From Podospora anserina (Eukaryota), in contig CM030333.1 in the NCBI GenBank assembly GCA_017654855.1, positions 744,001 through 808,000 on the forward strand: a stretch of 64,000 bases of DNA, given 5' to 3'. The position numbers and the translations under genes were made by a program. Below, one piece after another: positions 1 through 64,000 of the stretch; position 1 is the stretch's first letter; each line of letters starts with the position of its first letter. Under the pieces are notes generated by a model, which was given only the letters and a program-made list of their open reading frames with translations, was not told the origin of the DNA and ran no database searches.

Positions 1-826
1 AGACAAGCATAATACCCCGTGGGACAAAATCCCGGTTCACCCGTTGTAGACGTCTCCGGGGCGTCATCAGACGTAGTTGTCGATGACTGGGGTCGAGTTG
101 ACGTCGTTTCCGGAGTAGAACTCGACTCTGAAGTAGTTGTTGTTGTTGCCTCCAGCGGAGCCGAGGTCGTGGTTGTAGTTGGGATGGGAACAGGAGTGGA
201 CACTATCCCCTCCTTGACACCTACAGTTTCATATCAGTCAACCATCCCACCAAAAATCCATGTCAAGATGGGCACTTACAACCCAACCCGCCGCAAACCC
301 ACCCCTTCAAACAACACCCTCCCCCAACCTCACTCGGGCACCCAACCCCCCCCTCCCCGCAACTCGTCACGCCCCCTGTGCACTGGGTGTTATCCGGGCA
401 GCAACCCACCGGCCCCAAGCCAGTATCCGGGATTTTGATGCATGTCGACCCTTCGTGGCAGCAGGTGTTGGGGTAGCCGATGTTGCTGCATAATAGGGTG
501 TCTGTCGGACAGGACCACTGTCTTTTGCTTACTCCCAGCACCCCTCGTCGTTGTGGGTTGGGGGATGCGGGTGGAGGAGGGTTGTAGACTGCGCGGAGGG
601 GGGCGGAGAAGGAGGTTCCATCTCTCGGGAGGAGGACCGCAGCAGAAGAGTTGGAAGGGGATGTTTGGGAGGGGTCGAAGGCGCAAAAGTGGGAGTGGAA
701 TTTGAGGGAGGGGTTGTTGGGGGGCATTTTTCGGATGGCGGTTGGTTGTTGGAGCGGGGTTTGTTGTTCGGCGAGGGAGAGGTGGGCGGATATTAAGGCC
801 CAGAGCGGGAGGGGGAGGGGGCGCAT
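1..826 (-). CDS. Secreted, probably GPI-anchored Cys-rich/Thr-Ser-rich cell-surface protein (3' end runs out of the window)
   Basis: ATG at 826 begins a signal-peptide-like MRPLPLPLWALISAHLSLA, followed by a Cys-rich CCP repeat domain. Intron 279-221 (GTAAGT...CTGAT...TAG) joins it to a Thr/Ser-rich exon ending GFCPTGYYACL at the window edge. Confidence 0.75.
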
Positions 827-1531
827 TGTGGTGGTGGTGGTGGTGAGTGAGGTTGTCTGTGATCTGGGGAGGGAGCGGTGTTGCGAATTGAATTGAATTG
901 CGGTGTAGCGTCGGGTGCACAAGAGGGGTTACCGTCGCGCGGGCACAGCGGGGGTAATTCAACAGAGAAAAATGTGTCAACAATAAATCATGCAAGAACC
1001 TCAACCCTGGGAGAGCCGTCTGTATCGCCAGAGGAGGCGTGGTCGTGATTGTAAATGTTCAGCTGTCGCAAGTCGCATGCGCAAACAGCTATGTTGACAT
1101 TCTGTGGGTCCGGCTCTTTTGGTCGAGAACACCGCGACAACGCAACGGTCAAGGGGGGCGCTGCTTATCGTTGCTTGGCGTACACGTTGGCTGGAGCTAA
1201 ACTGTGAGAAGGGGTCAATGACGTCTGGACAGACAACCAGATGAAAGTCGGTGAGTGGATCTCCTGTAAGATCTGAGCCAAAAATTAAGAATAGAAAACA
1301 GGGTGAACAACAACATCAACAACTGGAAAAGCTCAGTACCACAAACTCTCGGGAACCCCCTGCATCACCCCACCCGACCATCGGAACCCCCCACGTCCAA
1401 TCATCCCAACTCGGCAGTTTGTTTACATGTCCCCTAAATTGCTTCAACGTTTATACATTTTAGATTGAGGGTATCTACCACAGGTGCACATCCATAGTCT
1501 TACACAACATCCCCCCCCTTATCCAAACTTT

Positions 1532-3574
1532 TTAAATCTCAAACAGCGTCTCCTTCGTGACCTCCTCACCATCCTCCTCCGCTGCCTCCTTCTTCAACAC
1601 AGCCTTCTGCATCCCCTTCAAAAACGAGGCACACAGCAACGCCCCCGCCACATTGACATTCAAACTATCCACCACGCTCTGTCCCGCCATGGAAGGGATA
1701 TTCAACTCGTAATCCGCCTTCTTGACCACCAGCCTGTCTAACCCCTCACCTTCACTCCCCAGCAACAAAACACACGGCGTTCTCTTCAACGGGTCCGTCT
1801 TCTCAATATCAAACAAATCAACCTGTCTTCTTTGTCTTGTAGCACCCGGCTCCTGAGCAACAGCAGCATAAACCTCCCAGCCGTTCGCCCTCGAAGCATT
1901 GAGGAACTCGGGCAGAGAATTAATCCCAAAAATGGTCACCTCCTCCGCCGCACCAGCCGATGCCTTCAACGCGACAGGCGTGATTTTTGTCCCACCATAG
2001 TTTGTAATCGCCACAGCAGCCGCGCCAAAGAACCCGACACTGCGCAGAATAGCACCTAGGTTGACAGGGTCAAGAATTCTGTCAAGCACCACAACCAAAG
2101 GTTTGTGCGTAGCGCTCTTGCGCCAGTAGACAAAGTCATTCGTGCCATTGATAGCAACGTCCTCAGCCGACTGATGGCCCAACTCGACCGAAAACCCAGG
2201 CTTAGCCGCGTACTCAGCCGGGTCCTCGGGAATGGCGCCTAAGGCCACGATCGGTGGCTGAGGGAGAGCAGACGCTTCAAGAACAAACCCGTTGTGGGGA
2301 CGGGAAGAAGACATCTTGCTCATGAGACGCATGCCATACTTCCCGGAGACGACCTCGACAGGGACGCTCTTTTGCTTTGCGAGGGTGCGGATGACTTTCT
2401 CGGCTTTGATGTCATCTGCGTTCTGGGATTCGCGGACGTCGTCGCCTTGTTGGATGTAGAGCTTGTAGAGCTTGCGGCGGCCGGAGCGGAGGGCGGCTTC
2501 GACGGAGGAGGAGCCGTAGAGGAACTGGGAGGCGGCGGTGGTGTAGGTGATGCCGATGGGCTCGGGGCGCTCGTAGGCATCACTGTCGTGGAAGGGGTCG
2601 TCCTTGTATTCTCTTGGGGGGCGGTCGTTGAAGTCTCTCGGGGCGCGGTCCTTGAACTCTCTTGGAGGTCTATCGCCGAAGTCTCTTGGGGGTCTGTCCC
2701 CAAAATCTCTGGAGGAGCGCTCTTTGAACTCTCTTGGAGGCCTGTCACCAAAGTTCCTGGGGGGTCTGTCCCCAAAAGCTCTGGAGGAGCGCTCTTTGAA
2801 CTCTCTTGGAGGAAAGACCCTCTGAGGCACATCGCCGAAGCTTCTCGATGGCCTGTTACCGTTACGAGACGGCCTGTCACCAAAGCTCTTGCCCCGTCTA
2901 TCCCCGTCACGACTCCCCCTGTCAAACTTTCTGTCCCTCGACCCGAAGCTCCTTTCTTCCCGGTCACGAGAAGGAGCAGTCTTAGCATAACCCCCAAAAG
3001 GCCTCTCTCTCCCCTTGTTCGACCTCTTATCCTGCCCCCAAGGATTCATACCCTCCTCCCCCCTCATCATAGAAGCAAAACCCCTAGAATCCAACGGCTT
3101 TGATGCCGAAGACCTCTCCCTATCCCGGCGAGAAGGACGGACATCCCTCCCTCTCTCACCTCTTGAATTGGTAAAAGCATCACCGTCGGCAGAACCCATC
3201 CCCATTTCCCGTTTCAGCTGTTTGACCTCTTCGGCCAATTGTCCAGTCTTGAACTTGTAGACCAAACTTTTCTTGCCATGGCTGTCCTCGGGGTCAAAGA
3301 AGCGGGCTTGCTTGGACTTGGGTCTGGCCTTGTCTGGGTACTCGGTGATGTCCTTTCTTCCCTTGCGGATTTTGTAGTCGGGGCGTTGGGCTTTGAGTTC
3401 ATCACGGAGCTTTTGACGCTCGGCGTAGGTGTGGCCGTCATTTTTGAACTTGCCGGATTGAAGGGTGGTTGAGACGGAGAAGGCCCTTGAGGAAGGGGTG
3501 ATGAGTGAGATGACCGAGGGAGATGAGGTGGTTATTGACGGTCTGGTGGCACGGTAGGCCAGTTGGAGAGCCAT
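1532..3574 (-). CDS. MRM1: Mitochondrial rRNA 2'-O-methyltransferase (SpoU/TrmH family), 680 aa
   Basis: Arg/Ser-rich presequence-like N-terminus. SpoU motifs LYGSSSVEAAL, RPHNGFVLEA, LDRILDPVNLGAILRS, LLLGSEGEGL and DSLNVNVA. Confidence 0.9.
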   Translation of the reverse strand: MALQLAYRATRPSITTSSPSVISLITPSSRAFSVSTTLQSGKFKNDGHTYAERQKLRDELKAQRPDYKIRKGRKDITEYPDKARPKSKQARFFDPEDSHGKKSLVYKFKTGQLAEEVKQLKREMGMGSADGDAFTNSRGERGRDVRPSRRDRERSSASKPLDSRGFASMMRGEEGMNPWGQDKRSNKGRERPFGGYAKTAPSRDREERSFGSRDRKFDRGSRDGDRRGKSFGDRPSRNGNRPSRSFGDVPQRVFPPREFKERSSRAFGDRPPRNFGDRPPREFKERSSRDFGDRPPRDFGDRPPREFKDRAPRDFNDRPPREYKDDPFHDSDAYERPEPIGITYTTAASQFLYGSSSVEAALRSGRRKLYKLYIQQGDDVRESQNADDIKAEKVIRTLAKQKSVPVEVVSGKYGMRLMSKMSSSRPHNGFVLEASALPQPPIVALGAIPEDPAEYAAKPGFSVELGHQSAEDVAINGTNDFVYWRKSATHKPLVVVLDRILDPVNLGAILRSVGFFGAAAVAITNYGGTKITPVALKASAGAAEEVTIFGINSLPEFLNASRANGWEVYAAVAQEPGATRQRRQVDLFDIEKTDPLKRTPCVLLLGSEGEGLDRLVVKKADYELNIPSMAGQSVVDSLNVNVAGALLCASFLKGMQKAVLKKEAAEEDGEEVTKETLFEI

Positions 3575-3987
3575 GACGGCTCGGGAAAGTGTGAAGAAGT
3601 GAAACTGAATGTATGTATGTTTGCTGAGTGAAGCCTCACTTTTTGAGTCTCAAGGATGCCAAGAGATGTGTACAAGAGAGATGCACTTGAGGTGTCTTGT
3701 GTGTTTCAATGCGAAGAAAAGGGTTACAAGCCTCAACCTGAACCACAATCTAAAATGTACAAACGCACAAGACGAACTCAGCCCCCAAAATGAGAGAAAA
3801 TGAATGCTTTTGAGACTATGTTTGCTCCTTCCTCGAAGAAGATCCAGGCCTTCAGATGCAGAAAAAGTCGGGAAGGTGCCAAGCCCAGGACCCAGCGGCC
3901 CCACCACAGCTGCCGGGCAGCCAACCAAAGTATTCAGGACATTATATTTCAATTTAATCCCTGGAAAGCCTTAATCCATTTAAGCAA

Positions 3988-4012
3988 ACGCGTGTTTTTG
4001 GTCCGTCGCGTG
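3988..4012. promoter_or_regulatory. MCB-like ACGCGT plus a second CGCG core in the divergent MRM1/Mit1 promoter
   Basis: ACGCGT at 3988-3993 and GTCGCGTG nearby, in the ~710-bp head-to-head intergenic region. Confidence 0.3.
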
Positions 4013-4287
4013 AAAGGCGGCGCCCCTCCACTTCCCATGCTTTGAGACTGTCTCTCTGTTAACCATAACCCCCCTCACCCCGATTCTCAGCTTGTGCAAT
4101 TTTCAGTAAACAGCTTGGCATTGGTATGCGGCCACAGCTTTTTGTTTTCTGTCATCTCAACTGACTTGCTTCTCCAAGAGTAGCTTCCCCAAACTTGCTT
4201 ACATTTGGAGACCTTTCGAACTCGACATTTTGGCACAGCAAACCAGCACGCACCCCCCTTCGACTTATTGTTGATGTACTGCCGACC

Positions 4288-7200
4288 ATGGCCACCAACG
4301 GTCTTTTGAGCTCAGATGATGAGCTGTTTTTTGATCCCATGCCGACAGAAGAACCCACGACCTATGAGTTTCAGTCCGAACTGTCAGACGATGAGGATCC
4401 AGATCCGATTGCGGTCGACGAGATTACCCAGCCTGTTGCGCCTTCGGTACCGTCACATTTGATGCCTGCGATGCCTCGTGCGAATATGGACGACTTTTTG
4501 CCCGACGACTCCATACAGTATGAGGAACCACCGGTAACGGATGGACATGGTTATGACGGACATCGAAGCGATAGAGACGACTCGGCCGGTCCAGTCACAA
4601 GAATCGTCGACATTGAAGTAGCGTTACCGGAGATGTCGGAGGAAAAGAAGGCCGAGTTTGAGTACATTGAGGTGCCAGAGATGAAGCCAGAAACTGAGGG
4701 CTACATGACAAGGAGGACACGCAATGGGGTAAGGGGTTGTGCTGGGTGATTTGCTGTTTGTGTCTGCTGTGGTGGGAGATATGAGCAAGGCTCAACGATG
4801 CAAGTGCGTCAACATCATGGGAGTTGCGTTGTGCTGTGTTAGGTTGTGGCGTTTGTCTAAGGAGTTGTAGTTGGCAACTCTTCCAAGTGGTTGAGTGGAA
4901 GCTGGGACGACAACCACAAGGGCCTCAGGGGTCGGGGGGTGGGTGGAGTTGCCATCAAAGTATCAAGTCCCAACATGGAGAGCAAGTTGCTCTGTCGGGA
5001 TGTAATGCAATCCCGGGCTCCTGATCCAAACTCTTTTGGGTTTGTCTTTAGTATGGAGCCAGGGGTTTTTGGGGAGCTTGAGTTGTGCGGTCTTGGTGCC
5101 TACAGTATCGCTAGCCTCGCTGTTCTGGCTTCAAACATGGTCAGCATCCTCTTCCTAGCCCACATGACGACCTCCAGCTTTCGGTATCTCCCGAGCCGAA
5201 GACTTGTCTGGCTTCTTTTCTGCCTTCACCCATCGCTCCTTCTCCACCTAAGGATTTTGGCTGGGTCACACAACTACTGTCAATGACCTTCCCCTATTGA
5301 TCACAATATTGCTCCTTCCCAACACACCTTCGTCTGAACCCTTAGCGCCTTTTCATTATTTGCAGGTCACACGGTTTTGTTATCCATCTATTTCTCCGTT
5401 TGGTTTGATTCGCCGTCTTCCTCTTCCCGAGAACCTCAACTTTCTCGCTGCTGCTCGCCTCCCAAGCTTCTGAAAACGCCCATTCTCGCCGGTTTGTTCC
5501 TTCCAATGGGGTCTTCCAGTCACTCAGACGGCGAGTATACTCCGCCTTTCGATGACGAGAATAGCGGGGATGACGGGGCTCTGCTCAGCCTGACTGCCGA
5601 GGCCAGCAACGGCAGGCAATTGTCACCTGACGACTACTATATTGACGAGGTTGAGTATATTGACCCAGAGGAAGCCGACTGGAATATTCAATCAGGCAAC
5701 AACCTGTCAACCAGCGACTTTGACCGCGACTATTTGAACAATTTTCACCCGGCCTACCTGGATGAGCACCAGCCAGAGCACAGAAATTTCGTTCAGTCAC
5801 AGCAGATGACCATGGATCGCGTCAACCAGGAATCCGACCACGCCTACGAAGGCGATAGCGACTATGCCTCTGATCAGGCCTCTGAGTACAAGGACAGCGA
5901 CTACGACTCTGACCCCATGGATATTGACCAGATTGACAGCGACGCCGGCAGTGACTCTGTAAGCGCAGGCAGCCAGATTGGCGGAATTGGGCGACCAGAG
6001 TCAAGTGACTCAATCTCTGCACTGCATTCACTTATTCATTTACTTGTTGCAAAACTCTCTATTTTCCGCATTTCTCTTTTTCACTCCAATCAATGCCCAT
6101 TGTTCTTTCTTGCCGGCAAATTGTTGACCCATACTTTATAGGACTATTACGATGACTTCAGAAAGCGCAAGAGAGGTTATAACGATAACTACTCTGGTGC
6201 CGTTGACGATTTCGACGAGGCCTCTGACGACGACATCCCCCGCACCCGAGGTGCCCCCACCATGCTTCCGCCTGTCAACTTTGGCAGATCTCTGCGCAAG
6301 CGTGCTGAAGTCACCAATTACTATGGCGGTCAAGATGAATTGCAGGAGGATGATGAGGATTCATTCATTGTCACCTCTGATATTGTGCGACCCGGCCGAA
6401 AGAAGTTGAAGCGCTTGTCTTCGAGGCTTTCTGCCAGGACCATACAGAAGACCACGTCTGTCTCTGCCTCTGCGGGTGACTCTGACATAGAATTTGAGAG
6501 CAGCCGCCGCCGTTCATCCCGTGCCAACAAGAACACCAGAAAGATGGTCGACAAGTACGCCGAGGACGAGGATGACGAGGATGATGAAGCCTTCTACATC
6601 TCGGACAACAAACCTGCTGCTGCCCCCAAAGTCGCCAGCGTGAAGGAGATCTTTCAGGGCAACATTCCCACCGACTTCAAGGAAGCTCACAGGTTGACCT
6701 GCGACAGTTGTGGCTATCCTGATGACCGCAACAAGGGAACCTTTGTCTTTTGTCAAGGCTGCTCCAATGTCTATCACAAAGTCTGTCTGGGCAACCGCAG
6801 CAGCCGTGAGCAGTGTGTGACCAAGGTTGGGCCAGATTCCTTCGTCATGCAGTGCCGCTTTTGCATCGATGTTTACAAGAAGCGAGACCCGCGGGCACCA
6901 AGCCACGGCACATGCCAAACTTGCCATGTCAGAGGCCCATCATGCATCCCTTTCTCCGAAAAGAAAACACCCAAGCAAGAGGAGAAGTTGCGCATCGATA
7001 ATGGCGGTGTTGATCCCATCACGGAGGTCAATCCCAAGCTTATCAACAACCACAACAACGTCCTCTTTCGCTGTGCCAGGTGCCATCGAGGCTGGCACTA
7101 TGAACATCTCCCCCATCCCAACCCGACTCGAGACCCGTCTTGGTCAGAGCCTCTCAATCTACGCAAGCTCAGGTTGGAAGAGTACCAGATCGATTGGATG

Positions 7201-10200
7201 TGCAAGGACTGTCGCGACACAGATGGGCTCAAGCCTGACAAGATTGTGGCCTGGCGCCCAGCTGATCGCAAGAGCTACATCGAAGGTCAGACTATCGCAG
7301 ACTTCGACGAGGATCAAATCGAGTACCTGATCAAGTGGGAGCGCCAGTCTTACAACCATTGCCAGTGGTTCCCTGGCGCCTGGGTCTATGGTATCGTCAA
7401 ACACAACATGCGTGTCTCCTTCCTCAAGAGGACATTTGGAGAGGGGCTTGAGGGAGGTCCTGACAGCGAGATCAAGGCAGATTCTCTGCTCAGATGGACC
7501 GAAAAGGAGGCCATCTACAATGTCTGGGTCACACCTGATATCATTCTCGATGTCCACGTCGCTCCGCGAACCGTCGAGGCTGAAGCAAAGTACAAGGCTC
7601 GGTCTCGCGAGGACAAGTTCCAGGAGGACTTGAGTCGGATCTTCCACGTGGTCAAAATCCTTGTGAAGTTTGAGGGCCTTGGGTACGAGGATGTTGTTTG
7701 GGACACCCCTCCGGACTCGTCAGACGGTGCTCTCTGGGAGGCGTATCAAGAGGCGTACCGGGAGTACCTCAATGGCAAGCACTTCAAACCAGAGTCCAAC
7801 CGTGTCATGCGAGAGCGCCTCCAAGAATTCCGCCAACTCGATTTCGTCAAAGATATCGAACTCAAGAAGCAGCCCGAGGGCCTCAAGCGCGGCCAGCTTA
7901 TGGAATATCAGATCAATGGCGTCAACTGGATGCTTCACAACTTCCGTCATGACAGGAGTGTCATTCTTGCCGATGAGATGGGTCTGGGCAAGACAGTTCA
8001 AATCGTGGCACTGCTCTACACTCTCATCATGACCAAGCCTCGCATCTGGCCGTTTCTTGTTGTGGTGCCAAATGCGACCTGCGCCAACTGGCGACGTGAG
8101 ATCAAGAAATGGGCTCCTGACCTTCGAGTTGTTGCATACTATGGCGGACGAGTGTCTCAACAGGCCGCAAAGGAGTACGAGCTGTTTCCAGGCAATACTC
8201 GCGACATGAAGGCACACGTTGTCATCATGTCCTACGACTCGGTCAAGGACAGTGAAACGCGATCCCGGTTCAGCAGTGTGAAGTGGGCTGGTCTAATTGT
8301 CGACGAAGCTCAGGCTCTCAAGAATGACGAGAATTCGCTGTACAAGGCCTTGAACATGCTCAATATCCCGTTCAAGGTTCTTCTGACAGGAACGCCATTG
8401 CAAAACAACAAGAGGGAGTTATTCAACCTCCTTCAGTTCATCGACCCCAGTATGAAGGCCGAGCAGCTTGACCAAGAGTACGACCAGATCACCTCGGAAA
8501 ACCTCAGGCATCTTCATGATCTGATCCGGCCGTATTTCTTGCGCCGCACAAAGGCCGAGGTGCTCACCTTCCTGCCGACGATGGCTCAGATCATTGTCCC
8601 TGTTTCGATGTCGGTCTTGCAAGAGAGGCTCTGCAAGTCGATCATGGAGAAGAACCCTCAGCTCATCCGATCCATCTTTGCTCAGGGAAAACTGAAGGCC
8701 AACGAGCGTGGGTCGCTGAGCAACATCCTCATGCAACTGCGCAAGTGTCTCTGCCATCCTTTCATCTACAGCCAGGCCATCGAAGATCGCAACCTGTCTC
8801 CCGAGCTCACTCGCCGGAACTTGATTGAGGCCTCTTCCAAGCTGATGCTCTTGGAGATTATGCTGCCCAAGTTGAAAGAGCGCGGCCACCGCGTCCTCAT
8901 CTTCAGTCAGTTCCTTGACCAGCTGACGGTCCTCGAGGACTTTTTGATGAGTTTGAACCTCAGACACGAGCGTTTGGACGGCAGTCAGTCTAGTTTGGAG
9001 AAGCAGAAGAAGATCGACGCATACAACGCTCCAGATTCAGACATCTTCTGCATGTTGTTGTCGACGCGCGCTGGTGGTGTTGGTATCAACTTGGCGACGG
9101 CCGACACCGTCATCATCCTCGACCCCGACTGGAACCCTCACCAAGATATCCAGGCTCTTTCACGCGCCCATCGTATCGGACAGCGCAAGAAGGTCTTGTG
9201 CTTCCAGCTCGTCACTGTTGACTCGGCCGAGGAGAAGATTCTTCAGATCGGTCGCAAGAAAATGGCGCTCGATCATCTGCTCATCGAGACCATGGACAAT
9301 CAGGACGACGCCCCCAATGACGTCGAGTCGGTCTTGAAGCACGGCGCTGAAGCTCTCTTTGGCGATAAGAAGAAGGATGCCATCAAATACGATTCGGCTG
9401 CTGTTGACAAGCTTTTAGATCGATCCATGCAGGAGGAAACCAAGACCGACGATAAGAAATCGGCCGAGTCTGCTTTTGCCTACGCCCGAGTGTGGGCCAA
9501 CGATGGTCTTGCTGACGAGATGAAGGAGACCGAACAGCAGGAGATGTCGCTCAGTGTCTGGGACCAAATTCTCAAGCAGCGTGAAGAGGAGGCTCGTCGT
9601 GAGGCCGAGAAAGCTAGGGAAACTCTCGGCCGCGGTGGACGCCGTCGTGGGGTGAGTAGTTATGCTTCCAGTCCCTGGAAGCCCAGAATACTAACGAACA
9701 ACAGAATGCCAACTACGCAGGTCCCCAGTTCGAGTTTGACGAGGGAGAGAAGCCAGACAGTGATCAAGGCGAAGGTGATCATGACTTCATCGCTAAAAGC
9801 GATGGTGGTGATACAAGCGACGAGGAAGTCGGCACTCCAGCCACTGGGCTATCAGCACACTTGCGCAAGTCAGGTACGAAAAGTCAACTTTCTTTAGTTC
9901 AGTCAAGAAGCAGAGCCAAAGGCAACAAAGGGGGCGCGACACCACCAGTCACGCCCAGCAAGAGGAAGACCCTGCAAAAGACCACTCAAACACGCAGTAT
10001 TACTCGAACCACAAGCTCACGCAAGACAACTTCTCAGACAACGAAAGCGGCCAGGCCCAGACCCAAAGCAACGCCCAAGCCCAAGGGAAAGCAGCAGCAG
10101 CAGGAGCAGCAGCTTCCCTCGCCCCCCAAAACGGCCACGCCAAAGGCGCCGTCAATGGTGATAAAGTTAAACGTTCCCAAGTCGAAGTCGCCATCTTCAC

Positions 10201-10753
10201 GGCCCAAGGCCCAGGCGCCCAACAACAAAACAGCGGTGGCGCCAGCAACAGTCGCCCAGTTAGCACAGACGTCCGGTTTAATGTCCCTGACAATGCTGCG
10301 TCCCAAAACCAAAGACGGCAGCAGCAGCAGCAGCAGCTCGGAGCTGTCGGAGGTGTCGGGGGAGCCCCAGTAACTCACCACCAGGCAGGTGCAAGCATGA
10401 CAGCCTCTCAAAGGGCGGGGATTGACTTGTTGAACTCGATTGCGATGAGGCCTGCTGGGCAGTCTGGAGGTGGTGGGGGTGGGGGGGTGATGGTTAACCA
10501 GATTGGTGTGCCGACGGTTCCGAGCTCGACGTCGTCGTCGGTGGCGGCGGCGGCGGTGGTGCTGCCAAAGGCGGAGCAGTGCGTTGTTTGCAAGTATAGT
10601 CACCCGTGGAGCTGGGAGTGCCCTGAGATGAGGAGCATGAGGAATTTGAGGGTGGCGTTGGATGAGCTGAAGCGGGATGGGAGGTTGACGGAGGAGGAGA
10701 GGAGTGGGTGGAGGGGGTTTTTGGTGGAGAAGTTGAGGTTGTTGAGGGGGTGA
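4288..10753 (+). CDS. mit1: Mit1/CHD-type SNF2 chromatin remodeler (PHD-like fingers, chromo-like region, SNF2 helicase, C-terminal Zn finger), multi-exon
   Basis: Main exon 6142-9651 has CDSC..CQGC..HKVC PHD-like fingers, ILADEMGLGKT, DEAQ, LLTGTPLQNN, STRAGGVGINL and QALSRAHRIGQ. Intron 9652-9704 (GTGAGT..CTAAC..CAG). The distal CVVCKYSHPWSWECP..LRVALDEL segment resembles the Mit1 C-terminal Zn finger. The first exon is either 4288-4728 or 5506-5958. Confidence 0.85.
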
Positions 10754-13700
10754 TCTTGGGGCTTACTCATAATTTTTGAGGATTGTTGTGTGTTGTTTTC
10801 TTTTGGGAAGGGGAGTGCTAGTCAAACGGGGAGACAAAATGGTGATGGGGAGGGGCTGGCTGGTGATTCATTGCGAAAGAGAGGGGGTGCTCTGGCAGGA
10901 TCTCTAAGCTCTTTTCATTCAGAAGAGAGGGATTATCTCCTTTTTAATACTCTGCGGTTGAGTTTTCTATTGCATAGCGCGATATACCCTGGGATTTTTT
11001 CCGGTGCATTGAGGCATTCGGATGGAGGTGGGGAGGCGTCTGGGGTTTGCTTTTGCGCGCCACGCAGCATCATACAGAGAGATTTTTTATTTACAAAGAC
11101 AGGGATTGCGTTTGTGCTTGCTACCTACCTATGTGATGCGCTCAAGAGTGACTGTTTACCTATGTTTGTGTGATGTTGCCCACACTGGTTTGTTTCTATG
11201 AGAAGGGGAGGGGTGTTGGCCTTGTTCGGGTGGGCTGCTATGGGGAGGGGAGAGTTAGGGAAGGGAGAATTGGGGAGGAGAGAGTCGGAGGGGAGAGAGT
11301 TGGGGAGGAGGGTGGGCGACTTGACATGGTCCAGGCGGTTGTGGAGGGGGCCGGGGGGAAACTTGGGATGGTATGGAAGGGAAATAGCAAGGTGGCTAGA
11401 TTTTAAGTGTTTTGGGATAGAAAGTGAGACGAGAGGAGGAGGTACAGTGCGGGCATGTGATGATCGAGATTGGGATGGAAGTCAAGGGAATGAGAGAAGT
11501 CGAGACGGGGCAGTGGTTGGGTCACTGGGACAGAAGATTCAAGGTCGGGTTGGGCAACATGACATCTTTGTGACGTGCTCGAGGTGGGCGAGCAAGATGC
11601 CTACCTCCTCAATGGCCAACTCCAGGTGCAAGGCACGGGGCTGGAGGGTTGGTAGTGTGACATCTACACTCTCGGTGAGAGCTCGGGGGAGCTCGCTGGC
11701 AAGGATGTGGGAGGGAGTGGTTGGGATGGCAGTGCTTCATGGTTAGGATCTGGGGCTGATGTCCAGAATCGCGGGAGAGGGGTAGAGGAGGAGTTACAGC
11801 CAGACCAAACTGGAGGAAGGGCGATCGACAGTCTAGATCTGAGGGGGGTGTCGGACCGATGATGTGAGTGGTATGCGGGTAGATGGGAGGGTTTCCCAAA
11901 GCACACTGCGCCTCCGTATGGAGGTTGCTTTTGGGTCTGGCAGGTTTGTTTCAGATGATAGCTTACTTTGTTAGATTTGGGTTTTGGGGGTGGCAAGGCT
12001 GGTGAGATGAGATGACGCCTTTAGGCCGGCTGAGAGGTGGCCGAGGGTTTCAGGAAGAGGGGTGGGTTGTTCGTTACCGGTCTGTCGGGAGGGGAATGAC
12101 TCGCGGTCGGAGGGGGAATAGGGAGGTTGGGATGCGAGTTGCAGGGGAAAACTGGAGAGAAGCGGAGTTGTAAAACGATGAGATTGGTGGTGCGCTAGCT
12201 ACACACGATGGATCCAATGGGTTGGTGGTATGTACCTAGTTTATTGCTAGAATGGGAATGGATGGTGAGGGTTGTGGCTGGCATTGGTGTTAACATTGAC
12301 ATTTGACAGCTGACGGGTTGACGTGCGTAGCGGCCCGTTGAATGGACTGAGCTTAGCCTCTTCTAGAAATGAGGGACATGAGAAAGAGTTGTGGTATTTT
12401 CTGTGTTTTAGAGCTGCCCAAAGGCTTTGTTTATTTATTGGCTTTGGAGATCTGTTGTAAGTGGCAGGATGCTTAGGGGTTGATATGGCTCCATTGGGAT
12501 ACCCACCAACTTTGACACTGGACGTAAAGAACCCTTTCTGGATGGTGTGTGACCTTTGGAGATTTGGAAGTATATAGGGCAAAGACGAGATGTTGGGATC
12601 AACTGTCAGTACTTGTCATCCGATGTCTTGGAATACACGTGGTAACTTCAACATGTATAATCTTGGTATTGACTTGATGCTGTTATTCTTTTTGTGGATC
12701 TAGCCACATCTTGCAAGTGACAAGTACCTACCTAAGCCCTGGGAGTAAATAACAATTCAATGTCTGTCCGGTAAGTGCTCACAGGCACTGGTGTTTGGCG
12801 TGTGGAGTGCTATGTGAGCGGAGGTTGGCGCCACTTCTCACCACGATGCTGGAAAAGTATCTTGATCAATGAGATGATATTCTCCCAGTCCCTGAAGCCG
12901 TACTACCCATCCCATCCATCAGCCAGCTCCCGCCGTGTAGCCGCCCTGAACACAGATATCTCACCAAGGATCACAACACACATGCACTAAATACCTTTTT
13001 GGTACCTTCCGGTATCTTTTCTCCCATTTGCGGTCGGAGTGGCCGTTTGTCACGTGCGACTAGTGAACCAAAAAGAACAGGCACCAAATGTGGCTTCCCG
13101 CCCAGTGCCTGGGCAAAGGCAAGCAACCTTATTCAGATTGACTGTGAGGCCGTTTGCTTCAAGCTTGTTCAAGTCCTTTTGGTCTGTCCGGCATTTGTTT
13201 ACATGCATTGATATGAGTCAACGGGGAGATGTCTGCTCGTTCCGATAGGTTGGCAAGTTGCTTTCTGAAGTGTTGAGGCTCATGCATTCCACAAGCCCAC
13301 CACAAGCTTATGTGGCTTGTCTGTTCGTTTGGTTGCGGTGGAGGAGAGGTTAGCAACGGAAAACACCGATCAAGCGTGGATTAGGGCGCCAGACTAAGGT
13401 AGTAAGAACCAGAAAGATAAATAACGGGACAGATATCTATGTGGCTGTTTAGGTTCTTTCGCCTCTTTTCTAATGCTGGCTGTTACGCTGTCAATCGGTA
13501 GCAAGTAAATACCTTACCTAACTTAGATATCAACACTAAGATATTTTCCAAGTGCATCTGCTGTTTTGCCTTGCAACTTTCATCTTCAACCCTGGTCCCT
13601 TGTCCCTCGTCCTTTCCTGCCCTCTGCCGGAGACGCACAACAGGCAGGCGCACAACACCTCAAAGCTACGGTCGTACTTGCTTGTGATCTGCTCAACTGG

Positions 13701-14070
13701 CTACACCTGCCAGCTAGGTAGATACGAGGGCTCCCAGTCACCTAGCTCCAGCACCATCAGCGGCATCAGCCTTGTTTTAACTGACACTGTCCGCTGGCCC
13801 ACCGGTGTGCCGTTCCACGAGGCCTCACTCATTCTTGTCCTCGCTCTATTGTTACCGCACGCCTCGTTACCATTCTCAGCTCTATTTTCCGGCCAAGGAT
13901 ACCAGTCCTGCTGTCAACAGTGCTAACCTGCATATACTTTCTATAGAGGAGGTTCACGGCGGTATAAACACGACAACCCAAGTCGACCAGGCTTTCCCCC
14001 AGCTGTCTCAACTGATTGGACTGCGACTATATCATTCCGTTTGCACGCACCCACCACGCACATCCTGTTG

Positions 14071-14102
<32 letters not shown>
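14071..14102 (+). repeat. (CT)n microsatellite upstream of the CCCH gene start
   Basis: Uninterrupted CT dinucleotide run. Confidence 0.9.
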
Positions 14103-14104
<2 letters not shown>

Positions 14105-14229
14105 CTCCCGGGGGGGCAGTGCCGGCATTGTTTCCTTTTGGATTTGATTTGATCAGTGTGTGCTGTCTCCGCCATTTGTTTTTGTTCTGTACTGTTTCCT
14201 TTGACTTCCCGAGCTTCTCTGCTTTTTCC

Positions 14230-15491
14230 ATGTACACGCCTTTGGCTGATGCGAAAGCAGGGTTCTCCGTCAACGCAATGTCTGGTGGTAACCTGCATCA
14301 ACAGCAGCCTGACTGCAAGCAGCCTAGGCCTCATTGGTTCGCTGGGGAGCTTTCATCGCCTTCCGTGGCATCTTCTGGCCGCTCTCTGTCATTGACCAGT
14401 CTTGAGTCCGTTTCTTCTCTTGATAGTGTGTCAGAATCGGCCTTGAAGACACCAACAGCACCGGCAAACTGGCGTGCTGATTCCAACGAGACAAAAGAAG
14501 CTGCAGGCACGACCGACCAAGTAGTAAATAAGCCAGGCAGGCGTCACAACTTTCGTCAGGGCTCTCCATCTTCTCTGTTCACCAGTTCTGGTGCTGCGAC
14601 TCCGACATCGTCTCATCGCATCCCTTCGGTAGTGAACCCAACTTCTCAGAACGCGGGTATTCATGCGCCAAAACCCTCTGTTGAAAGGGGACGACACGAA
14701 GAAGACCCTGCTGGCAGTTGCGGAGCACGCGATCCTGACTGTTTTGATTCGGTTAGTGGTGTTGGGTCAAGGCTCGACACTGATGGTGAACAAGGCCACA
14801 GAGGTACATACCCCTCTTGCACACATGTTCCTGATGCAGCTTACTGACCTGTAACTGCAGCTCACGAGTTCTCTTTTGTTGACGATAACAGCCTGAAGGC
14901 ATCTTCAGGGCTTGTATCACCTAGCTTTTCCCTCCAAGCTGGATACAGGAGAAAGTATTCACATGAGCGTGACAGAAAAGCCCATATTTTGCAGCAGTTT
15001 GAGAGTATCAGAGGTGTTTGGCCGTCGGATTCTGTAACTGGTTGGTGTACCCTGCTTCTAAACGACGACGCCAGTATGCCTGACTGATGATCATAGCTGC
15101 GTCGCACAATACAAGCGGATCCAGCCTCCTTTTCAAAGCTCCCATCGCAAAGAACATCGCCGAGATCAAATCTAAGCTCGCGTTCGCTGGGCTTCTTGCC
15201 TCAACGGCCCTTTCTCAGCCAGCAGACAGGCACAACTACACCACCCCCCGTCCTCCTTCCCCGAGTATCGGCTCGGACACTACAATAAGGGCGGCTCCGC
15301 ATCAGCTGACCACGTATTCCGGCCAATCAATAGAGGTCACATCACCAGCAATACAAACAACAGGCAGTGCCCCGAACACCTCCGAGCCATTGTCCTCCGT
15401 TCCGGACCCACTTTCCGAAGGCATAAATATCTCCTTCGGGCAGCTCCCGAACTTGAACTCAGATTCCTCTTTTTCTTTTGATGAGCAGCAA

Positions 15492-15562
<71 letters not shown>

Positions 15563-17638
15563 AAAATCGTCCAAGCATCTTGAAAAAGAAGAAATGTCTG
15601 GCTCCGTCGCGGGTAGCGTTGGCGCTGGCGAGCAGATGCGTCTGTCTGGTGGTTTGAGTGGAAGAGGGCAGCTTGCTGCCAGCACTGCCGGCCCCTTTGG
15701 TGGTCGCGCGAGAGGTACGTTTTTTTTTCCATTCATCTGTGTTAGTAGGTGTGTTTTGGAATTCATATACTTTCTCTTTTCTCTTTTTTCTTTTGCTTTT
15801 CTTTTCCTTTTCTTTTCTTTTGCTTTTTGCGTTGTCTCTGCTATGGTTGTTGCACCGGTTGAATTTGTCTTCACTGGTAGAAACACAAGCTCTAACATGC
15901 TTCCAGGCATTGACAACTGGCGCCAGCGAGCGCAGTCCCCGCCCCAGCCCAGGACCGGCAATGGTATATATCTATTCAGCCTCAATCATCTGAGCCAAGC
16001 TGATCAGTATATAGATACAACCTCTTCTCCTTCTCTGGGCGCGGTCCTTGCTCCCGCCAATGGCAACTTTGCTGCTGGCCCCTCCCAGGGGTACAACCCT
16101 GGCTTCTCTTCGCCTGTTGCGCCGCGCTCTCCCACCTTGGCGTCTTTTTCTTCTGCCCCGACCCGCCCCGCCGTCCTGTCCCCTGCTGCCCGGCAGCAGT
16201 TCACTCCTTTCCCCGGCCCATCCGCCGTCACCGGCATCTTTTCGCCTGGCACTCCGACCATCTCTGCCGGTCTCAGTTTTGGTGACTTTGCCGGTGGCTC
16301 CGGCTTCTCGCCCGTCGGCTTCTCTGGTGCTGCCAGCTTTGTCGACCCGTCTGGTTTCGCCTCTCTGTCGCTCTCTGACCCCGCGGCCGCCCGCCAAGGC
16401 CAGCTCGCCCATCTGCGAATGATGGGTGATGCTGGGACTGGCAATCTTTTCTCGCCCCCGACATCCCAGCCCCGGGGGCTGTACGGAGTCCCTTCGTCTT
16501 CTGCCGGTGGTGGTGGCTCGGCCACGACCCCAACCACGACCGCTCCCCCGGCGATCCCCGCCCCGCGCCCCCAGAACTGGGATCTGGCTCAGTACCAGAG
16601 CCAGTATCTGGTCACCATCGGCCCTGATACCCAGGGATACTGTTTTGTCCGCCCTGACGGCAGCCGGACCCGACTGGTGCCCGTTGACATGCTCCCATTC
16701 TCGCTCGTTGGGCTTCCGCCTTCGGAGAACGACAATGACAAGCTGATTGAGTTGGTGATTCCCACCGGTATGGACCGACTCTGCAAGAATAGCAATATTG
16801 AGCGGGCGGTTGTTCAGGTACGTTCCATTCTAGTGTTTATTTACTTGCCCCTTTTCTTGTTGGGTGGGTGACGGGTGATGGTCTGTGCACTCAGCCCTCA
16901 ACCCCCACCAACCCTAGCCCGTCACTGCTCTCTTTCTCCTGCCTGATGCTGACTTTGTGAACAGTCCCCCCCTAATCGCCATCAAGACCCCATCCAGGTA
17001 AGCAGTTTTCCTCTCTTTTTCCTCATAATCACCTGGAGATCTCTCCCGCCCATCCAGCCCAATCCAACTGAGACTCGTATCAGAACCGTATTGACCATAT
17101 CCTGCTCGCGTCTGATCCTCAGGCTTCTTCTGCTGCCGCCACTACCGGTTCCGGTCCGACTTCCCCTTCTGCCGCACAGCCTAGAAAGATCAAGGTCTAT
17201 TGCGACAAGTGGGTTCACGAGGGCACCTGCGCGTTCACTCAACAAGGATGCAAGTACAAGCACGAGATGCCTATGGACAAGGCCACACAGCACAGTTTGG
17301 GGCTGTTTCATGGTTTGCCTACCTGGTGGAAGAAGAGGCAGGCAGAGCTGTCTCGCGAGAGCGAGCGGGGTCCTCTGGAGCGCGGTGGGGGTGTTTCCGT
17401 TGGTGGAAGGTTTGCTACGGGCGGTTCTGGTGGCGTCACCGGCACTGGCGCTGGCGCCGGTGCTGGTGCTGAAGGTGGTCACAGACGATATGGTTCGAGC
17501 TGGTCGCGCTGGGACAGTGGGAGTGGTGGAAGTGGTGTGGGGAGCGCATCTGGTATGCGCCGCGGTTCTTCTTCTACTGGGAGTGAGTCTGGTTTCCATT
17601 CTACCAACTGGAGAGAGCGTAACCCGGCCCCGGGGTAA
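14230..17638 (+). CDS. Low-complexity polyQ protein with a C3H1 (CCCH) zinc finger, probably RNA-binding; about 7 exons
   Basis: The last exon from 17084 reads KVYCDKWVHEGTCAFTQQGCKYKHEMP (C-x8-C-x6-C-x3-H), then GLFHGLPTWW. Phase-consistent introns at 14804-14860, ~15040-15096, 15715-15906, 15964-16014, 16818-16964 and 16998-17083. The true start and 3' end are uncertain. Confidence 0.7.
15485..15563 (+). repeat. (CAACAG)n coding repeat giving a ~26-residue polyQ tract
   Basis: Directly visible hexamer repeat, in frame with the ORF. Confidence 0.9.
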
Positions 17639-19320
17639 TGAGCAGATGGTGTGGTTTCTTTTTGTTGCTGGCCTAATCTGAAGGTGGTGCGGTTGGCGTT
17701 TTCGTTTGCTTATATAAAGAAGAATACCCCGCGGTATAGTATATACCCCAAGCGGTTTGAGAGCGTTGAAGGGGTGTGGGCGATTGGGCGGGATGTGATT
17801 AGGTGTCTGCGAGTGCAGTTGTAGTTGTGTACTGACCGAGTGAATAATGTGGTTTTTGGGATGTTTGTGTCGCTGGTGAAGTTTCATCAGTGTGTGGAGA
17901 TTGTGGAGGGGGTACAACCGCACGACAACCCGAAAATACGACTTCGTCAACGGCCTTTACGACCAAGTAATCCTCCAACTGCTTGTCACAATTTTGCGCC
18001 CTGCATCGACTACCGTCTCTGTGATCCTTCTTCAACATCTCAATTTGCTTGACTGGTATTATGGACATCATACCCTCGCAACACCAAGAGTCCACCGTCT
18101 TCGACATTCATGGAGACATTCGACTGCCGGATGTCTTCTGATCTCCTCAAGACCGCGAGAAATATTCGCCAGCCTGATGTTTCAATCGTTAGTTACCAAG
18201 TCGACTTTTACTTCCCAGCGGAAAGCATGGTCAAACCTGCTTGGAAAGAGCAACTTTGTGGAAGATCGCAGTTCGCCAGACTTTTTGTCAATGGAATGAG
18301 AAGTCTTTGTCACAGCTCTTTACACAAATCAAAATTTCTGTCCCCTTCTTTTCTGGGGTATTATTAGGGACGCGATTATCGGAGAGGCAACACAAAGTTT
18401 ATCACTGGAGATTACTTTCTCTCGTCACCTCTACACTATCTAAGCTTCGACCGTCTCAGTCTAGACGAGCTTTTGGTTAGTTGTTGGACATCTCGACGAC
18501 CACATCCTCCCATCGCTATAACAACACTATCAAGATCACGACGAAGATGAACACGTTCTGGGGTGGGCTAGTCATGGTCCTGGCTGTCCGATCCCCGAGA
18601 GGCATGTTCCAGTTCAACTTTGGCATGTGTTTGTCACGGATAGCTGAGGTGGTTTATTTGTCTGTTATTATTGCGTCTAAGGTGACGGTGGGCTTGGTTG
18701 CCTCGGTTTAATCCGCCCAAGTGGGCGGTTTGATGGATTTGTGGCTTTGATTTCGTTTTTGTTTTTTGGAGTACGAGTGTACTATTTATCACAACGCACA
18801 CACCTCGGTCACTTTTAAGACCCAAAGCTAACTTGGCTATAGACCACCCGCCTCCCAACTTTGGTCCTGTCGGCTCAGAGAGACGCCCTGGGCCTATCCG
18901 CCACGGCGAGGTCAATGATGAGGATTCGGAGAGGAATTCGGTTGTGAGTGAGGGGAGGAGTGTTACGGGTATGATGATTATTAGTCCTGGTAGGGCTTGA
19001 TGGATATGAGAACAAGAAATAGGGCGATGATTTGATGACGATAAAATGGGTTTGGAATTGCATGGAAACAAGGATCAGTATGGAATATGTTCAGAAAATA
19101 TGGGTTATGGATGATGGATTACGGGGAAATGTTTTGTGGGTTTTTGTTGACGTTTTCTTTTTGCTTATATTTTCTATCTTGGAAGCATTAAATAGCTTTG
19201 TGCTCACGCATGGGAATAGTTTGGGAGATGTGTATGTTAGGGTAGTTGACATAGAGTTTAAGTTCTCTGATTTTGTGAGGTTTTGGCCATTGGGGTGAGG
19301 TGTGTTGTGGTGTGGCGTGG

Positions 19321-19373
19321 TGTGGTGAAGGTGACTCTGGAATGTGTGGTGAAGGTGACTTTGAGATGTGTGG
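19321..19373 (+). repeat. 24-bp tandem duplication TGTGGTGAAGGTGACT(C/T)TG..ATG
   Basis: Two adjacent near-identical copies plus a partial third. Confidence 0.8.
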
Positions 19374-21938
19374 AGTTTTGAAGGTATGTCGTGGATAAGG
19401 CATTCAACAGGATCCGTGCTGTTTTGGCTGCCCGCTTCACAGCGACATGAAAAAGAACAGCCCAAAGTTGGATTAACTCACCCGTTGTTGACTTGGACAC
19501 ATCCACTTTGGGAGACAAGAAGCACCCATAAATCTTATAATTTGAGTCTTCGACGTCCTGTATCCATTTACTGACGACCACCGTATTCCGGCAGCTCTTT
19601 CCATGACATATAATATCTATCAACAGATAGCCAGTGTAAGTGAGTCGCAAAAACTGTGACGTGATCTGTCCTACGTGAAGACAGTCTCTACTATCGAACC
19701 TAAAAACCACCAAGTCAAACGCCCCTTCCCCCCCTCCCAACCAAGTGTCATCTCCTATACCCACCCCGCATACGGGCTCACTCTTATTGTACGATCCCAC
19801 CTTTGACCGCATAAGCCCCCCTCTGCCCTTCTGCACAGCTAGGATGTCGTGCTAACATCAGTTATCAATATCTTTTCTCCCTCGCTCGCCTCGACGCACT
19901 TCCTTGTTTCGAGATCCCAACATAATCTCAACGGACGGAGACTTGACGAGAGTTGAACCGGCTGGCTCCCCGCACTCCTCGAGGTACTGTACACCCCTTC
20001 CTCTGTTGCGCTGCTGTCCCGCTATCAACAGCCGAGGAGAAAGAGGGGAGCATCGCTTGCTCTCGCTCCTCGAGCGTACTGTACACTCTCTTTTCTCCTT
20101 CCTCCTCTTATGTTCCCTCCAGCTACCGCGTCGTGACCCAGCTACCGCTCGCGGGCGCTGCTGCTTTCCACCATAAGAGGAGGAGGGCGGGAGGAGAGCT
20201 TCGACGTGGTGGACAAGGGGGAAGGGAGGGGAAAATCAAGGAGGAGGGTCGAGCGGGGGGCTGCTGGGGACAGGTCGGTCATCGTGGTGAATGATGGCCA
20301 TGGTTTGGCAGAGGGCAAGTGTCGGAAAACTTGTAGCGGTCGTAGTTGTAGTCGATGGCTGCCAGGGTTCCCTTGATGGCATACTAGGCCGTGGTGGGTG
20401 TTTATATCGGAAGGTTCTGTGGGACAGGCGGACGGCCCGACGGCTTCAGCAGTGTTTCGAGAGGGAGTGGAGTAGTTGTAGTTGTCGTGAACGAGGGACG
20501 GCACGGCTGGAATGGGTGATGGAGGGGTGGGTTGGTGCGAGTGCTGTGGTTGTGATGTGTCTATGATGGTGGGTGGGTGGTTAAAATGGGTGGGAATAGT
20601 CGAGTGAGTGATTGACGGTGAGATGGGTGTAGAAGTGGAAGATGGGTACAAAAGTGGAAGTCGGGTGCAGAAATGGGAGCGAGGTGGCATGAGTCGAAGA
20701 TCACGAAGTGCTCAACGACCAAGCATTAGCAATTAAAGTCTACAAACACGACCAACACCACAAATAAACAAGGACAGACCAATCAAGAGCCCCAACAACA
20801 CTGACCCACCCCCCAACACCCCCCAGACACAACTCATGACCAACCCAACCCCCCCTCCAACCCTTCATATAGAATGTCCGCATTCTTCCTCCCAACCGAA
20901 GCAAGTTGACCCTCGGCGTGGTCAAGTGGTCAGATTGTGGTAGGTTAGGATAGTTTCTCACACCCAGGGCGTGGTCTTGGGGCACAGTGAGTTCGATCCA
21001 AACTCGGGCAAAAACCCCGTGGGGGTTTTTCCGGACGAGGTAAATTGCCCCCAGCGTGGTTGGGGTTCAAAGCAGTTGGTCGTCTCTTTTTTTGACATTT
21101 TATCCATTCTATCTGATTCACTTATCTATAAAAAAGTGCAAGAGAAGCCACTAAATCGTGTGCTTTGTTCGGTAAGTGAGGTGTTGCTATGGTGGTGGGA
21201 GAGCAACTTTGCCTGCTGCTTGAGGTTTTGACTGTCCATCACAATTTTCACAGTTCGCACACAAATAAGACGGAGAGCAACAAGGAATTACATTGGGCAT
21301 TTTTTGACCGAGGTTATCATGGCCAGTAACCTGTTCAAGAGTACTTTTTATCAAGGTGGTTGCTGCTCAAGGTCGTCCAGATGGAGTTGGCGACTTTCTG
21401 CTTTATTATGACCGGGCACTTTACCAATCTCCTGCCATTTCTCATAGAATCAGTTGATAAACATGCTATCTAATGCTACACAGTGCTCATCATCTGATTA
21501 AGGAGCACTTTCGACTAGAAAGCTATTGCTTTAGGTGGTCGAATGGATATCGCGACTTCCTTCTTTTATTTATTAGCACACATCAAACCCACTCCTGTTA
21601 TTGATTATCAACCTATCTAATTAATATACTGCCTGCAGCTGCAAGGTGTTGTTGGTCTGGTCAAGAGGCACATTCTTCCATGATGCTTGCTGCTTGAAGT
21701 TGTTGACATGCATACTACGACTTTCGACCTCATTCTTCACTAATCACAATGTTTCCGTTTAAATTCACGATTAATAGCATAATTCCACTTGAAAATAGAG
21801 TCCATAATCTCTTGCTATTGCTATCCTCAAACCTTACCCATAACCAGCTGTCTTCTAAAGCAGCCTACACATACCCTCTCCAACGCCATTGCTCAAAAAC
21901 TATGCTTCATCCCCTTCCAAAATCATTTCACCAGGCTT

Positions 21939-23517
21939 CTAGCCGGCCACAATCCCCGTCATCAAATCCTCATCCTCCACCACATCCCCAAAACCCGTCA
22001 CATCCACCGGCCCCCCACCCTGACTCTGCCCTTGCTGCTCATGCTTCTTCTGCTGCGCCAACCACTTCAGGTAATCCTTGTTACTTGCCAACCTCTCATT
22101 CGTAGCCTTGACCACCGGCCCCAGCGCCTTGATCCTCTGCGCAGTCGCCACCATCCTCCTCGTGAACTCTTCCTCGCTCAAGTCATCCGCCGTAGAGCTA
22201 AACGCCAAATACGCCAGGCCATTCTCTGGGTGCACCACCTCCCCTTGCAGGAGGCCCTCGTCAATCATTCCCTGGACCAACGCCTCGATCTCCTGCACCG
22301 ATCCCAAGGGCGCAGCCGTCTCGGCGGATTGTGTTCGAGTCCGTATTTGCTCGAGAGAGATTCTGGAGTAGACATGTCTCAAATTCAAAATCTGCCACTT
22401 CTGATAGTGCTCAATCACCAGCTTCAGAAGAGAAACATTCTTCTCCTCGTCCCAGAAACCCTGAGACAGCCCTTCGTATTCCGTCTTGAAAGATTCCGCT
22501 GTTCGCTTCTCAAATGCCTGCGCCAACGAGTAGTATGGTTTGCCCGTAACCTCGTAGACTTTTCGTGGCCCGTTTGGCGTGGTAGGTGGGAGAACAGGTG
22601 CCTTTCCGTTGAGCAAGAGTCCAACCAAAACCCACTTGCTATAGGCTTCCACTTGAATTTTGCTCGCGTTGGTGTTGTCTCTGGATGGATAGGTAATCAC
22701 CCGCTCAAAGGCATCGAAAGCTTGCTGCCAGGATCGTCTCTGAATAAAGCAAAGCCCGCGCAGGAGGTCATGCTCGAGGATGTCTTTGTTCTCCAAGGAT
22801 TTGGTGAAGTCGTTTTCGACAGTAATAAAACCCGAGGGAGGAAGATCGGGATCGCTAAGATTTCGAGTGCTTGTCGAGCCCTTCATGCCAGGGTAGAACA
22901 CGATGCTCTTCTCGATGATGGGCAACACAGGCTCGATGTTGTTGGTCATGTAGGCAAATCGGACGAGGTAGGTATGGTGGCTAGTGAGAACCGACCCGGT
23001 GGGATCGAGGCGGAGAAGCGCTGTGGTGATGAGTTCGACCGCAATGGAAGCCTAAGACCGTCATAATCAGCAGGCGACAGCTACAGAATCAGCAGCAAGA
23101 ACCTACAGGAAACAAATCCTGCAGCCGTGGCTGTGTTAACAGCTTTGTGAACGCATGCCCAGCATATCGAATCTGGCCGGCGTCGAATGATGTGAGGAAG
23201 GTGGTGAGCTTTAGCAACAGGTCGTCGAGAGGGTAGCCATTCGACGATTTCAAGGTCTGCAGCACATAGAGGTAGGATAGAGAATGGGTAGCTGGATCGA
23301 GTCGCTAATTTCATGTTAGCAACATCAGATCTATTGCCCAGATCTGCAAAAACAGGCATACCTCAATGAGCTGGGGAGCTTCCGAAGCCCACTTGGAGTC
23401 GGCCGACAACCTCGTCAATGTCTTCGTGTGTGCTTGCGCCGCCTTGTGGTATTCCTCATTATCCCCAAGCTGCCCCGCCGACGGGAAAGCCACAAGCGTC
23501 GCGAGTGTTGATTCCAT
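21939..23517 (-). CDS. CSN3: COP9 signalosome subunit 3 (PCI domain)
   Basis: Exons 23517-23362, 23304-~23107 and 23051-21939. Motifs FDAGQIRYAG, LRLDPTGSVLTSHH, VEAYSKWVLVGLLLNG and a PCI-like LRHVYSRISL...IEALVQGMIDEG. Confidence 0.8.
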
Positions 23518-24109
23518 CGGATTAATATGTAGCACTTTCTGAATGGGACAGTCGGTCGGCCGTGGTGCTGATGGGATGGACGCTTTCGATGAGGACGGCG
23601 ATGGACGAACGACCCCTCCTAGCTGTGGTCTCCCCAATTTCGCTCTTGTATGGGTGTCTCGAGTGGCGTCAAAGGCCAGCAAACTGCGGCCAAGTTGTAG
23701 CTGAAAGGAAGGTCGTGTTAAAACAGCTCGATATCGGCGCGGGTTGTTGTCAGTGGTTCAGCGCTCCAGATTCCAGACGTCAAGGTAGGGTTGGGTTAAG
23801 CTCCCCGCCATTGAACATTGACGTGGGGAAGGTGCCTAGCTCAGCTCCACCACCGGCAAGGCTGCAGGGGTATGACACAGTGCGCTCCTCGTCATTCTAG
23901 GCAACTCTGCACTGTGAGTAACCATTGTGGTGCTCCCGGGTCCAGTCAAAAAAAGATGTAAAGCATGGAGCTATGAAATCGGGATGGTATTTGCAATTGC
24001 ACCAATACATGGTCACTCTACAGAATAGGCCAACATGAACAACAGGCAAATCCCTCTCTAATACATATTAACCTCCCCGTCGCCTCGCTTCAACGTCCAC
24101 TGAACAACA

Positions 24110-26173
24110 CTACACACCCAGCTGCCTGATCATCTCTGCCAACCGGTTGCCTTCCATCTTGTAATCCAATGGCGTCGCCTCCATAAGCTGATAGCGCACC
24201 CTAGAGCCACAGTTAGCACATGCAAAAGCAACTTCAGATCATGCGGAGCAGACCTACCGTTGCTGTTCACCATACGTATCCATCTTGGCCCGAGCCCGGA
24301 ACGTCATCTTCCTGCAGTTTGCACTATCAAACGCAGTGGTAAATCGAACCTCCGCCTCCTTCCTGGCCTCATCTGAAGCATCACCTGACTCCTTGATCTG
24401 CTTCCACTCCATGAGCTCATCTGCCGACGCGCCCAGCAACTTCCTGCCCTGCTCATCGAAGCAGCTCAGCCAGATCTGGCCAGTGTGGTCGCTGCAGTTG
24501 AAGTTCAAGATGTACCGATACTCCGGCCTGTCGTGCGTAACATCGCATTTCTCGCAGCGCCAGGTGCCGTCACCCATGTCGGTGACCTTCTTGTTGCAAC
24601 CCTCACTGCGGCACGCCGGGTAGCAGAAGTTGTCCTGCTTGACGTGAACAATGGTGGCCTGAACGGAAAAGTATTCGGGCTTGTCAAAGCCAACATCCTT
24701 CTCCTTCACCTGCTGGATCATCAGGATCTCGTTGGTGCGACCCGAGGCAGCACCGACTGACGACATGTTACTATGTGTCGCGAAGTCGCTGTGCCTGCCG
24801 GTAGAGTCATACCAGCCCTTGAGAGCATGGGCCTCTGGAATATCAGGGTCAATGGCCATGGTGCCAGATGACAAAAGAGACAAACTCCTGCCGTTGAAGT
24901 CACTGACACGGGTGCCCTTGAACGCAATGACTTCCTCCGGCTTGCCCTGGAACTCGGTAGCTGTCTTGCCCCAAACGGTAACACGCACCGAGTAGCCAGT
25001 TTGGTCCACCAGCTCCAACTCACGCTTGTCGTATGGTTTCTGAGTGCTCTTGGATGTGATCGATGAGACCTCATGCACCGTCTTGAGCACACCGAGAACA
25101 TCAACCGTGGCGTCCTTCTCAACGCTTTGGAGCTCTTGGATGTTGCAGAAGTTGAACCGAACCTGTGGTACTGAGCTCTGATCTTCAGCCTTCTCGACAA
25201 CTGTATCCCGCTCAAACGTGAGCTCGTAGTCGTTGGGAAGGTTGCTGAACTGCTTCTTCGCAAGCTGGACTCTGCAGGGTGCAGAGATATAGTACACTTG
25301 GCCCTCCTGAAGAACATCGTAGAATTGGTCGACCTGATCGTTGAACATGGTGGCCTTGATCTCGCTGCTCTCGTCCAACAAGTTGACGCTAAAAAGCTTT
25401 CCTTCGCCGTTGTTTTTGTGCCATGTCTTGATGTCCGACTTGTGGGTGAGTCTCGCCTTGATCGTCCACTTGTGAGCATAGGGGGATAGTGCCTCGATAG
25501 GATAGATGGTACTGCTGACACCTCCGCTGGTGCGAGTGTTGTTGTTGTGGTTGTTGTTGTTGGGGCGTGACGCCAGTTGTCTCTGGACCTGGGACTTGGA
25601 CTCTTGGGTCGGCTCGCCCTTGGGGGCACCATAAAAGGCAGGCGCAGCAGCAGCAGCAGCAGGTTGAGCTTCTTCAAGCTTCGCTCCTCCTTCCAAGCCA
25701 ACAGGGTTTCCAATCTTGTCCGGCGCACCAAGGGACTCGATGGCCTCGAGCTCTAATACTATAAGAACGCTGTTCAGAAGTTAGCAAACGCTGAAGGGTA
25801 TGACCGTGGGAAACAGCGGTGACGCACTTCTTGCCCTTGAGGGCCTGGGCTTGGTATGACTTCATGCGAACGATTCCTCCACGCTTGAGCTTCCCCTCGT
25901 GAACGACATGGTTGGCCTGGGTGGCCAGCATGCACTGCACATAGTTACGGACATCACTGAGGACGATGCGGTATCGTTCTGGCGCACCGCCGCCTTTTGA
26001 GTCGAGGGTCTTGATCTGGAGGCACTGCAGAACCGGAACGGGATACTGGGCACGGGCGCGCTCAGGATCGGAAAAGATGGCTCTGTTTGAGTTGGTTAAG
26101 TCAGTATCAAAGCCTTGGACCTTGAATCGGGTACTTACTCTATAGCACCTTGTGTGATCGCTTGCTCCGCCAT
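24110..26173 (-). CDS. RFA1: Replication protein A large subunit (RPA70)
   Basis: N-terminal OB fold (RYRIVLSD), IEALSPYAHKWTIKAR, GEGKLFSVNLLDES, C4 Zn motif YPAC..CNKK..CEKC, and a last exon VRYQL...QLGV*. Three introns. Confidence 0.95.
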
Positions 26174-26303
26174 CTTGTGTTGCTCTTGTTCGTTATCGTG
26201 TGGTTTTGGCCCGGTCAAATTAGGCGTTGAAGGGGTATCTGCCGGTTTGGAAAACAACAAGTCTGGGATGATGTCGTGGAGTTGGGAATAATTGCTGGAG
26301 GGG

Positions 26304-26341
26304 TCGCGTTGGGTGACCGCGTCTTGCCAGGCAGAACGCGT
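26304..26341. promoter_or_regulatory. Clustered MCB (MluI cell-cycle box) elements upstream of RPA1
   Basis: ACGCGT at 26336-26341 plus two CGCGT cores 130-170 bp upstream of the ATG. RFA1 is an established MBF target in yeasts. Confidence 0.55.
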
Positions 26342-26811
26342 CGAGGGGCAAGAGTTTAATTGCTTGAAGTTTGCTGGCAGTGGGGCCGTGCGTTGGCGTC
26401 GGCACAGTGTTTATTTAGGCACCAGTTAGCTGCACTGTCCTGGAAGCTTCTCCTATCTTGACATCAGGTACTGATTTGAAGGTATCAAGCTGCAGCAACG
26501 TGACAGTATGGAGATATCACGTCGAATAATCAGATATGACCCCCGTCTCTTAATAGGATGATACCACTTCACAACTATCATCCCACCTGCCATACACTAA
26601 ATTGTGTAGTTCTCAATGGGAAGTCACCATCCACCCAGCAGCTGCCACTGCAGCAAGCGGGGTCTCTTTGCGTGTGCCCAGCCAGATGTCGGTGAGGGTT
26701 GACCCGACGTTGATCAACAACATCAACATACATCTATCATCGTAAACAACAAACAGATCATCTCATCGACCTACACCCATCTCCTTTTAGCCCTTATCAA
26801 TCCTATCCAAA

Positions 26812-27943
26812 ATGTCCATCCCCATCATCGACTCCCACATCCACCTCTGGAACGAAGCCGAAGCCCCCAGTCACAACTGGTACGCCTCAGACTCGCCCCT
26901 CGCAACCCGCCACTCCATCGCAGAGTACCGTGAAGCCACCAGCTCATCCGCCTCTCAGCTCTCTGGCTTCATTTACATTGAGGCCGACCGCAAAAATGAC
27001 GACTCCAAGGACTGGTCAAAACCATTGAATGAGCTAGCTTGGATGCGTCGGATCATCGAGGGCAAGCCTCAGGAGGGTGAAGGCCATACTGCTGATAATG
27101 CCAAGCTATGTTTGGGAATCATTCCTTGGGCTCCTATTGCTTCTGGCTTGCCTAAGCTGAAGGAGTACATTGCTACTGTGGAGGAACAAGCTGGGGAGGC
27201 TGCTTGGGCAAAGGTGAAAGGTTTCCGGTATTTGTTGCAGGACAAGCCGAACAAGACAGGGTTGACAGAGGAGTTCATTGATGGGTTGAAGTTGCTGGGG
27301 GAGAAGGGCTGGGTATTTGATGCTGGCGTCGACCAGCACAGGAGAGGGAGGGTGCAGTTGGAGGAGCTGGTGGAGATTATTGATCGGGCTCATGATGGTG
27401 TGAAAGATGAAGACAAGAAGGTGGTGTTCATTATCAGTGAGTTTTGAATGAGGAAGGGGCTGGCATTGAAGAATACTAACGGAGAGACAGATCATTTTTG
27501 CAAGCCCGACCTGACAATCATCAGTCAGACTGATCCGTCATTTATTGCTTGGTATGCTCATTTTCTTGATTCAAATGAATGACCAAATGACTGACCAGAT
27601 AAATAGGAGGAGCGCCATGTTCACACTTGGAAAGTGCCGCCGCACTTACATGAAGCTGAGTGGGCTGTTTGAAGAAATGTCAGACTCACTGAAGACACAA
27701 TCTGCTGAGCAAATCTTCTCGGCGATCCTGCCCTGGCTCGCCGTTGTTATTGCTGCATTTGGCCCAGAGAGAATCATGTTTGGCAGCAACTGGCCGGTAT
27801 GCACAGTTGGTGTTGGTGAGGAGGCTTGGAAGAAGTGGCACAAGATTGTCGACATGATGTGTGATATGGCGGGTCTCAGTCAAAAAGACCAGGCTATGGT
27901 CTGGAGCGGGACAGCGAAGAAGGCGTATAACCTTGAGGGATAG
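26812..27943 (+). CDS. Amidohydrolase_2 family protein, L-rhamnono-gamma-lactonase (LRA2)-like
   Basis: IIDSHIHLW, VKGFRYLLQ, NHFCKPD, YMKLSG and FGPERIMFGSNWPV. Introns 27437-27490 and 27552-27606. Confidence 0.8.
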
Positions 27944-28629
27944 GTGAACAAGGTGTCTTGCAACAGGAATTACCTCACTTTGGACTCCAAGTTCCCTTAC
28001 TCGATTTGGTGCAACGGAATACGCAAGAGGGGGTTGGCTGAGAGGCAAGCAAATTGTTGTAGAAAAGTGCCTTTGAAGACATACTCGAGTCAGGCGGCAC
28101 ATCATGTATAGGGGTGGTTGTTGTTACATCGGGGCGTGAAGAGGCTTCCACTTTGGTAAAAAGAAGGCTTAAATCGACGTTTGGCTTGGCTATGAAAAGA
28201 CAAATCCCTAGGAGGAGTACACATAATCATGCACACCACCAGTGGCTACAACCCATCTCTATGTCCAACACTAGTACACAAAATTCCTGTTCCTGGCCAG
28301 ATCGGCTCACCAAATCCGGGGATCGGTTATGACGTCTGCGGGGGAGGTTCATTCCCCACAATTCTCGACTCTTCCCCAAGTTCTTGGCGGTGCACGCGCA
28401 CATCTGCCATCGCTAAGCCGAGCCGAGGTTGATCTTGGGGACCTCCCAGCCGAGCCATCGTCGGTGGGGATCCTCCAGAAGACAACAACCACTTGTCTTG
28501 AAGGGATTAACAAGCATCTTCATCTTTAAACTATACACTGCGCTCTCTACTCTACTCTCTCGATCTTCACGACATCTGCAGTACACTTCAGTTCTCCTCG
28601 AAAGATCTTCCCAAGCCAAAACCGTCAAC

Positions 28630-28948
28630 ATGTCTGCTCAAATCACCAAGGCCGAGGTTGCCCAGCACAAGGACGACAAGTCCATGTATATTATCATTGA
28701 CGACGGCGTCTATGAGATTGCCAGTATGTTTCTTCTTTGCGGTGACAGTACATAATGAAAGATGGTATGGCTAATCGATTTCTTCTCTAGACTTTGTCAA
28801 CGAGCACCCAGGCGGAGCCAAGATCCTCAAGCGCATGGCCGGCAAGGACGCGACGAAGCAGTTCTGGAAGTATCACTCCAAGGGCGTCATGGAGAAGTGG
28901 GGAGCCAAGTTGAAGGTGGGCACGCTGAAGGAGGAGGCCAAGCTTTAA
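28630..28948 (+). CDS. Small soluble cytochrome b5-like heme-binding protein
   Basis: [21 protein letters not shown] / [27 protein letters not shown]. Intron 28724-28790. Confidence 0.9.
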
Positions 28949-31872
28949 ATAACGGTTGGATGGATGATGGGTGGAAAGGAGGAGGGAGCGAATGATGGAT
29001 ACCATGACCGACCGCGCGCGCGTGTGTGTGTGCGACGATAGCGAAACGAATACTAGCGATGCGAATTCTTTTTTTCGGAATTTGAAAATGGAATATATAT
29101 TACTACACCAACTTGGACCGCGAGGTGGCCCTTCAGACTGGACGGTTTGTGTGTTCCGGAGATTGCGCGATCGGTTGATCGATTGGTACGATGGAAAAGC
29201 AGGAAGTATAGTGTACTTCCCTCCCTACATCTCGTGACAACCAGACAGATATCAAGTCGATATCACAAGCCCCTCCGGGTTTCTTCAGCTGTCACACACG
29301 TTACTTCTGACCCCCCATTTGGGATTTCTTTTTTTGACCCCCAACGGCAAGGTGATGACCCCCACGAGTGTCAATGGCAGGTTGATCGGATGTGGGCATT
29401 TGACGAACCCCCCACCTCTCCACGTTCTTGAAGTACAAGTTGTCGTTGGGCCTTTCCATATCCCACGTCAACCGCGCGCGTCGTGGGGAAATGGTGGAAT
29501 TTCCCTCATGTTACACATCACGATACACAGATCTCTTTTTCTAGAAACCGAAGGATAGTGCTGTCATGGCCAAGACAAGACGAAATATGGGGGTTTCGGC
29601 AGGGAAGCTTCCAGCAACACGAGAAAAACACGAGAATTTGTTCGAGACATTTTGCGCACACAAGACTCGCTTTAGAAGAGGAGAAGGTTTCGGAAGCCGG
29701 GAGATCGACCTTGTGTCAGTCTTTCACAGAGGAAACAGCTGAAGAACAGCGGGAGTTTGTGCTACGGAAGGCTTTTGATGTCACTTTTTAAAGACATATT
29801 TTCCGCGGCGAGTTCCAGCATGCTTTTTACCTATCTTTTACATTTTACTCACCCGTCCTAGCTATTCCCGATGTGCTCAGGATGGGAAAAGATAGGGAAT
29901 TCGAAAAATGCCGATGACCAAGAGATGATAGAAAAGGACCCCCACGCTTTCTTTTTTTTTTTCACACCACCTGCGGCATGCGTCAATGTACAACTGATGC
30001 AACCTGTCGGCATCGGTCCCTTCGGCGGGCTTATAAAGTTCACGGTTGTCGGTGACCAAAAGAAGCCTTCCTGGGTCCGGTACCTGGTAGGTAGGTATCT
30101 TATCGGCATCGGCGTCGGGAAACAAAGATGGGCATTTGACGGACCGGAGGGGGGTGGGGAGATGTTATACTTGTTCTGATCTTGTAAGAGATGGAGGTTC
30201 TTTGAAGGGGGGGGGGGGAGGGGGGTGGCCGTGTGCGGGGAGGTGGGATCCGAAGATCCCGTTTTATGGGAGTGTGTAGGGTACCTAAGGTAGGTAGTCT
30301 ACAGCCGCGGCCGCCGCGGTCTGCGCATTTTTCCCGATCGATCATACTGTACCTACATTAGGTATATGTGAGGTTAAAAGTTATGACGCTAGCGGCGCTT
30401 GAAGAGGGCGGTAGTGCTTGCATGCTCGTGTGCGGCTTACCTACAGCTTGCACTTCTGGTAGTTTGTCTCTCTACCTTATCTTGGGCTGATCTGTAGGAT
30501 TCATGCTGAAGGGTCGCCGTCTTGAGTCAGGTTGATGTGCTGACAAGCGGTCTAGGAATAGGACGGGCATGAGATGTGCCGAGAATGGACACAGAGTAAC
30601 TCGGCTGGTGAGGTTATCGATATCAGAGCACTACCTATCTCTTCGGGGGACTAAGAGTTGCATGGATTACGGATACGAGATACGGCGACCGTTGAAGCTA
30701 TTCTCTTTCACCCAAGGCCGTCATGATTGGAGGAGGCTCGATGTTACCTCCAAGACGGGCCGGTTGTGAGAATCTACTTTACCCCGGAGTGTTAATTCAT
30801 CTTGGGTCTTCTGTTGGTTGAAGAAATCGATGGATTCAACACAATTTTGCCTCCTTCACCCCCGAAAACCCTTGATAGGTCCATTTGAACCGACTACCCT
30901 CTGGTTGGCTCACTCTTCACCAACATCAACCATTCAACTTTCTACCTGCAGCCCCGTCCTCTGTGATATGCCCACAGTAGACAGTCACCGCTCACCAACC
31001 CCACAACTCATGTTCCCTTCCCCGTATTTTCCCCCAGTTCCATCAACGACAATCACTTGTTCTGGGCCCTGGTCTGGTTTAGGTGAAGTGCTCGTGTAAT
31101 GTGAACTTCCTCCTCGTTGGTCAATCTAAAAGAGTCCACAAACTCTCATTGGTGTCTCATTTTGCAAATTTGTCCAACCCCAGGTCTGACTGAACCTTGC
31201 CTCCACTTACACCAACAGAGTGAGAACTGAAGAAAGAGACCCGAGTTTGCCGCTCAACCTTGTTAGTGTTCTTCTTCAACAGCGCGCACATGGACCCTTT
31301 TATGCAAGATCATCACTGTCACCTTTGTTAGTGTATAGGTCCATCACAATCACATCACAGGTAGTCACGATCTTCTTTGACAGGTTAGGTAAGGCAGGTA
31401 GGTAAATAGTGAAGCTGCGTTTCAATTCAACTAATCCCTCTTAGGGAATGATCCCCCCCTTCCTTGGTAGTAATAGTAACAAGACAGACAACAACAAAAA
31501 ACAATTATCCCCAATTTCAGTCGAATAATCCCATGATCCGACCTTTGATAGGTATCCCGAATGTTTTAATGATCCAACTCCATGCTTTGCTCACGTGAAT
31601 AGCATTTGCTTGCTTTGTGTTCCCCATAATTCCCAAACCACCCAAAAAAAACGCCGTGTGATAAGAGCAGACCGGAATGGTGGTAGTGTAAGTTGTTGTG
31701 AAAGTGAAGTATTGTTGTTGTTGTTGTTGTGGTTGTTGTTGTTGGTGGTGGTGTACAAAAAAAGTTGTAGTAAAAATTATTCCGCATCCGGTCTGCTCAT
31801 CATCATCCCATCCATGAAATCAAGAAGCCATCAACGCCTTGTCCGAAAGATGTAGTAAAGAGAGAAGGCTGT

Positions 31873-32106
31873 TTAGCGACGGATGGACGCGGGCCAGTGG
31901 TCTCTGTAGCCGATGGGGGATGGTGGGGGGGCGGCCGGGACGGAGTAGTCGTTTTCTTGGATGTGGTGGATCGGGGTCACAAGCTGGTTGGACTTGGACT
32001 GGAGGGTAGCGTTGAGGCTGGCGAAGAGCTCTTGGGTGGTGATGAGGCCCAGAGGCTGGCGCGCGGCCGGGATGGGGATTGGAGCGGCGATCTGAGAGAC
32101 AGGCAT
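31873..32106 (-). CDS. Small hypothetical protein (77 aa, Pro-rich)
   Basis: ATG in A-rich context after a (CA)n leader. C-ending codon bias typical of real genes here. TATA-like TACATAAA ~295 bp upstream. Confidence 0.6.
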   Translation of the reverse strand: MPVSQIAAPIPIPAARQPLGLITTQELFASLNATLQSKSNQLVTPIHHIQENDYSVPAAPPPSPIGYRDHWPASIRR

Positions 32107-32123
32107 TATGCTTGTGTTGTGTT

Positions 32124-32158
<35 letters not shown>

Positions 32159-33899
32159 TGGTGAGGTGAGGGTTGAAGATCTTGATGGTCAGGAGTAGGG
32201 TAGTATGGAGGAGGTCTGATGGTCTTGATATGGCGGACTTGTTTGAAGGCAAGTGTGTTGAGACAAGCAAAGGGCAGGAAGAGCGACCAAGGCTTGGGTA
32301 TTAATGTGTTTTCTTGGAGATATCCTGTGTTGCTTGAGGCAGTGTAAGAAAAGAAACAGAGAAAGACAGCTGGGGAGTCCTGAGACCAACAGACTCTTTA
32401 TGTAGCAGGCCCGGCCAGGGAAAAAAAAGCAAGAGACCAGACCGACCTGGCCTCTGGACAGGGAGCAGGGGAGAAGGCAGACAGGGGGGCCAGATTGATG
32501 AGAATTCTCGGGGCGGCCCCAGTGGGAACTGTGGAATTCTGGGGAAGGTGGGATGGCTCCCACGGCTCCGTGGATGTACCTTGTACTTTTTCACGACACA
32601 GAAAGCCCGAAGAAATCCAAAAGGTCCGAGGTGTCTTGCCCGCGAGGGACGGGAACGGACATGTCAACCAGCCAGCAACAAAAACAGAAAAAGCAAACAC
32701 AAAAGAAGGAGCAGAGTTTTCACCTCCAACCTCCTCTCTTTCGCCGTCTGTCTGTCCGTCTGCTGTTTGTTTGTTTTGCTGCTTTTTTCCACATTCGTTG
32801 AGGTGGAATGCTTTCAGCGTGTTCACCGTTTCCTTGGGTACCCTATACAGCGACAGGGCTGCGCTGTTTGGGGGCCAACCCCCCAATGGTGAGATCGGAT
32901 GACAAGGACAAAAGGGGGCTGCTGTGCTTGCCCTCTCTCCGAGCGTTCCATACCACAGCCGTCACCACCGAAGGCGTCAGTGTTTGGGAAAATGAGAGGA
33001 CACGAGACAGAGCTAGCACACTGCCGACGACAGTCTAACGTGGTGCCAAGGACCGGGTCTTCAGCCTGTCGTGGTCATGGTGTTTTTGCGGCCTCTTCGG
33101 AGCGAGTGAGAGCAGCAGTTGATGCGCCCTATAAAATCTCTGTGGGGAGCCATGTTCAGAGTGGGGTGCAGGCCTTGGAGGCACCGGAAATTCCGTCTGG
33201 GGTACAGCAGAGAGTGTGGTACATGGATGGGGAAATGTGGGGAAGACTTGTTTGACTCAGCTCCTTTTTTTTCTTTCCACTGTTGCCTCATCCTGTCCGT
33301 GACACGTTCCATCTTCCATTTTCCCCTTGCGGCGTGTACGAACCGACCGTGTCAGCCTGAGTGTGGTGCCACAGCTCACCGACCATTCTCTTTTTCCATC
33401 GCTCCATGGATTTTCGCGGCACCTCGCTCCGACACTAACAAATCCTGCTGGCCACAGATTGGATTGGCGCGGCTTGAGCAGCTGGAACTTGCAATTGGAT
33501 TTGGATCGCGATCAGCCGAGGACCCAAGCATGTTCCGACAGTTGGACAGTTGGGGGGGCGGCGCATGAACATGAACTCGGTCTCCACGGCGGTCGAACCT
33601 TTTTGAGGTCCCTCAGATTACACGACGACGCCGCCCACGTACCTATTTTCTCCTTTCTGTGGGTGATGAAGGCGGCGCAAGCAGGTCGGCACCAACGGTA
33701 CCTTGTCAGCAAGCATCCAGCACACGCATCCGTGGGGGTTATCCCTTTTGATCCCCCATCTGAGTCAGTTTCCTCTGGATCGGACACAATTCCAGTGGCC
33801 CTCTCGGAATGTTTACTCTCTCACTTCATCTGATGTCAAAGGCATGATGTTCTCATGGATGGCTTCATGCCGTTGCACTCGGCCGTTTCAAGAAGGCTT

Positions 33900-33947
33900 C
33901 TGGAACTCTGGAACTCTGGAACTCTGGAACTCTGGAACTTTGGAACC
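33900..33947 (+). repeat. (CTGGAACT)x5 plus one degenerate copy
   Basis: Directly visible 8-bp tandem repeat. Confidence 0.9.
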
Positions 33948-36796
33948 TCGGGGTGCCATTTCCAACCCTGTCAGGAAAATCGGCGCCGTTTGCCGGCTAG
34001 CGAACAGTGCTTCCCCGGGCGCGTGCTTGGCTCCCTTGGCTGGAGATTGCCCTGACCGCTTCCCCAGATTTTCCCGTCTCCCGGGAGCTGCGCCAAGAGC
34101 AGCGATCTTCCCCCAACAGAAGACTCTATTCCCACGTCTTGTTTGATCGCCGCGTCGTGGATCCACGCAGAGACGGCTTGTCATTTGACTTTGACCACCT
34201 TCGGCTGTTCTCGACCTCTGTTCCGTCAACTTCCTCCGGCTTCAGAAATGGATGGCCATGTGTCACGTTTTTTGCCTGTCGAAAGCAATCAATATCCTCC
34301 TCACCCATCCCTGGTCGATGTTGATCAAGGGGAGGGGGCTGGGGAAGAAGCAAATGCCGTATTAAACAACAGATTGCTCATATCTGATTCTTCACTTTGC
34401 CGTCAACACAGTACAATTACTGACAATTAACAGACACATTGCCTTCAGCCCTCGTGACTTTTTGCCAGAATTCGGCGTAAATCACCCGGTTTTCCTCCTC
34501 GACTGCCACCGTCACGACAAGCCTCACAAAAATATCTCTTCTTGCATTTATCATATCGCTTCCGCTACCAAGCAGTACAAGTTCCTGGACCTTCCTTCTA
34601 GGTCTGCCATCCGATCGCGTAATCCTGGCGTTCCATTGCGTCCACCGTTTTTTTTATGCTCCGTATATTTCTCCACTCACCGCACCAAGGTGAAGAATTC
34701 TTCACCGGTGTTACATTACAAAGTTGTATTCCTTTCCTTCGAACCGAGGGCTCGGTGAGAAAAAATCAGGCCGCGGATGACGGAGCGGGCGGCAGGCAAG
34801 GCAGAAAGATAAGCGTTTTTGTTGACTTTTTGCCGGTAACGACTTAACAACAGGGGTGGTTGAGCCGCGGGAAAAAGATAGTGGTGCCAGGGGGGGAGTG
34901 GGAACTTCACATGGTAACGACAACAGGAGCAGGTTTGTTGACTGTTTGAAGGACGGGAAGATGTCGCGGCGGTGATGTCACTTGTTTTCATCAGTCTGAC
35001 AGCTGTTCTTTTGGGGAGAACAAGGCCGATACACTCCTGACCGAGGCACAGCACTTCCTCTTGGCTCCGGCACTTGACACAACCTGTTCCTGACCGCTCA
35101 CACCGATGACGATGCGCATTATCGCCGAGTCCAGAATGGCATCGTAGGGCTATGCTCTGCAGCTTCGATGCGGCCATATGATTAGGCCAAATAGTGTGGG
35201 TTGGTTGGGTCGGGCCGAAGGCTTATGGGGCTTGGGAGAAGATGATGTTTCGTTTCAGATCCCCAACTCCAACGACTCTCCAAAAATGAAGTTGGGGGGA
35301 TTGCGGCACAGCACCCCCGATTTCAACTCTAGACATGCAGAGGTCTTGATGGGAGATGCACGCCGGCACGTATAACAGAGGAAGATGGCCGAAACGGAGA
35401 CCAGGTAGATGCCCCGCCCGGGCCTGTGGCCTTCCGGGAGTGGGATCGGGATCTGCGTGGTGCTGTGGCTGTCTGTGGAAGGTATTGAAAGGCACGCCGA
35501 CGCCGATCTGTGAGCTGCGCCGTCGGCCGGTCTACTGTTGATCACTTATTTACATCCCATATGTATACCGTATAGCCTCCATGTAGATAAGTTTATTAAC
35601 CCAACCTTTTAAACTGCTGACCCTACATTTTTCTGTCCACAATCCTAGCCTTTTCTGTCTATAATCCAAACTTTTATTATCTGTTAACCTAGCTTTTTGC
35701 TATCCATTTTCAGCTCAAATTGCTGAAAAAAATTCTGGGATATCTACAAGACTCTTACGCATGCAATCATCTCATAAGCTATTAAGTATTATCACCCATA
35801 CTCTTTTCATTTTGAAGGGAACTCTAGGTCGGAGCAAGACTAAAAACGTTTGCCGTAGTCTGGCCTTTCAATCCGGTTGGAGATACGACACAAAGAGTAT
35901 CACGTATCTGAACACCATAGCCCTGCTTCATGCTTCATGTTGTTCGAGACTGGTATACTTAAGAGATAAAAATAGAGATCTATCTGCGCATCTATTATGT
36001 ATATAGCAAAAAGGTCTTAATGTCTATGTCTTCCTCCTCAAAAAGACCATAACTCACTATTATCACTCCAACAGTTGCTAACACACAACAGCTGCTAACA
36101 CAAGCAAAGAGAAGAGAGCAACCCGGCTATTGTCAAGGATAGATAAAGAGTAGTTCGCGATCCAAATTATATCCGCAGCCGCACACCATCCCTTACCGGC
36201 CTCTACCTCTACACAACCCAAATACCACCAGGCAAACCAAAACCCCAAGCACCCTCCCAGTCCAGTCCAACCCAACCACCACCCAGTCGAACCACCCCCC
36301 AGTCGGGAAGTATCTTCCCGGGCCTGGCGCACAATCCACTCAACCGAGAACAATTCACGCCTGCTACCTAACCATCTAAAACAAGAGAAAAGCAACATGA
36401 ACAATAAAACACCCTTGGTATCCTTTCTCCGTGTAGACCATCTTGCAGCTATGCCCGAAAAGAAACCACCCCCCCAAATTCCTGAGCTCTTACCACGAGG
36501 TTGGCCGTCCCCCATCACCTTTGGTCGATTTCTCGATCATTTCTACACAACCCACAACCCGCATGAACGAACAAGCAAAAGCCCAAGACAGAAGCCCAGC
36601 CAGAGTTCATACCGAATGAATAGCCGGCTTGCATTAAAAAGGAATAATAACCAGGAGAACAGCCAAAGGGAGACGGCTTTCTTTGACGATCCTGAGGCTT
36701 CTTCCGAGTCTTTCTTCAGGGCTATCAAGCAAGGTAGGTAACTATCGGTATCCAAAGTGATTTGGTTGGGTGTTGTTGAGGCCGAGGAAAATATCC

Positions 36797-37876
36797 TCAC
36801 CAGTCATCCTCGCTGGAATCTTGCTCTACCATCTCGCCTTCTTGGTCCTCCATGTCGCTGGAGTCTGGATTGCCCGCGAGGCTGTCCCAGTCGTCTTCGG
36901 TGCTGTCCTCCTCCCCCTCCTCCTCTTCCTTTTTCTCCTCATCCTTCTTCTTCTTCTTCTTTTTCTTCTTCTCCCACTCCTCCGCCCTCTTCGCCCACTC
37001 CTCCCACTTCGCTCACAATGCCTCCACCTCCTCCCGCTTCTTCGCCCGCAATGCCTCCACCTCCTTCCATTCCACCACTGTACCCGCCTCCGGCTTTTCC
37101 ATAGCCGCAACCGACTCCGGGTTCGTCTCCTTCGTCTCCTTCTTCCCCACCTCGCTCAGCCCAGACCCCCTGTCATTTCCCAGAATGCCCATCTTTCTAT
37201 CCCCGACATCTTTCTTGTTACCATAGCCTCCATACGCAGGAAATTTAGCTGGTGCAGCGAAGATGTTGGGTGGAAGACCGGTGGTGGAGGTGTGGCTCGA
37301 CGAGGCGGCGTTCATCTTGGAGTTGGCGGGGATGTCATCCTTTGGTAACGCTTGGTAGGTGGAGGGTTTGGGCATGGGGCCCGGTGGAGAGTAGAAGGTC
37401 CCAGCAGGGGTAAGGCTCAAACCAGGGTACTCTGGTCTCGGAGGGGAAAAGAGTGGCGGAAGGCTACGGCCTTGACCGTGTTCCTTGGTCGAGGGGTCAT
37501 GAGGCATGGGTTGCAGGCGAGGGATGGTGGTAGAGGTGTTGGGTTCATCTTGTTCCTGTTGCGCAAAGGTGTCGGGCCTCACAGAGGATACCTGAGGGTT
37601 GTTGTTGGGTCCGTTCTGGATTGGTGCGCGATAAATATTGGATCCTGACGGGATGCCGGGGTAGCGTGTTGATCTGGAGCCAAGGAAAGGGCTCGCTCCC
37701 GGCAAGGAGGAGGGGGTTGTTGTTGAGAAAAGGCCGGGTGTGCAGAAGGGCTTCCTGACGGCGGGCTGCGTCGCCCGAAGACTAGTGGCGCTAAATAAGC
37801 CATGCATCTCGGTGTAGTGCTCCCTATGGATGAGCTTGTTAATAGGATCAAGGTTAATAGGGGGAGGACAAGACAT
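36797..37876 (-). pseudogene. Orphan Pro-rich/coiled-coil/acidic-tail gene interrupted by one in-frame TGA (37015-37013)
   Basis: The 287-aa ORF continues in the same frame past the TGA for 71 more codons (AKWEEW..K9..acidic tail) to TGA at 36799-36797. Confidence 0.5.
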
Positions 37877-38083
37877 ACTTGATAGTCACATCTGTACAGA
37901 CCTTGTGGCAGAAAGAACCAGTAACGGGGGGCAATCTCTGCTTCTGTGCTTTAGAAGTGGTTTCGTCCACCCCTACACTCACGCCACTGTCTGCGGGTGG
38001 CTTGGAGAGCAAGAAAGTAGCACCCGTTGGCTTCGGATTGCGATCGCTCTTTCTCTGGCGCTCACATGCACTGCTCATGTTTG

Positions 38084-39091
38084 TTAGAAAGTACAGCTTG
38101 AGTGAGAACCATAAGAGAAGACATACCAAGGCTGGAGAAACGGAAACGGAACGGGTTTGGGACACCATCGACATGTCGGGACCTCTTTCACAGTCTTCTC
38201 CTCCCCCTTTCCCCCAACAGCCGCCAAAACAGCCGTCTTTGAACCCCTCAACTCCTGAAGCTGAACCTCCCTCTCCCGACCAACCACATCCTTCACCCTC
38301 ACAGCCATGTCCTCAATAAAATCGCCAGACCTGTCATGAATGTACTTCTGCATCGCACCCATATCCTCATCCAACCGCTCCTCCACCTCCTTCTGGTGCT
38401 TTTCCATCCTCATGGAAAAGTCGTCTCTCAAAGTCTGCAAGTCACCGTTGTGCATCCGCCTGATGTCAGCAACACTCCTGTTCAACAGATGAAACCTCTC
38501 GTTGATATCATCGAATCTATCCATCATACGGTCAAATTCATCAAGCGTGAGCTCGCCCTGAGATCGAGCCTCCATGTCAGCAAGCCGGTTGGTGATCTCG
38601 TCGAGCTTGGCCATGATTTGGGTGTTGGTTATAGTTTCTGTTGCTGGGGAGGGTTGGGGAAACAGGAGCTTGGTGAGGTCGTGAAGGCGGTTGGCTTGTG
38701 TTTGTGGGCCATCATTGATGGTTGTCTCCTGACCTACCCAGAGGCCGCGGAGGGTGTTGGCCAAGTCGGCGGCAGCGTCGTTGATGTGATCGAGGGGGTT
38801 GGTCTCGGTGGTGCTGTCTCTCATGTCGAGCAAGAAGCTGCCAAGAGCATTGATCTTGTCGCCGAGGAGGTCCAGGAGCTTATACTCAGAGGCGGCGAGC
38901 TGGTTGTCCGGGTTGTTCGAGGCTTGATTCGCATCGGTAACAGAAGCCTGAACAACAGGGCGAGGCAGCTGGGCCTCATTGTGGGGAGCATCATGCATCG
39001 TGGCAGTATGTTTCGGGGTCTTGACTGTTGCTGAAGTAGACTGAGTAGTCTCGTCCTTACGAGCACACTTAGTATAGTGACCACGGCCCAT
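38084..39091 (-). CDS. Hypothetical coiled-coil protein (~335 aa)
   Basis: Long ORF from ATG 39091 with helical, heptad-like composition. No recognisable family motif. Confidence 0.6.
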   Translation of the reverse strand: MGRGHYTKCARKDETTQSTSATVKTPKHTATMHDAPHNEAQLPRPVVQASVTDANQASNNPDNQLAASEYKLLDLLGDKINALGSFLLDMRDSTTETNPLDHINDAAADLANTLRGLWVGQETTINDGPQTQANRLHDLTKLLFPQPSPATETITNTQIMAKLDEITNRLADMEARSQGELTLDEFDRMMDRFDDINERFHLLNRSVADIRRMHNGDLQTLRDDFSMRMEKHQKEVEERLDEDMGAMQKYIHDRSGDFIEDMAVRVKDVVGREREVQLQELRGSKTAVLAAVGGKGEEKTVKEVPTCRWCPKPVPFPFLQPWYVFSYGSHSSCTF

Positions 39092-40569
39092 GATAGCTGG
39101 GAGTATTTCAAGTGTCGGACGTAGTGATGGAAAAGAGAAGAGGAGTGATGAAAGAGGGAAGAGTAGTGATGAAAAAAGGCAGAGTGGGAAGCAGAAAAGG
39201 GCACGATGGAGAAGAGTTTTATACCCGAGTCTTGAAACTGAACAACAAGTTAAACCTAAATCGTTTTTAACTTTCCAACACTCGAAAAAATTCCAGTCAC
39301 ACAACCCAGTTCCACAAACCCGTCATCAACGCCATTAAAGTGAAAAAAGAAACCTTGATGAAATCAACCCCTGCCGTGGTGTTTATGGTCTCCGCCTGCT
39401 GAGTAGGTTTCCCGTAAGTGTCCTCTTGCGCGTGTTTCGTTGTGCCAGCCCCATTCAATTCTTGCACTGTCTCTTCATATTCTAGTGCTAGTAATGTATA
39501 ATGTGGTTCATGCCGGTATGCACCCTGCTCCCATAAGAGAACGAGCTACTCATCAATACAGGCCATCCTTTTATGGCATACCTCATCCTCATTGAACTCA
39601 TCATCCCCAGGGCTCATCACATACCCTTTCTCCCCCCGCACTTCTCTTGATTCACCTGGTCGATTCATGCCTGAACACATCTCAAGGCCTGCTCCGACTG
39701 TTGTTGGTAATCCTGAGATTCCTCATCCATGCTATCGCAGGTTTGCTGCAGTCGGGATATGTTGTTCCACGTGGATCGACTTTGAGAGGGATTCTGGCTC
39801 AGGTTTAGGTTGGTCATGGCGTTCCGTTTGCTATTTTATATATATATTATATCGTGACGGTTGTGGCTGCGTGTTGTGTTCGCAGTTTGGCAAGCCTCAT
39901 GATATGGAGCTTGTGGTGTTGAGCGAGATGGGGGAACAAGAGCGGGATGGCGAGCTGTGACTCGTAATCTTGTCGTTTTGGACACTTGGCACTCACAAGC
40001 CGCCAGCCATAAGCAGGTAGTTGTCAGACTTATCATGTGCTAATAACAAGCTGGAAGTCACACTGGACTTGAAAACCTTCGCATGGAAAGCCACTGACGA
40101 TAAGGAAAAGTCTATTGACCAATCTCTCCACTCCTGCCCCATTTACGTCTGGGAGCAGCAAGCAGGTGCCATTGCTTGCCCTTTCCAATCTGTTCATATA
40201 ATTGAAATGTCATCTTTTCATAGAGGCACAGAGCAGCCCAGAGTGTGAGGACGGTGGCGATTTCGAGGAGGGCCATTGGCTTTTGTGGCCTTGCGTTCTG
40301 TTGTCAAAGTTTGTTGGGTCGAGATTGATTGCTACTCGAGGATGATACACGACAAGAACGAAGAGACGATATGTTTGAAGATAAAGCGAACTATTTCTCC
40401 CAAGTTTATATACACCTCTGTCCAAGGGCGCCTGAGAAGCTTTCCATCACCCATCTAACTGTACATCTCGATTTGTCTACCAATATAATGTATGTATAAA
40501 AGCCAAATATTTCCCCAACGCCACGCAATGCTCAGTTGTCAAAAACCAAAAACCAAAATTGTGTCTGCA

Positions 40570-41910
40570 TCATCCAACCAACAGCCAAACACCCCATCCA
40601 AGCACCAGGCCGAGGCCCAACCCCCTCTCTACTCCCTGAACTCGCCTGAACCCAGCACTGGTGCTCCCACAGCAAGGTCTCTTGACAAAGGTCACGTTGT
40701 TCATCCTTGCTGCTACCTCGAAGACACTCCCTGGGTAGTCACCGTAGTTGTAATAATCCACATTCAGGACGTTTGGTGGCCGGGTCCACTGATCCCGGCA
40801 GTTCGCCGCTGCCATGCCCAAACTGCCTTTCCCTGACGCTGCGTTGGTGGTATTCAACGCACTAACCGCCGGCACCAAGATTGACTGCCCCAGCAACGAC
40901 ACCTCGGCGTTGAGGTTGTGATTCATGAGATACAATCTGTTCTTGGCCTGATCCTCTGGCAGATCTGGTGGGCGCTGAACGGTACATGGGAAGGTATCGT
41001 CAAGTGGATCGAAGGGCGTTTCCCACATGGCCGAGAACTCGTCTTGTAGCCAGGGATAGGCAGTGGCGTTGGCATTGTAATCCAGGAACATGACCACCCT
41101 CTGCCCCGTCAAAATCATCTGGGCCAGCGTTGGCCAGTCCTCCAGCGCCATTGGAATGACCGGAGGTGTGTAGATGTATTGTAGAATTCCGCTACGCTCG
41201 ATCCAGGGGACGTATAAGTCTGGGTTCGAGTAGTTGCCATTTCCTAACAGGATGGTGACGACATCGTAAGGATGGGCAGACACCCATTCTCGAACCTTGC
41301 CTAACCAGTCCGTGATAGGGCCAGCGTCGAACAGATCGCAGGAGGTATGGCAGAAGTGTGGCTGGGTGCCGTTGACTGGGAACTGAATCTGCCCCTGGAG
41401 GAACCTAATTCCATCGTTGAGCTGATCGGTGACATTATACTGCTGGTTGGCAGCGGCCGAGCCGGCACGAACGAAGGGCGAGTTGTGGCACCCTACTTCG
41501 GTGATGTTGCTGTATTTGCGCTCGCATAGCTCGGGGTAATTGTTGCACGGCCGAGTGTTCGTCGGTCGTGGTGGGGTGGATACTGTCGAGGATGCAGTGC
41601 CGTTCGTGGAGGTGGTAGCAACAGAAGACGTGACCGAGCCTGTAAGGGTGGTTACAAGATCTGTCTCGGTATAGTTTGCTGTCAGAACCCCCAACGAAGT
41701 AGGAAGAGAGGTCGTCGCAAGCGTGATCTTGGAGGAGAAGGTTTGGTAGGTTCCGGTGGGCGTAGCACCGTTGAGCGGGATAGTGCCGCTTTTTGTACCA
41801 GTCAGGTAGGTAATGGCCTCTTCGGTGTTCTGTTCGATGCTCTGGCCGGTGACGAGGCTAATGCTGAGGGACGTTGCCCAAAGCAGACGGGTGAAGCGTT
41901 TCAACGCCAT
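40570..41910 (-). CDS. Secreted PI-PLC-X/PLC-like phosphodiesterase, probably GPI-anchored, 446 aa
   Basis: Signal peptide, Thr-rich linker, CNNYPELC..YSNIT..HNSPF..QLNDGIRFLQ..CHTSC, PNVLNVDYY, and a hydrophobic C-terminus. Confidence 0.85.
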   Translation of the reverse strand: MALKRFTRLLWATSLSISLVTGQSIEQNTEEAITYLTGTKSGTIPLNGATPTGTYQTFSSKITLATTSLPTSLGVLTANYTETDLVTTLTGSVTSSVATTSTNGTASSTVSTPPRPTNTRPCNNYPELCERKYSNITEVGCHNSPFVRAGSAAANQQYNVTDQLNDGIRFLQGQIQFPVNGTQPHFCHTSCDLFDAGPITDWLGKVREWVSAHPYDVVTILLGNGNYSNPDLYVPWIERSGILQYIYTPPVIPMALEDWPTLAQMILTGQRVVMFLDYNANATAYPWLQDEFSAMWETPFDPLDDTFPCTVQRPPDLPEDQAKNRLYLMNHNLNAEVSLLGQSILVPAVSALNTTNAASGKGSLGMAAANCRDQWTRPPNVLNVDYYNYGDYPGSVFEVAARMNNVTFVKRPCCGSTSAGFRRVQGVERGLGLGLVLGWGVWLLVG

Positions 41911-43025
41911 TATCGTTGTGTTTCCTGAACCCTAAAAAAAGTGCAAAGGGATACAGAGAGGAAGCTTTAAAACCCAAAACACGACGTCCTGCTCCTTGCC
42001 GTGGATCCCGATCTCGAAAGCAAGCAGCCTTAAAACAGGGATGCTGGCACCGCCGCAGCGCTGTGGGGAGCCAAGTCAGAGCCGAGAGCTTGGAGACCCT
42101 TGCAATCGCCAGTGATTATCGAGCGTCGGTCCATGCAACGAAACAACACGAGCTGTTCATTTGTCGACTGTTGGCCGCGCGCGGTTACCTCGATTTTTGT
42201 TTCAACTTGAAAGAGATGCCATCTGATATGTCGGCTGTCCATCGTGTCCTGTTCACTCTCTGCCAGCGTCTTTCTTGCCAATGACAGCTCTCAAGCGCGA
42301 TGACGTCGCCAAAGCTAGCGGCTCTCGGCAACGGTTCAGTGTTTCTGCCAAGGCTGATCGACAGGCTGGTCTGGAACGTCAGATTCTGATTGACTGCCGC
42401 TCTTCTTTGCTCTTAGAAATCAAGACTTCTTCTGGCTTGTCCTCTGAGCTAGAGACGTGGTATGACGACCTTTACACTCTGCACGTTGCTATCGCTGATT
42501 GACCGACAGTTTGACTGCAGCAGTCAGTTTGGGCTGACAGCTCACCGCTGGGATTATATGTATATCAAATCCAGGGGCCGGCATCCAATTGACGCCGGGA
42601 TGGAGCAGGAGCATCAAGCTCCACCCGCCGGACTGGACCCCCGACGCGCGTAACTGCACCGCCCTCCCTCCACTAAATGCTCCTTGGCATCCCATCCACA
42701 AACGACATCATTGTTTTTGCTTTAATCATCTTTTTTCTTGTCTGGCGATCTTTAATTCTCTTGGTGTAGCTCGCCATCTGTTTTTTTTCTAGTCATAAGC
42801 TCGCCCGCTGCATCTCTCGTGGAAACCTGTCGAAGTATCGTGGAGCCGGGCATCCCGAGAACCAAGAACCCAAGAACCTTGATGACTGCATATCCTCTGG
42901 GCTGAGTTTTGTGTTCTTATCTCACCCACTGCAGCCGCATTTCTCGCTCGCGCCGCTCTTACAACCGGACTTGCTTCCGGCTCACATCTCACCTTTCCGG
43001 TCAGTGTTTGTCAACGACAGCAACA

Positions 43026-44090
43026 ATGGGCCTCCCGTCAATTCTTAGGCCTCGAAAGAGGAACACAACCACGCCCACCAGCGAGAAACATGCATCCACT
43101 GGGCCTTCAACGCCGACATCCAGGCCAGATTATCAGACTGGAAATGATACAATTCCACAAGACACACTTCGACGGGTGACCAAAACCCGCCGCGTTTTTG
43201 CTTTGACGGCCTCTATCTCATATCTCATCTCATGGGTGTTTTTGGTGCTGGTATGTTATTGTTGGAGAAATCTTCGCTCTTTGATTACCTTACTGACATG
43301 GCTGCAGGTCTTGATCGGCAACACATATCCCAAAGCCGTGCTGTCCGATATCTACTTCTTCAGGCTAGACCTCTCAGACATCATCCCTCTGAGCGTTCCC
43401 AATGCCAGACTGATCAACTCCATCGCCCAATCCATTGGTCTGCACGACTTCTACCAAGTTGGGCTGTGGAACTTCTGTGAAGGCTTCATCAATGAGTAAG
43501 TTCTTTTACTAAAAGATACCAGTGTGTCTTCATGCTAACCCTATCACAGAGGCATCACTTACTGTTCCAAACCCGAAACCCTCTACTGGTTCAACCCCGT
43601 CGAGATCCTCATGTCCGAACTGTTGGCAGGAGCCACGATTGCCCTCCCCACCGAAATCATTACCATTCTCTCCATCCTGCAAATCACCAGTCAGATCATG
43701 TTCGGCTTCTTCCTCACCTCTGCCATCCTGACATTCCTTTACATCTTCCTCTCGCCGATCGCCACAAAATCCAAGTGGTACAGCTTACCACTGTCCATCG
43801 GCGCGTTTATCAACATGATGCTGGTAGTGGCGGCAAGCATAGTAGGCACCGTCATCAGCCTGGTGTTTAAGTACGCGGCTGAAGCGCAGAAGGAGCTCAA
43901 CATCAAGTCCTATGTGGGCACAAAGATGTTTGTGTTCATGTGGTTGGCCGCTGGGTTCGGTATCATTGGGTTTGCGGTGCACAGTGGTATGGGTTGCTGC
44001 TGTGTGAGCAGGAGGGATGTCACTACTGGGAGGAGGACGCTGATGCCTGATGGGCAGGGGGTGCAGAGGAAGTCTGTGGTGATGAGGTGA
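43026..44090 (+). CDS. SUR7/PalI family tetraspan membrane protein
   Basis: GLHDFYQVGLWNFCEG..CSKP signature and four hydrophobic segments. Introns 43251-43307 and 43496-43549. Confidence 0.85.
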
Positions 44091-45991
44091 ATGACTTAAA
44101 GCGAGCGAGTACCAGCGGGTAATTAAGAGCGGAGATGATACCACATTGCATAGTTAGATTTTTTTCATCGGCATTTAAATAGGAAGGAGTTTGGGGGGTA
44201 TATAAGATATTATAGGCGCCTACTTCTGGCATACACTACCACCAATCACAGCAATCCATTTCTTCATTATTTTACCTGATTTATATAATATATCTCGATC
44301 ATTCACTCAGTATTATTAGTACCCTCGTAATATTTACCGCCAGTCTACTCGCCATCTATCACACTCACTGACTCATATTTCCCCTATTATCTTGTTCTAT
44401 CTTTTAAGGACAGTGGATAGACGTTTACTTTTGATGAGGAAGTATTCATATGTCCAACTCACGTCCTGGCCGAAGTATATCTAATTTAAAACATCAGTCT
44501 TGGTCGATACCCTACCTAGCGGCTCTTTTCAAGTGTATCTCCATTTATTTGCTTATAATCTCTTTGTCGAAGGTTCAACATTGTACGTGCCCTTGGTTGA
44601 TGATATCTAGACAGAATCCGATGTTAAACAGACACACCCCAGACTATATCTCGACACTTTTACTATCAGAGATCTTATGTCTGTACTATAGTACTAACCT
44701 TCCCCTTAAACTAGAAACTCACCACTTCAATATCTCACCACACCAACCAACACAACGCCTCCATCTCTCCCCACCGCTCGAAACCCCTTCATCCACTCAG
44801 CTCTCCACCACCTTCACCACCGCTCGAAACCTTCTGCATCGACTCAACCCCCCACCACCCTCACCGCATCTTAGACCGCCATACCTCTCAAGCATCCAAC
44901 CGCTCCCACAGAATCCTCCCAGTTTTCGAGAGCAAACCCTTCCAACCTCGTCCTCGACCCATCTTGCATCACCAAGGTCCATGCTGCTGCCCCAACCAAC
45001 GTTGCAACAACCAACTACTCGGTGCGGTGCCATACGAGATGCGCTTGAAGCAGCTCTCGCTCGGTGTCTCCCGCCGTGAAAAGCCCACGATCTGCGAGCT
45101 CCCCAGGCGTGCGCTCGCGCAGGAGCAACCGCACTGGTAGGTAGGCTAGTTCGGTTGCCTGGGGGTGAGGTAAGGTGTCACAGACATGGACAGGCTCCGC
45201 TTGTCCAAGAGGACTCTGCGATGGGCTTCGGAGGGCGTGGCTGTTGTGGAGTACAGCCTGCAAATCCACCGACAAGTCGGCAGCATTCTGAATGAGAACA
45301 AACACGACATTGCCAACATCTACGACGCCATTCGGGGCCTCGCTTCTGGTCGCCAGTACAAAATGATCAAGTACGTCGACTTAGGTTATAGACCCGGAGG
45401 ATTTGAGCAGAATGAAACCGATTCTTATATAAATGGACTCTATCTTGGTGAAAACGCAATGTGACGAAATATTAATGATGTTTGGACCATGATAATCATC
45501 AGACTGTGTTACGCAGCTTGAACCCCGGGTTTATAGTATAGAGCAAATGACCCAGTGCCAAAACGTCGAAGGATATAGCTAAGTAAGGTACGTATTATGA
45601 ACCTTCTTGGCCACTTCAGTAAGATGCCTGCCCTAGGTAGGAAAACTATAGACGTTGAGGTCCGACCAAACAATTGGTAAGGTACTATCAACAATAGAAA
45701 ATTGTACCCACATCATTCTGCATAATGAATTTCCTAATCGGGCGATCAACACCAAATCTACCTGTTGCGAGCTTGTGAATCCCTTCATTCTCGATGTCGA
45801 GGCTACTGATTGGAGTTGCTGCCTAATTGCCCCACTGTTTCATGACTCACTTCTCACATCATCGCTCTTCATGTCTCCAACATTGACCGCTTTATCGAAC
45901 TCGAACATCACAACTCACTCAGCGTCAAATTTACCTTCCTCACCTCATCACCTTTTCACCACCTCGCATCAAAAAAATCAGAACCGCTAAA

Positions 45992-46760
45992 ATGGAAGCC
46001 CTCCTCACCGACCCCCTCATCATCTCCGTAACCTCCTACGTAAAAGACTACATGAGAAACTACGACGCCTCCCACGACTTTGACCGTACGCCATACCTAT
46101 CCCACCCCAATTCCAAATCCCATGCTAACATCCATCACCAGACATCCAACGCGTCCTCTCCCTCTCCCACCACATCTACGCCCACACCCCCCCTCAACAA
46201 CAATCCCTAGACCTAAAAGCAATCCACCTCTCCGCCCTCCTCCACGACGTCGGCGACCGCAAGTCCGTTTCCCCTCCCCTCTTCCTCCCCCAGTGTCTAA
46301 CTTCAGCAGATACCTCCTCCCAAACCAAGACCCAGCAACCCTCATATCAACAACCCTCCTCTCCCTCTCCTGCCCCTCCTCCCTCGCCCAAAAAGTCCAA
46401 GAAATCTGCCTCGCAGTCTCCTACTCCACCGAAGTCAAAAACCCCTCCCATGTGCAGTCCATCCTCGCCAAACACCCCGAGTTGGGGGTCGTGCAAGACG
46501 CCGACCGGCTCGACGCCATCGGAGCGGTGGGGATAGCACGGATGTTCACCTTTGGCGGGGCCAAAGGCTCCCGCTCGCTGCAGGCGAGCGTGGATCATAT
46601 TGATGAGAAGTTGGTCAAGTTGGAGGGGATGATGAAGACTGCTGAGGGGAGGAGGCTGGCGGGGGAGAGGACGGAGAGGTTGAGACGGTTTCGGGGGGAG
46701 TGGGAGGAGGAGGTGGGGTTTGTGGAAAAGTTGGGGTTGAGTAAGGGGGAGGAGGAGTAG
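45992..46760 (+). CDS. HD-domain metal-dependent phosphohydrolase
   Basis: SHDFDHIQRV, ALLHDVGDRKY and VVQDADRLDAIGAVGIAR. Introns 46086-46141 and 46263-46309. Confidence 0.9.
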
Positions 46761-47206
46761 GTAAATACCTAGGTAAGGTATGTGTTGTGGAACGTAGGGG
46801 TTTAAAGGTTGGATGGGAGTATTCAAGTTGGTAGAAAGGCTGGAACCACACACACACACCAAAATCTGAGTGTTTCCCATGTGCGCAGGTCATGGCTGTT
46901 TACGTTCGAGATTTTAATGTCCCCTATCCCAAATCTTTCTTCTTTTTAGGATTTTGTTTATGATGTACGAGAAATAAAAATGGATTATATATTCTAGAAA
47001 GCGTGAAACACCATCTTGACGACCCAGCCTGCAAAGGAGCTTGACTTCTGAACATAAAGGTCTGCCATTATATCTGTTAAAAGACGAGAACAAAAGATTA
47101 AAGCAGCCGAGATCATAACGGGACAGTATGATATAAAATATGAGATGCTATATTGGTGGTGGAATTGATAAAAATAAAAATAAAAAGCTGGAAAGACAAA
47201 CGCTGT

Positions 47207-47280
47207 GTGACGGGCCGGGAGTCGAAACTCGGTTTTCGCTCAAACCCGGGAATGTAATAACCGCTGTACTACCTCGCCAC
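47207..47280 (-). ncRNA. tRNA-like (His-like D arm) Pol III unit or tRNA pseudogene
   Basis: Minus strand GTGGCGAGGTAGTACAGCGGTTATTAC...GTTTCGACTCCCGGCCCGTCAC has an A box, a B-box-like motif, pairing ends and downstream T-runs. It has no proper anticodon stem. Confidence 0.55.
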
Positions 47281-47622
47281 GGAATTGCTTTCGAGAATTC
47301 AGGATTAAGTACCGGGCCTGCGTTGAGTTTCAGCCGGTGGGCTCTGGTGACGAGGTGACGTTGTCTTGACCCAGCTTGGCTGAAGTTTAAAAACACCTTG
47401 GAAAAATAGGGTGGTGGTTGACGACAGCATCAGTGAAATGGACTTGGAAGATCAATGGTTCTTTTGTCACTGCGTAATTGCTGAAACTTCTCAAGGCTGG
47501 CTCATTATCAATCATCCATCATCAAACATTACACTCAAACCCCAACCCCATCACAACAACCTTAACGAAGTAAACAAGAATCCCTCAAAAATTAAATATT
47601 ACCCACTCCCCATCCAACAACC

Positions 47623-48072
47623 TTAAAGCAAAAAAGCAGCAACAACACCCAAAACAACCATAGCTCCCGCTGCCTGCTTCCCAGCCGCTCCAGCAGTAAC
47701 AGCAGGTGTCTCGGTAGGCACGTAAACAGGATAGGTCTTGGACCCAATAATCGTCACAGTATCCGTGTGATGAGGCTTGGTATGCGGAGTGTAGACTGAC
47801 TGAACAGACTGAACAGAAACGACCGTCTTGTGGTGATGTTTGGTATGATACTCCGTCTCGGTCTCGGTGTAGACGGATGGCTTGACATAAATCTTGGTCT
47901 TGTATTCGGTCTCAGTCTTGGTGGGCCTGTTCCAGATGTGAGTGGTGGTCGTCTCGGTGTAGGGCGGGGTGTAAGTAGGCTTGATACGGGTGGTGGTGGT
48001 TTCTGGCTCTGGGCGGCCGGCGGCAACGAGGGAGGAGGCCATGAAGGCGCCGAGGAGAGAGAAGAGCTTCAT
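47623..48072 (-). CDS. Small secreted Thr/His-rich cell-wall protein, probably GPI-anchored (149 aa)
   Basis: Signal peptide MKLFSLLGAFMASSLVAA, TETET repeats and a hydrophobic C-terminal AGAMVVLGVVAAFLL. Confidence 0.8.
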   Translation of the reverse strand: MKLFSLLGAFMASSLVAAGRPEPETTTTRIKPTYTPPYTETTTTHIWNRPTKTETEYKTKIYVKPSVYTETETEYHTKHHHKTVVSVQSVQSVYTPHTKPHHTDTVTIIGSKTYPVYVPTETPAVTAGAAGKQAAGAMVVLGVVAAFLL

Positions 48073-50086
48073 CTTGGTGATGATATTAGAGTGGTAGATG
48101 GTCTGAGTGAAATTGAGAGTTTGACTGGTGTCAACAAACGAATGAAGTGATCAAATGACGGGCACTCGTGATGATGCAGGAGGAATCCCAGAATTCGGTT
48201 ACCTTGAGGGGCAGGATTGGGTTATAAACAACCGCCGGGCGATGTCATGGCCGAATGCATCATCGAGAGAGGATGGCAGTAAACAAAGGAGAACGTCCAA
48301 GCTTGGTGGTGATGTGTACCCGGAAGCGTTAGCAAATCCCATGTTGACGAGGCTGAGCTGGAAGAACAAAGAAACCTGTGTTTACACAGAAATGATGCAG
48401 CTCCATATTGACACCGGGGTAGGCCTCGGTTGCGCCATCCTTCACTTGAACAACTGGATGATGTGTTTGCCCCTACCTACCTATGTAAAAGGTCAGAGGC
48501 AACCCAAGACAAGCCGGCGTGGTGTTCCTCGGCTATGAGAGTCAGCGTGGGCGGAATGTTTCTCGTGGCTTCGCGGGTCCTGCTACATACATTCCTGAGT
48601 TCACCAGGTAAGTGCATCGATGCGGTCAAAATGCGCCGAATCCGTCACGGACAAAATTCCAGAATGAAAGTTGAAGCCTGTAAACTCAGTTAGTCGTGTA
48701 ATTATGATCTGACCGGAAACGGCTGCAGTTAACTGTACCAGCCTGAAGTCCATTTCCGGACGTTGTGCAGAAACGTAGAGAAGAGTGAGAGTCAGGAGAG
48801 TGTCGTAGGTAGGCCACCATGGTAGCTGCTACCATGTCCCGTATTTACACCCCCCAAAGGGCGGACATTCTGGTTGGTCTTTTAATACAAACGATACTAT
48901 TGCAATGTAAGAGAAAATGAGGGCGGCACACGAGGTCGCTCATGATCAAATACCAAAGAGGCATTCAAGCTACCCCCACCTCGAACTTTCAGGCAGCGGG
49001 AAATACTAATCTCGAGTTACCTTTGCTCCTTCCCTGAAAGTCACGTCCTTAAAGCAGGCGTCCTCTATCATGCTCTGCCTACTGTGATCTGTCAATTCTC
49101 TCGACGTCACAAGTGGCCCAAGCTTCATCGGGTAGTCCCGACATTCCATCCACGCTGCTGGATGCAGCAGTGTCATACAATATTCTTGTTGCTCTTTGTT
49201 TGGTCAAAAATAGACGGGATTCCATCAGCTGAGCGCATTGTCATCAACAATGCTTAGTTTTCAGCAAGCCTTAACTTATACCAACCCTAACCCGAGCACC
49301 AGCTACAGCAGTTTTCCATCATCAATGTTTCACTCATTGGAGCGAAGCTCTAAGTCATAGTAAGGATAGTCTATAGATGGAACTTCGCTCTGCATACTGT
49401 AATTGAAATCGTCAAAGGGCGGTATTTGAGAAGGAGTCTCGTTTCTGCCTTCTATAGGTAACCACATCCAAAGTCTTGTTCTTCTAAGTAGCAACACGAT
49501 ACATATTTATCACGCCGCTATTATAATTAGATGATATATATATGCTGCTGATGGACGTTGAGTATCTATATAACTCCGCCTCCATAGAGCTTTTGCGTGA
49601 GATACTTCTTTGTTGGAGTAGCTCTGAATAGCTATCTATCTATATATATATACATCCTAAGTTATAAATATCTTTTAAAATACTCTTTTAATCTGATCTT
49701 TTTTTACTATAATTCCAAGCTCGTATAGTTATCAGTCCTAGCTTTTTAGATCTTAATAAATACTTAATTCCAGCATTTTTCTGTCTAAATAATCAGCTAA
49801 CTCCAGCTCTCACTATCAAAGCTATATATAACAAAGGCTGAAACTACTTATTGTCTTTAAAATGCTTATATTATAGTGTAAAAACTTGGATCAAGCATTC
49901 AAGAGCGAGATTAACATACATAAATTTTTATACCGGATGTGACGACATATAGCCTAGAGCAGGATACTGGGTTGGAGTTGGGAGGACCAGGGCTGAGGAC
50001 GAGGGCTGAGGACAGGACTGCGGCCAATGGGAGAGCAGGAAAAAATAGCACAGGCCAAGTGGGGCAACAAGCAGGGCAGGGCATAG

Positions 50087-50509
50087 TGTGACGAACCCCT
50101 GTACAGAACCTCTGAAAGGGATACTCGGTTGAAGGCTTCTTCTGACAATTGGTTCGGTGCAGCTAAACAGTGCACAACAAGATGTCTCAATGTAAACACA
50201 AGATACCGTGAATACAAGCTGTGATTGCATACTGCGGAACTATCTACAAGCTATCTAGTTCCTCCGTATATATAGACCATAAATCCCTAAGTACCTTCGT
50301 ACCTGGATCACTCTCGCTCACCAGCGACCCGTGGTGATCCCTCAGAACTCACCGCGCTCACCTGGTGAGCGTGGTGATCCGGCTCACCTTTGCCAAGCAG
50401 TGAGCCTTGTCCTACCCTGCAGCCCTGCCGCCGTGTCTTCTTCCTCTGATTGGCAGGCATGGCCAGCTGCAGTCTCCACCTGGCCTTGCTATATGGTTGG
50501 TTTGTGACA
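50087..50509 (+). mobile_element. Solo LTR (423 bp), resembling the Podospora crapaud/repa type
   Basis: TG...CA ends and a perfect 5-bp TSD CATAG. The first ~190 bp are homologous to three other copies. The family name is from recollection, not a search. Confidence 0.9.
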
Positions 50510-50988
50510 CATAGATATTTGGGAGAGCGAGCAGGCCTACTACACTTTACTTTTCTTTTTTTCTTGATCTCACAATTACTTTAGCTACGGAATACTATAT
50601 TGGCCTTGACTTGTAAGACCTCAGCTTCGTGACAATTGTTCTTATATCTTGCGTTGCGCCTCAACGCTTTGTTTTTTTTTTTGGTTTTTTTGTTGGAGAG
50701 AAAACTTCCTTATTATAATCCAAGCTTTGTTTCTACTAATCCAAGCATATTATATCCAAAAGCTATCCTCAACACGCTAGGACAAAAGGGATAAAAAAGC
50801 TCAAATTATCGACATAGAAAGTTTGGATTATAGACGGCAAAAGCTGAGACTAAATTTGGATCACTGTTAAAAGAGCTTGGATTGAGTACTAAAATTCTAA
50901 AGCAAAAAGTCCCCTGCAGTGTGTAACATGTATAAAAGCGAAAGATGCGTGCGGTGTGGTGTGTAGCATACATCAAAAGCAAAAGATA

Positions 50989-51107
50989 GGGGCCACCCGG
51001 GGATTGAACCCGGGACCTCTCGCAAGCTAATATTCTGAGAAGAATTTTCACTTTGTAAACATCAGGGTGAGCCCTAAGCGAGAATCATACCACTAGACCA
51101 GCGGCCC
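50989..51107 (-). tRNA. tRNA-Pro(AGG) with a 47-nt intron
   Basis: GGGCCGC/GTGGCCC acceptor stem, TGGTCTAGTGG D arm, CTCGC-TT-AGG-G anticodon, intron after position 37, GGTTCAATCC T arm. Confidence 0.92.
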
Positions 51108-51291
51108 TGTTTTCACATCATTTCAGATGTGGATGTCTCTCGGTGGCAGAAGCTCCAGCTAAGTAGCGCCACCCTGCCAGCTCCGTTTCCCGGCATGATT
51201 CAACTCCTAACCCCAATTCATAACCCCAACTATTCACCACGGTGATACCTTCCAGCTTTGGCGTCAATGGATGCAAAATATGGTGTGAGGT

Positions 51292-52811
51292 TTACAAATC
51301 CTTTGTGTCTTCGTCTGCAGGGGGGTCAATGTCGAGGACGCTCAGGGGGCTGTTATGCATCAGTCAAACATCCACATAAAGGCAAAAAATAGCAAACCTA
51401 CCCCTTCTTGACCATGATACTCATAATCTCAAATAGCGCATCCGCAGCCGCCATCGTGGTGTGCTCAGCGTTGGTATCATAGGCGGGCTGTTATCACACC
51501 CCCTTGTCAGCCATCATCATCTCTCCCTAACCCGCCCTTTCACCACAGCCGTATCAAGAAGGAACTCACAGCAACCTCAACAATATCCGCCCCCACCAAA
51601 TTCACCCCCTCCAACCCCCTCAAAATAGTCCTCAACTCCCTCGTGCTCCAACCCCCCGTCTCGGGCGTGCCCGTGGCAGGCGCAAAAGCCGGATCAAGCG
51701 TATCAATATCCAGGCTCAAATAAACAGGGTTCTTCGTCCCGACCCGTTCCCTTATCTTCTTGATGATTCCCTCCGTCCCTATAGTGTCAATCTCCCTCGC
51801 CTCCACAATCTCGAAGCCGCAATAGCCATCGTTCTCATAATCACTCGGCCCCGAAAGAGTTGTGCGGATTCCCGCGTGGATGTTTGTGTCGTTTCGCAAA
51901 AGGCCCTCCTGTGCCGCGTGGTAGAAATACGTTCCGTGGTTGATGGAGGCCGTTTCCGAAGGCGAGCCGCCGAATACCTTTGGCTTCCAGGTGTCGAGGT
52001 GGGAGTCAAAGTGGATGACTGTCACGGGGCCGTAGGCGCGATTGATAGAACGTAAAAGGGGGAGTGTGATGGTGTGGTCGCCTCCAAGGGTGATCACTCT
52101 CGGGAGGGTCTTGCCTTTGAGGGAGGGGCCGGGTTTGGTGGCGTCCGTGGTTGGGGGGCGGGAGAGGATGGAGAAGTGGCCGTTTTCAATTTGGTGGAGG
52201 GCGTAGGTGTTGTCGTAGGATGTCACCGGGATGTCGCCGCAGTCTATGACTTTGGCCCAGGAGTTGAAGGGGTTTGTGTCGAGGGGGACGTTGTAGCCGC
52301 CGCTAGAAGGGGGCCGTCAGTCGGTGTGGATGGTAGAGGTGAGGAGGGTTACACATACTAGAGGTTGAGCCTTCTTGAACCCTGCCGGATGCCGGAGGGG
52401 CCGAACCTAGCGCCGGGACGGTAGGACGTGCCCGTGTCGAAGGGAGCGCCTTGTTTATTTATGCTTATTAGCCTGGCTGCCTGACGTTGTGTATGCAGGC
52501 GGTTGATTGTTGTGTAACAGACGTACCAATGAAAGCGATGTCATAGTCAATGTCCTTGTGAAAGAGACAAGGAAGATAAGGAAGGCGCCCAAAGGTTGAG
52601 ATGCCAGAGAAGACAGAGTCCGCCTGTGAGCTGTGTTAGCCAACAAGACATGGAAGATCTCTAGATGACTGACCTGAGTCCCTCCATCGCCTGGCAAGGT
52701 GTTGTACCACAGAGATTTGTGAGGCCCGGCCATGTTCTTTTGATGCTCATGGTCACCATGTGCCAGAACGGCAGCTGTAAGCCACAGGGCGAGCAGACCC
52801 TGAGTTGCCAT
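51292..52811 (-). CDS. Agmatinase/guanidinobutyrase (arginase family) with signal peptide, multi-exon
   Basis: GAPFDTGTSYRPGARFGP, LGGDHTIT, HFDSHLD, SLDIDTLDPAFAPATGTPETGG and ADIVEVA. About five introns; the last exon ends KDL*. Confidence 0.9.
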
Positions 52812-55132
52812 AATGTCGATTTGTGAGTTCCGATGTGTGATGTTGATACAGACACCAGAGCAGCGAAAATATGGCCAAGGCATCACTCCTTTTATGGTCC
52901 AGCGCACCTTTCCCCTCGGCCTGGGACTCTGCGAGCCATCGACCAACAGTCGTCACCACTTGCAGCAGCCCAATTCCCTTGAAGCACATCTCCGGCCTTA
53001 TCACAGATAATGACATGCCTCAAACTCCCCCAAGCCCATTTCACTGGACGTCCTTCCACGAACCACCACTGCATGTCATCTCAACGGTTCTCGTTAGGTA
53101 ACGGTCGTTCCATCATCTCAGTGGAAGCATCACGTCCCATCTCATGCGGGAGCGACAGGAGAGATAAAGCAGAGCGTGTAGAGCATGTTCCCGACTGGGA
53201 CTGCAGAAGACAGTACACCAATTATAAGGCTTTATGCGATGCTGCAATGGCAAGCTCGTCGAATTCTCGGAATCCCACACTCTGGACGTTGGATAATTCG
53301 ACCACTAATGGAATCTCTTTTACTTGAAGCGATCGAGACCCGGGAATGCGGGGCTACCGTTCCAGTGCGAATGACATCAACGGTCTGGAGCGGGGGAACT
53401 GGTCCATGGGGGATTGGAGATAGATAGCCGTTGGGAGTGGGATGTTGCTATCTCGGAGACGTATGTATGTATAAGTGCAGATGCCCCCTTTGGTGGCGAT
53501 GTGGTCATTGGTCTTTATTTCTCATACATTCGGTGGCACGCAGGTCCTATTCGCTGCTCAGATATGGTGACATTTGATCGAGGAGATAAGAGCGAGTTAT
53601 GGAATTGTGTGAGTTTTGAATTTCTTACAAATTTATTTCCGAGTCGGAGATATGTGGTCACCTCCTCATTCAAACATATAATAGAGCCCATGGACAGCTT
53701 TGTCTCGACTCCCGATCTTGTCTCCCCATCCACACACTTGTGTTACGATGCGGGATCCCCCCCTTGTGGTCGACGGAAGAAAGAATATCTGAAAGGACCC
53801 TGCACTCAAAGACGTTTCAAGCCCAACACGTGGTTCCCGAGACATGGAGCAAAAGAAGGCCATTGTTGTCCAGGGATGACACTTGTTGAACCCAGGAAAC
53901 GGCCGAAGGCAAAGAGTACGAGAAGAAGAAAGAGAAGGAGAAGGAGAAAACAACCGCCGGGCTGACTTGGGCTGGAACGGCTGGTGAGGTCACCGTCTTC
54001 ACCATGGTTGAGGCGATCTCATTCGTCCCGTTCATCCTGCGGCCAGTGGGACCACCTCCGGTGCGTAGGGCAGTTTCTTGCGCTGATTCGGCCGGTGCCC
54101 TGATTTCGCTGCAGAGTGGGCGGGGCCGTGAGCCGGCTCCTGAAAAAGCGCAGCTAAAAACGACTGATGCAGCAGCCGGTCGTGTCCCACATCAGAAGCT
54201 GCCGTGCTGCGGCAGGACAGCGCAACGGATGGCCACTGGATAGCACTGCGTTTCTGCCTGCCCGGATCCGCTTTGGGAGAGGCCATTTCATGCATTGATA
54301 AGGATACGTGGACGTTGTTGCTGGATATTGGGCAGAGCCAGAGAGAACCAACAATGGAAATGGACAATGCAATTCTAGCTGAACGAGATGCAAATCGTCA
54401 TCGAGGTCGAGACAAGACTTCCAGACTGGGCGGGGAGTGGAGCTCTTGTTCTCCTTGTTCCCCGCCGTGGGAAAGGCTTGGCAGGGAAGTTAGGGATTCT
54501 CAGCGCGGGCTCAAGCTAGGGGTACCCTCCTCTCGTTCCCAGCCCGCCTATTTTGAGGTGCATCAAAGACCGGGCCAATCACAAGAAAACCCCTCGAACA
54601 GGACAGTTGAATGGGGATGGACCAAATGGACTTGGAAGAAGATGCTCTTCCTCAGCGTGCATTTACATTGCATTTCCCTCCATTCATCACTCTCTCTTTC
54701 TAGACAGACACTATCGGGCACGCGCTGCTTCCCCCGGTCCCGCCCTTGATCATATGCTCCGCCCAGGTGTCCCTCCTTCTCACTCACGCTGTGTCTCGAG
54801 GTGATTCGCTCTTTGCGTGAACAAGGAAGGTCCCGAACCTGCCACTTGTCGATGTCTCACACAGGTCGCTGCCATCTGCCTCTATCCAGGACGCTGTCCT
54901 CCGGCCGCAACTTTCCTTCTGTGATACCTCGCCCAGCAGCTTCGCCGAGAGGAACCCTGCGTGGCGCATTCTTTTTCCAACAGTGAAATCACTCGCCGCC
55001 ACCGCAGCACATTTCCAACAACGACGTAAGCAAATCATCAAACATGATGCCAATCTCTCTCCTTTGACTCTTTCTTCCAACAACTCGTTCACCCCTCCAG
55101 ACCATCGCCGGACAAGCCGCCTTTCTTCTCCG

Positions 55133-58100
55133 ATGACGGTAGACGGCCGGGGACCTGCGCTCCCCGTTATGGGTTTGTCCCAGGTTGACCAGGCTTTTGG
55201 CTTGGAAGCGGACCGCCTCAAAAACCAGCCGCGCATGTTCAAGAGGCACAAGGTTCTGCCACACCCACGCAAAGAGGCCGTTGTGGGAGTAACGAACTTG
55301 CAAGTTCAACGGTCGCGATCGCGTTCCGGGCCGGAAAAGCATGTCGAGACTGAACCTCCGCTGTCACAAACCGTTATCTCCCCGGCGAGTCGACGACCTC
55401 GTCAGCAAGGGCTCCACGTACCAAGACAGCGACGAGGAAGGGGTCCTGAACCGCCACCAACGCCGCCAGCGCATTCACGAACCTCGTCGACGAGCCATCC
55501 CGTTGACCCGTCCAGCGACGAGCCGGATGACGCTGAAAGCCCGGCGCAAAGCATAGAGACGGTCCAGCCGCAGTCTCCAGCTACCCCTCCTAATCCACAG
55601 ACACCTCTCACGCCCGAAATAACACCCCCAGGTCCGGCTGAGTCTCAGCTCAGGGCACGACCTCCGCTTTATGATCGACTCCAGTCGAAAATCACCACCG
55701 AGTCGAGCTTCCAGTCGTATAGAACCGCGCCAGAGGTTCCTCTGACGTCTCCTGATGAGGAGGACGGCGGGTCATCGCTCCTGAGACCGGTGCTCTCATC
55801 AGCCCAGACATCTCGGAGCACTGTCAGGCAGTTGAAGGCGGATGGGAAAGAGAAGGTTCAGCCCGTGGGCTTGGGGCTTGGGCTCGAGTCGGGTGAGAAG
55901 GAAGCCGAGGCTCCAAATAAAACCAGGGAATTTGAGAAATTTGATGGAGGGTGGACATGCGAGAATGGTGAGGTGGCAGAGGAATGGAACGCAACTCGCA
56001 TGAGGAATGTGTCGATAAGAAAGCGAAAGGTATCAGCGCAAAAAATGGAGGATCACAACAACAACGAGGTCCTTGAGGACTCGACTGTGTCTGCAACAAA
56101 CGCCACCAAAGCGCTGCGCTCTGTGTCGCTACAGGACAGCCCGACGACCTATCCTGCACGCAGAGTCGTCTCAGATCGGGTGCCGAATCGAGGACCGCCG
56201 TCCATGTCCGAATCTTCGATAGGCTCTGACGCCAAGCGCTCCTCCATCATGTCCAATAGGTCGACAACTTCGACTGTGGTCGACCACCCCGATGCAGCCC
56301 CTCGGCGGCGGAAGACGCTACGACACATGAAGAAGCAGATTGACTTGCGCGACTCCAGCTCCGAGCTTTCACCTGCCAGTTCAGCGCCTACATCTACGTC
56401 GGCAGCCGTGGAAGAACCACGTAGGGGGCCTCTGCCAGCTTCGAGACTAGGAGACACTGGGCGAGATAGCCATGCGTCTATGGCTACTTTGAGCTCAATT
56501 TCGAGTCACAAAGCTCGGCGAGAGGCCTGGAAAGCGGGCGCGATTGCGGTTGCCATTGTGCCCGAACGTCGATCGTCGATCAAGTCCAACAAGTCCAACA
56601 CTGCAAGAACCCCGTCTTTGAGGTCAACAAGCACGAGGCGATCCCAGCGAAGCCAGAGTCTCAGCTCTGCACCGCAATCACGTACATCCAAGAGCGTTGA
56701 GCGAGTTCCTATCTTTGATCGACCACAACGCCGAGGTAGAGCCCACTCCGAATCAGATGGAGGTAGAAGTGCTGGAGATGAGCGGACGATCGATTTTCCT
56801 CCTGTGATACCGAAGCGGTCGTCTTCTCTCTCGGCCCCTACGAGTAGGAATGCTTCTAGAAGTGGCTCGCTTACGGCAGAGAGCCTCAAGGCGCACAACG
56901 CCATCCAGGCACAGCATCAAGAACTGCAAAAGGCTAGCCGGGAGCTCAATAAGCTTGTAAACCAGCACGCGGAGAGTAATGAGAGGGTCAGAGAGCAAAG
57001 GGTGGGGCTGCAACATCCCCCTGAGCTGAAGATTGTCACCAAGTCTCCGCAGCCCGAAGTCACAATCCAGCAGGTTCTGCCGGAACAGCGTGCTGAGAGT
57101 AGAAAGACTGTGTCAAGCCCAGACCGCGAAGGGGATGACCATCACCTTTCCGTGGATCGGTACGGTGACCCGTTGTTTGGAAAGCGGCTCTCTGCCCAGA
57201 ACACCCCCTTTTCTATCGCTTCAGTCGAGACGGCGGGCACTTCTCACGCTGAAGTCTCGGAGGCCATGGCGGTTAATATCTACCCGCACCAGAGCAAGTC
57301 TGTCGTGCTGGTCGACCACTCAGCCAAGCCTTCCGAGAGCTCCTCGCTCGAGAATCCTGTCATAATCGCAGAACCAGCCACACCACCCCAGAGGCGGTTT
57401 TCTTTTGAAGAAGTCGTCGACTCACCGTTGCGAAACCCGCGAGCCCCTCCCGAGCCACCTCGTCCGCCAGTCATCAACTTCATCCCGGCTACTCCCTCGG
57501 GCTTGACGCCCATGACGGAAAGGCAGAAGATGCTGGGGAACTACTTTGAGGTGAATGGTGAGGGTGAAAAGCCAAAGCGTAGCCAGTCGCTGCTTCGGCG
57601 TGCCTTGACTGGGGGGCGGAAGAAGCCGGTTGGTGATCAGTATGGTCCTTCACCGTCCCGTCCAGGGTTGATAACTAGGACTTTCTCCCTTGGCCGTCAT
57701 GAATCCAAACCGCAGCGGCCGGGTCTCAAGCGCCGCCGTAGTACGGATGATCATCCCAGGGATGAGCACCTTCTCCACCCCTTTTGGCGACCTGCCTACG
57801 CGGAAGACTCGATGTCCGATTCTGAATCCGACCCAGACGAAGACTATTATGAGGAGAGGGGAAGAAGGTACAAGTACCCGCTTATTGACAACCGCCCTGG
57901 TGGTGCTCCTGCTAGAAGAAGGAGTTTGAGCCAGCGTCTCAAGCGGACGTTTGCGATTTTGCCGGTGCAGGATAAACACCAGGATGATGGGTACGAGGAT
58001 GATTACTATGCTGTTGCTGCCGGGTCGGGGCCAAATGGCGAGGTTGACCGGAGAACGATTAGGAGGACGCCATCGGGGAATCTGAGGGTTATGCGCTTTC

Positions 58101-58531
58101 GGAAGTCGTTGGAGTCGCTTAGGCCGGTGACGGCGCCGGAACAGCAGCAGCAGGTGTCGAGGCCGCCGGTTACACGGATTGGGAGGCCGCTGCAGGGGTT
58201 GGTGAGACGGTTGTCGAGGGGACGGTCACAGGAGAGGCCGGTGGGGATCGGGGTTGGATCATCATTGGTGGGTGGGAGTGCTGGGGAGGAGAAGGGGGGC
58301 TGGGTGGATAGGATGAATTTGGGGAGGAGGTTGAGCGAGAAGCGGAGGGAGAAAAGGACGGAGGAGTTGAGGAAGATGATTTCGAGGCCGAGGGAGGTGA
58401 GGGATGGGGTGGGGGATGTGATTAGACGGATGAGTTGGGTTGAGGAGCAGAGGGAGAGGGAGAGGGGGGGTGGTTGTGGGATGGGGATGGGGGGGGATAA
58501 GGGGAGGGCGGGAAGGATGACGACTTATTGA
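55133..58531 (+). CDS. Large disordered Ser/Arg/Pro-rich hypothetical protein (~1130 aa)
   Basis: 3.4-kb ORF with first ATG at 55133. It has motif-like islands (VSEAMAVNIYPH, FIPATP, LHPFWRP, IRRTPSGNLRV). Confidence 0.8.
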   Translation: MTVDGRGPALPVMGLSQVDQAFGLEADRLKNQPRMFKRHKVLPHPRKEAVVGVTNLQVQRSRSRSGPEKHVETEPPLSQTVISPASRRPRQQGLHVPRQRRGRGPEPPPTPPAHSRTSSTSHPVDPSSDEPDDAESPAQSIETVQPQSPATPPNPQTPLTPEITPPGPAESQLRARPPLYDRLQSKITTESSFQSYRTAPEVPLTSPDEEDGGSSLLRPVLSSAQTSRSTVRQLKADGKEKVQPVGLGLGLESGEKEAEAPNKTREFEKFDGGWTCENGEVAEEWNATRMRNVSIRKRKVSAQKMEDHNNNEVLEDSTVSATNATKALRSVSLQDSPTTYPARRVVSDRVPNRGPPSMSESSIGSDAKRSSIMSNRSTTSTVVDHPDAAPRRRKTLRHMKKQIDLRDSSSELSPASSAPTSTSAAVEEPRRGPLPASRLGDTGRDSHASMATLSSISSHKARREAWKAGAIAVAIVPERRSSIKSNKSNTARTPSLRSTSTRRSQRSQSLSSAPQSRTSKSVERVPIFDRPQRRGRAHSESDGGRSAGDERTIDFPPVIPKRSSSLSAPTSRNASRSGSLTAESLKAHNAIQAQHQELQKASRELNKLVNQHAESNERVREQRVGLQHPPELKIVTKSPQPEVTIQQVLPEQRAESRKTVSSPDREGDDHHLSVDRYGDPLFGKRLSAQNTPFSIASVETAGTSHAEVSEAMAVNIYPHQSKSVVLVDHSAKPSESSSLENPVIIAEPATPPQRRFSFEEVVDSPLRNPRAPPEPPRPPVINFIPATPSGLTPMTERQKMLGNYFEVNGEGEKPKRSQSLLRRALTGGRKKPVGDQYGPSPSRPGLITRTFSLGRHESKPQRPGLKRRRSTDDHPRDEHLLHPFWRPAYAEDSMSDSESDPDEDYYEERGRRYKYPLIDNRPGGAPARRRSLSQRLKRTFAILPVQDKHQDDGYEDDYYAVAAGSGPNGEVDRRTIRRTPSGNLRVMRFRKSLESLRPVTAPEQQQQVSRPPVTRIGRPLQGLVRRLSRGRSQERPVGIGVGSSLVGGSAGEEKGGWVDRMNLGRRLSEKRREKRTEELRKMISRPREVRDGVGDVIRRMSWVEEQRERERGGGCGMGMGGDKGRAGRMTTY

Positions 58532-59261
58532 TTATGGGTATATGAATGCATGAGTTTGGGTTGGAATTTCATGGAGGGATGTAGGTCAGGGAAGAGGGCA
58601 TGTATGTGATTATGATGTTTACGTTTTTTTTTGTTTTGGGAGCGTCTGTTGGGAGATATGGGTATTGTGGTGTGGGTGTGGGAAAGGGTATGTGATGAAT
58701 ATATGAGATATGACTGGGTGTGATGTCTTTTTTTTTTCTCTTTGTTATTCTTTTAGGGGGGTGTTGATATGTCAGATTATGTAGGTGGTTAGCTTTTGAA
58801 GTGTTTGGCGGCGTTAGCGATAAGACTTGGGTTTTGGGAGGTGTGGGTTATGAAAAATGCAAGTTTTTGGTACTCTTTTATGAAGACTTTTGATATGTAG
58901 TGTGAGGTTGAATGAGCTTAAGTAGGACAGGTATGATGTGCTATTTATGCTATATCCTCACTTGCTCTTGCTCTTCTCTCCCCTTCGCAGCTGGGCACTC
59001 CTTTTCTTATTTACCCATCAGCGATGTCATCACCTTCGCACATCACCATCATCAGCACCTTCGCTTATACCTAATTTATTTGCATCCCAGATATGCCATA
59101 TACACTACCTACGGTATTCTATATACTTTAATCATCTAAACACTATAACTATGCCGCTTAGAACCGTAGTTGATTGTTTTAAGACGAAGAGCAGCGCTCT
59201 GGGGCACTAAATCTTTTATCCAAGCATATAGTGTTAAGAGTAATGACATTCAACCTATGAG

Positions 59262-59360
59262 TCTGAGCTTGAAATAGATAGTAAAAGTTGGGATCATTGT
59301 TAAATCTGAGATTGAAATGGATAGTAAAAGTTGGGATTAACGTTAAATCTGAGCTTTAAA
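59262..59360 (+). repeat. 43-bp tandem repeat (2.3 copies), member of a dispersed AT-rich family
   Basis: TCTGAGCTTGAAATAGATAGTAAAAGTTGGGATCATTGTTAAA, then a near copy at 59305-59347 and a partial copy from 59348. Confidence 0.85.
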
Positions 59361-61091
59361 TACCTTAGAATACTTGCTCTATATATATCTCTTTATTACT
59401 CTTTATGCGCATCCATATATAACACTCTTTGTGCATTTCTATATGTAATACCCTTAATGAATCTCTACATATAGCCCTGAAAACACATTGCTCTTGTTCT
59501 CTCTTTCGTAGACCGAGTGCTCTTTTTCTGCTTCACACATCTACATCACCACTTTTAGGTCCTAACCAAATTAGCACCTTCGCCTATACTTTATTGCGTC
59601 CTATATATACCGATGCCACATGGCCTCCATGCGGATGAGGCTCTTACTAACCCTTACATTGAACTACTATCTGCGGTAGTTCTTATTGTCCACATGGGAG
59701 CGTGGCATGAAAGACTATTAAATAAATAGCTTTACCCCTTGAATTTTTCCACATGGAGTTCTTCTACTTTTTCCTCACGCATCACTAATATCATTACCTT
59801 GTCCATGCTTTTATACATCTCATATATATACCTATATAATATATACCAGGTGCCATGTGCCATGGCCTCCATGTAGGTGAGGCTCTTAATCCGAGCTCAC
59901 TTGCTATAACAACGACGTCTATAATGATAATAACGACAATAGATACCACAGTTACAATCACCACTTACTACAGCAACGGCAACGGTAGACACTGCATTTA
60001 TAATACCTACTCTCGTCTCGGCTTAACTGCCTCGCTCTTCGTCTTCTGTTCGTCACCCCTTTTCTCCGCACATAAGTAGCACAACACTCCATCATTTTCG
60101 CACAAACCTGCTTTAAAGCATGAGACGCAGCCGTCCTCTTCTTGCTCGTCCATCATTAGATACTAGAGCTCACCGTCTTGCTCTTCTTTTACCCCTTACA
60201 CCTTGAGACACGGCCGTCTTCGTCTCTCTCGCCCATCACCATCTTCCTCGCCCATCTACCACCACCATCACAGTCTTGGGTAGGCAGGTTACTCGTCGTA
60301 GATATGTTGAGCGCCTTGCTGTTCCTCTTCCTGTTATAGCATCGCCCCATTATTTCATCTTCCCTTCATAGTATCTTCTTTTTATAGCAGAGTGACATGG
60401 TCCTACTTCCTCGCTCACCACCAAGATCAACACTTTTACCAACCCTTCATTCTGCCCTACATATAGACCATGTACCACTAGAAGGTAAGAGTGGGGAGCT
60501 TTGCTTTAGAGATAAAGGGGTAAGGGGAGGGGGGTGGGGTTTTAGCTACCTAAAAGTTCCTCTAAAGCCGAAGCAATCAGGCTTAAAAAGACCGTTTTAG
60601 AAAGTCCTTATAGCCTTTTGCTCCACTTTATTTTGACCATATAAAGAAGATAAACTAAGATCCAAAAATGTCTGGTGAATATCATAGTTTGAGAAGGACG
60701 TTTAAAATCAATCGTAGATAATAAGAGTTGCAAGGTCTAACATCACACTAGAGATACCCTATAGATGTGGTTTGAAAGTGTTGCCTCGTGCTATTAGCCT
60801 TTCCCGGGTCGAACGTAAGCTACGGATAACATAGAATGAAAGAATGCTTGGAACTTTCTAATTAGGCCTTCGAGGAAATATAACTACCAGCGACAACTGG
60901 ACAAGCTAGTAGACACAGGAAAATTATCATGCTCCAGTGTGTCTTTGCTGACCCATGTGTGGGCTTAACAGAAAGGCAGGATCAGGTGAATACTGATATG
61001 AGAAGTCACCGTAGCATTCCAAATAATGGGTGCAATGATGATGAATTGTCTGGAAGAGCTAGGGCAACGGGAGAGTTATATATGTACGGTG

Positions 61092-61124
61092 TTTGCCAGT
61101 GCTTTGCCAGTGCCTTGCCAGTGT
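61092..61124 (+). repeat. 11-bp tandem repeat (YTTGCCAGTGY)x3
   Basis: Directly visible, ~70 bp upstream of a solo LTR. Confidence 0.75.
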
Positions 61125-61195
61125 CCTAACAAATGCTGGGAGCAATCACACTACCGCTATAGCAATTGGAAGCCCTATTAATCGTTTTGAGACGA

Positions 61196-61536
61196 TGTAA
61201 CGAACCCCTATCCAGTACCTCTGAAAAGGATACTGGTTGAAGGCACTTCTGAACAATCCTGGTTCGGTACAGCTAAACAGTGTACAACAAATGGCTTGTC
61301 TCAATTACAATAGCTAAGATACCACGATTGTGACTTGTAATTGCATACTGCGGAACTGTCTATCTATACTAGCTAGTTCCTCCGTATATATAGACCTAGT
61401 AGTCTCCTGGATCATTAACTCTTGATAATGATCCCACAGACGAGGCTACTCCCGTCCTGATTGGTTCTACTAGCGATTGGCTGTGCGTGTCGTACCCCGC
61501 ACACGGTCCGTCTTGCCTGTTAGCTTAACCGTGACA
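61196..61536 (+). mobile_element. Solo LTR (341 bp), same family, more diverged
   Basis: TGTAACGAACCCC...CCGTGACA. The TSD GACGA/GACGG has one transition. Conserved 5' half up to TATATAGACC. Confidence 0.85.
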
Positions 61537-61987
61537 GACGGCTAGTCTTTTACATGCTAGATAAAGCAGCTTTCTTAAACGCTTAATATTTTATCCGAGC
61601 AATTAATGTCGATAATCTAAGCTTAGAATAGACAATAAAAGTTGGGATTAACTTTTAAGAAGACAGAGAAAATCTCATGAAAACGTTATTTTATAACGCT
61701 AATATCCAATGTTAATTATTTCGACAGTTAAGAGCTTTCGAGCTGGAAAAGCATTAGCTGCATAAACTTTTAATATAGTGCAAAGCTAGATACGAGCATA
61801 TCCAACTCCAAAAAAAAAACTTATTTTACAACGCGCGAAGTCTCTAACGTTAGTTTTTTTCATAATTAGAAGCATACTGTAATATTGTCTTTACAGAGCC
61901 TCGCAGTTATGTATCTGTCACGCGGCTGCCTTCAAACGTCAAGTAACGCTGACTGCGTAGCTGAACCTTTAGCATAAACTATTAATC

Positions 61988-62385
61988 TGTTACGAATATA
62001 ATGTGGACACCCGCAAAGAACAACTAATAGGGAAGAGGAGGCACGGCAGCCAATCAAGAGAAAGGAGGATGGACCAGTAAGAGGTGGATCATCCGGGATA
62101 TGAAGGAATTATGAGCGATTCCCAGGAATCACTCATGATCCTTAGGAGTTGGTTATAATCCGGGGAGAAACAAAATGATCCAGGCTTAGCATTAGGTCTA
62201 TATATACAGAGGAACTAGATAGCTTGCAAATAGTTCCGCAGTATGCAATTCACAATTATATTCACGGTATCTTGTGTTTACATTAAGACATCTTATTGTG
62301 CACTATTTAGCTGCACTAAACCAATTGTCAGAAGTTACCTTTAACCTGTATCCCTTTCAGAGGTTTTGTACAGGGGTTCGTCACA
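61988..62385 (-). mobile_element. Solo LTR (~398 bp), same family, reverse orientation, no TSD
   Basis: The minus strand starts TGTGACGAACCCCTGTAC and matches the other copies to the TATA box. The probable end is CGTAACA at 61988; an alternative is CGTGACA at 61916. Confidence 0.8.
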
Positions 62386-63093
62386 CACTAGCCGCGAAAA
62401 AAAAGGCTAAAAAGCCAAAAATTAGTTGGTGTTACGGCTTGATAGGTAAGTTCTAGGATAAAGCAATAGTTATACTATACCAATTGATTTAAATATAAGC
62501 TAAAGAAAAAAAAAAGGAAATCCTAATAGTGCCTGCAAAGCAAGGCTTTTTGACAGAGCAAAGCTTTGACAACTTGCTCTCGCTCCCAGAGTTCCACATG
62601 CTCCACGTGGCCCGCACGTGCCTAATATCCATCAGTCCGTCAGTGTCAAGCCAGTGCCATGACAGTTAACAGAATAGTTATTACAGTAAGTTGTTGGTTG
62701 TTTAGTTCAAAAGTAAACAAATAGGAAAATCTACCTTAAAAGTAACTCAAGTGTGGGTCTAGTAAAGGACAAGCTCTTTATTAAGTGCCTCATATTAAGA
62801 GCTAGGATTAATGACTTAATCTTAGCTTTTCACTTATTAATTTTAGCTTTTACTGTCTATTTTAAGCTCAAATTATAGGAAAATATGTTGAGATGAGCTT
62901 CGTGTAACCTAAAAACGTTTTCGTTAAAATAAAAGATTACTATTTGGCATCCACAAATCTTCTTTCTACTGAAAGTCTAAAAAAAGAATTTATGATACTT
63001 CTAATCTCCAGAGGTTTCCCCGCCTACATTATGTCTCTAAAGAAAGAAATTTTAATTTAGCAAGTCGTCTTTTTTTGATAAATATAAGTAGAG

Positions 63094-63587
63094 TGTGACG
63101 AACCCCTGTACAGAACCTCTGAAAGGGATACGGGTTGAAGGTAACTTCTGACAATTGGTTCAGTGCAGCTAAACAGTGCACAACAAGATGTCTCGATGTA
63201 AACACAAGATGCCGTGAATACAAGCTTGAATTGCATACTGCGGAACTGTCTATCTACACCAGCCAGTTCCTCCGTATATATAGACCTTGGGGCCGTGAGG
63301 TGCTCGCCCTGCTATGGCCCCGATCACTCCTAGCATATTGCATCCTGCATTGTGCTCGTCGTGCTATACCTCTGATCACTCCTAGCACATTACATCTGCA
63401 TTGTGCTCGTCGTGCTATGCCTCTGATCATCCCTAGCATCTTGCATCCTGCAGACTGCTCGTGAGCCTTGGCGCCATAGCACTTTTGCCTAGCCCTGATC
63501 GGCTTGTTCCCTGACTTCCTGAATGATTGGCTAGGAGCGACCTGCGCCCCACATGTGGCGCGACCTGCCGTTGGGTTAACTGTGACA
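63094..63587 (+). mobile_element. Solo LTR (494 bp), same family, with an internal ~51-bp tandem repeat
   Basis: TG...CA ends and a perfect TSD TAGAG. GATCACTCCTAGCA...CTCT unit x2.5 at ~63322-63451. Confidence 0.92.
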
Positions 63588-64000
63588 TAGAGCTAAAAAA
63601 GTAGGCCGTAGTGTAATTAGGTAAATTTAGCTTTTTTTTTTTGAGAGGCTATTGAAATGGTGAGAAAACATACAAAACAACCACAACACCACAAGTATTG
63701 GTTTGGGGTGCGGCCACAGGCCTGAGAGTATGAGTAAGGAAGCGGGGCTCTCGGAGGACTCAGGGGTTCAGGGGTCATGTATATATAAGCGGTCTGCTTC
63801 GGACATTCTAATTTAGAAAAATCATCGACTTTTATTTTTCTTCGTATTTTGTGCCTTGCACGCGTGCAGGCAATTCTGGCCCTCTGATCAGGCCAATCCG
63901 GTGCTTATTATGTGGCCTGCGAGCCCATAGTGTCTTTTCTTTGTCTTGAGTGAAGTGCGGCCTGCGAGCGAGTCACTGTCACGCAGGCGTGTCCATTCAG

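What the first reader, a model, noticed from the sequence alone, without database searches (positions are those of the whole stretch)
9705..10753. Dual-coding 3' region gives the Mit1 remodeler two alternative C-termini
Seen: after intron 9652-9704 the frame runs to TAA 10373 and encodes a very basic K/T/S/P tail with a VIKLNV motif. A second frame is stop-free from 9812 to 10753. It encodes a Q/A/G/N-rich linker running into CVVCKYSHPWSWECP..LRVALDEL, so about 560 nt are open in both frames. A phase-1 donor G|GTACGA at 9874 joins the second frame using either TTCTCAG 10037 (GCTCAC branch-like upstream) or GCAG 10388. Known: Mit1 is the SHREC/NuRD-type remodeler and fungal orthologs carry a C-terminal Zn finger. 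Inference: splicing versus retention of one intron toggles between a Zn-finger isoform and a basic H1-tail-like isoform. A G_GGA_AAG heptamer at 10085-10091 is a weaker -1 frameshift alternative.
Basis: partly seen in the sequence, partly recalled or inferred. Interest (0 to 1): 0.75.

Follow-up and report, generated by a model that had tools for sequence, protein, structure and literature searches.

The report
Ordinary spliced intron in Mit1 gene
The two overlapping open frames at the end of this fungal chromatin-remodeler gene are real, but transcripts splice out a 164-base intron to give the already annotated zinc-knuckle end, and the second frame looks like a by-product of base composition.

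Summary
The window carries the Podospora orthologue of the Mit1/CHD3-type remodeler. It is 99% identical to the annotated P. pseudoanserina protein QC764_201100.

Transcript-like contigs from 4 of 4 runs, from 4 studies, remove 9652-9704 (53 nt) and 9874-10037 (164 nt, GT..AG). None covers the second intron.

The 164-nt splice moves frame 0 into frame 2. The product is a 1615-aa protein ending in the conserved C-x2-C-x3-H-x5-C knuckle plus helices. That is the C-terminus annotated in five sibling species.

The basic frame-0 tail would arise only from intron retention, which was not seen. Its openness is not unusual:
- Shuffling the 110 real codons never creates a frame-0 stop (20000 of 20000).
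- The segment has 11.6% T.
- The window holds 59 stop-free runs of 166 codons or more.

The frame-0 peptide has no detectable relatives.

One residual oddity is that gene models in other Sordariales read through the same donor into basic tails that resemble each other.

Verdict: a correct intron call and a known isoform. The dual-coding toggle is not supported.

The parts
5506..5958 (+). Exon 1 of the Mit1-type gene (start ATG at 5506)
   Evidence: tblastn of P0001 on the window. The joined model translates to 1615 aa with a single terminal stop.
5959..6141 (+). Intron 1, 183 nt, GTAAGC...ATAG. It contains the in-frame stop at 6139-6141.
   Evidence: Gap in the P0001 alignment plus splice consensus. 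Not checked against RNA.
6142..9651 (+). Exon 2: zf-PHD-like, Chromo_MIT1, SNF2 ATPase and Helicase_C domains
   Evidence: Pfam: PF15446 6.9e-73, PF23615 1.6e-23, PF00176 7.5e-64, PF00271 8.7e-23.
9652..9704 (+). Intron 2, 53 nt, GTGAGT...ACTAAC...CAG
   Evidence: Joint skipping 53 nt with GT..AG ends in contigs of 4 of 4 runs.
9705..9873 (+). Exon 3, acidic stretch, frame p%3=0, ends ...SAHLRKS + G
9874..10037 (+). Intron 3, 164 nt (164 mod 3 = 2): donor GTACGA, GCTCAC at 10015-10020, acceptor TTCTCAG. It shifts frame 0 to frame 2.
   Evidence: Joint skipping 164 nt with GT..AG ends in 4 of 4 runs. The depth bin 9911-10011 is zero in all four. The same junction (RKS|DNES) is in the annotated proteins P0001, P0135, P0136, P0138 and P0139.
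10038..10753 (+). Last exon, frame p%3=2: Q/A/G/N-rich linker, then the CCHC knuckle and two helices; stop TGA at 10751-10753
   Evidence: Continuous in contigs of all four runs. 99% identical to P0001 residues 1377-1615.
10577..10750 (+). Conserved C-terminal domain: C-x2-C-x3-H-x5-C, then CPEM...LRxALDxL and a second helix
   Evidence: phmmer found 15 proteins at E <= 1e-3. Invariant C, H, P, W, C, P, E columns in alignment A2. AF2 model mean pLDDT 84.3. hhalign to the second knuckle of PF18585-type sequences: 86.8%, E 4.2e-6.
9874..10373 (+). Frame-0 read-through ORF (basic K/T/S/P tail, TAA at 10371-10373). It would be translated only if intron 3 were retained.
   Evidence: No RNA contig supports it. 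No homologues found.
10085..10091 (+). GGGAAAG heptamer; not in the translated phase of the spliced mRNA
   Evidence: Fold of 10092-10190: z = -0.95, with 33 of 200 shuffles folding at least as well.
10754..11116 (+). 3' UTR; contigs end at 11081-11116
   Evidence: Ends of contig pieces in runs X1, X3, X8 and X10. Contigs give only approximate ends.

Best explanation
The region is the 3' end of the Podospora Mit1/CHD3-type remodeler gene. A 164-nt intron (9874-10037) is spliced out as the dominant, probably constitutive, event.

Splicing joins ...HLRKS to DNESGQ... and carries translation in frame 2 to TGA at 10751-10753. The product is a 1615-aa protein. Its last 60 or so residues form one CCHC zinc knuckle plus two helices.

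By inference, this is a reduced version of the Mit1 C-terminal domain, which binds the scaffold protein Clr1 in fission yeast.

The long frame-0 reading through the intron and 336 nt of the last exon is a by-product of two things. The sense strand is T-poor and A/C-rich. The low-complexity linker has hydrophobic codons that all end in C or T, so frame-0 stops cannot form.

Shown here: the splice, the frames, the homology of the C-terminus, and the statistics. Inferred: zinc binding, a partner-binding role, and that splicing is constitutive under all conditions.
For: -: 4 of 4 RNA-like runs (4 studies) each have one contig with the 53-nt and 164-nt GT..AG joints. No piece lies inside 9874-10037. 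The last exon is continuous.
- five sibling Podospora species are annotated with exactly this junction and C-terminus.
- the joined model gives 1615 aa, the same length as P0001.
- the CCHC motif with CPEM...LRxALD is conserved, in 32 of 71 orthologue tails of 100 aa or more.
- frame-2 pieces match orthologue tails (141 bits for the C-terminus, 48 bits for the linker). Frame-0 pieces score 19-22 bits, the same as shuffled controls (mean 19-21, maximum 23-26).
- frame 0 stays open in 20000 of 20000 codon shuffles.
- T is 11.6% in the segment.
- no protein at E <= 10 for the frame-0 peptide in either length class.
- codon-usage log-odds for frame 0 in the intron is -0.002 per codon, against +0.23 to +0.27 for true frames of exon 3 and the helicase control.
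- with 31, 32: the C-terminus relates to the Mit1 C-terminal Zn finger.
Against: - The runs are labelled RNA only as a guess. They were available as contigs, which drop rare variants, so a minor retained form cannot be excluded.
- The intron is stop-free in frame 0, with P about 0.11.
- Gene models of at least 8 other Sordariales read through the same GGTAC donor into basic tails. These tails are similar to each other (best E 7e-7) and share the blocks (T/S)PATPK and SSRKGQ.
- An HMM built from those tails scores the window's frame 0 at 25.4 bits without composition correction, and 55 of 1000 shuffles reach that. With correction it scores -4.5 bits, and 123 of 1000 shuffles reach that. This is borderline rather than clearly null.
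- More distant fungi (L003, L005) carry a basic TPKK-type region upstream of the Zn finger.
- Pfam PF18585 does not hit the window's C-terminus. The structural match to 5ikf is weak (E 0.75; Z 5.2 against 4.6 for the next unrelated row).
Confidence: 0.8

Rival explanations
1. A regulated fraction of transcripts retains the 164-nt intron and is translated in frame 0. The resulting isoform has an H1-like basic tail and lacks the zinc-knuckle, partner-binding domain. Both frames are kept open by selection.
For: - Frame 0 is open through the intron and a further 336 nt.
- Read-through basic-tail models exist in other Sordariales, with shared motifs.
- The HMM result is borderline: 55 of 1000 shuffles reach the uncorrected score.
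- A basic region is an old feature of Mit1 orthologues in distant fungi.
- Intron retention is described as the commonest splicing variant in fungi (PMC9801653, passage read).
Against: - 0 of 4 assemblies hold a retained form.
- Openness of the exon part is forced by codon composition.
- The frame-0 peptide has no relatives.
- The overlapped linker is only 44-45% identical to two sister-genus proteins and has indels. That is the opposite of the extra constraint expected of dual coding.
- The T. verruculosa model P0002 reads the intron equivalent in frame 2, not frame 0.
- Frame-0 codon usage in the intron is neutral.
Confidence: 0.13
2. Programmed -1 ribosomal frameshifting at G_GGA_AAG (10085-10091) moves ribosomes from the basic frame into the zinc-knuckle frame.
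For: The heptamer has the X_XXY_YYZ form in frame 0, and a -1 shift would enter frame 2.
Against: - In the spliced mRNA seen in 4 of 4 runs, the ribosome is already in frame 2 at this site, so the heptamer is out of phase.
- The 99 nt downstream fold no better than shuffles (z = -0.95).
Confidence: 0.01
3. An assembly indel falsely separates two frames that are really one.
For: None found.
Against: - Contigs of four independent runs match the window across 9704-9869 and 10034-11116. They have no inserted or deleted letters and a single synonymous G>A difference at 10654.
- Six genome-like runs hold all sampled words of 9300-11000.
Confidence: 0.01

Closest known systems
Annotated Podospora orthologues: QC764_201100 (P. 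pseudoanserina), QC763_201100, QC762_201100, QC761_201100, and P. comata VBB75139.1
   Same: Same gene, same RKS|DNES junction and same CCHC C-terminus. Lengths are 1611-1615 aa against 1615 aa here.
   Different: A few residues differ in the tail: S where P0001 has G at two positions. The older P. anserina S mat+ model PODANS_2_1100 (1274 aa) instead reads intron 2 through in frame 1 and lacks the knuckle.
Schizosaccharomyces pombe Mit1 (SHREC remodeler), C-terminal domain; PDB 5ikf; Pfam PF18585 zf-CCCH_6
   Same: Same domain order: PHD-like, Mit1 chromodomain, SNF2 ATPase, C-terminal Cys/His domain. The C-terminal knuckle plus helix aligns to the second knuckle of PF18585-type sequences. 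5ikf_A is the top structural match.
   Different: Only one of the two knuckles is present. The Pfam model does not reach E <= 0.1. The structural scores are weak. Partner binding was not tested.
Intron-retention or exitron isoforms of fungi
   Same: A short intron that is stop-free in the upstream frame, so retention would give a long alternative C-terminus.
   Different: No retained transcript was seen. The length is not a multiple of three. There is no conservation of the alternative peptide.
Programmed -1 frameshift sites (slippery heptamer plus downstream structure)
   Same: A heptamer of the right form is present.
   Different: It is out of phase in the mature mRNA, and no stimulatory structure was found.

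Membership tests
Mit1/CHD3-type (SHREC/NuRD-like) chromatin remodeler | PHD/FYVE-like zinc finger N-terminal to the ATPase | tested here: met
   PF15446 6.9e-73, full-length match 1-170 of 170.
Mit1/CHD3-type (SHREC/NuRD-like) chromatin remodeler | Mit1-type chromodomain | tested here: met
   PF23615 1.6e-23, 83.4 bits against a cutoff of 27.
Mit1/CHD3-type (SHREC/NuRD-like) chromatin remodeler | SNF2 ATPase plus Helicase_C | tested here: met
   PF00176 7.5e-64; PF00271 8.7e-23.
Mit1/CHD3-type (SHREC/NuRD-like) chromatin remodeler | C-terminal Zn finger 2 (Pfam PF18585), the Clr1-binding domain | tested here: inconclusive
   No Pfam hit at E <= 0.1 for the 120-aa C-terminus, nor at E <= 1 for P0001 and P0040. 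Profile-profile comparison gives 86.8%, E 4.2e-6, to the second knuckle. 5ikf_A ranks first by Foldseek (E 0.75, prob 0.87) and by VIA (Z 5.2, rmsd 2.4, 50 aligned), within 1 of unrelated rows.
Mit1/CHD3-type (SHREC/NuRD-like) chromatin remodeler | Assembly into a remodeler-deacetylase complex | not testable with these tools
   No partner was searched for or modelled.
Dual-coding (overlapping reading frame) gene segment | Alternative frame open beyond what composition gives | tested here: not met
   20000 of 20000 codon shuffles keep frame 0 open. Intron P is about 0.11. The window has 59 other runs of 166 codons or more.
Dual-coding (overlapping reading frame) gene segment | Alternative-frame peptide conserved in relatives | tested here: not met
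   BLASTP against 70 orthologue tails scores the same as shuffles. Nothing at E <= 10 in two database searches. HMM of other species' basic tails: 55-123 of 1000 shuffles reach the score.
Dual-coding (overlapping reading frame) gene segment | Suppressed synonymous change in the overlap | not testable with these tools
   No DNA of close relatives could be fetched. One search found none, and one search returned only loci at 61% identity or less. As a proxy, the linker is 44-45% identical at protein level to P0003 and P0004, against 94-96% in the helicase part.
Dual-coding (overlapping reading frame) gene segment | Both frames translated | not testable with these tools
   No ribosome profiling or proteomics was available.
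Intron-retention isoform | Retained form present in RNA | tested here: inconclusive
   0 of 4 contig sets cover the intron. Contigs can drop minor variants.
Programmed -1 ribosomal frameshift | Slippery heptamer in the translated zero frame | tested here: not met
   The heptamer is in phase only with frame 0. The spliced mRNA is read in frame 2 there.
Programmed -1 ribosomal frameshift | Stable downstream stimulatory structure | tested here: not met
   10092-10190: -23.2 kcal/mol against shuffles at -20.6 +/- 2.8, z = -0.95.

The most novel reading that the evidence does not exclude
Across Sordariales, the short intron after ...SRKxQGK.. may be a conserved, facultatively retained coding segment.

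Retention would replace the partner-binding zinc knuckle with an H1-like (S/T)P-x-K-rich DNA-binding tail. The remodeler would then be uncoupled from its deacetylase module.

The Podospora frame-0 ORF would be a diverged member of this switch, and possibly a relic of the ancestral in-frame basic region seen in distant fungi.
Probability: 0.13. Interest if true: 0.6.

Novelty: already known. Interest (0 to 1): 0.2.

Why it matters
The product is the one already annotated in sibling species, so it adds little new biology.

It has two modest practical values:
- It shows that the older public model of the reference strain (PODANS_2_1100, 1274 aa) has a wrong 3' end and lacks the conserved C-terminal domain.
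- It shows that Sordariales keep only the second knuckle of the Mit1 C-terminal Zn-finger domain.

If the retained-intron isoform were real, it would be a compact splice-controlled way to separate remodeling from deacetylase recruitment in a NuRD-like complex. The evidence here does not favour that.

Tried and rejected
- No RNA holder listed: the look-up of sequencing runs listed no run on record as RNA. 14 runs are RNA only by guess. Four were laid as contigs, so absence of a retained form or of the 10388 acceptor is absence in contigs only.
- DNA of close relatives: the first metagenome scan with the 132-aa query found no relative. The second, with alignment A1, returned 80 loci, the best at 51-61% identity (L001-L006). 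These are too distant for a codon-level test of the overlap. No fungal genome collection is offered, so synonymous-rate and stop-codon checks in sister species could not be run.
- Frame-0 peptide searches found nothing: longer proteins (1246 candidates, none at E <= 10) and near-length proteins (114 candidates, none).
- Pfam on the frame-0 peptide gave only YL1 at E 0.081, below its cutoff.
- A second, downstream intron that could link frame 0 to frame 2 before the TAA: 0 candidates with a consensus-like donor and YAG acceptor, and no such joint in contigs. I first suspected GTAACT at 10370 as such a donor and rejected it on these grounds.
- An assembly indel is rejected.
- A -1 frameshift is rejected.
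- The search of earlier findings returned nothing.
- The literature search for 'Pa_2_1100' found only an unrelated abstract. The search Mit1+SHREC+Clr1+'zinc finger' found 0 papers.
They may list events for this gene.
- Codon-usage scoring is weak on 54-111 codons and was used only as a minor point.
Full report
**What is there**

The long + strand ORF 6142-9651 carries a PHD/FYVE-like finger (PF15446, 6.9e-73), the Mit1 chromodomain (PF23615, 1.6e-23), an SNF2 ATPase (7.5e-64) and Helicase_C (8.7e-23). It is therefore a Mit1/CHD3-type remodeler. The best database match is the annotated 1615-aa protein QC764_201100 of Podospora pseudoanserina, at 99% identity over the searched part. The window therefore comes from a member of the Podospora anserina species group.

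**Checking the observation**

All sequence statements hold.
- Frame p%3=0 is stop-free from 9660 to 10373, with TAA at 10371-10373. It reads a K/T/S/P-rich peptide that includes SMVIKLNVPKSK.
- Frame p%3=2 is stop-free from 9812 to 10753. It ends in CVVCKYSHPWSWECPEMRSMRNLRVALDEL...LRLLRG.
- Both frames are open over 562 nt.
- The donor AG|GTACGA has its GT at 9874. TTCTCAG ends at 10037, with GCTCAC 18 nt upstream. GCAG ends at 10388. GGGAAAG is at 10085-10091.

**What the RNA shows**

The search listed 24 runs of one organism. Six genome-sized assemblies (36-37 Mb) hold all sampled words of 9300-11000. Fourteen smaller assemblies (18-29 Mb) hold 62-80% and are guessed to be RNA.

I laid four of the smaller ones, from four studies, on 8800-11800.
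- In 4 of 4, one contig skips 53 nt (9652-9704, GT..AG) and 164 nt (9874-10037, GT..AG). It then runs without a gap through the last exon.
- Contigs end at 11081-11116.
- No piece lies inside the 164-nt intron. The depth bin 9911-10011 is zero in all four.
- No joint uses 10388.
- No inserted or deleted letter is reported. The only difference is G>A at 10654 in all four, which is synonymous (GTG to GTA, Val) in frame 2.

Intron-less contigs cannot come from genomic DNA, so these runs are cDNA in practice. Because they are contigs, they show the dominant form and cannot exclude a minor one.

**Consequence for the protein**

164 mod 3 = 2, so splicing moves frame 0 into frame 2. Joining 5506-5958, 6142-9651, 9705-9873 and 10038-10753 gives 1615 aa with one terminal stop. 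The first intron was placed by homology only.

The junction ...HLRKS|DNESGQ... and the whole tail are what is annotated in P. pseudoanserina, P. pseudopauciseta, P. pseudocomata, P. bellae-mahoneyi and P. comata. The zinc-knuckle isoform is thus the known product.

**Is the second open frame more than chance?**

No.
- The 110 frame-2 codons of 10040-10369 contain no NTA or NTG codon. The few hydrophobic residues use C- or T-ending codons. A frame-0 stop therefore cannot arise in any order of these codons: 20000 of 20000 shuffles stay open. Frame 1 stays open in 1.2% of the same shuffles.
- My first shuffle included the GTA codon that makes the real stop. It gave 0.33 for codon order and 0.22 for synonymous order.
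- The intron is open in two of three frames. A mononucleotide shuffle gives about 0.11 per frame.
- The segment 9874-10373 has 11.6% T, against 21.6% in the helicase ORF.
- The window holds 28 + 31 stop-free runs of 166 codons or more. One is a 169-codon alternative frame inside the helicase part of this same gene, and there are other same-strand overlapping pairs.

**Is the frame-0 peptide conserved?**

- Against 70 orthologue tails, frame-0 pieces score 19-22 bits with composition-adjusted BLASTP. Shuffled versions score the same (mean 19-21, maximum 23-26).
- In contrast, the frame-2 C-terminus scores 141 bits and the frame-2 linker 48 bits.
- Two searches of the 5.8-billion-protein collection with the 165-aa frame-0 peptide found nothing at E <= 10. 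The tool notes this is weak evidence.
- The overlapped linker is 44-45% identical to the Apiosordaria backusii (P0003) and Triangularia setosa (P0004) proteins and has indels. The helicase part is 94-96% identical. A doubly constrained segment should be more conserved, not less.
- Codon-usage log-odds for frame 0 in the intron is -0.002 per codon. True frames of the control exons score +0.23 to +0.27. This is a small sample.

**The C-terminal domain**

- phmmer with the last 120 residues found 15 proteins at E <= 1e-3. One is a 1642-aa orthologue matched at its very end.
- 32 of 71 orthologue tails of 100 aa or more carry C-x2-C-x3-4-H-x4-7-C.
- The Pfam model 'Mit1 C-terminal Zn finger 2' (PF18585) hits the distant loci L002 (3.2e-26) and L001 (4.9e-21). 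It does not hit the window's C-terminus, P0001 or the Neurospora protein.
- L002 matches PDB 5ikf, the Mit1 C-terminal domain with Clr1, at 6.4e-5.
- A profile of 35 Sordariales C-termini aligns to the second knuckle and following helix of the L001/L002/L003/L006 profile with 86.8% probability, E 4.2e-6.
- An AlphaFold model of the last 72 residues has mean pLDDT 84.3. Its top PDB match is 5ikf_A by Foldseek (E 0.75, prob 0.87) and by VIA-align (Z 5.2, rmsd 2.4, 50 aligned, with the next unrelated row at 4.6).

Together this supports a reduced, single-knuckle relative of the Mit1 C-terminal domain. It is not membership by the curated model. That Clr1 binds the Mit1 C-terminal domain is stated in PMC6499331 (passages read).

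**What remains odd**

- Among the orthologues, gene models of Parathielavia hyrcaniae, Corynascus similis, Cercophora scortea, Lasiosphaeris hirsuta, Lasiosphaeria ovina, Apodospora peruviana and Diplogelasinospora grovesii, plus one metagenome ORF, continue past the same point (...QGK..Q|GT...) into basic tails.
- Lasiosphaeria ovina and L. miniovina are identical up to that Q and then diverge into the basic form and the knuckle form. This fits read-through versus splicing at the same donor.
- These basic tails are significantly similar to each other (best E 7.2e-7). They share the blocks (T/S)PATPK and SSRKGQ.
- Part of this can be splice signals read as protein. GT would be the donor. SSRK overlaps GCTCAC in the window. 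The Q would be the CAG acceptor. This part is inference.
- An HMM of these tails scores the window's frame 0 at -4.5 bits, and 123 of 1000 shuffles reach that. Without composition correction it scores 25.4 bits, and 55 of 1000 shuffles reach that. This is not significant.
- The T. verruculosa model reads the intron equivalent in frame 2, not frame 0.
- Distant fungi (L003, L005) have a basic TPKK-type region upstream of the Zn finger.

I could not obtain DNA or RNA of these species, so whether the basic tails are real isoforms or prediction artefacts stays open.

**Verdict**

The dual-coding toggle, the 10388 acceptor and the -1 frameshift are not supported. I put about 0.8 on ordinary, essentially constitutive splicing with a compositional alternative ORF. 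I put about 0.13 on a real retained-intron basic-tail isoform.

Noticed in passing
window 9652-10160; protein P0137: The public model of the reference strain (PODANS_2_1100, 1274 aa) reads intron 2 through in frame 1 and ends ...RRRQW without the CCHC domain. This disagrees with the RNA-like contigs and with five sibling-species annotations.
   Followed up: partly
window 10654: G in the window but A in contigs of all four laid runs. The change is synonymous in frame 2 (Val GTG to GTA) and is most simply a strain difference.
   Followed up: partly
proteins P0017, P0018, P0027, P0043, P0044, P0048, P0050, P0053: Orthologue models in other Sordariales read through the same GGTAC donor into basic tails with shared blocks (T/S)PATPK and SSRKGQ. 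Two of them (P0018, P0048) then rejoin the CCHC frame. It is unknown whether these are real isoforms or prediction artefacts.
   Followed up: partly
proteins P0002 and P0003: The Triangularia verruculosa model translates the intron equivalent in frame 2 (51% identity to the window's frame-2 reading of the intron). The Apiosordaria backusii model loses the frame just before the CCHC motif.
   Followed up: no
L001:8788-9417, L002:8761-9207, L003:7337-7657, L006 3' end: Distant Mit1 orthologues from metagenome contigs carry the full two-knuckle PF18585 domain. Sordariales keep only the second knuckle. L003 and L005 have a basic TPKK-rich region upstream.
   Followed up: partly
window 10034-10762 (- strand): A 242-codon stop-free run lies on the opposite strand across the last exon, one of several long antisense open frames in this gene. 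It was taken as compositional.
   Followed up: no
window 10465-10485 and 10539-10560: 21-22-nt low-complexity stretches (G-run; GTC/GCG repeats) also match an unrelated, more abundant contig of about 4.5-4.9 kb in three runs. This produces loose ends.
   Followed up: no
window 5959-6141: The first intron (183 nt, a multiple of three, with an in-frame stop) was placed by homology only. Two RNA-like contigs extend 2659 nt upstream of 8800, i.e. to about 6142, and stop there.
   Followed up: no
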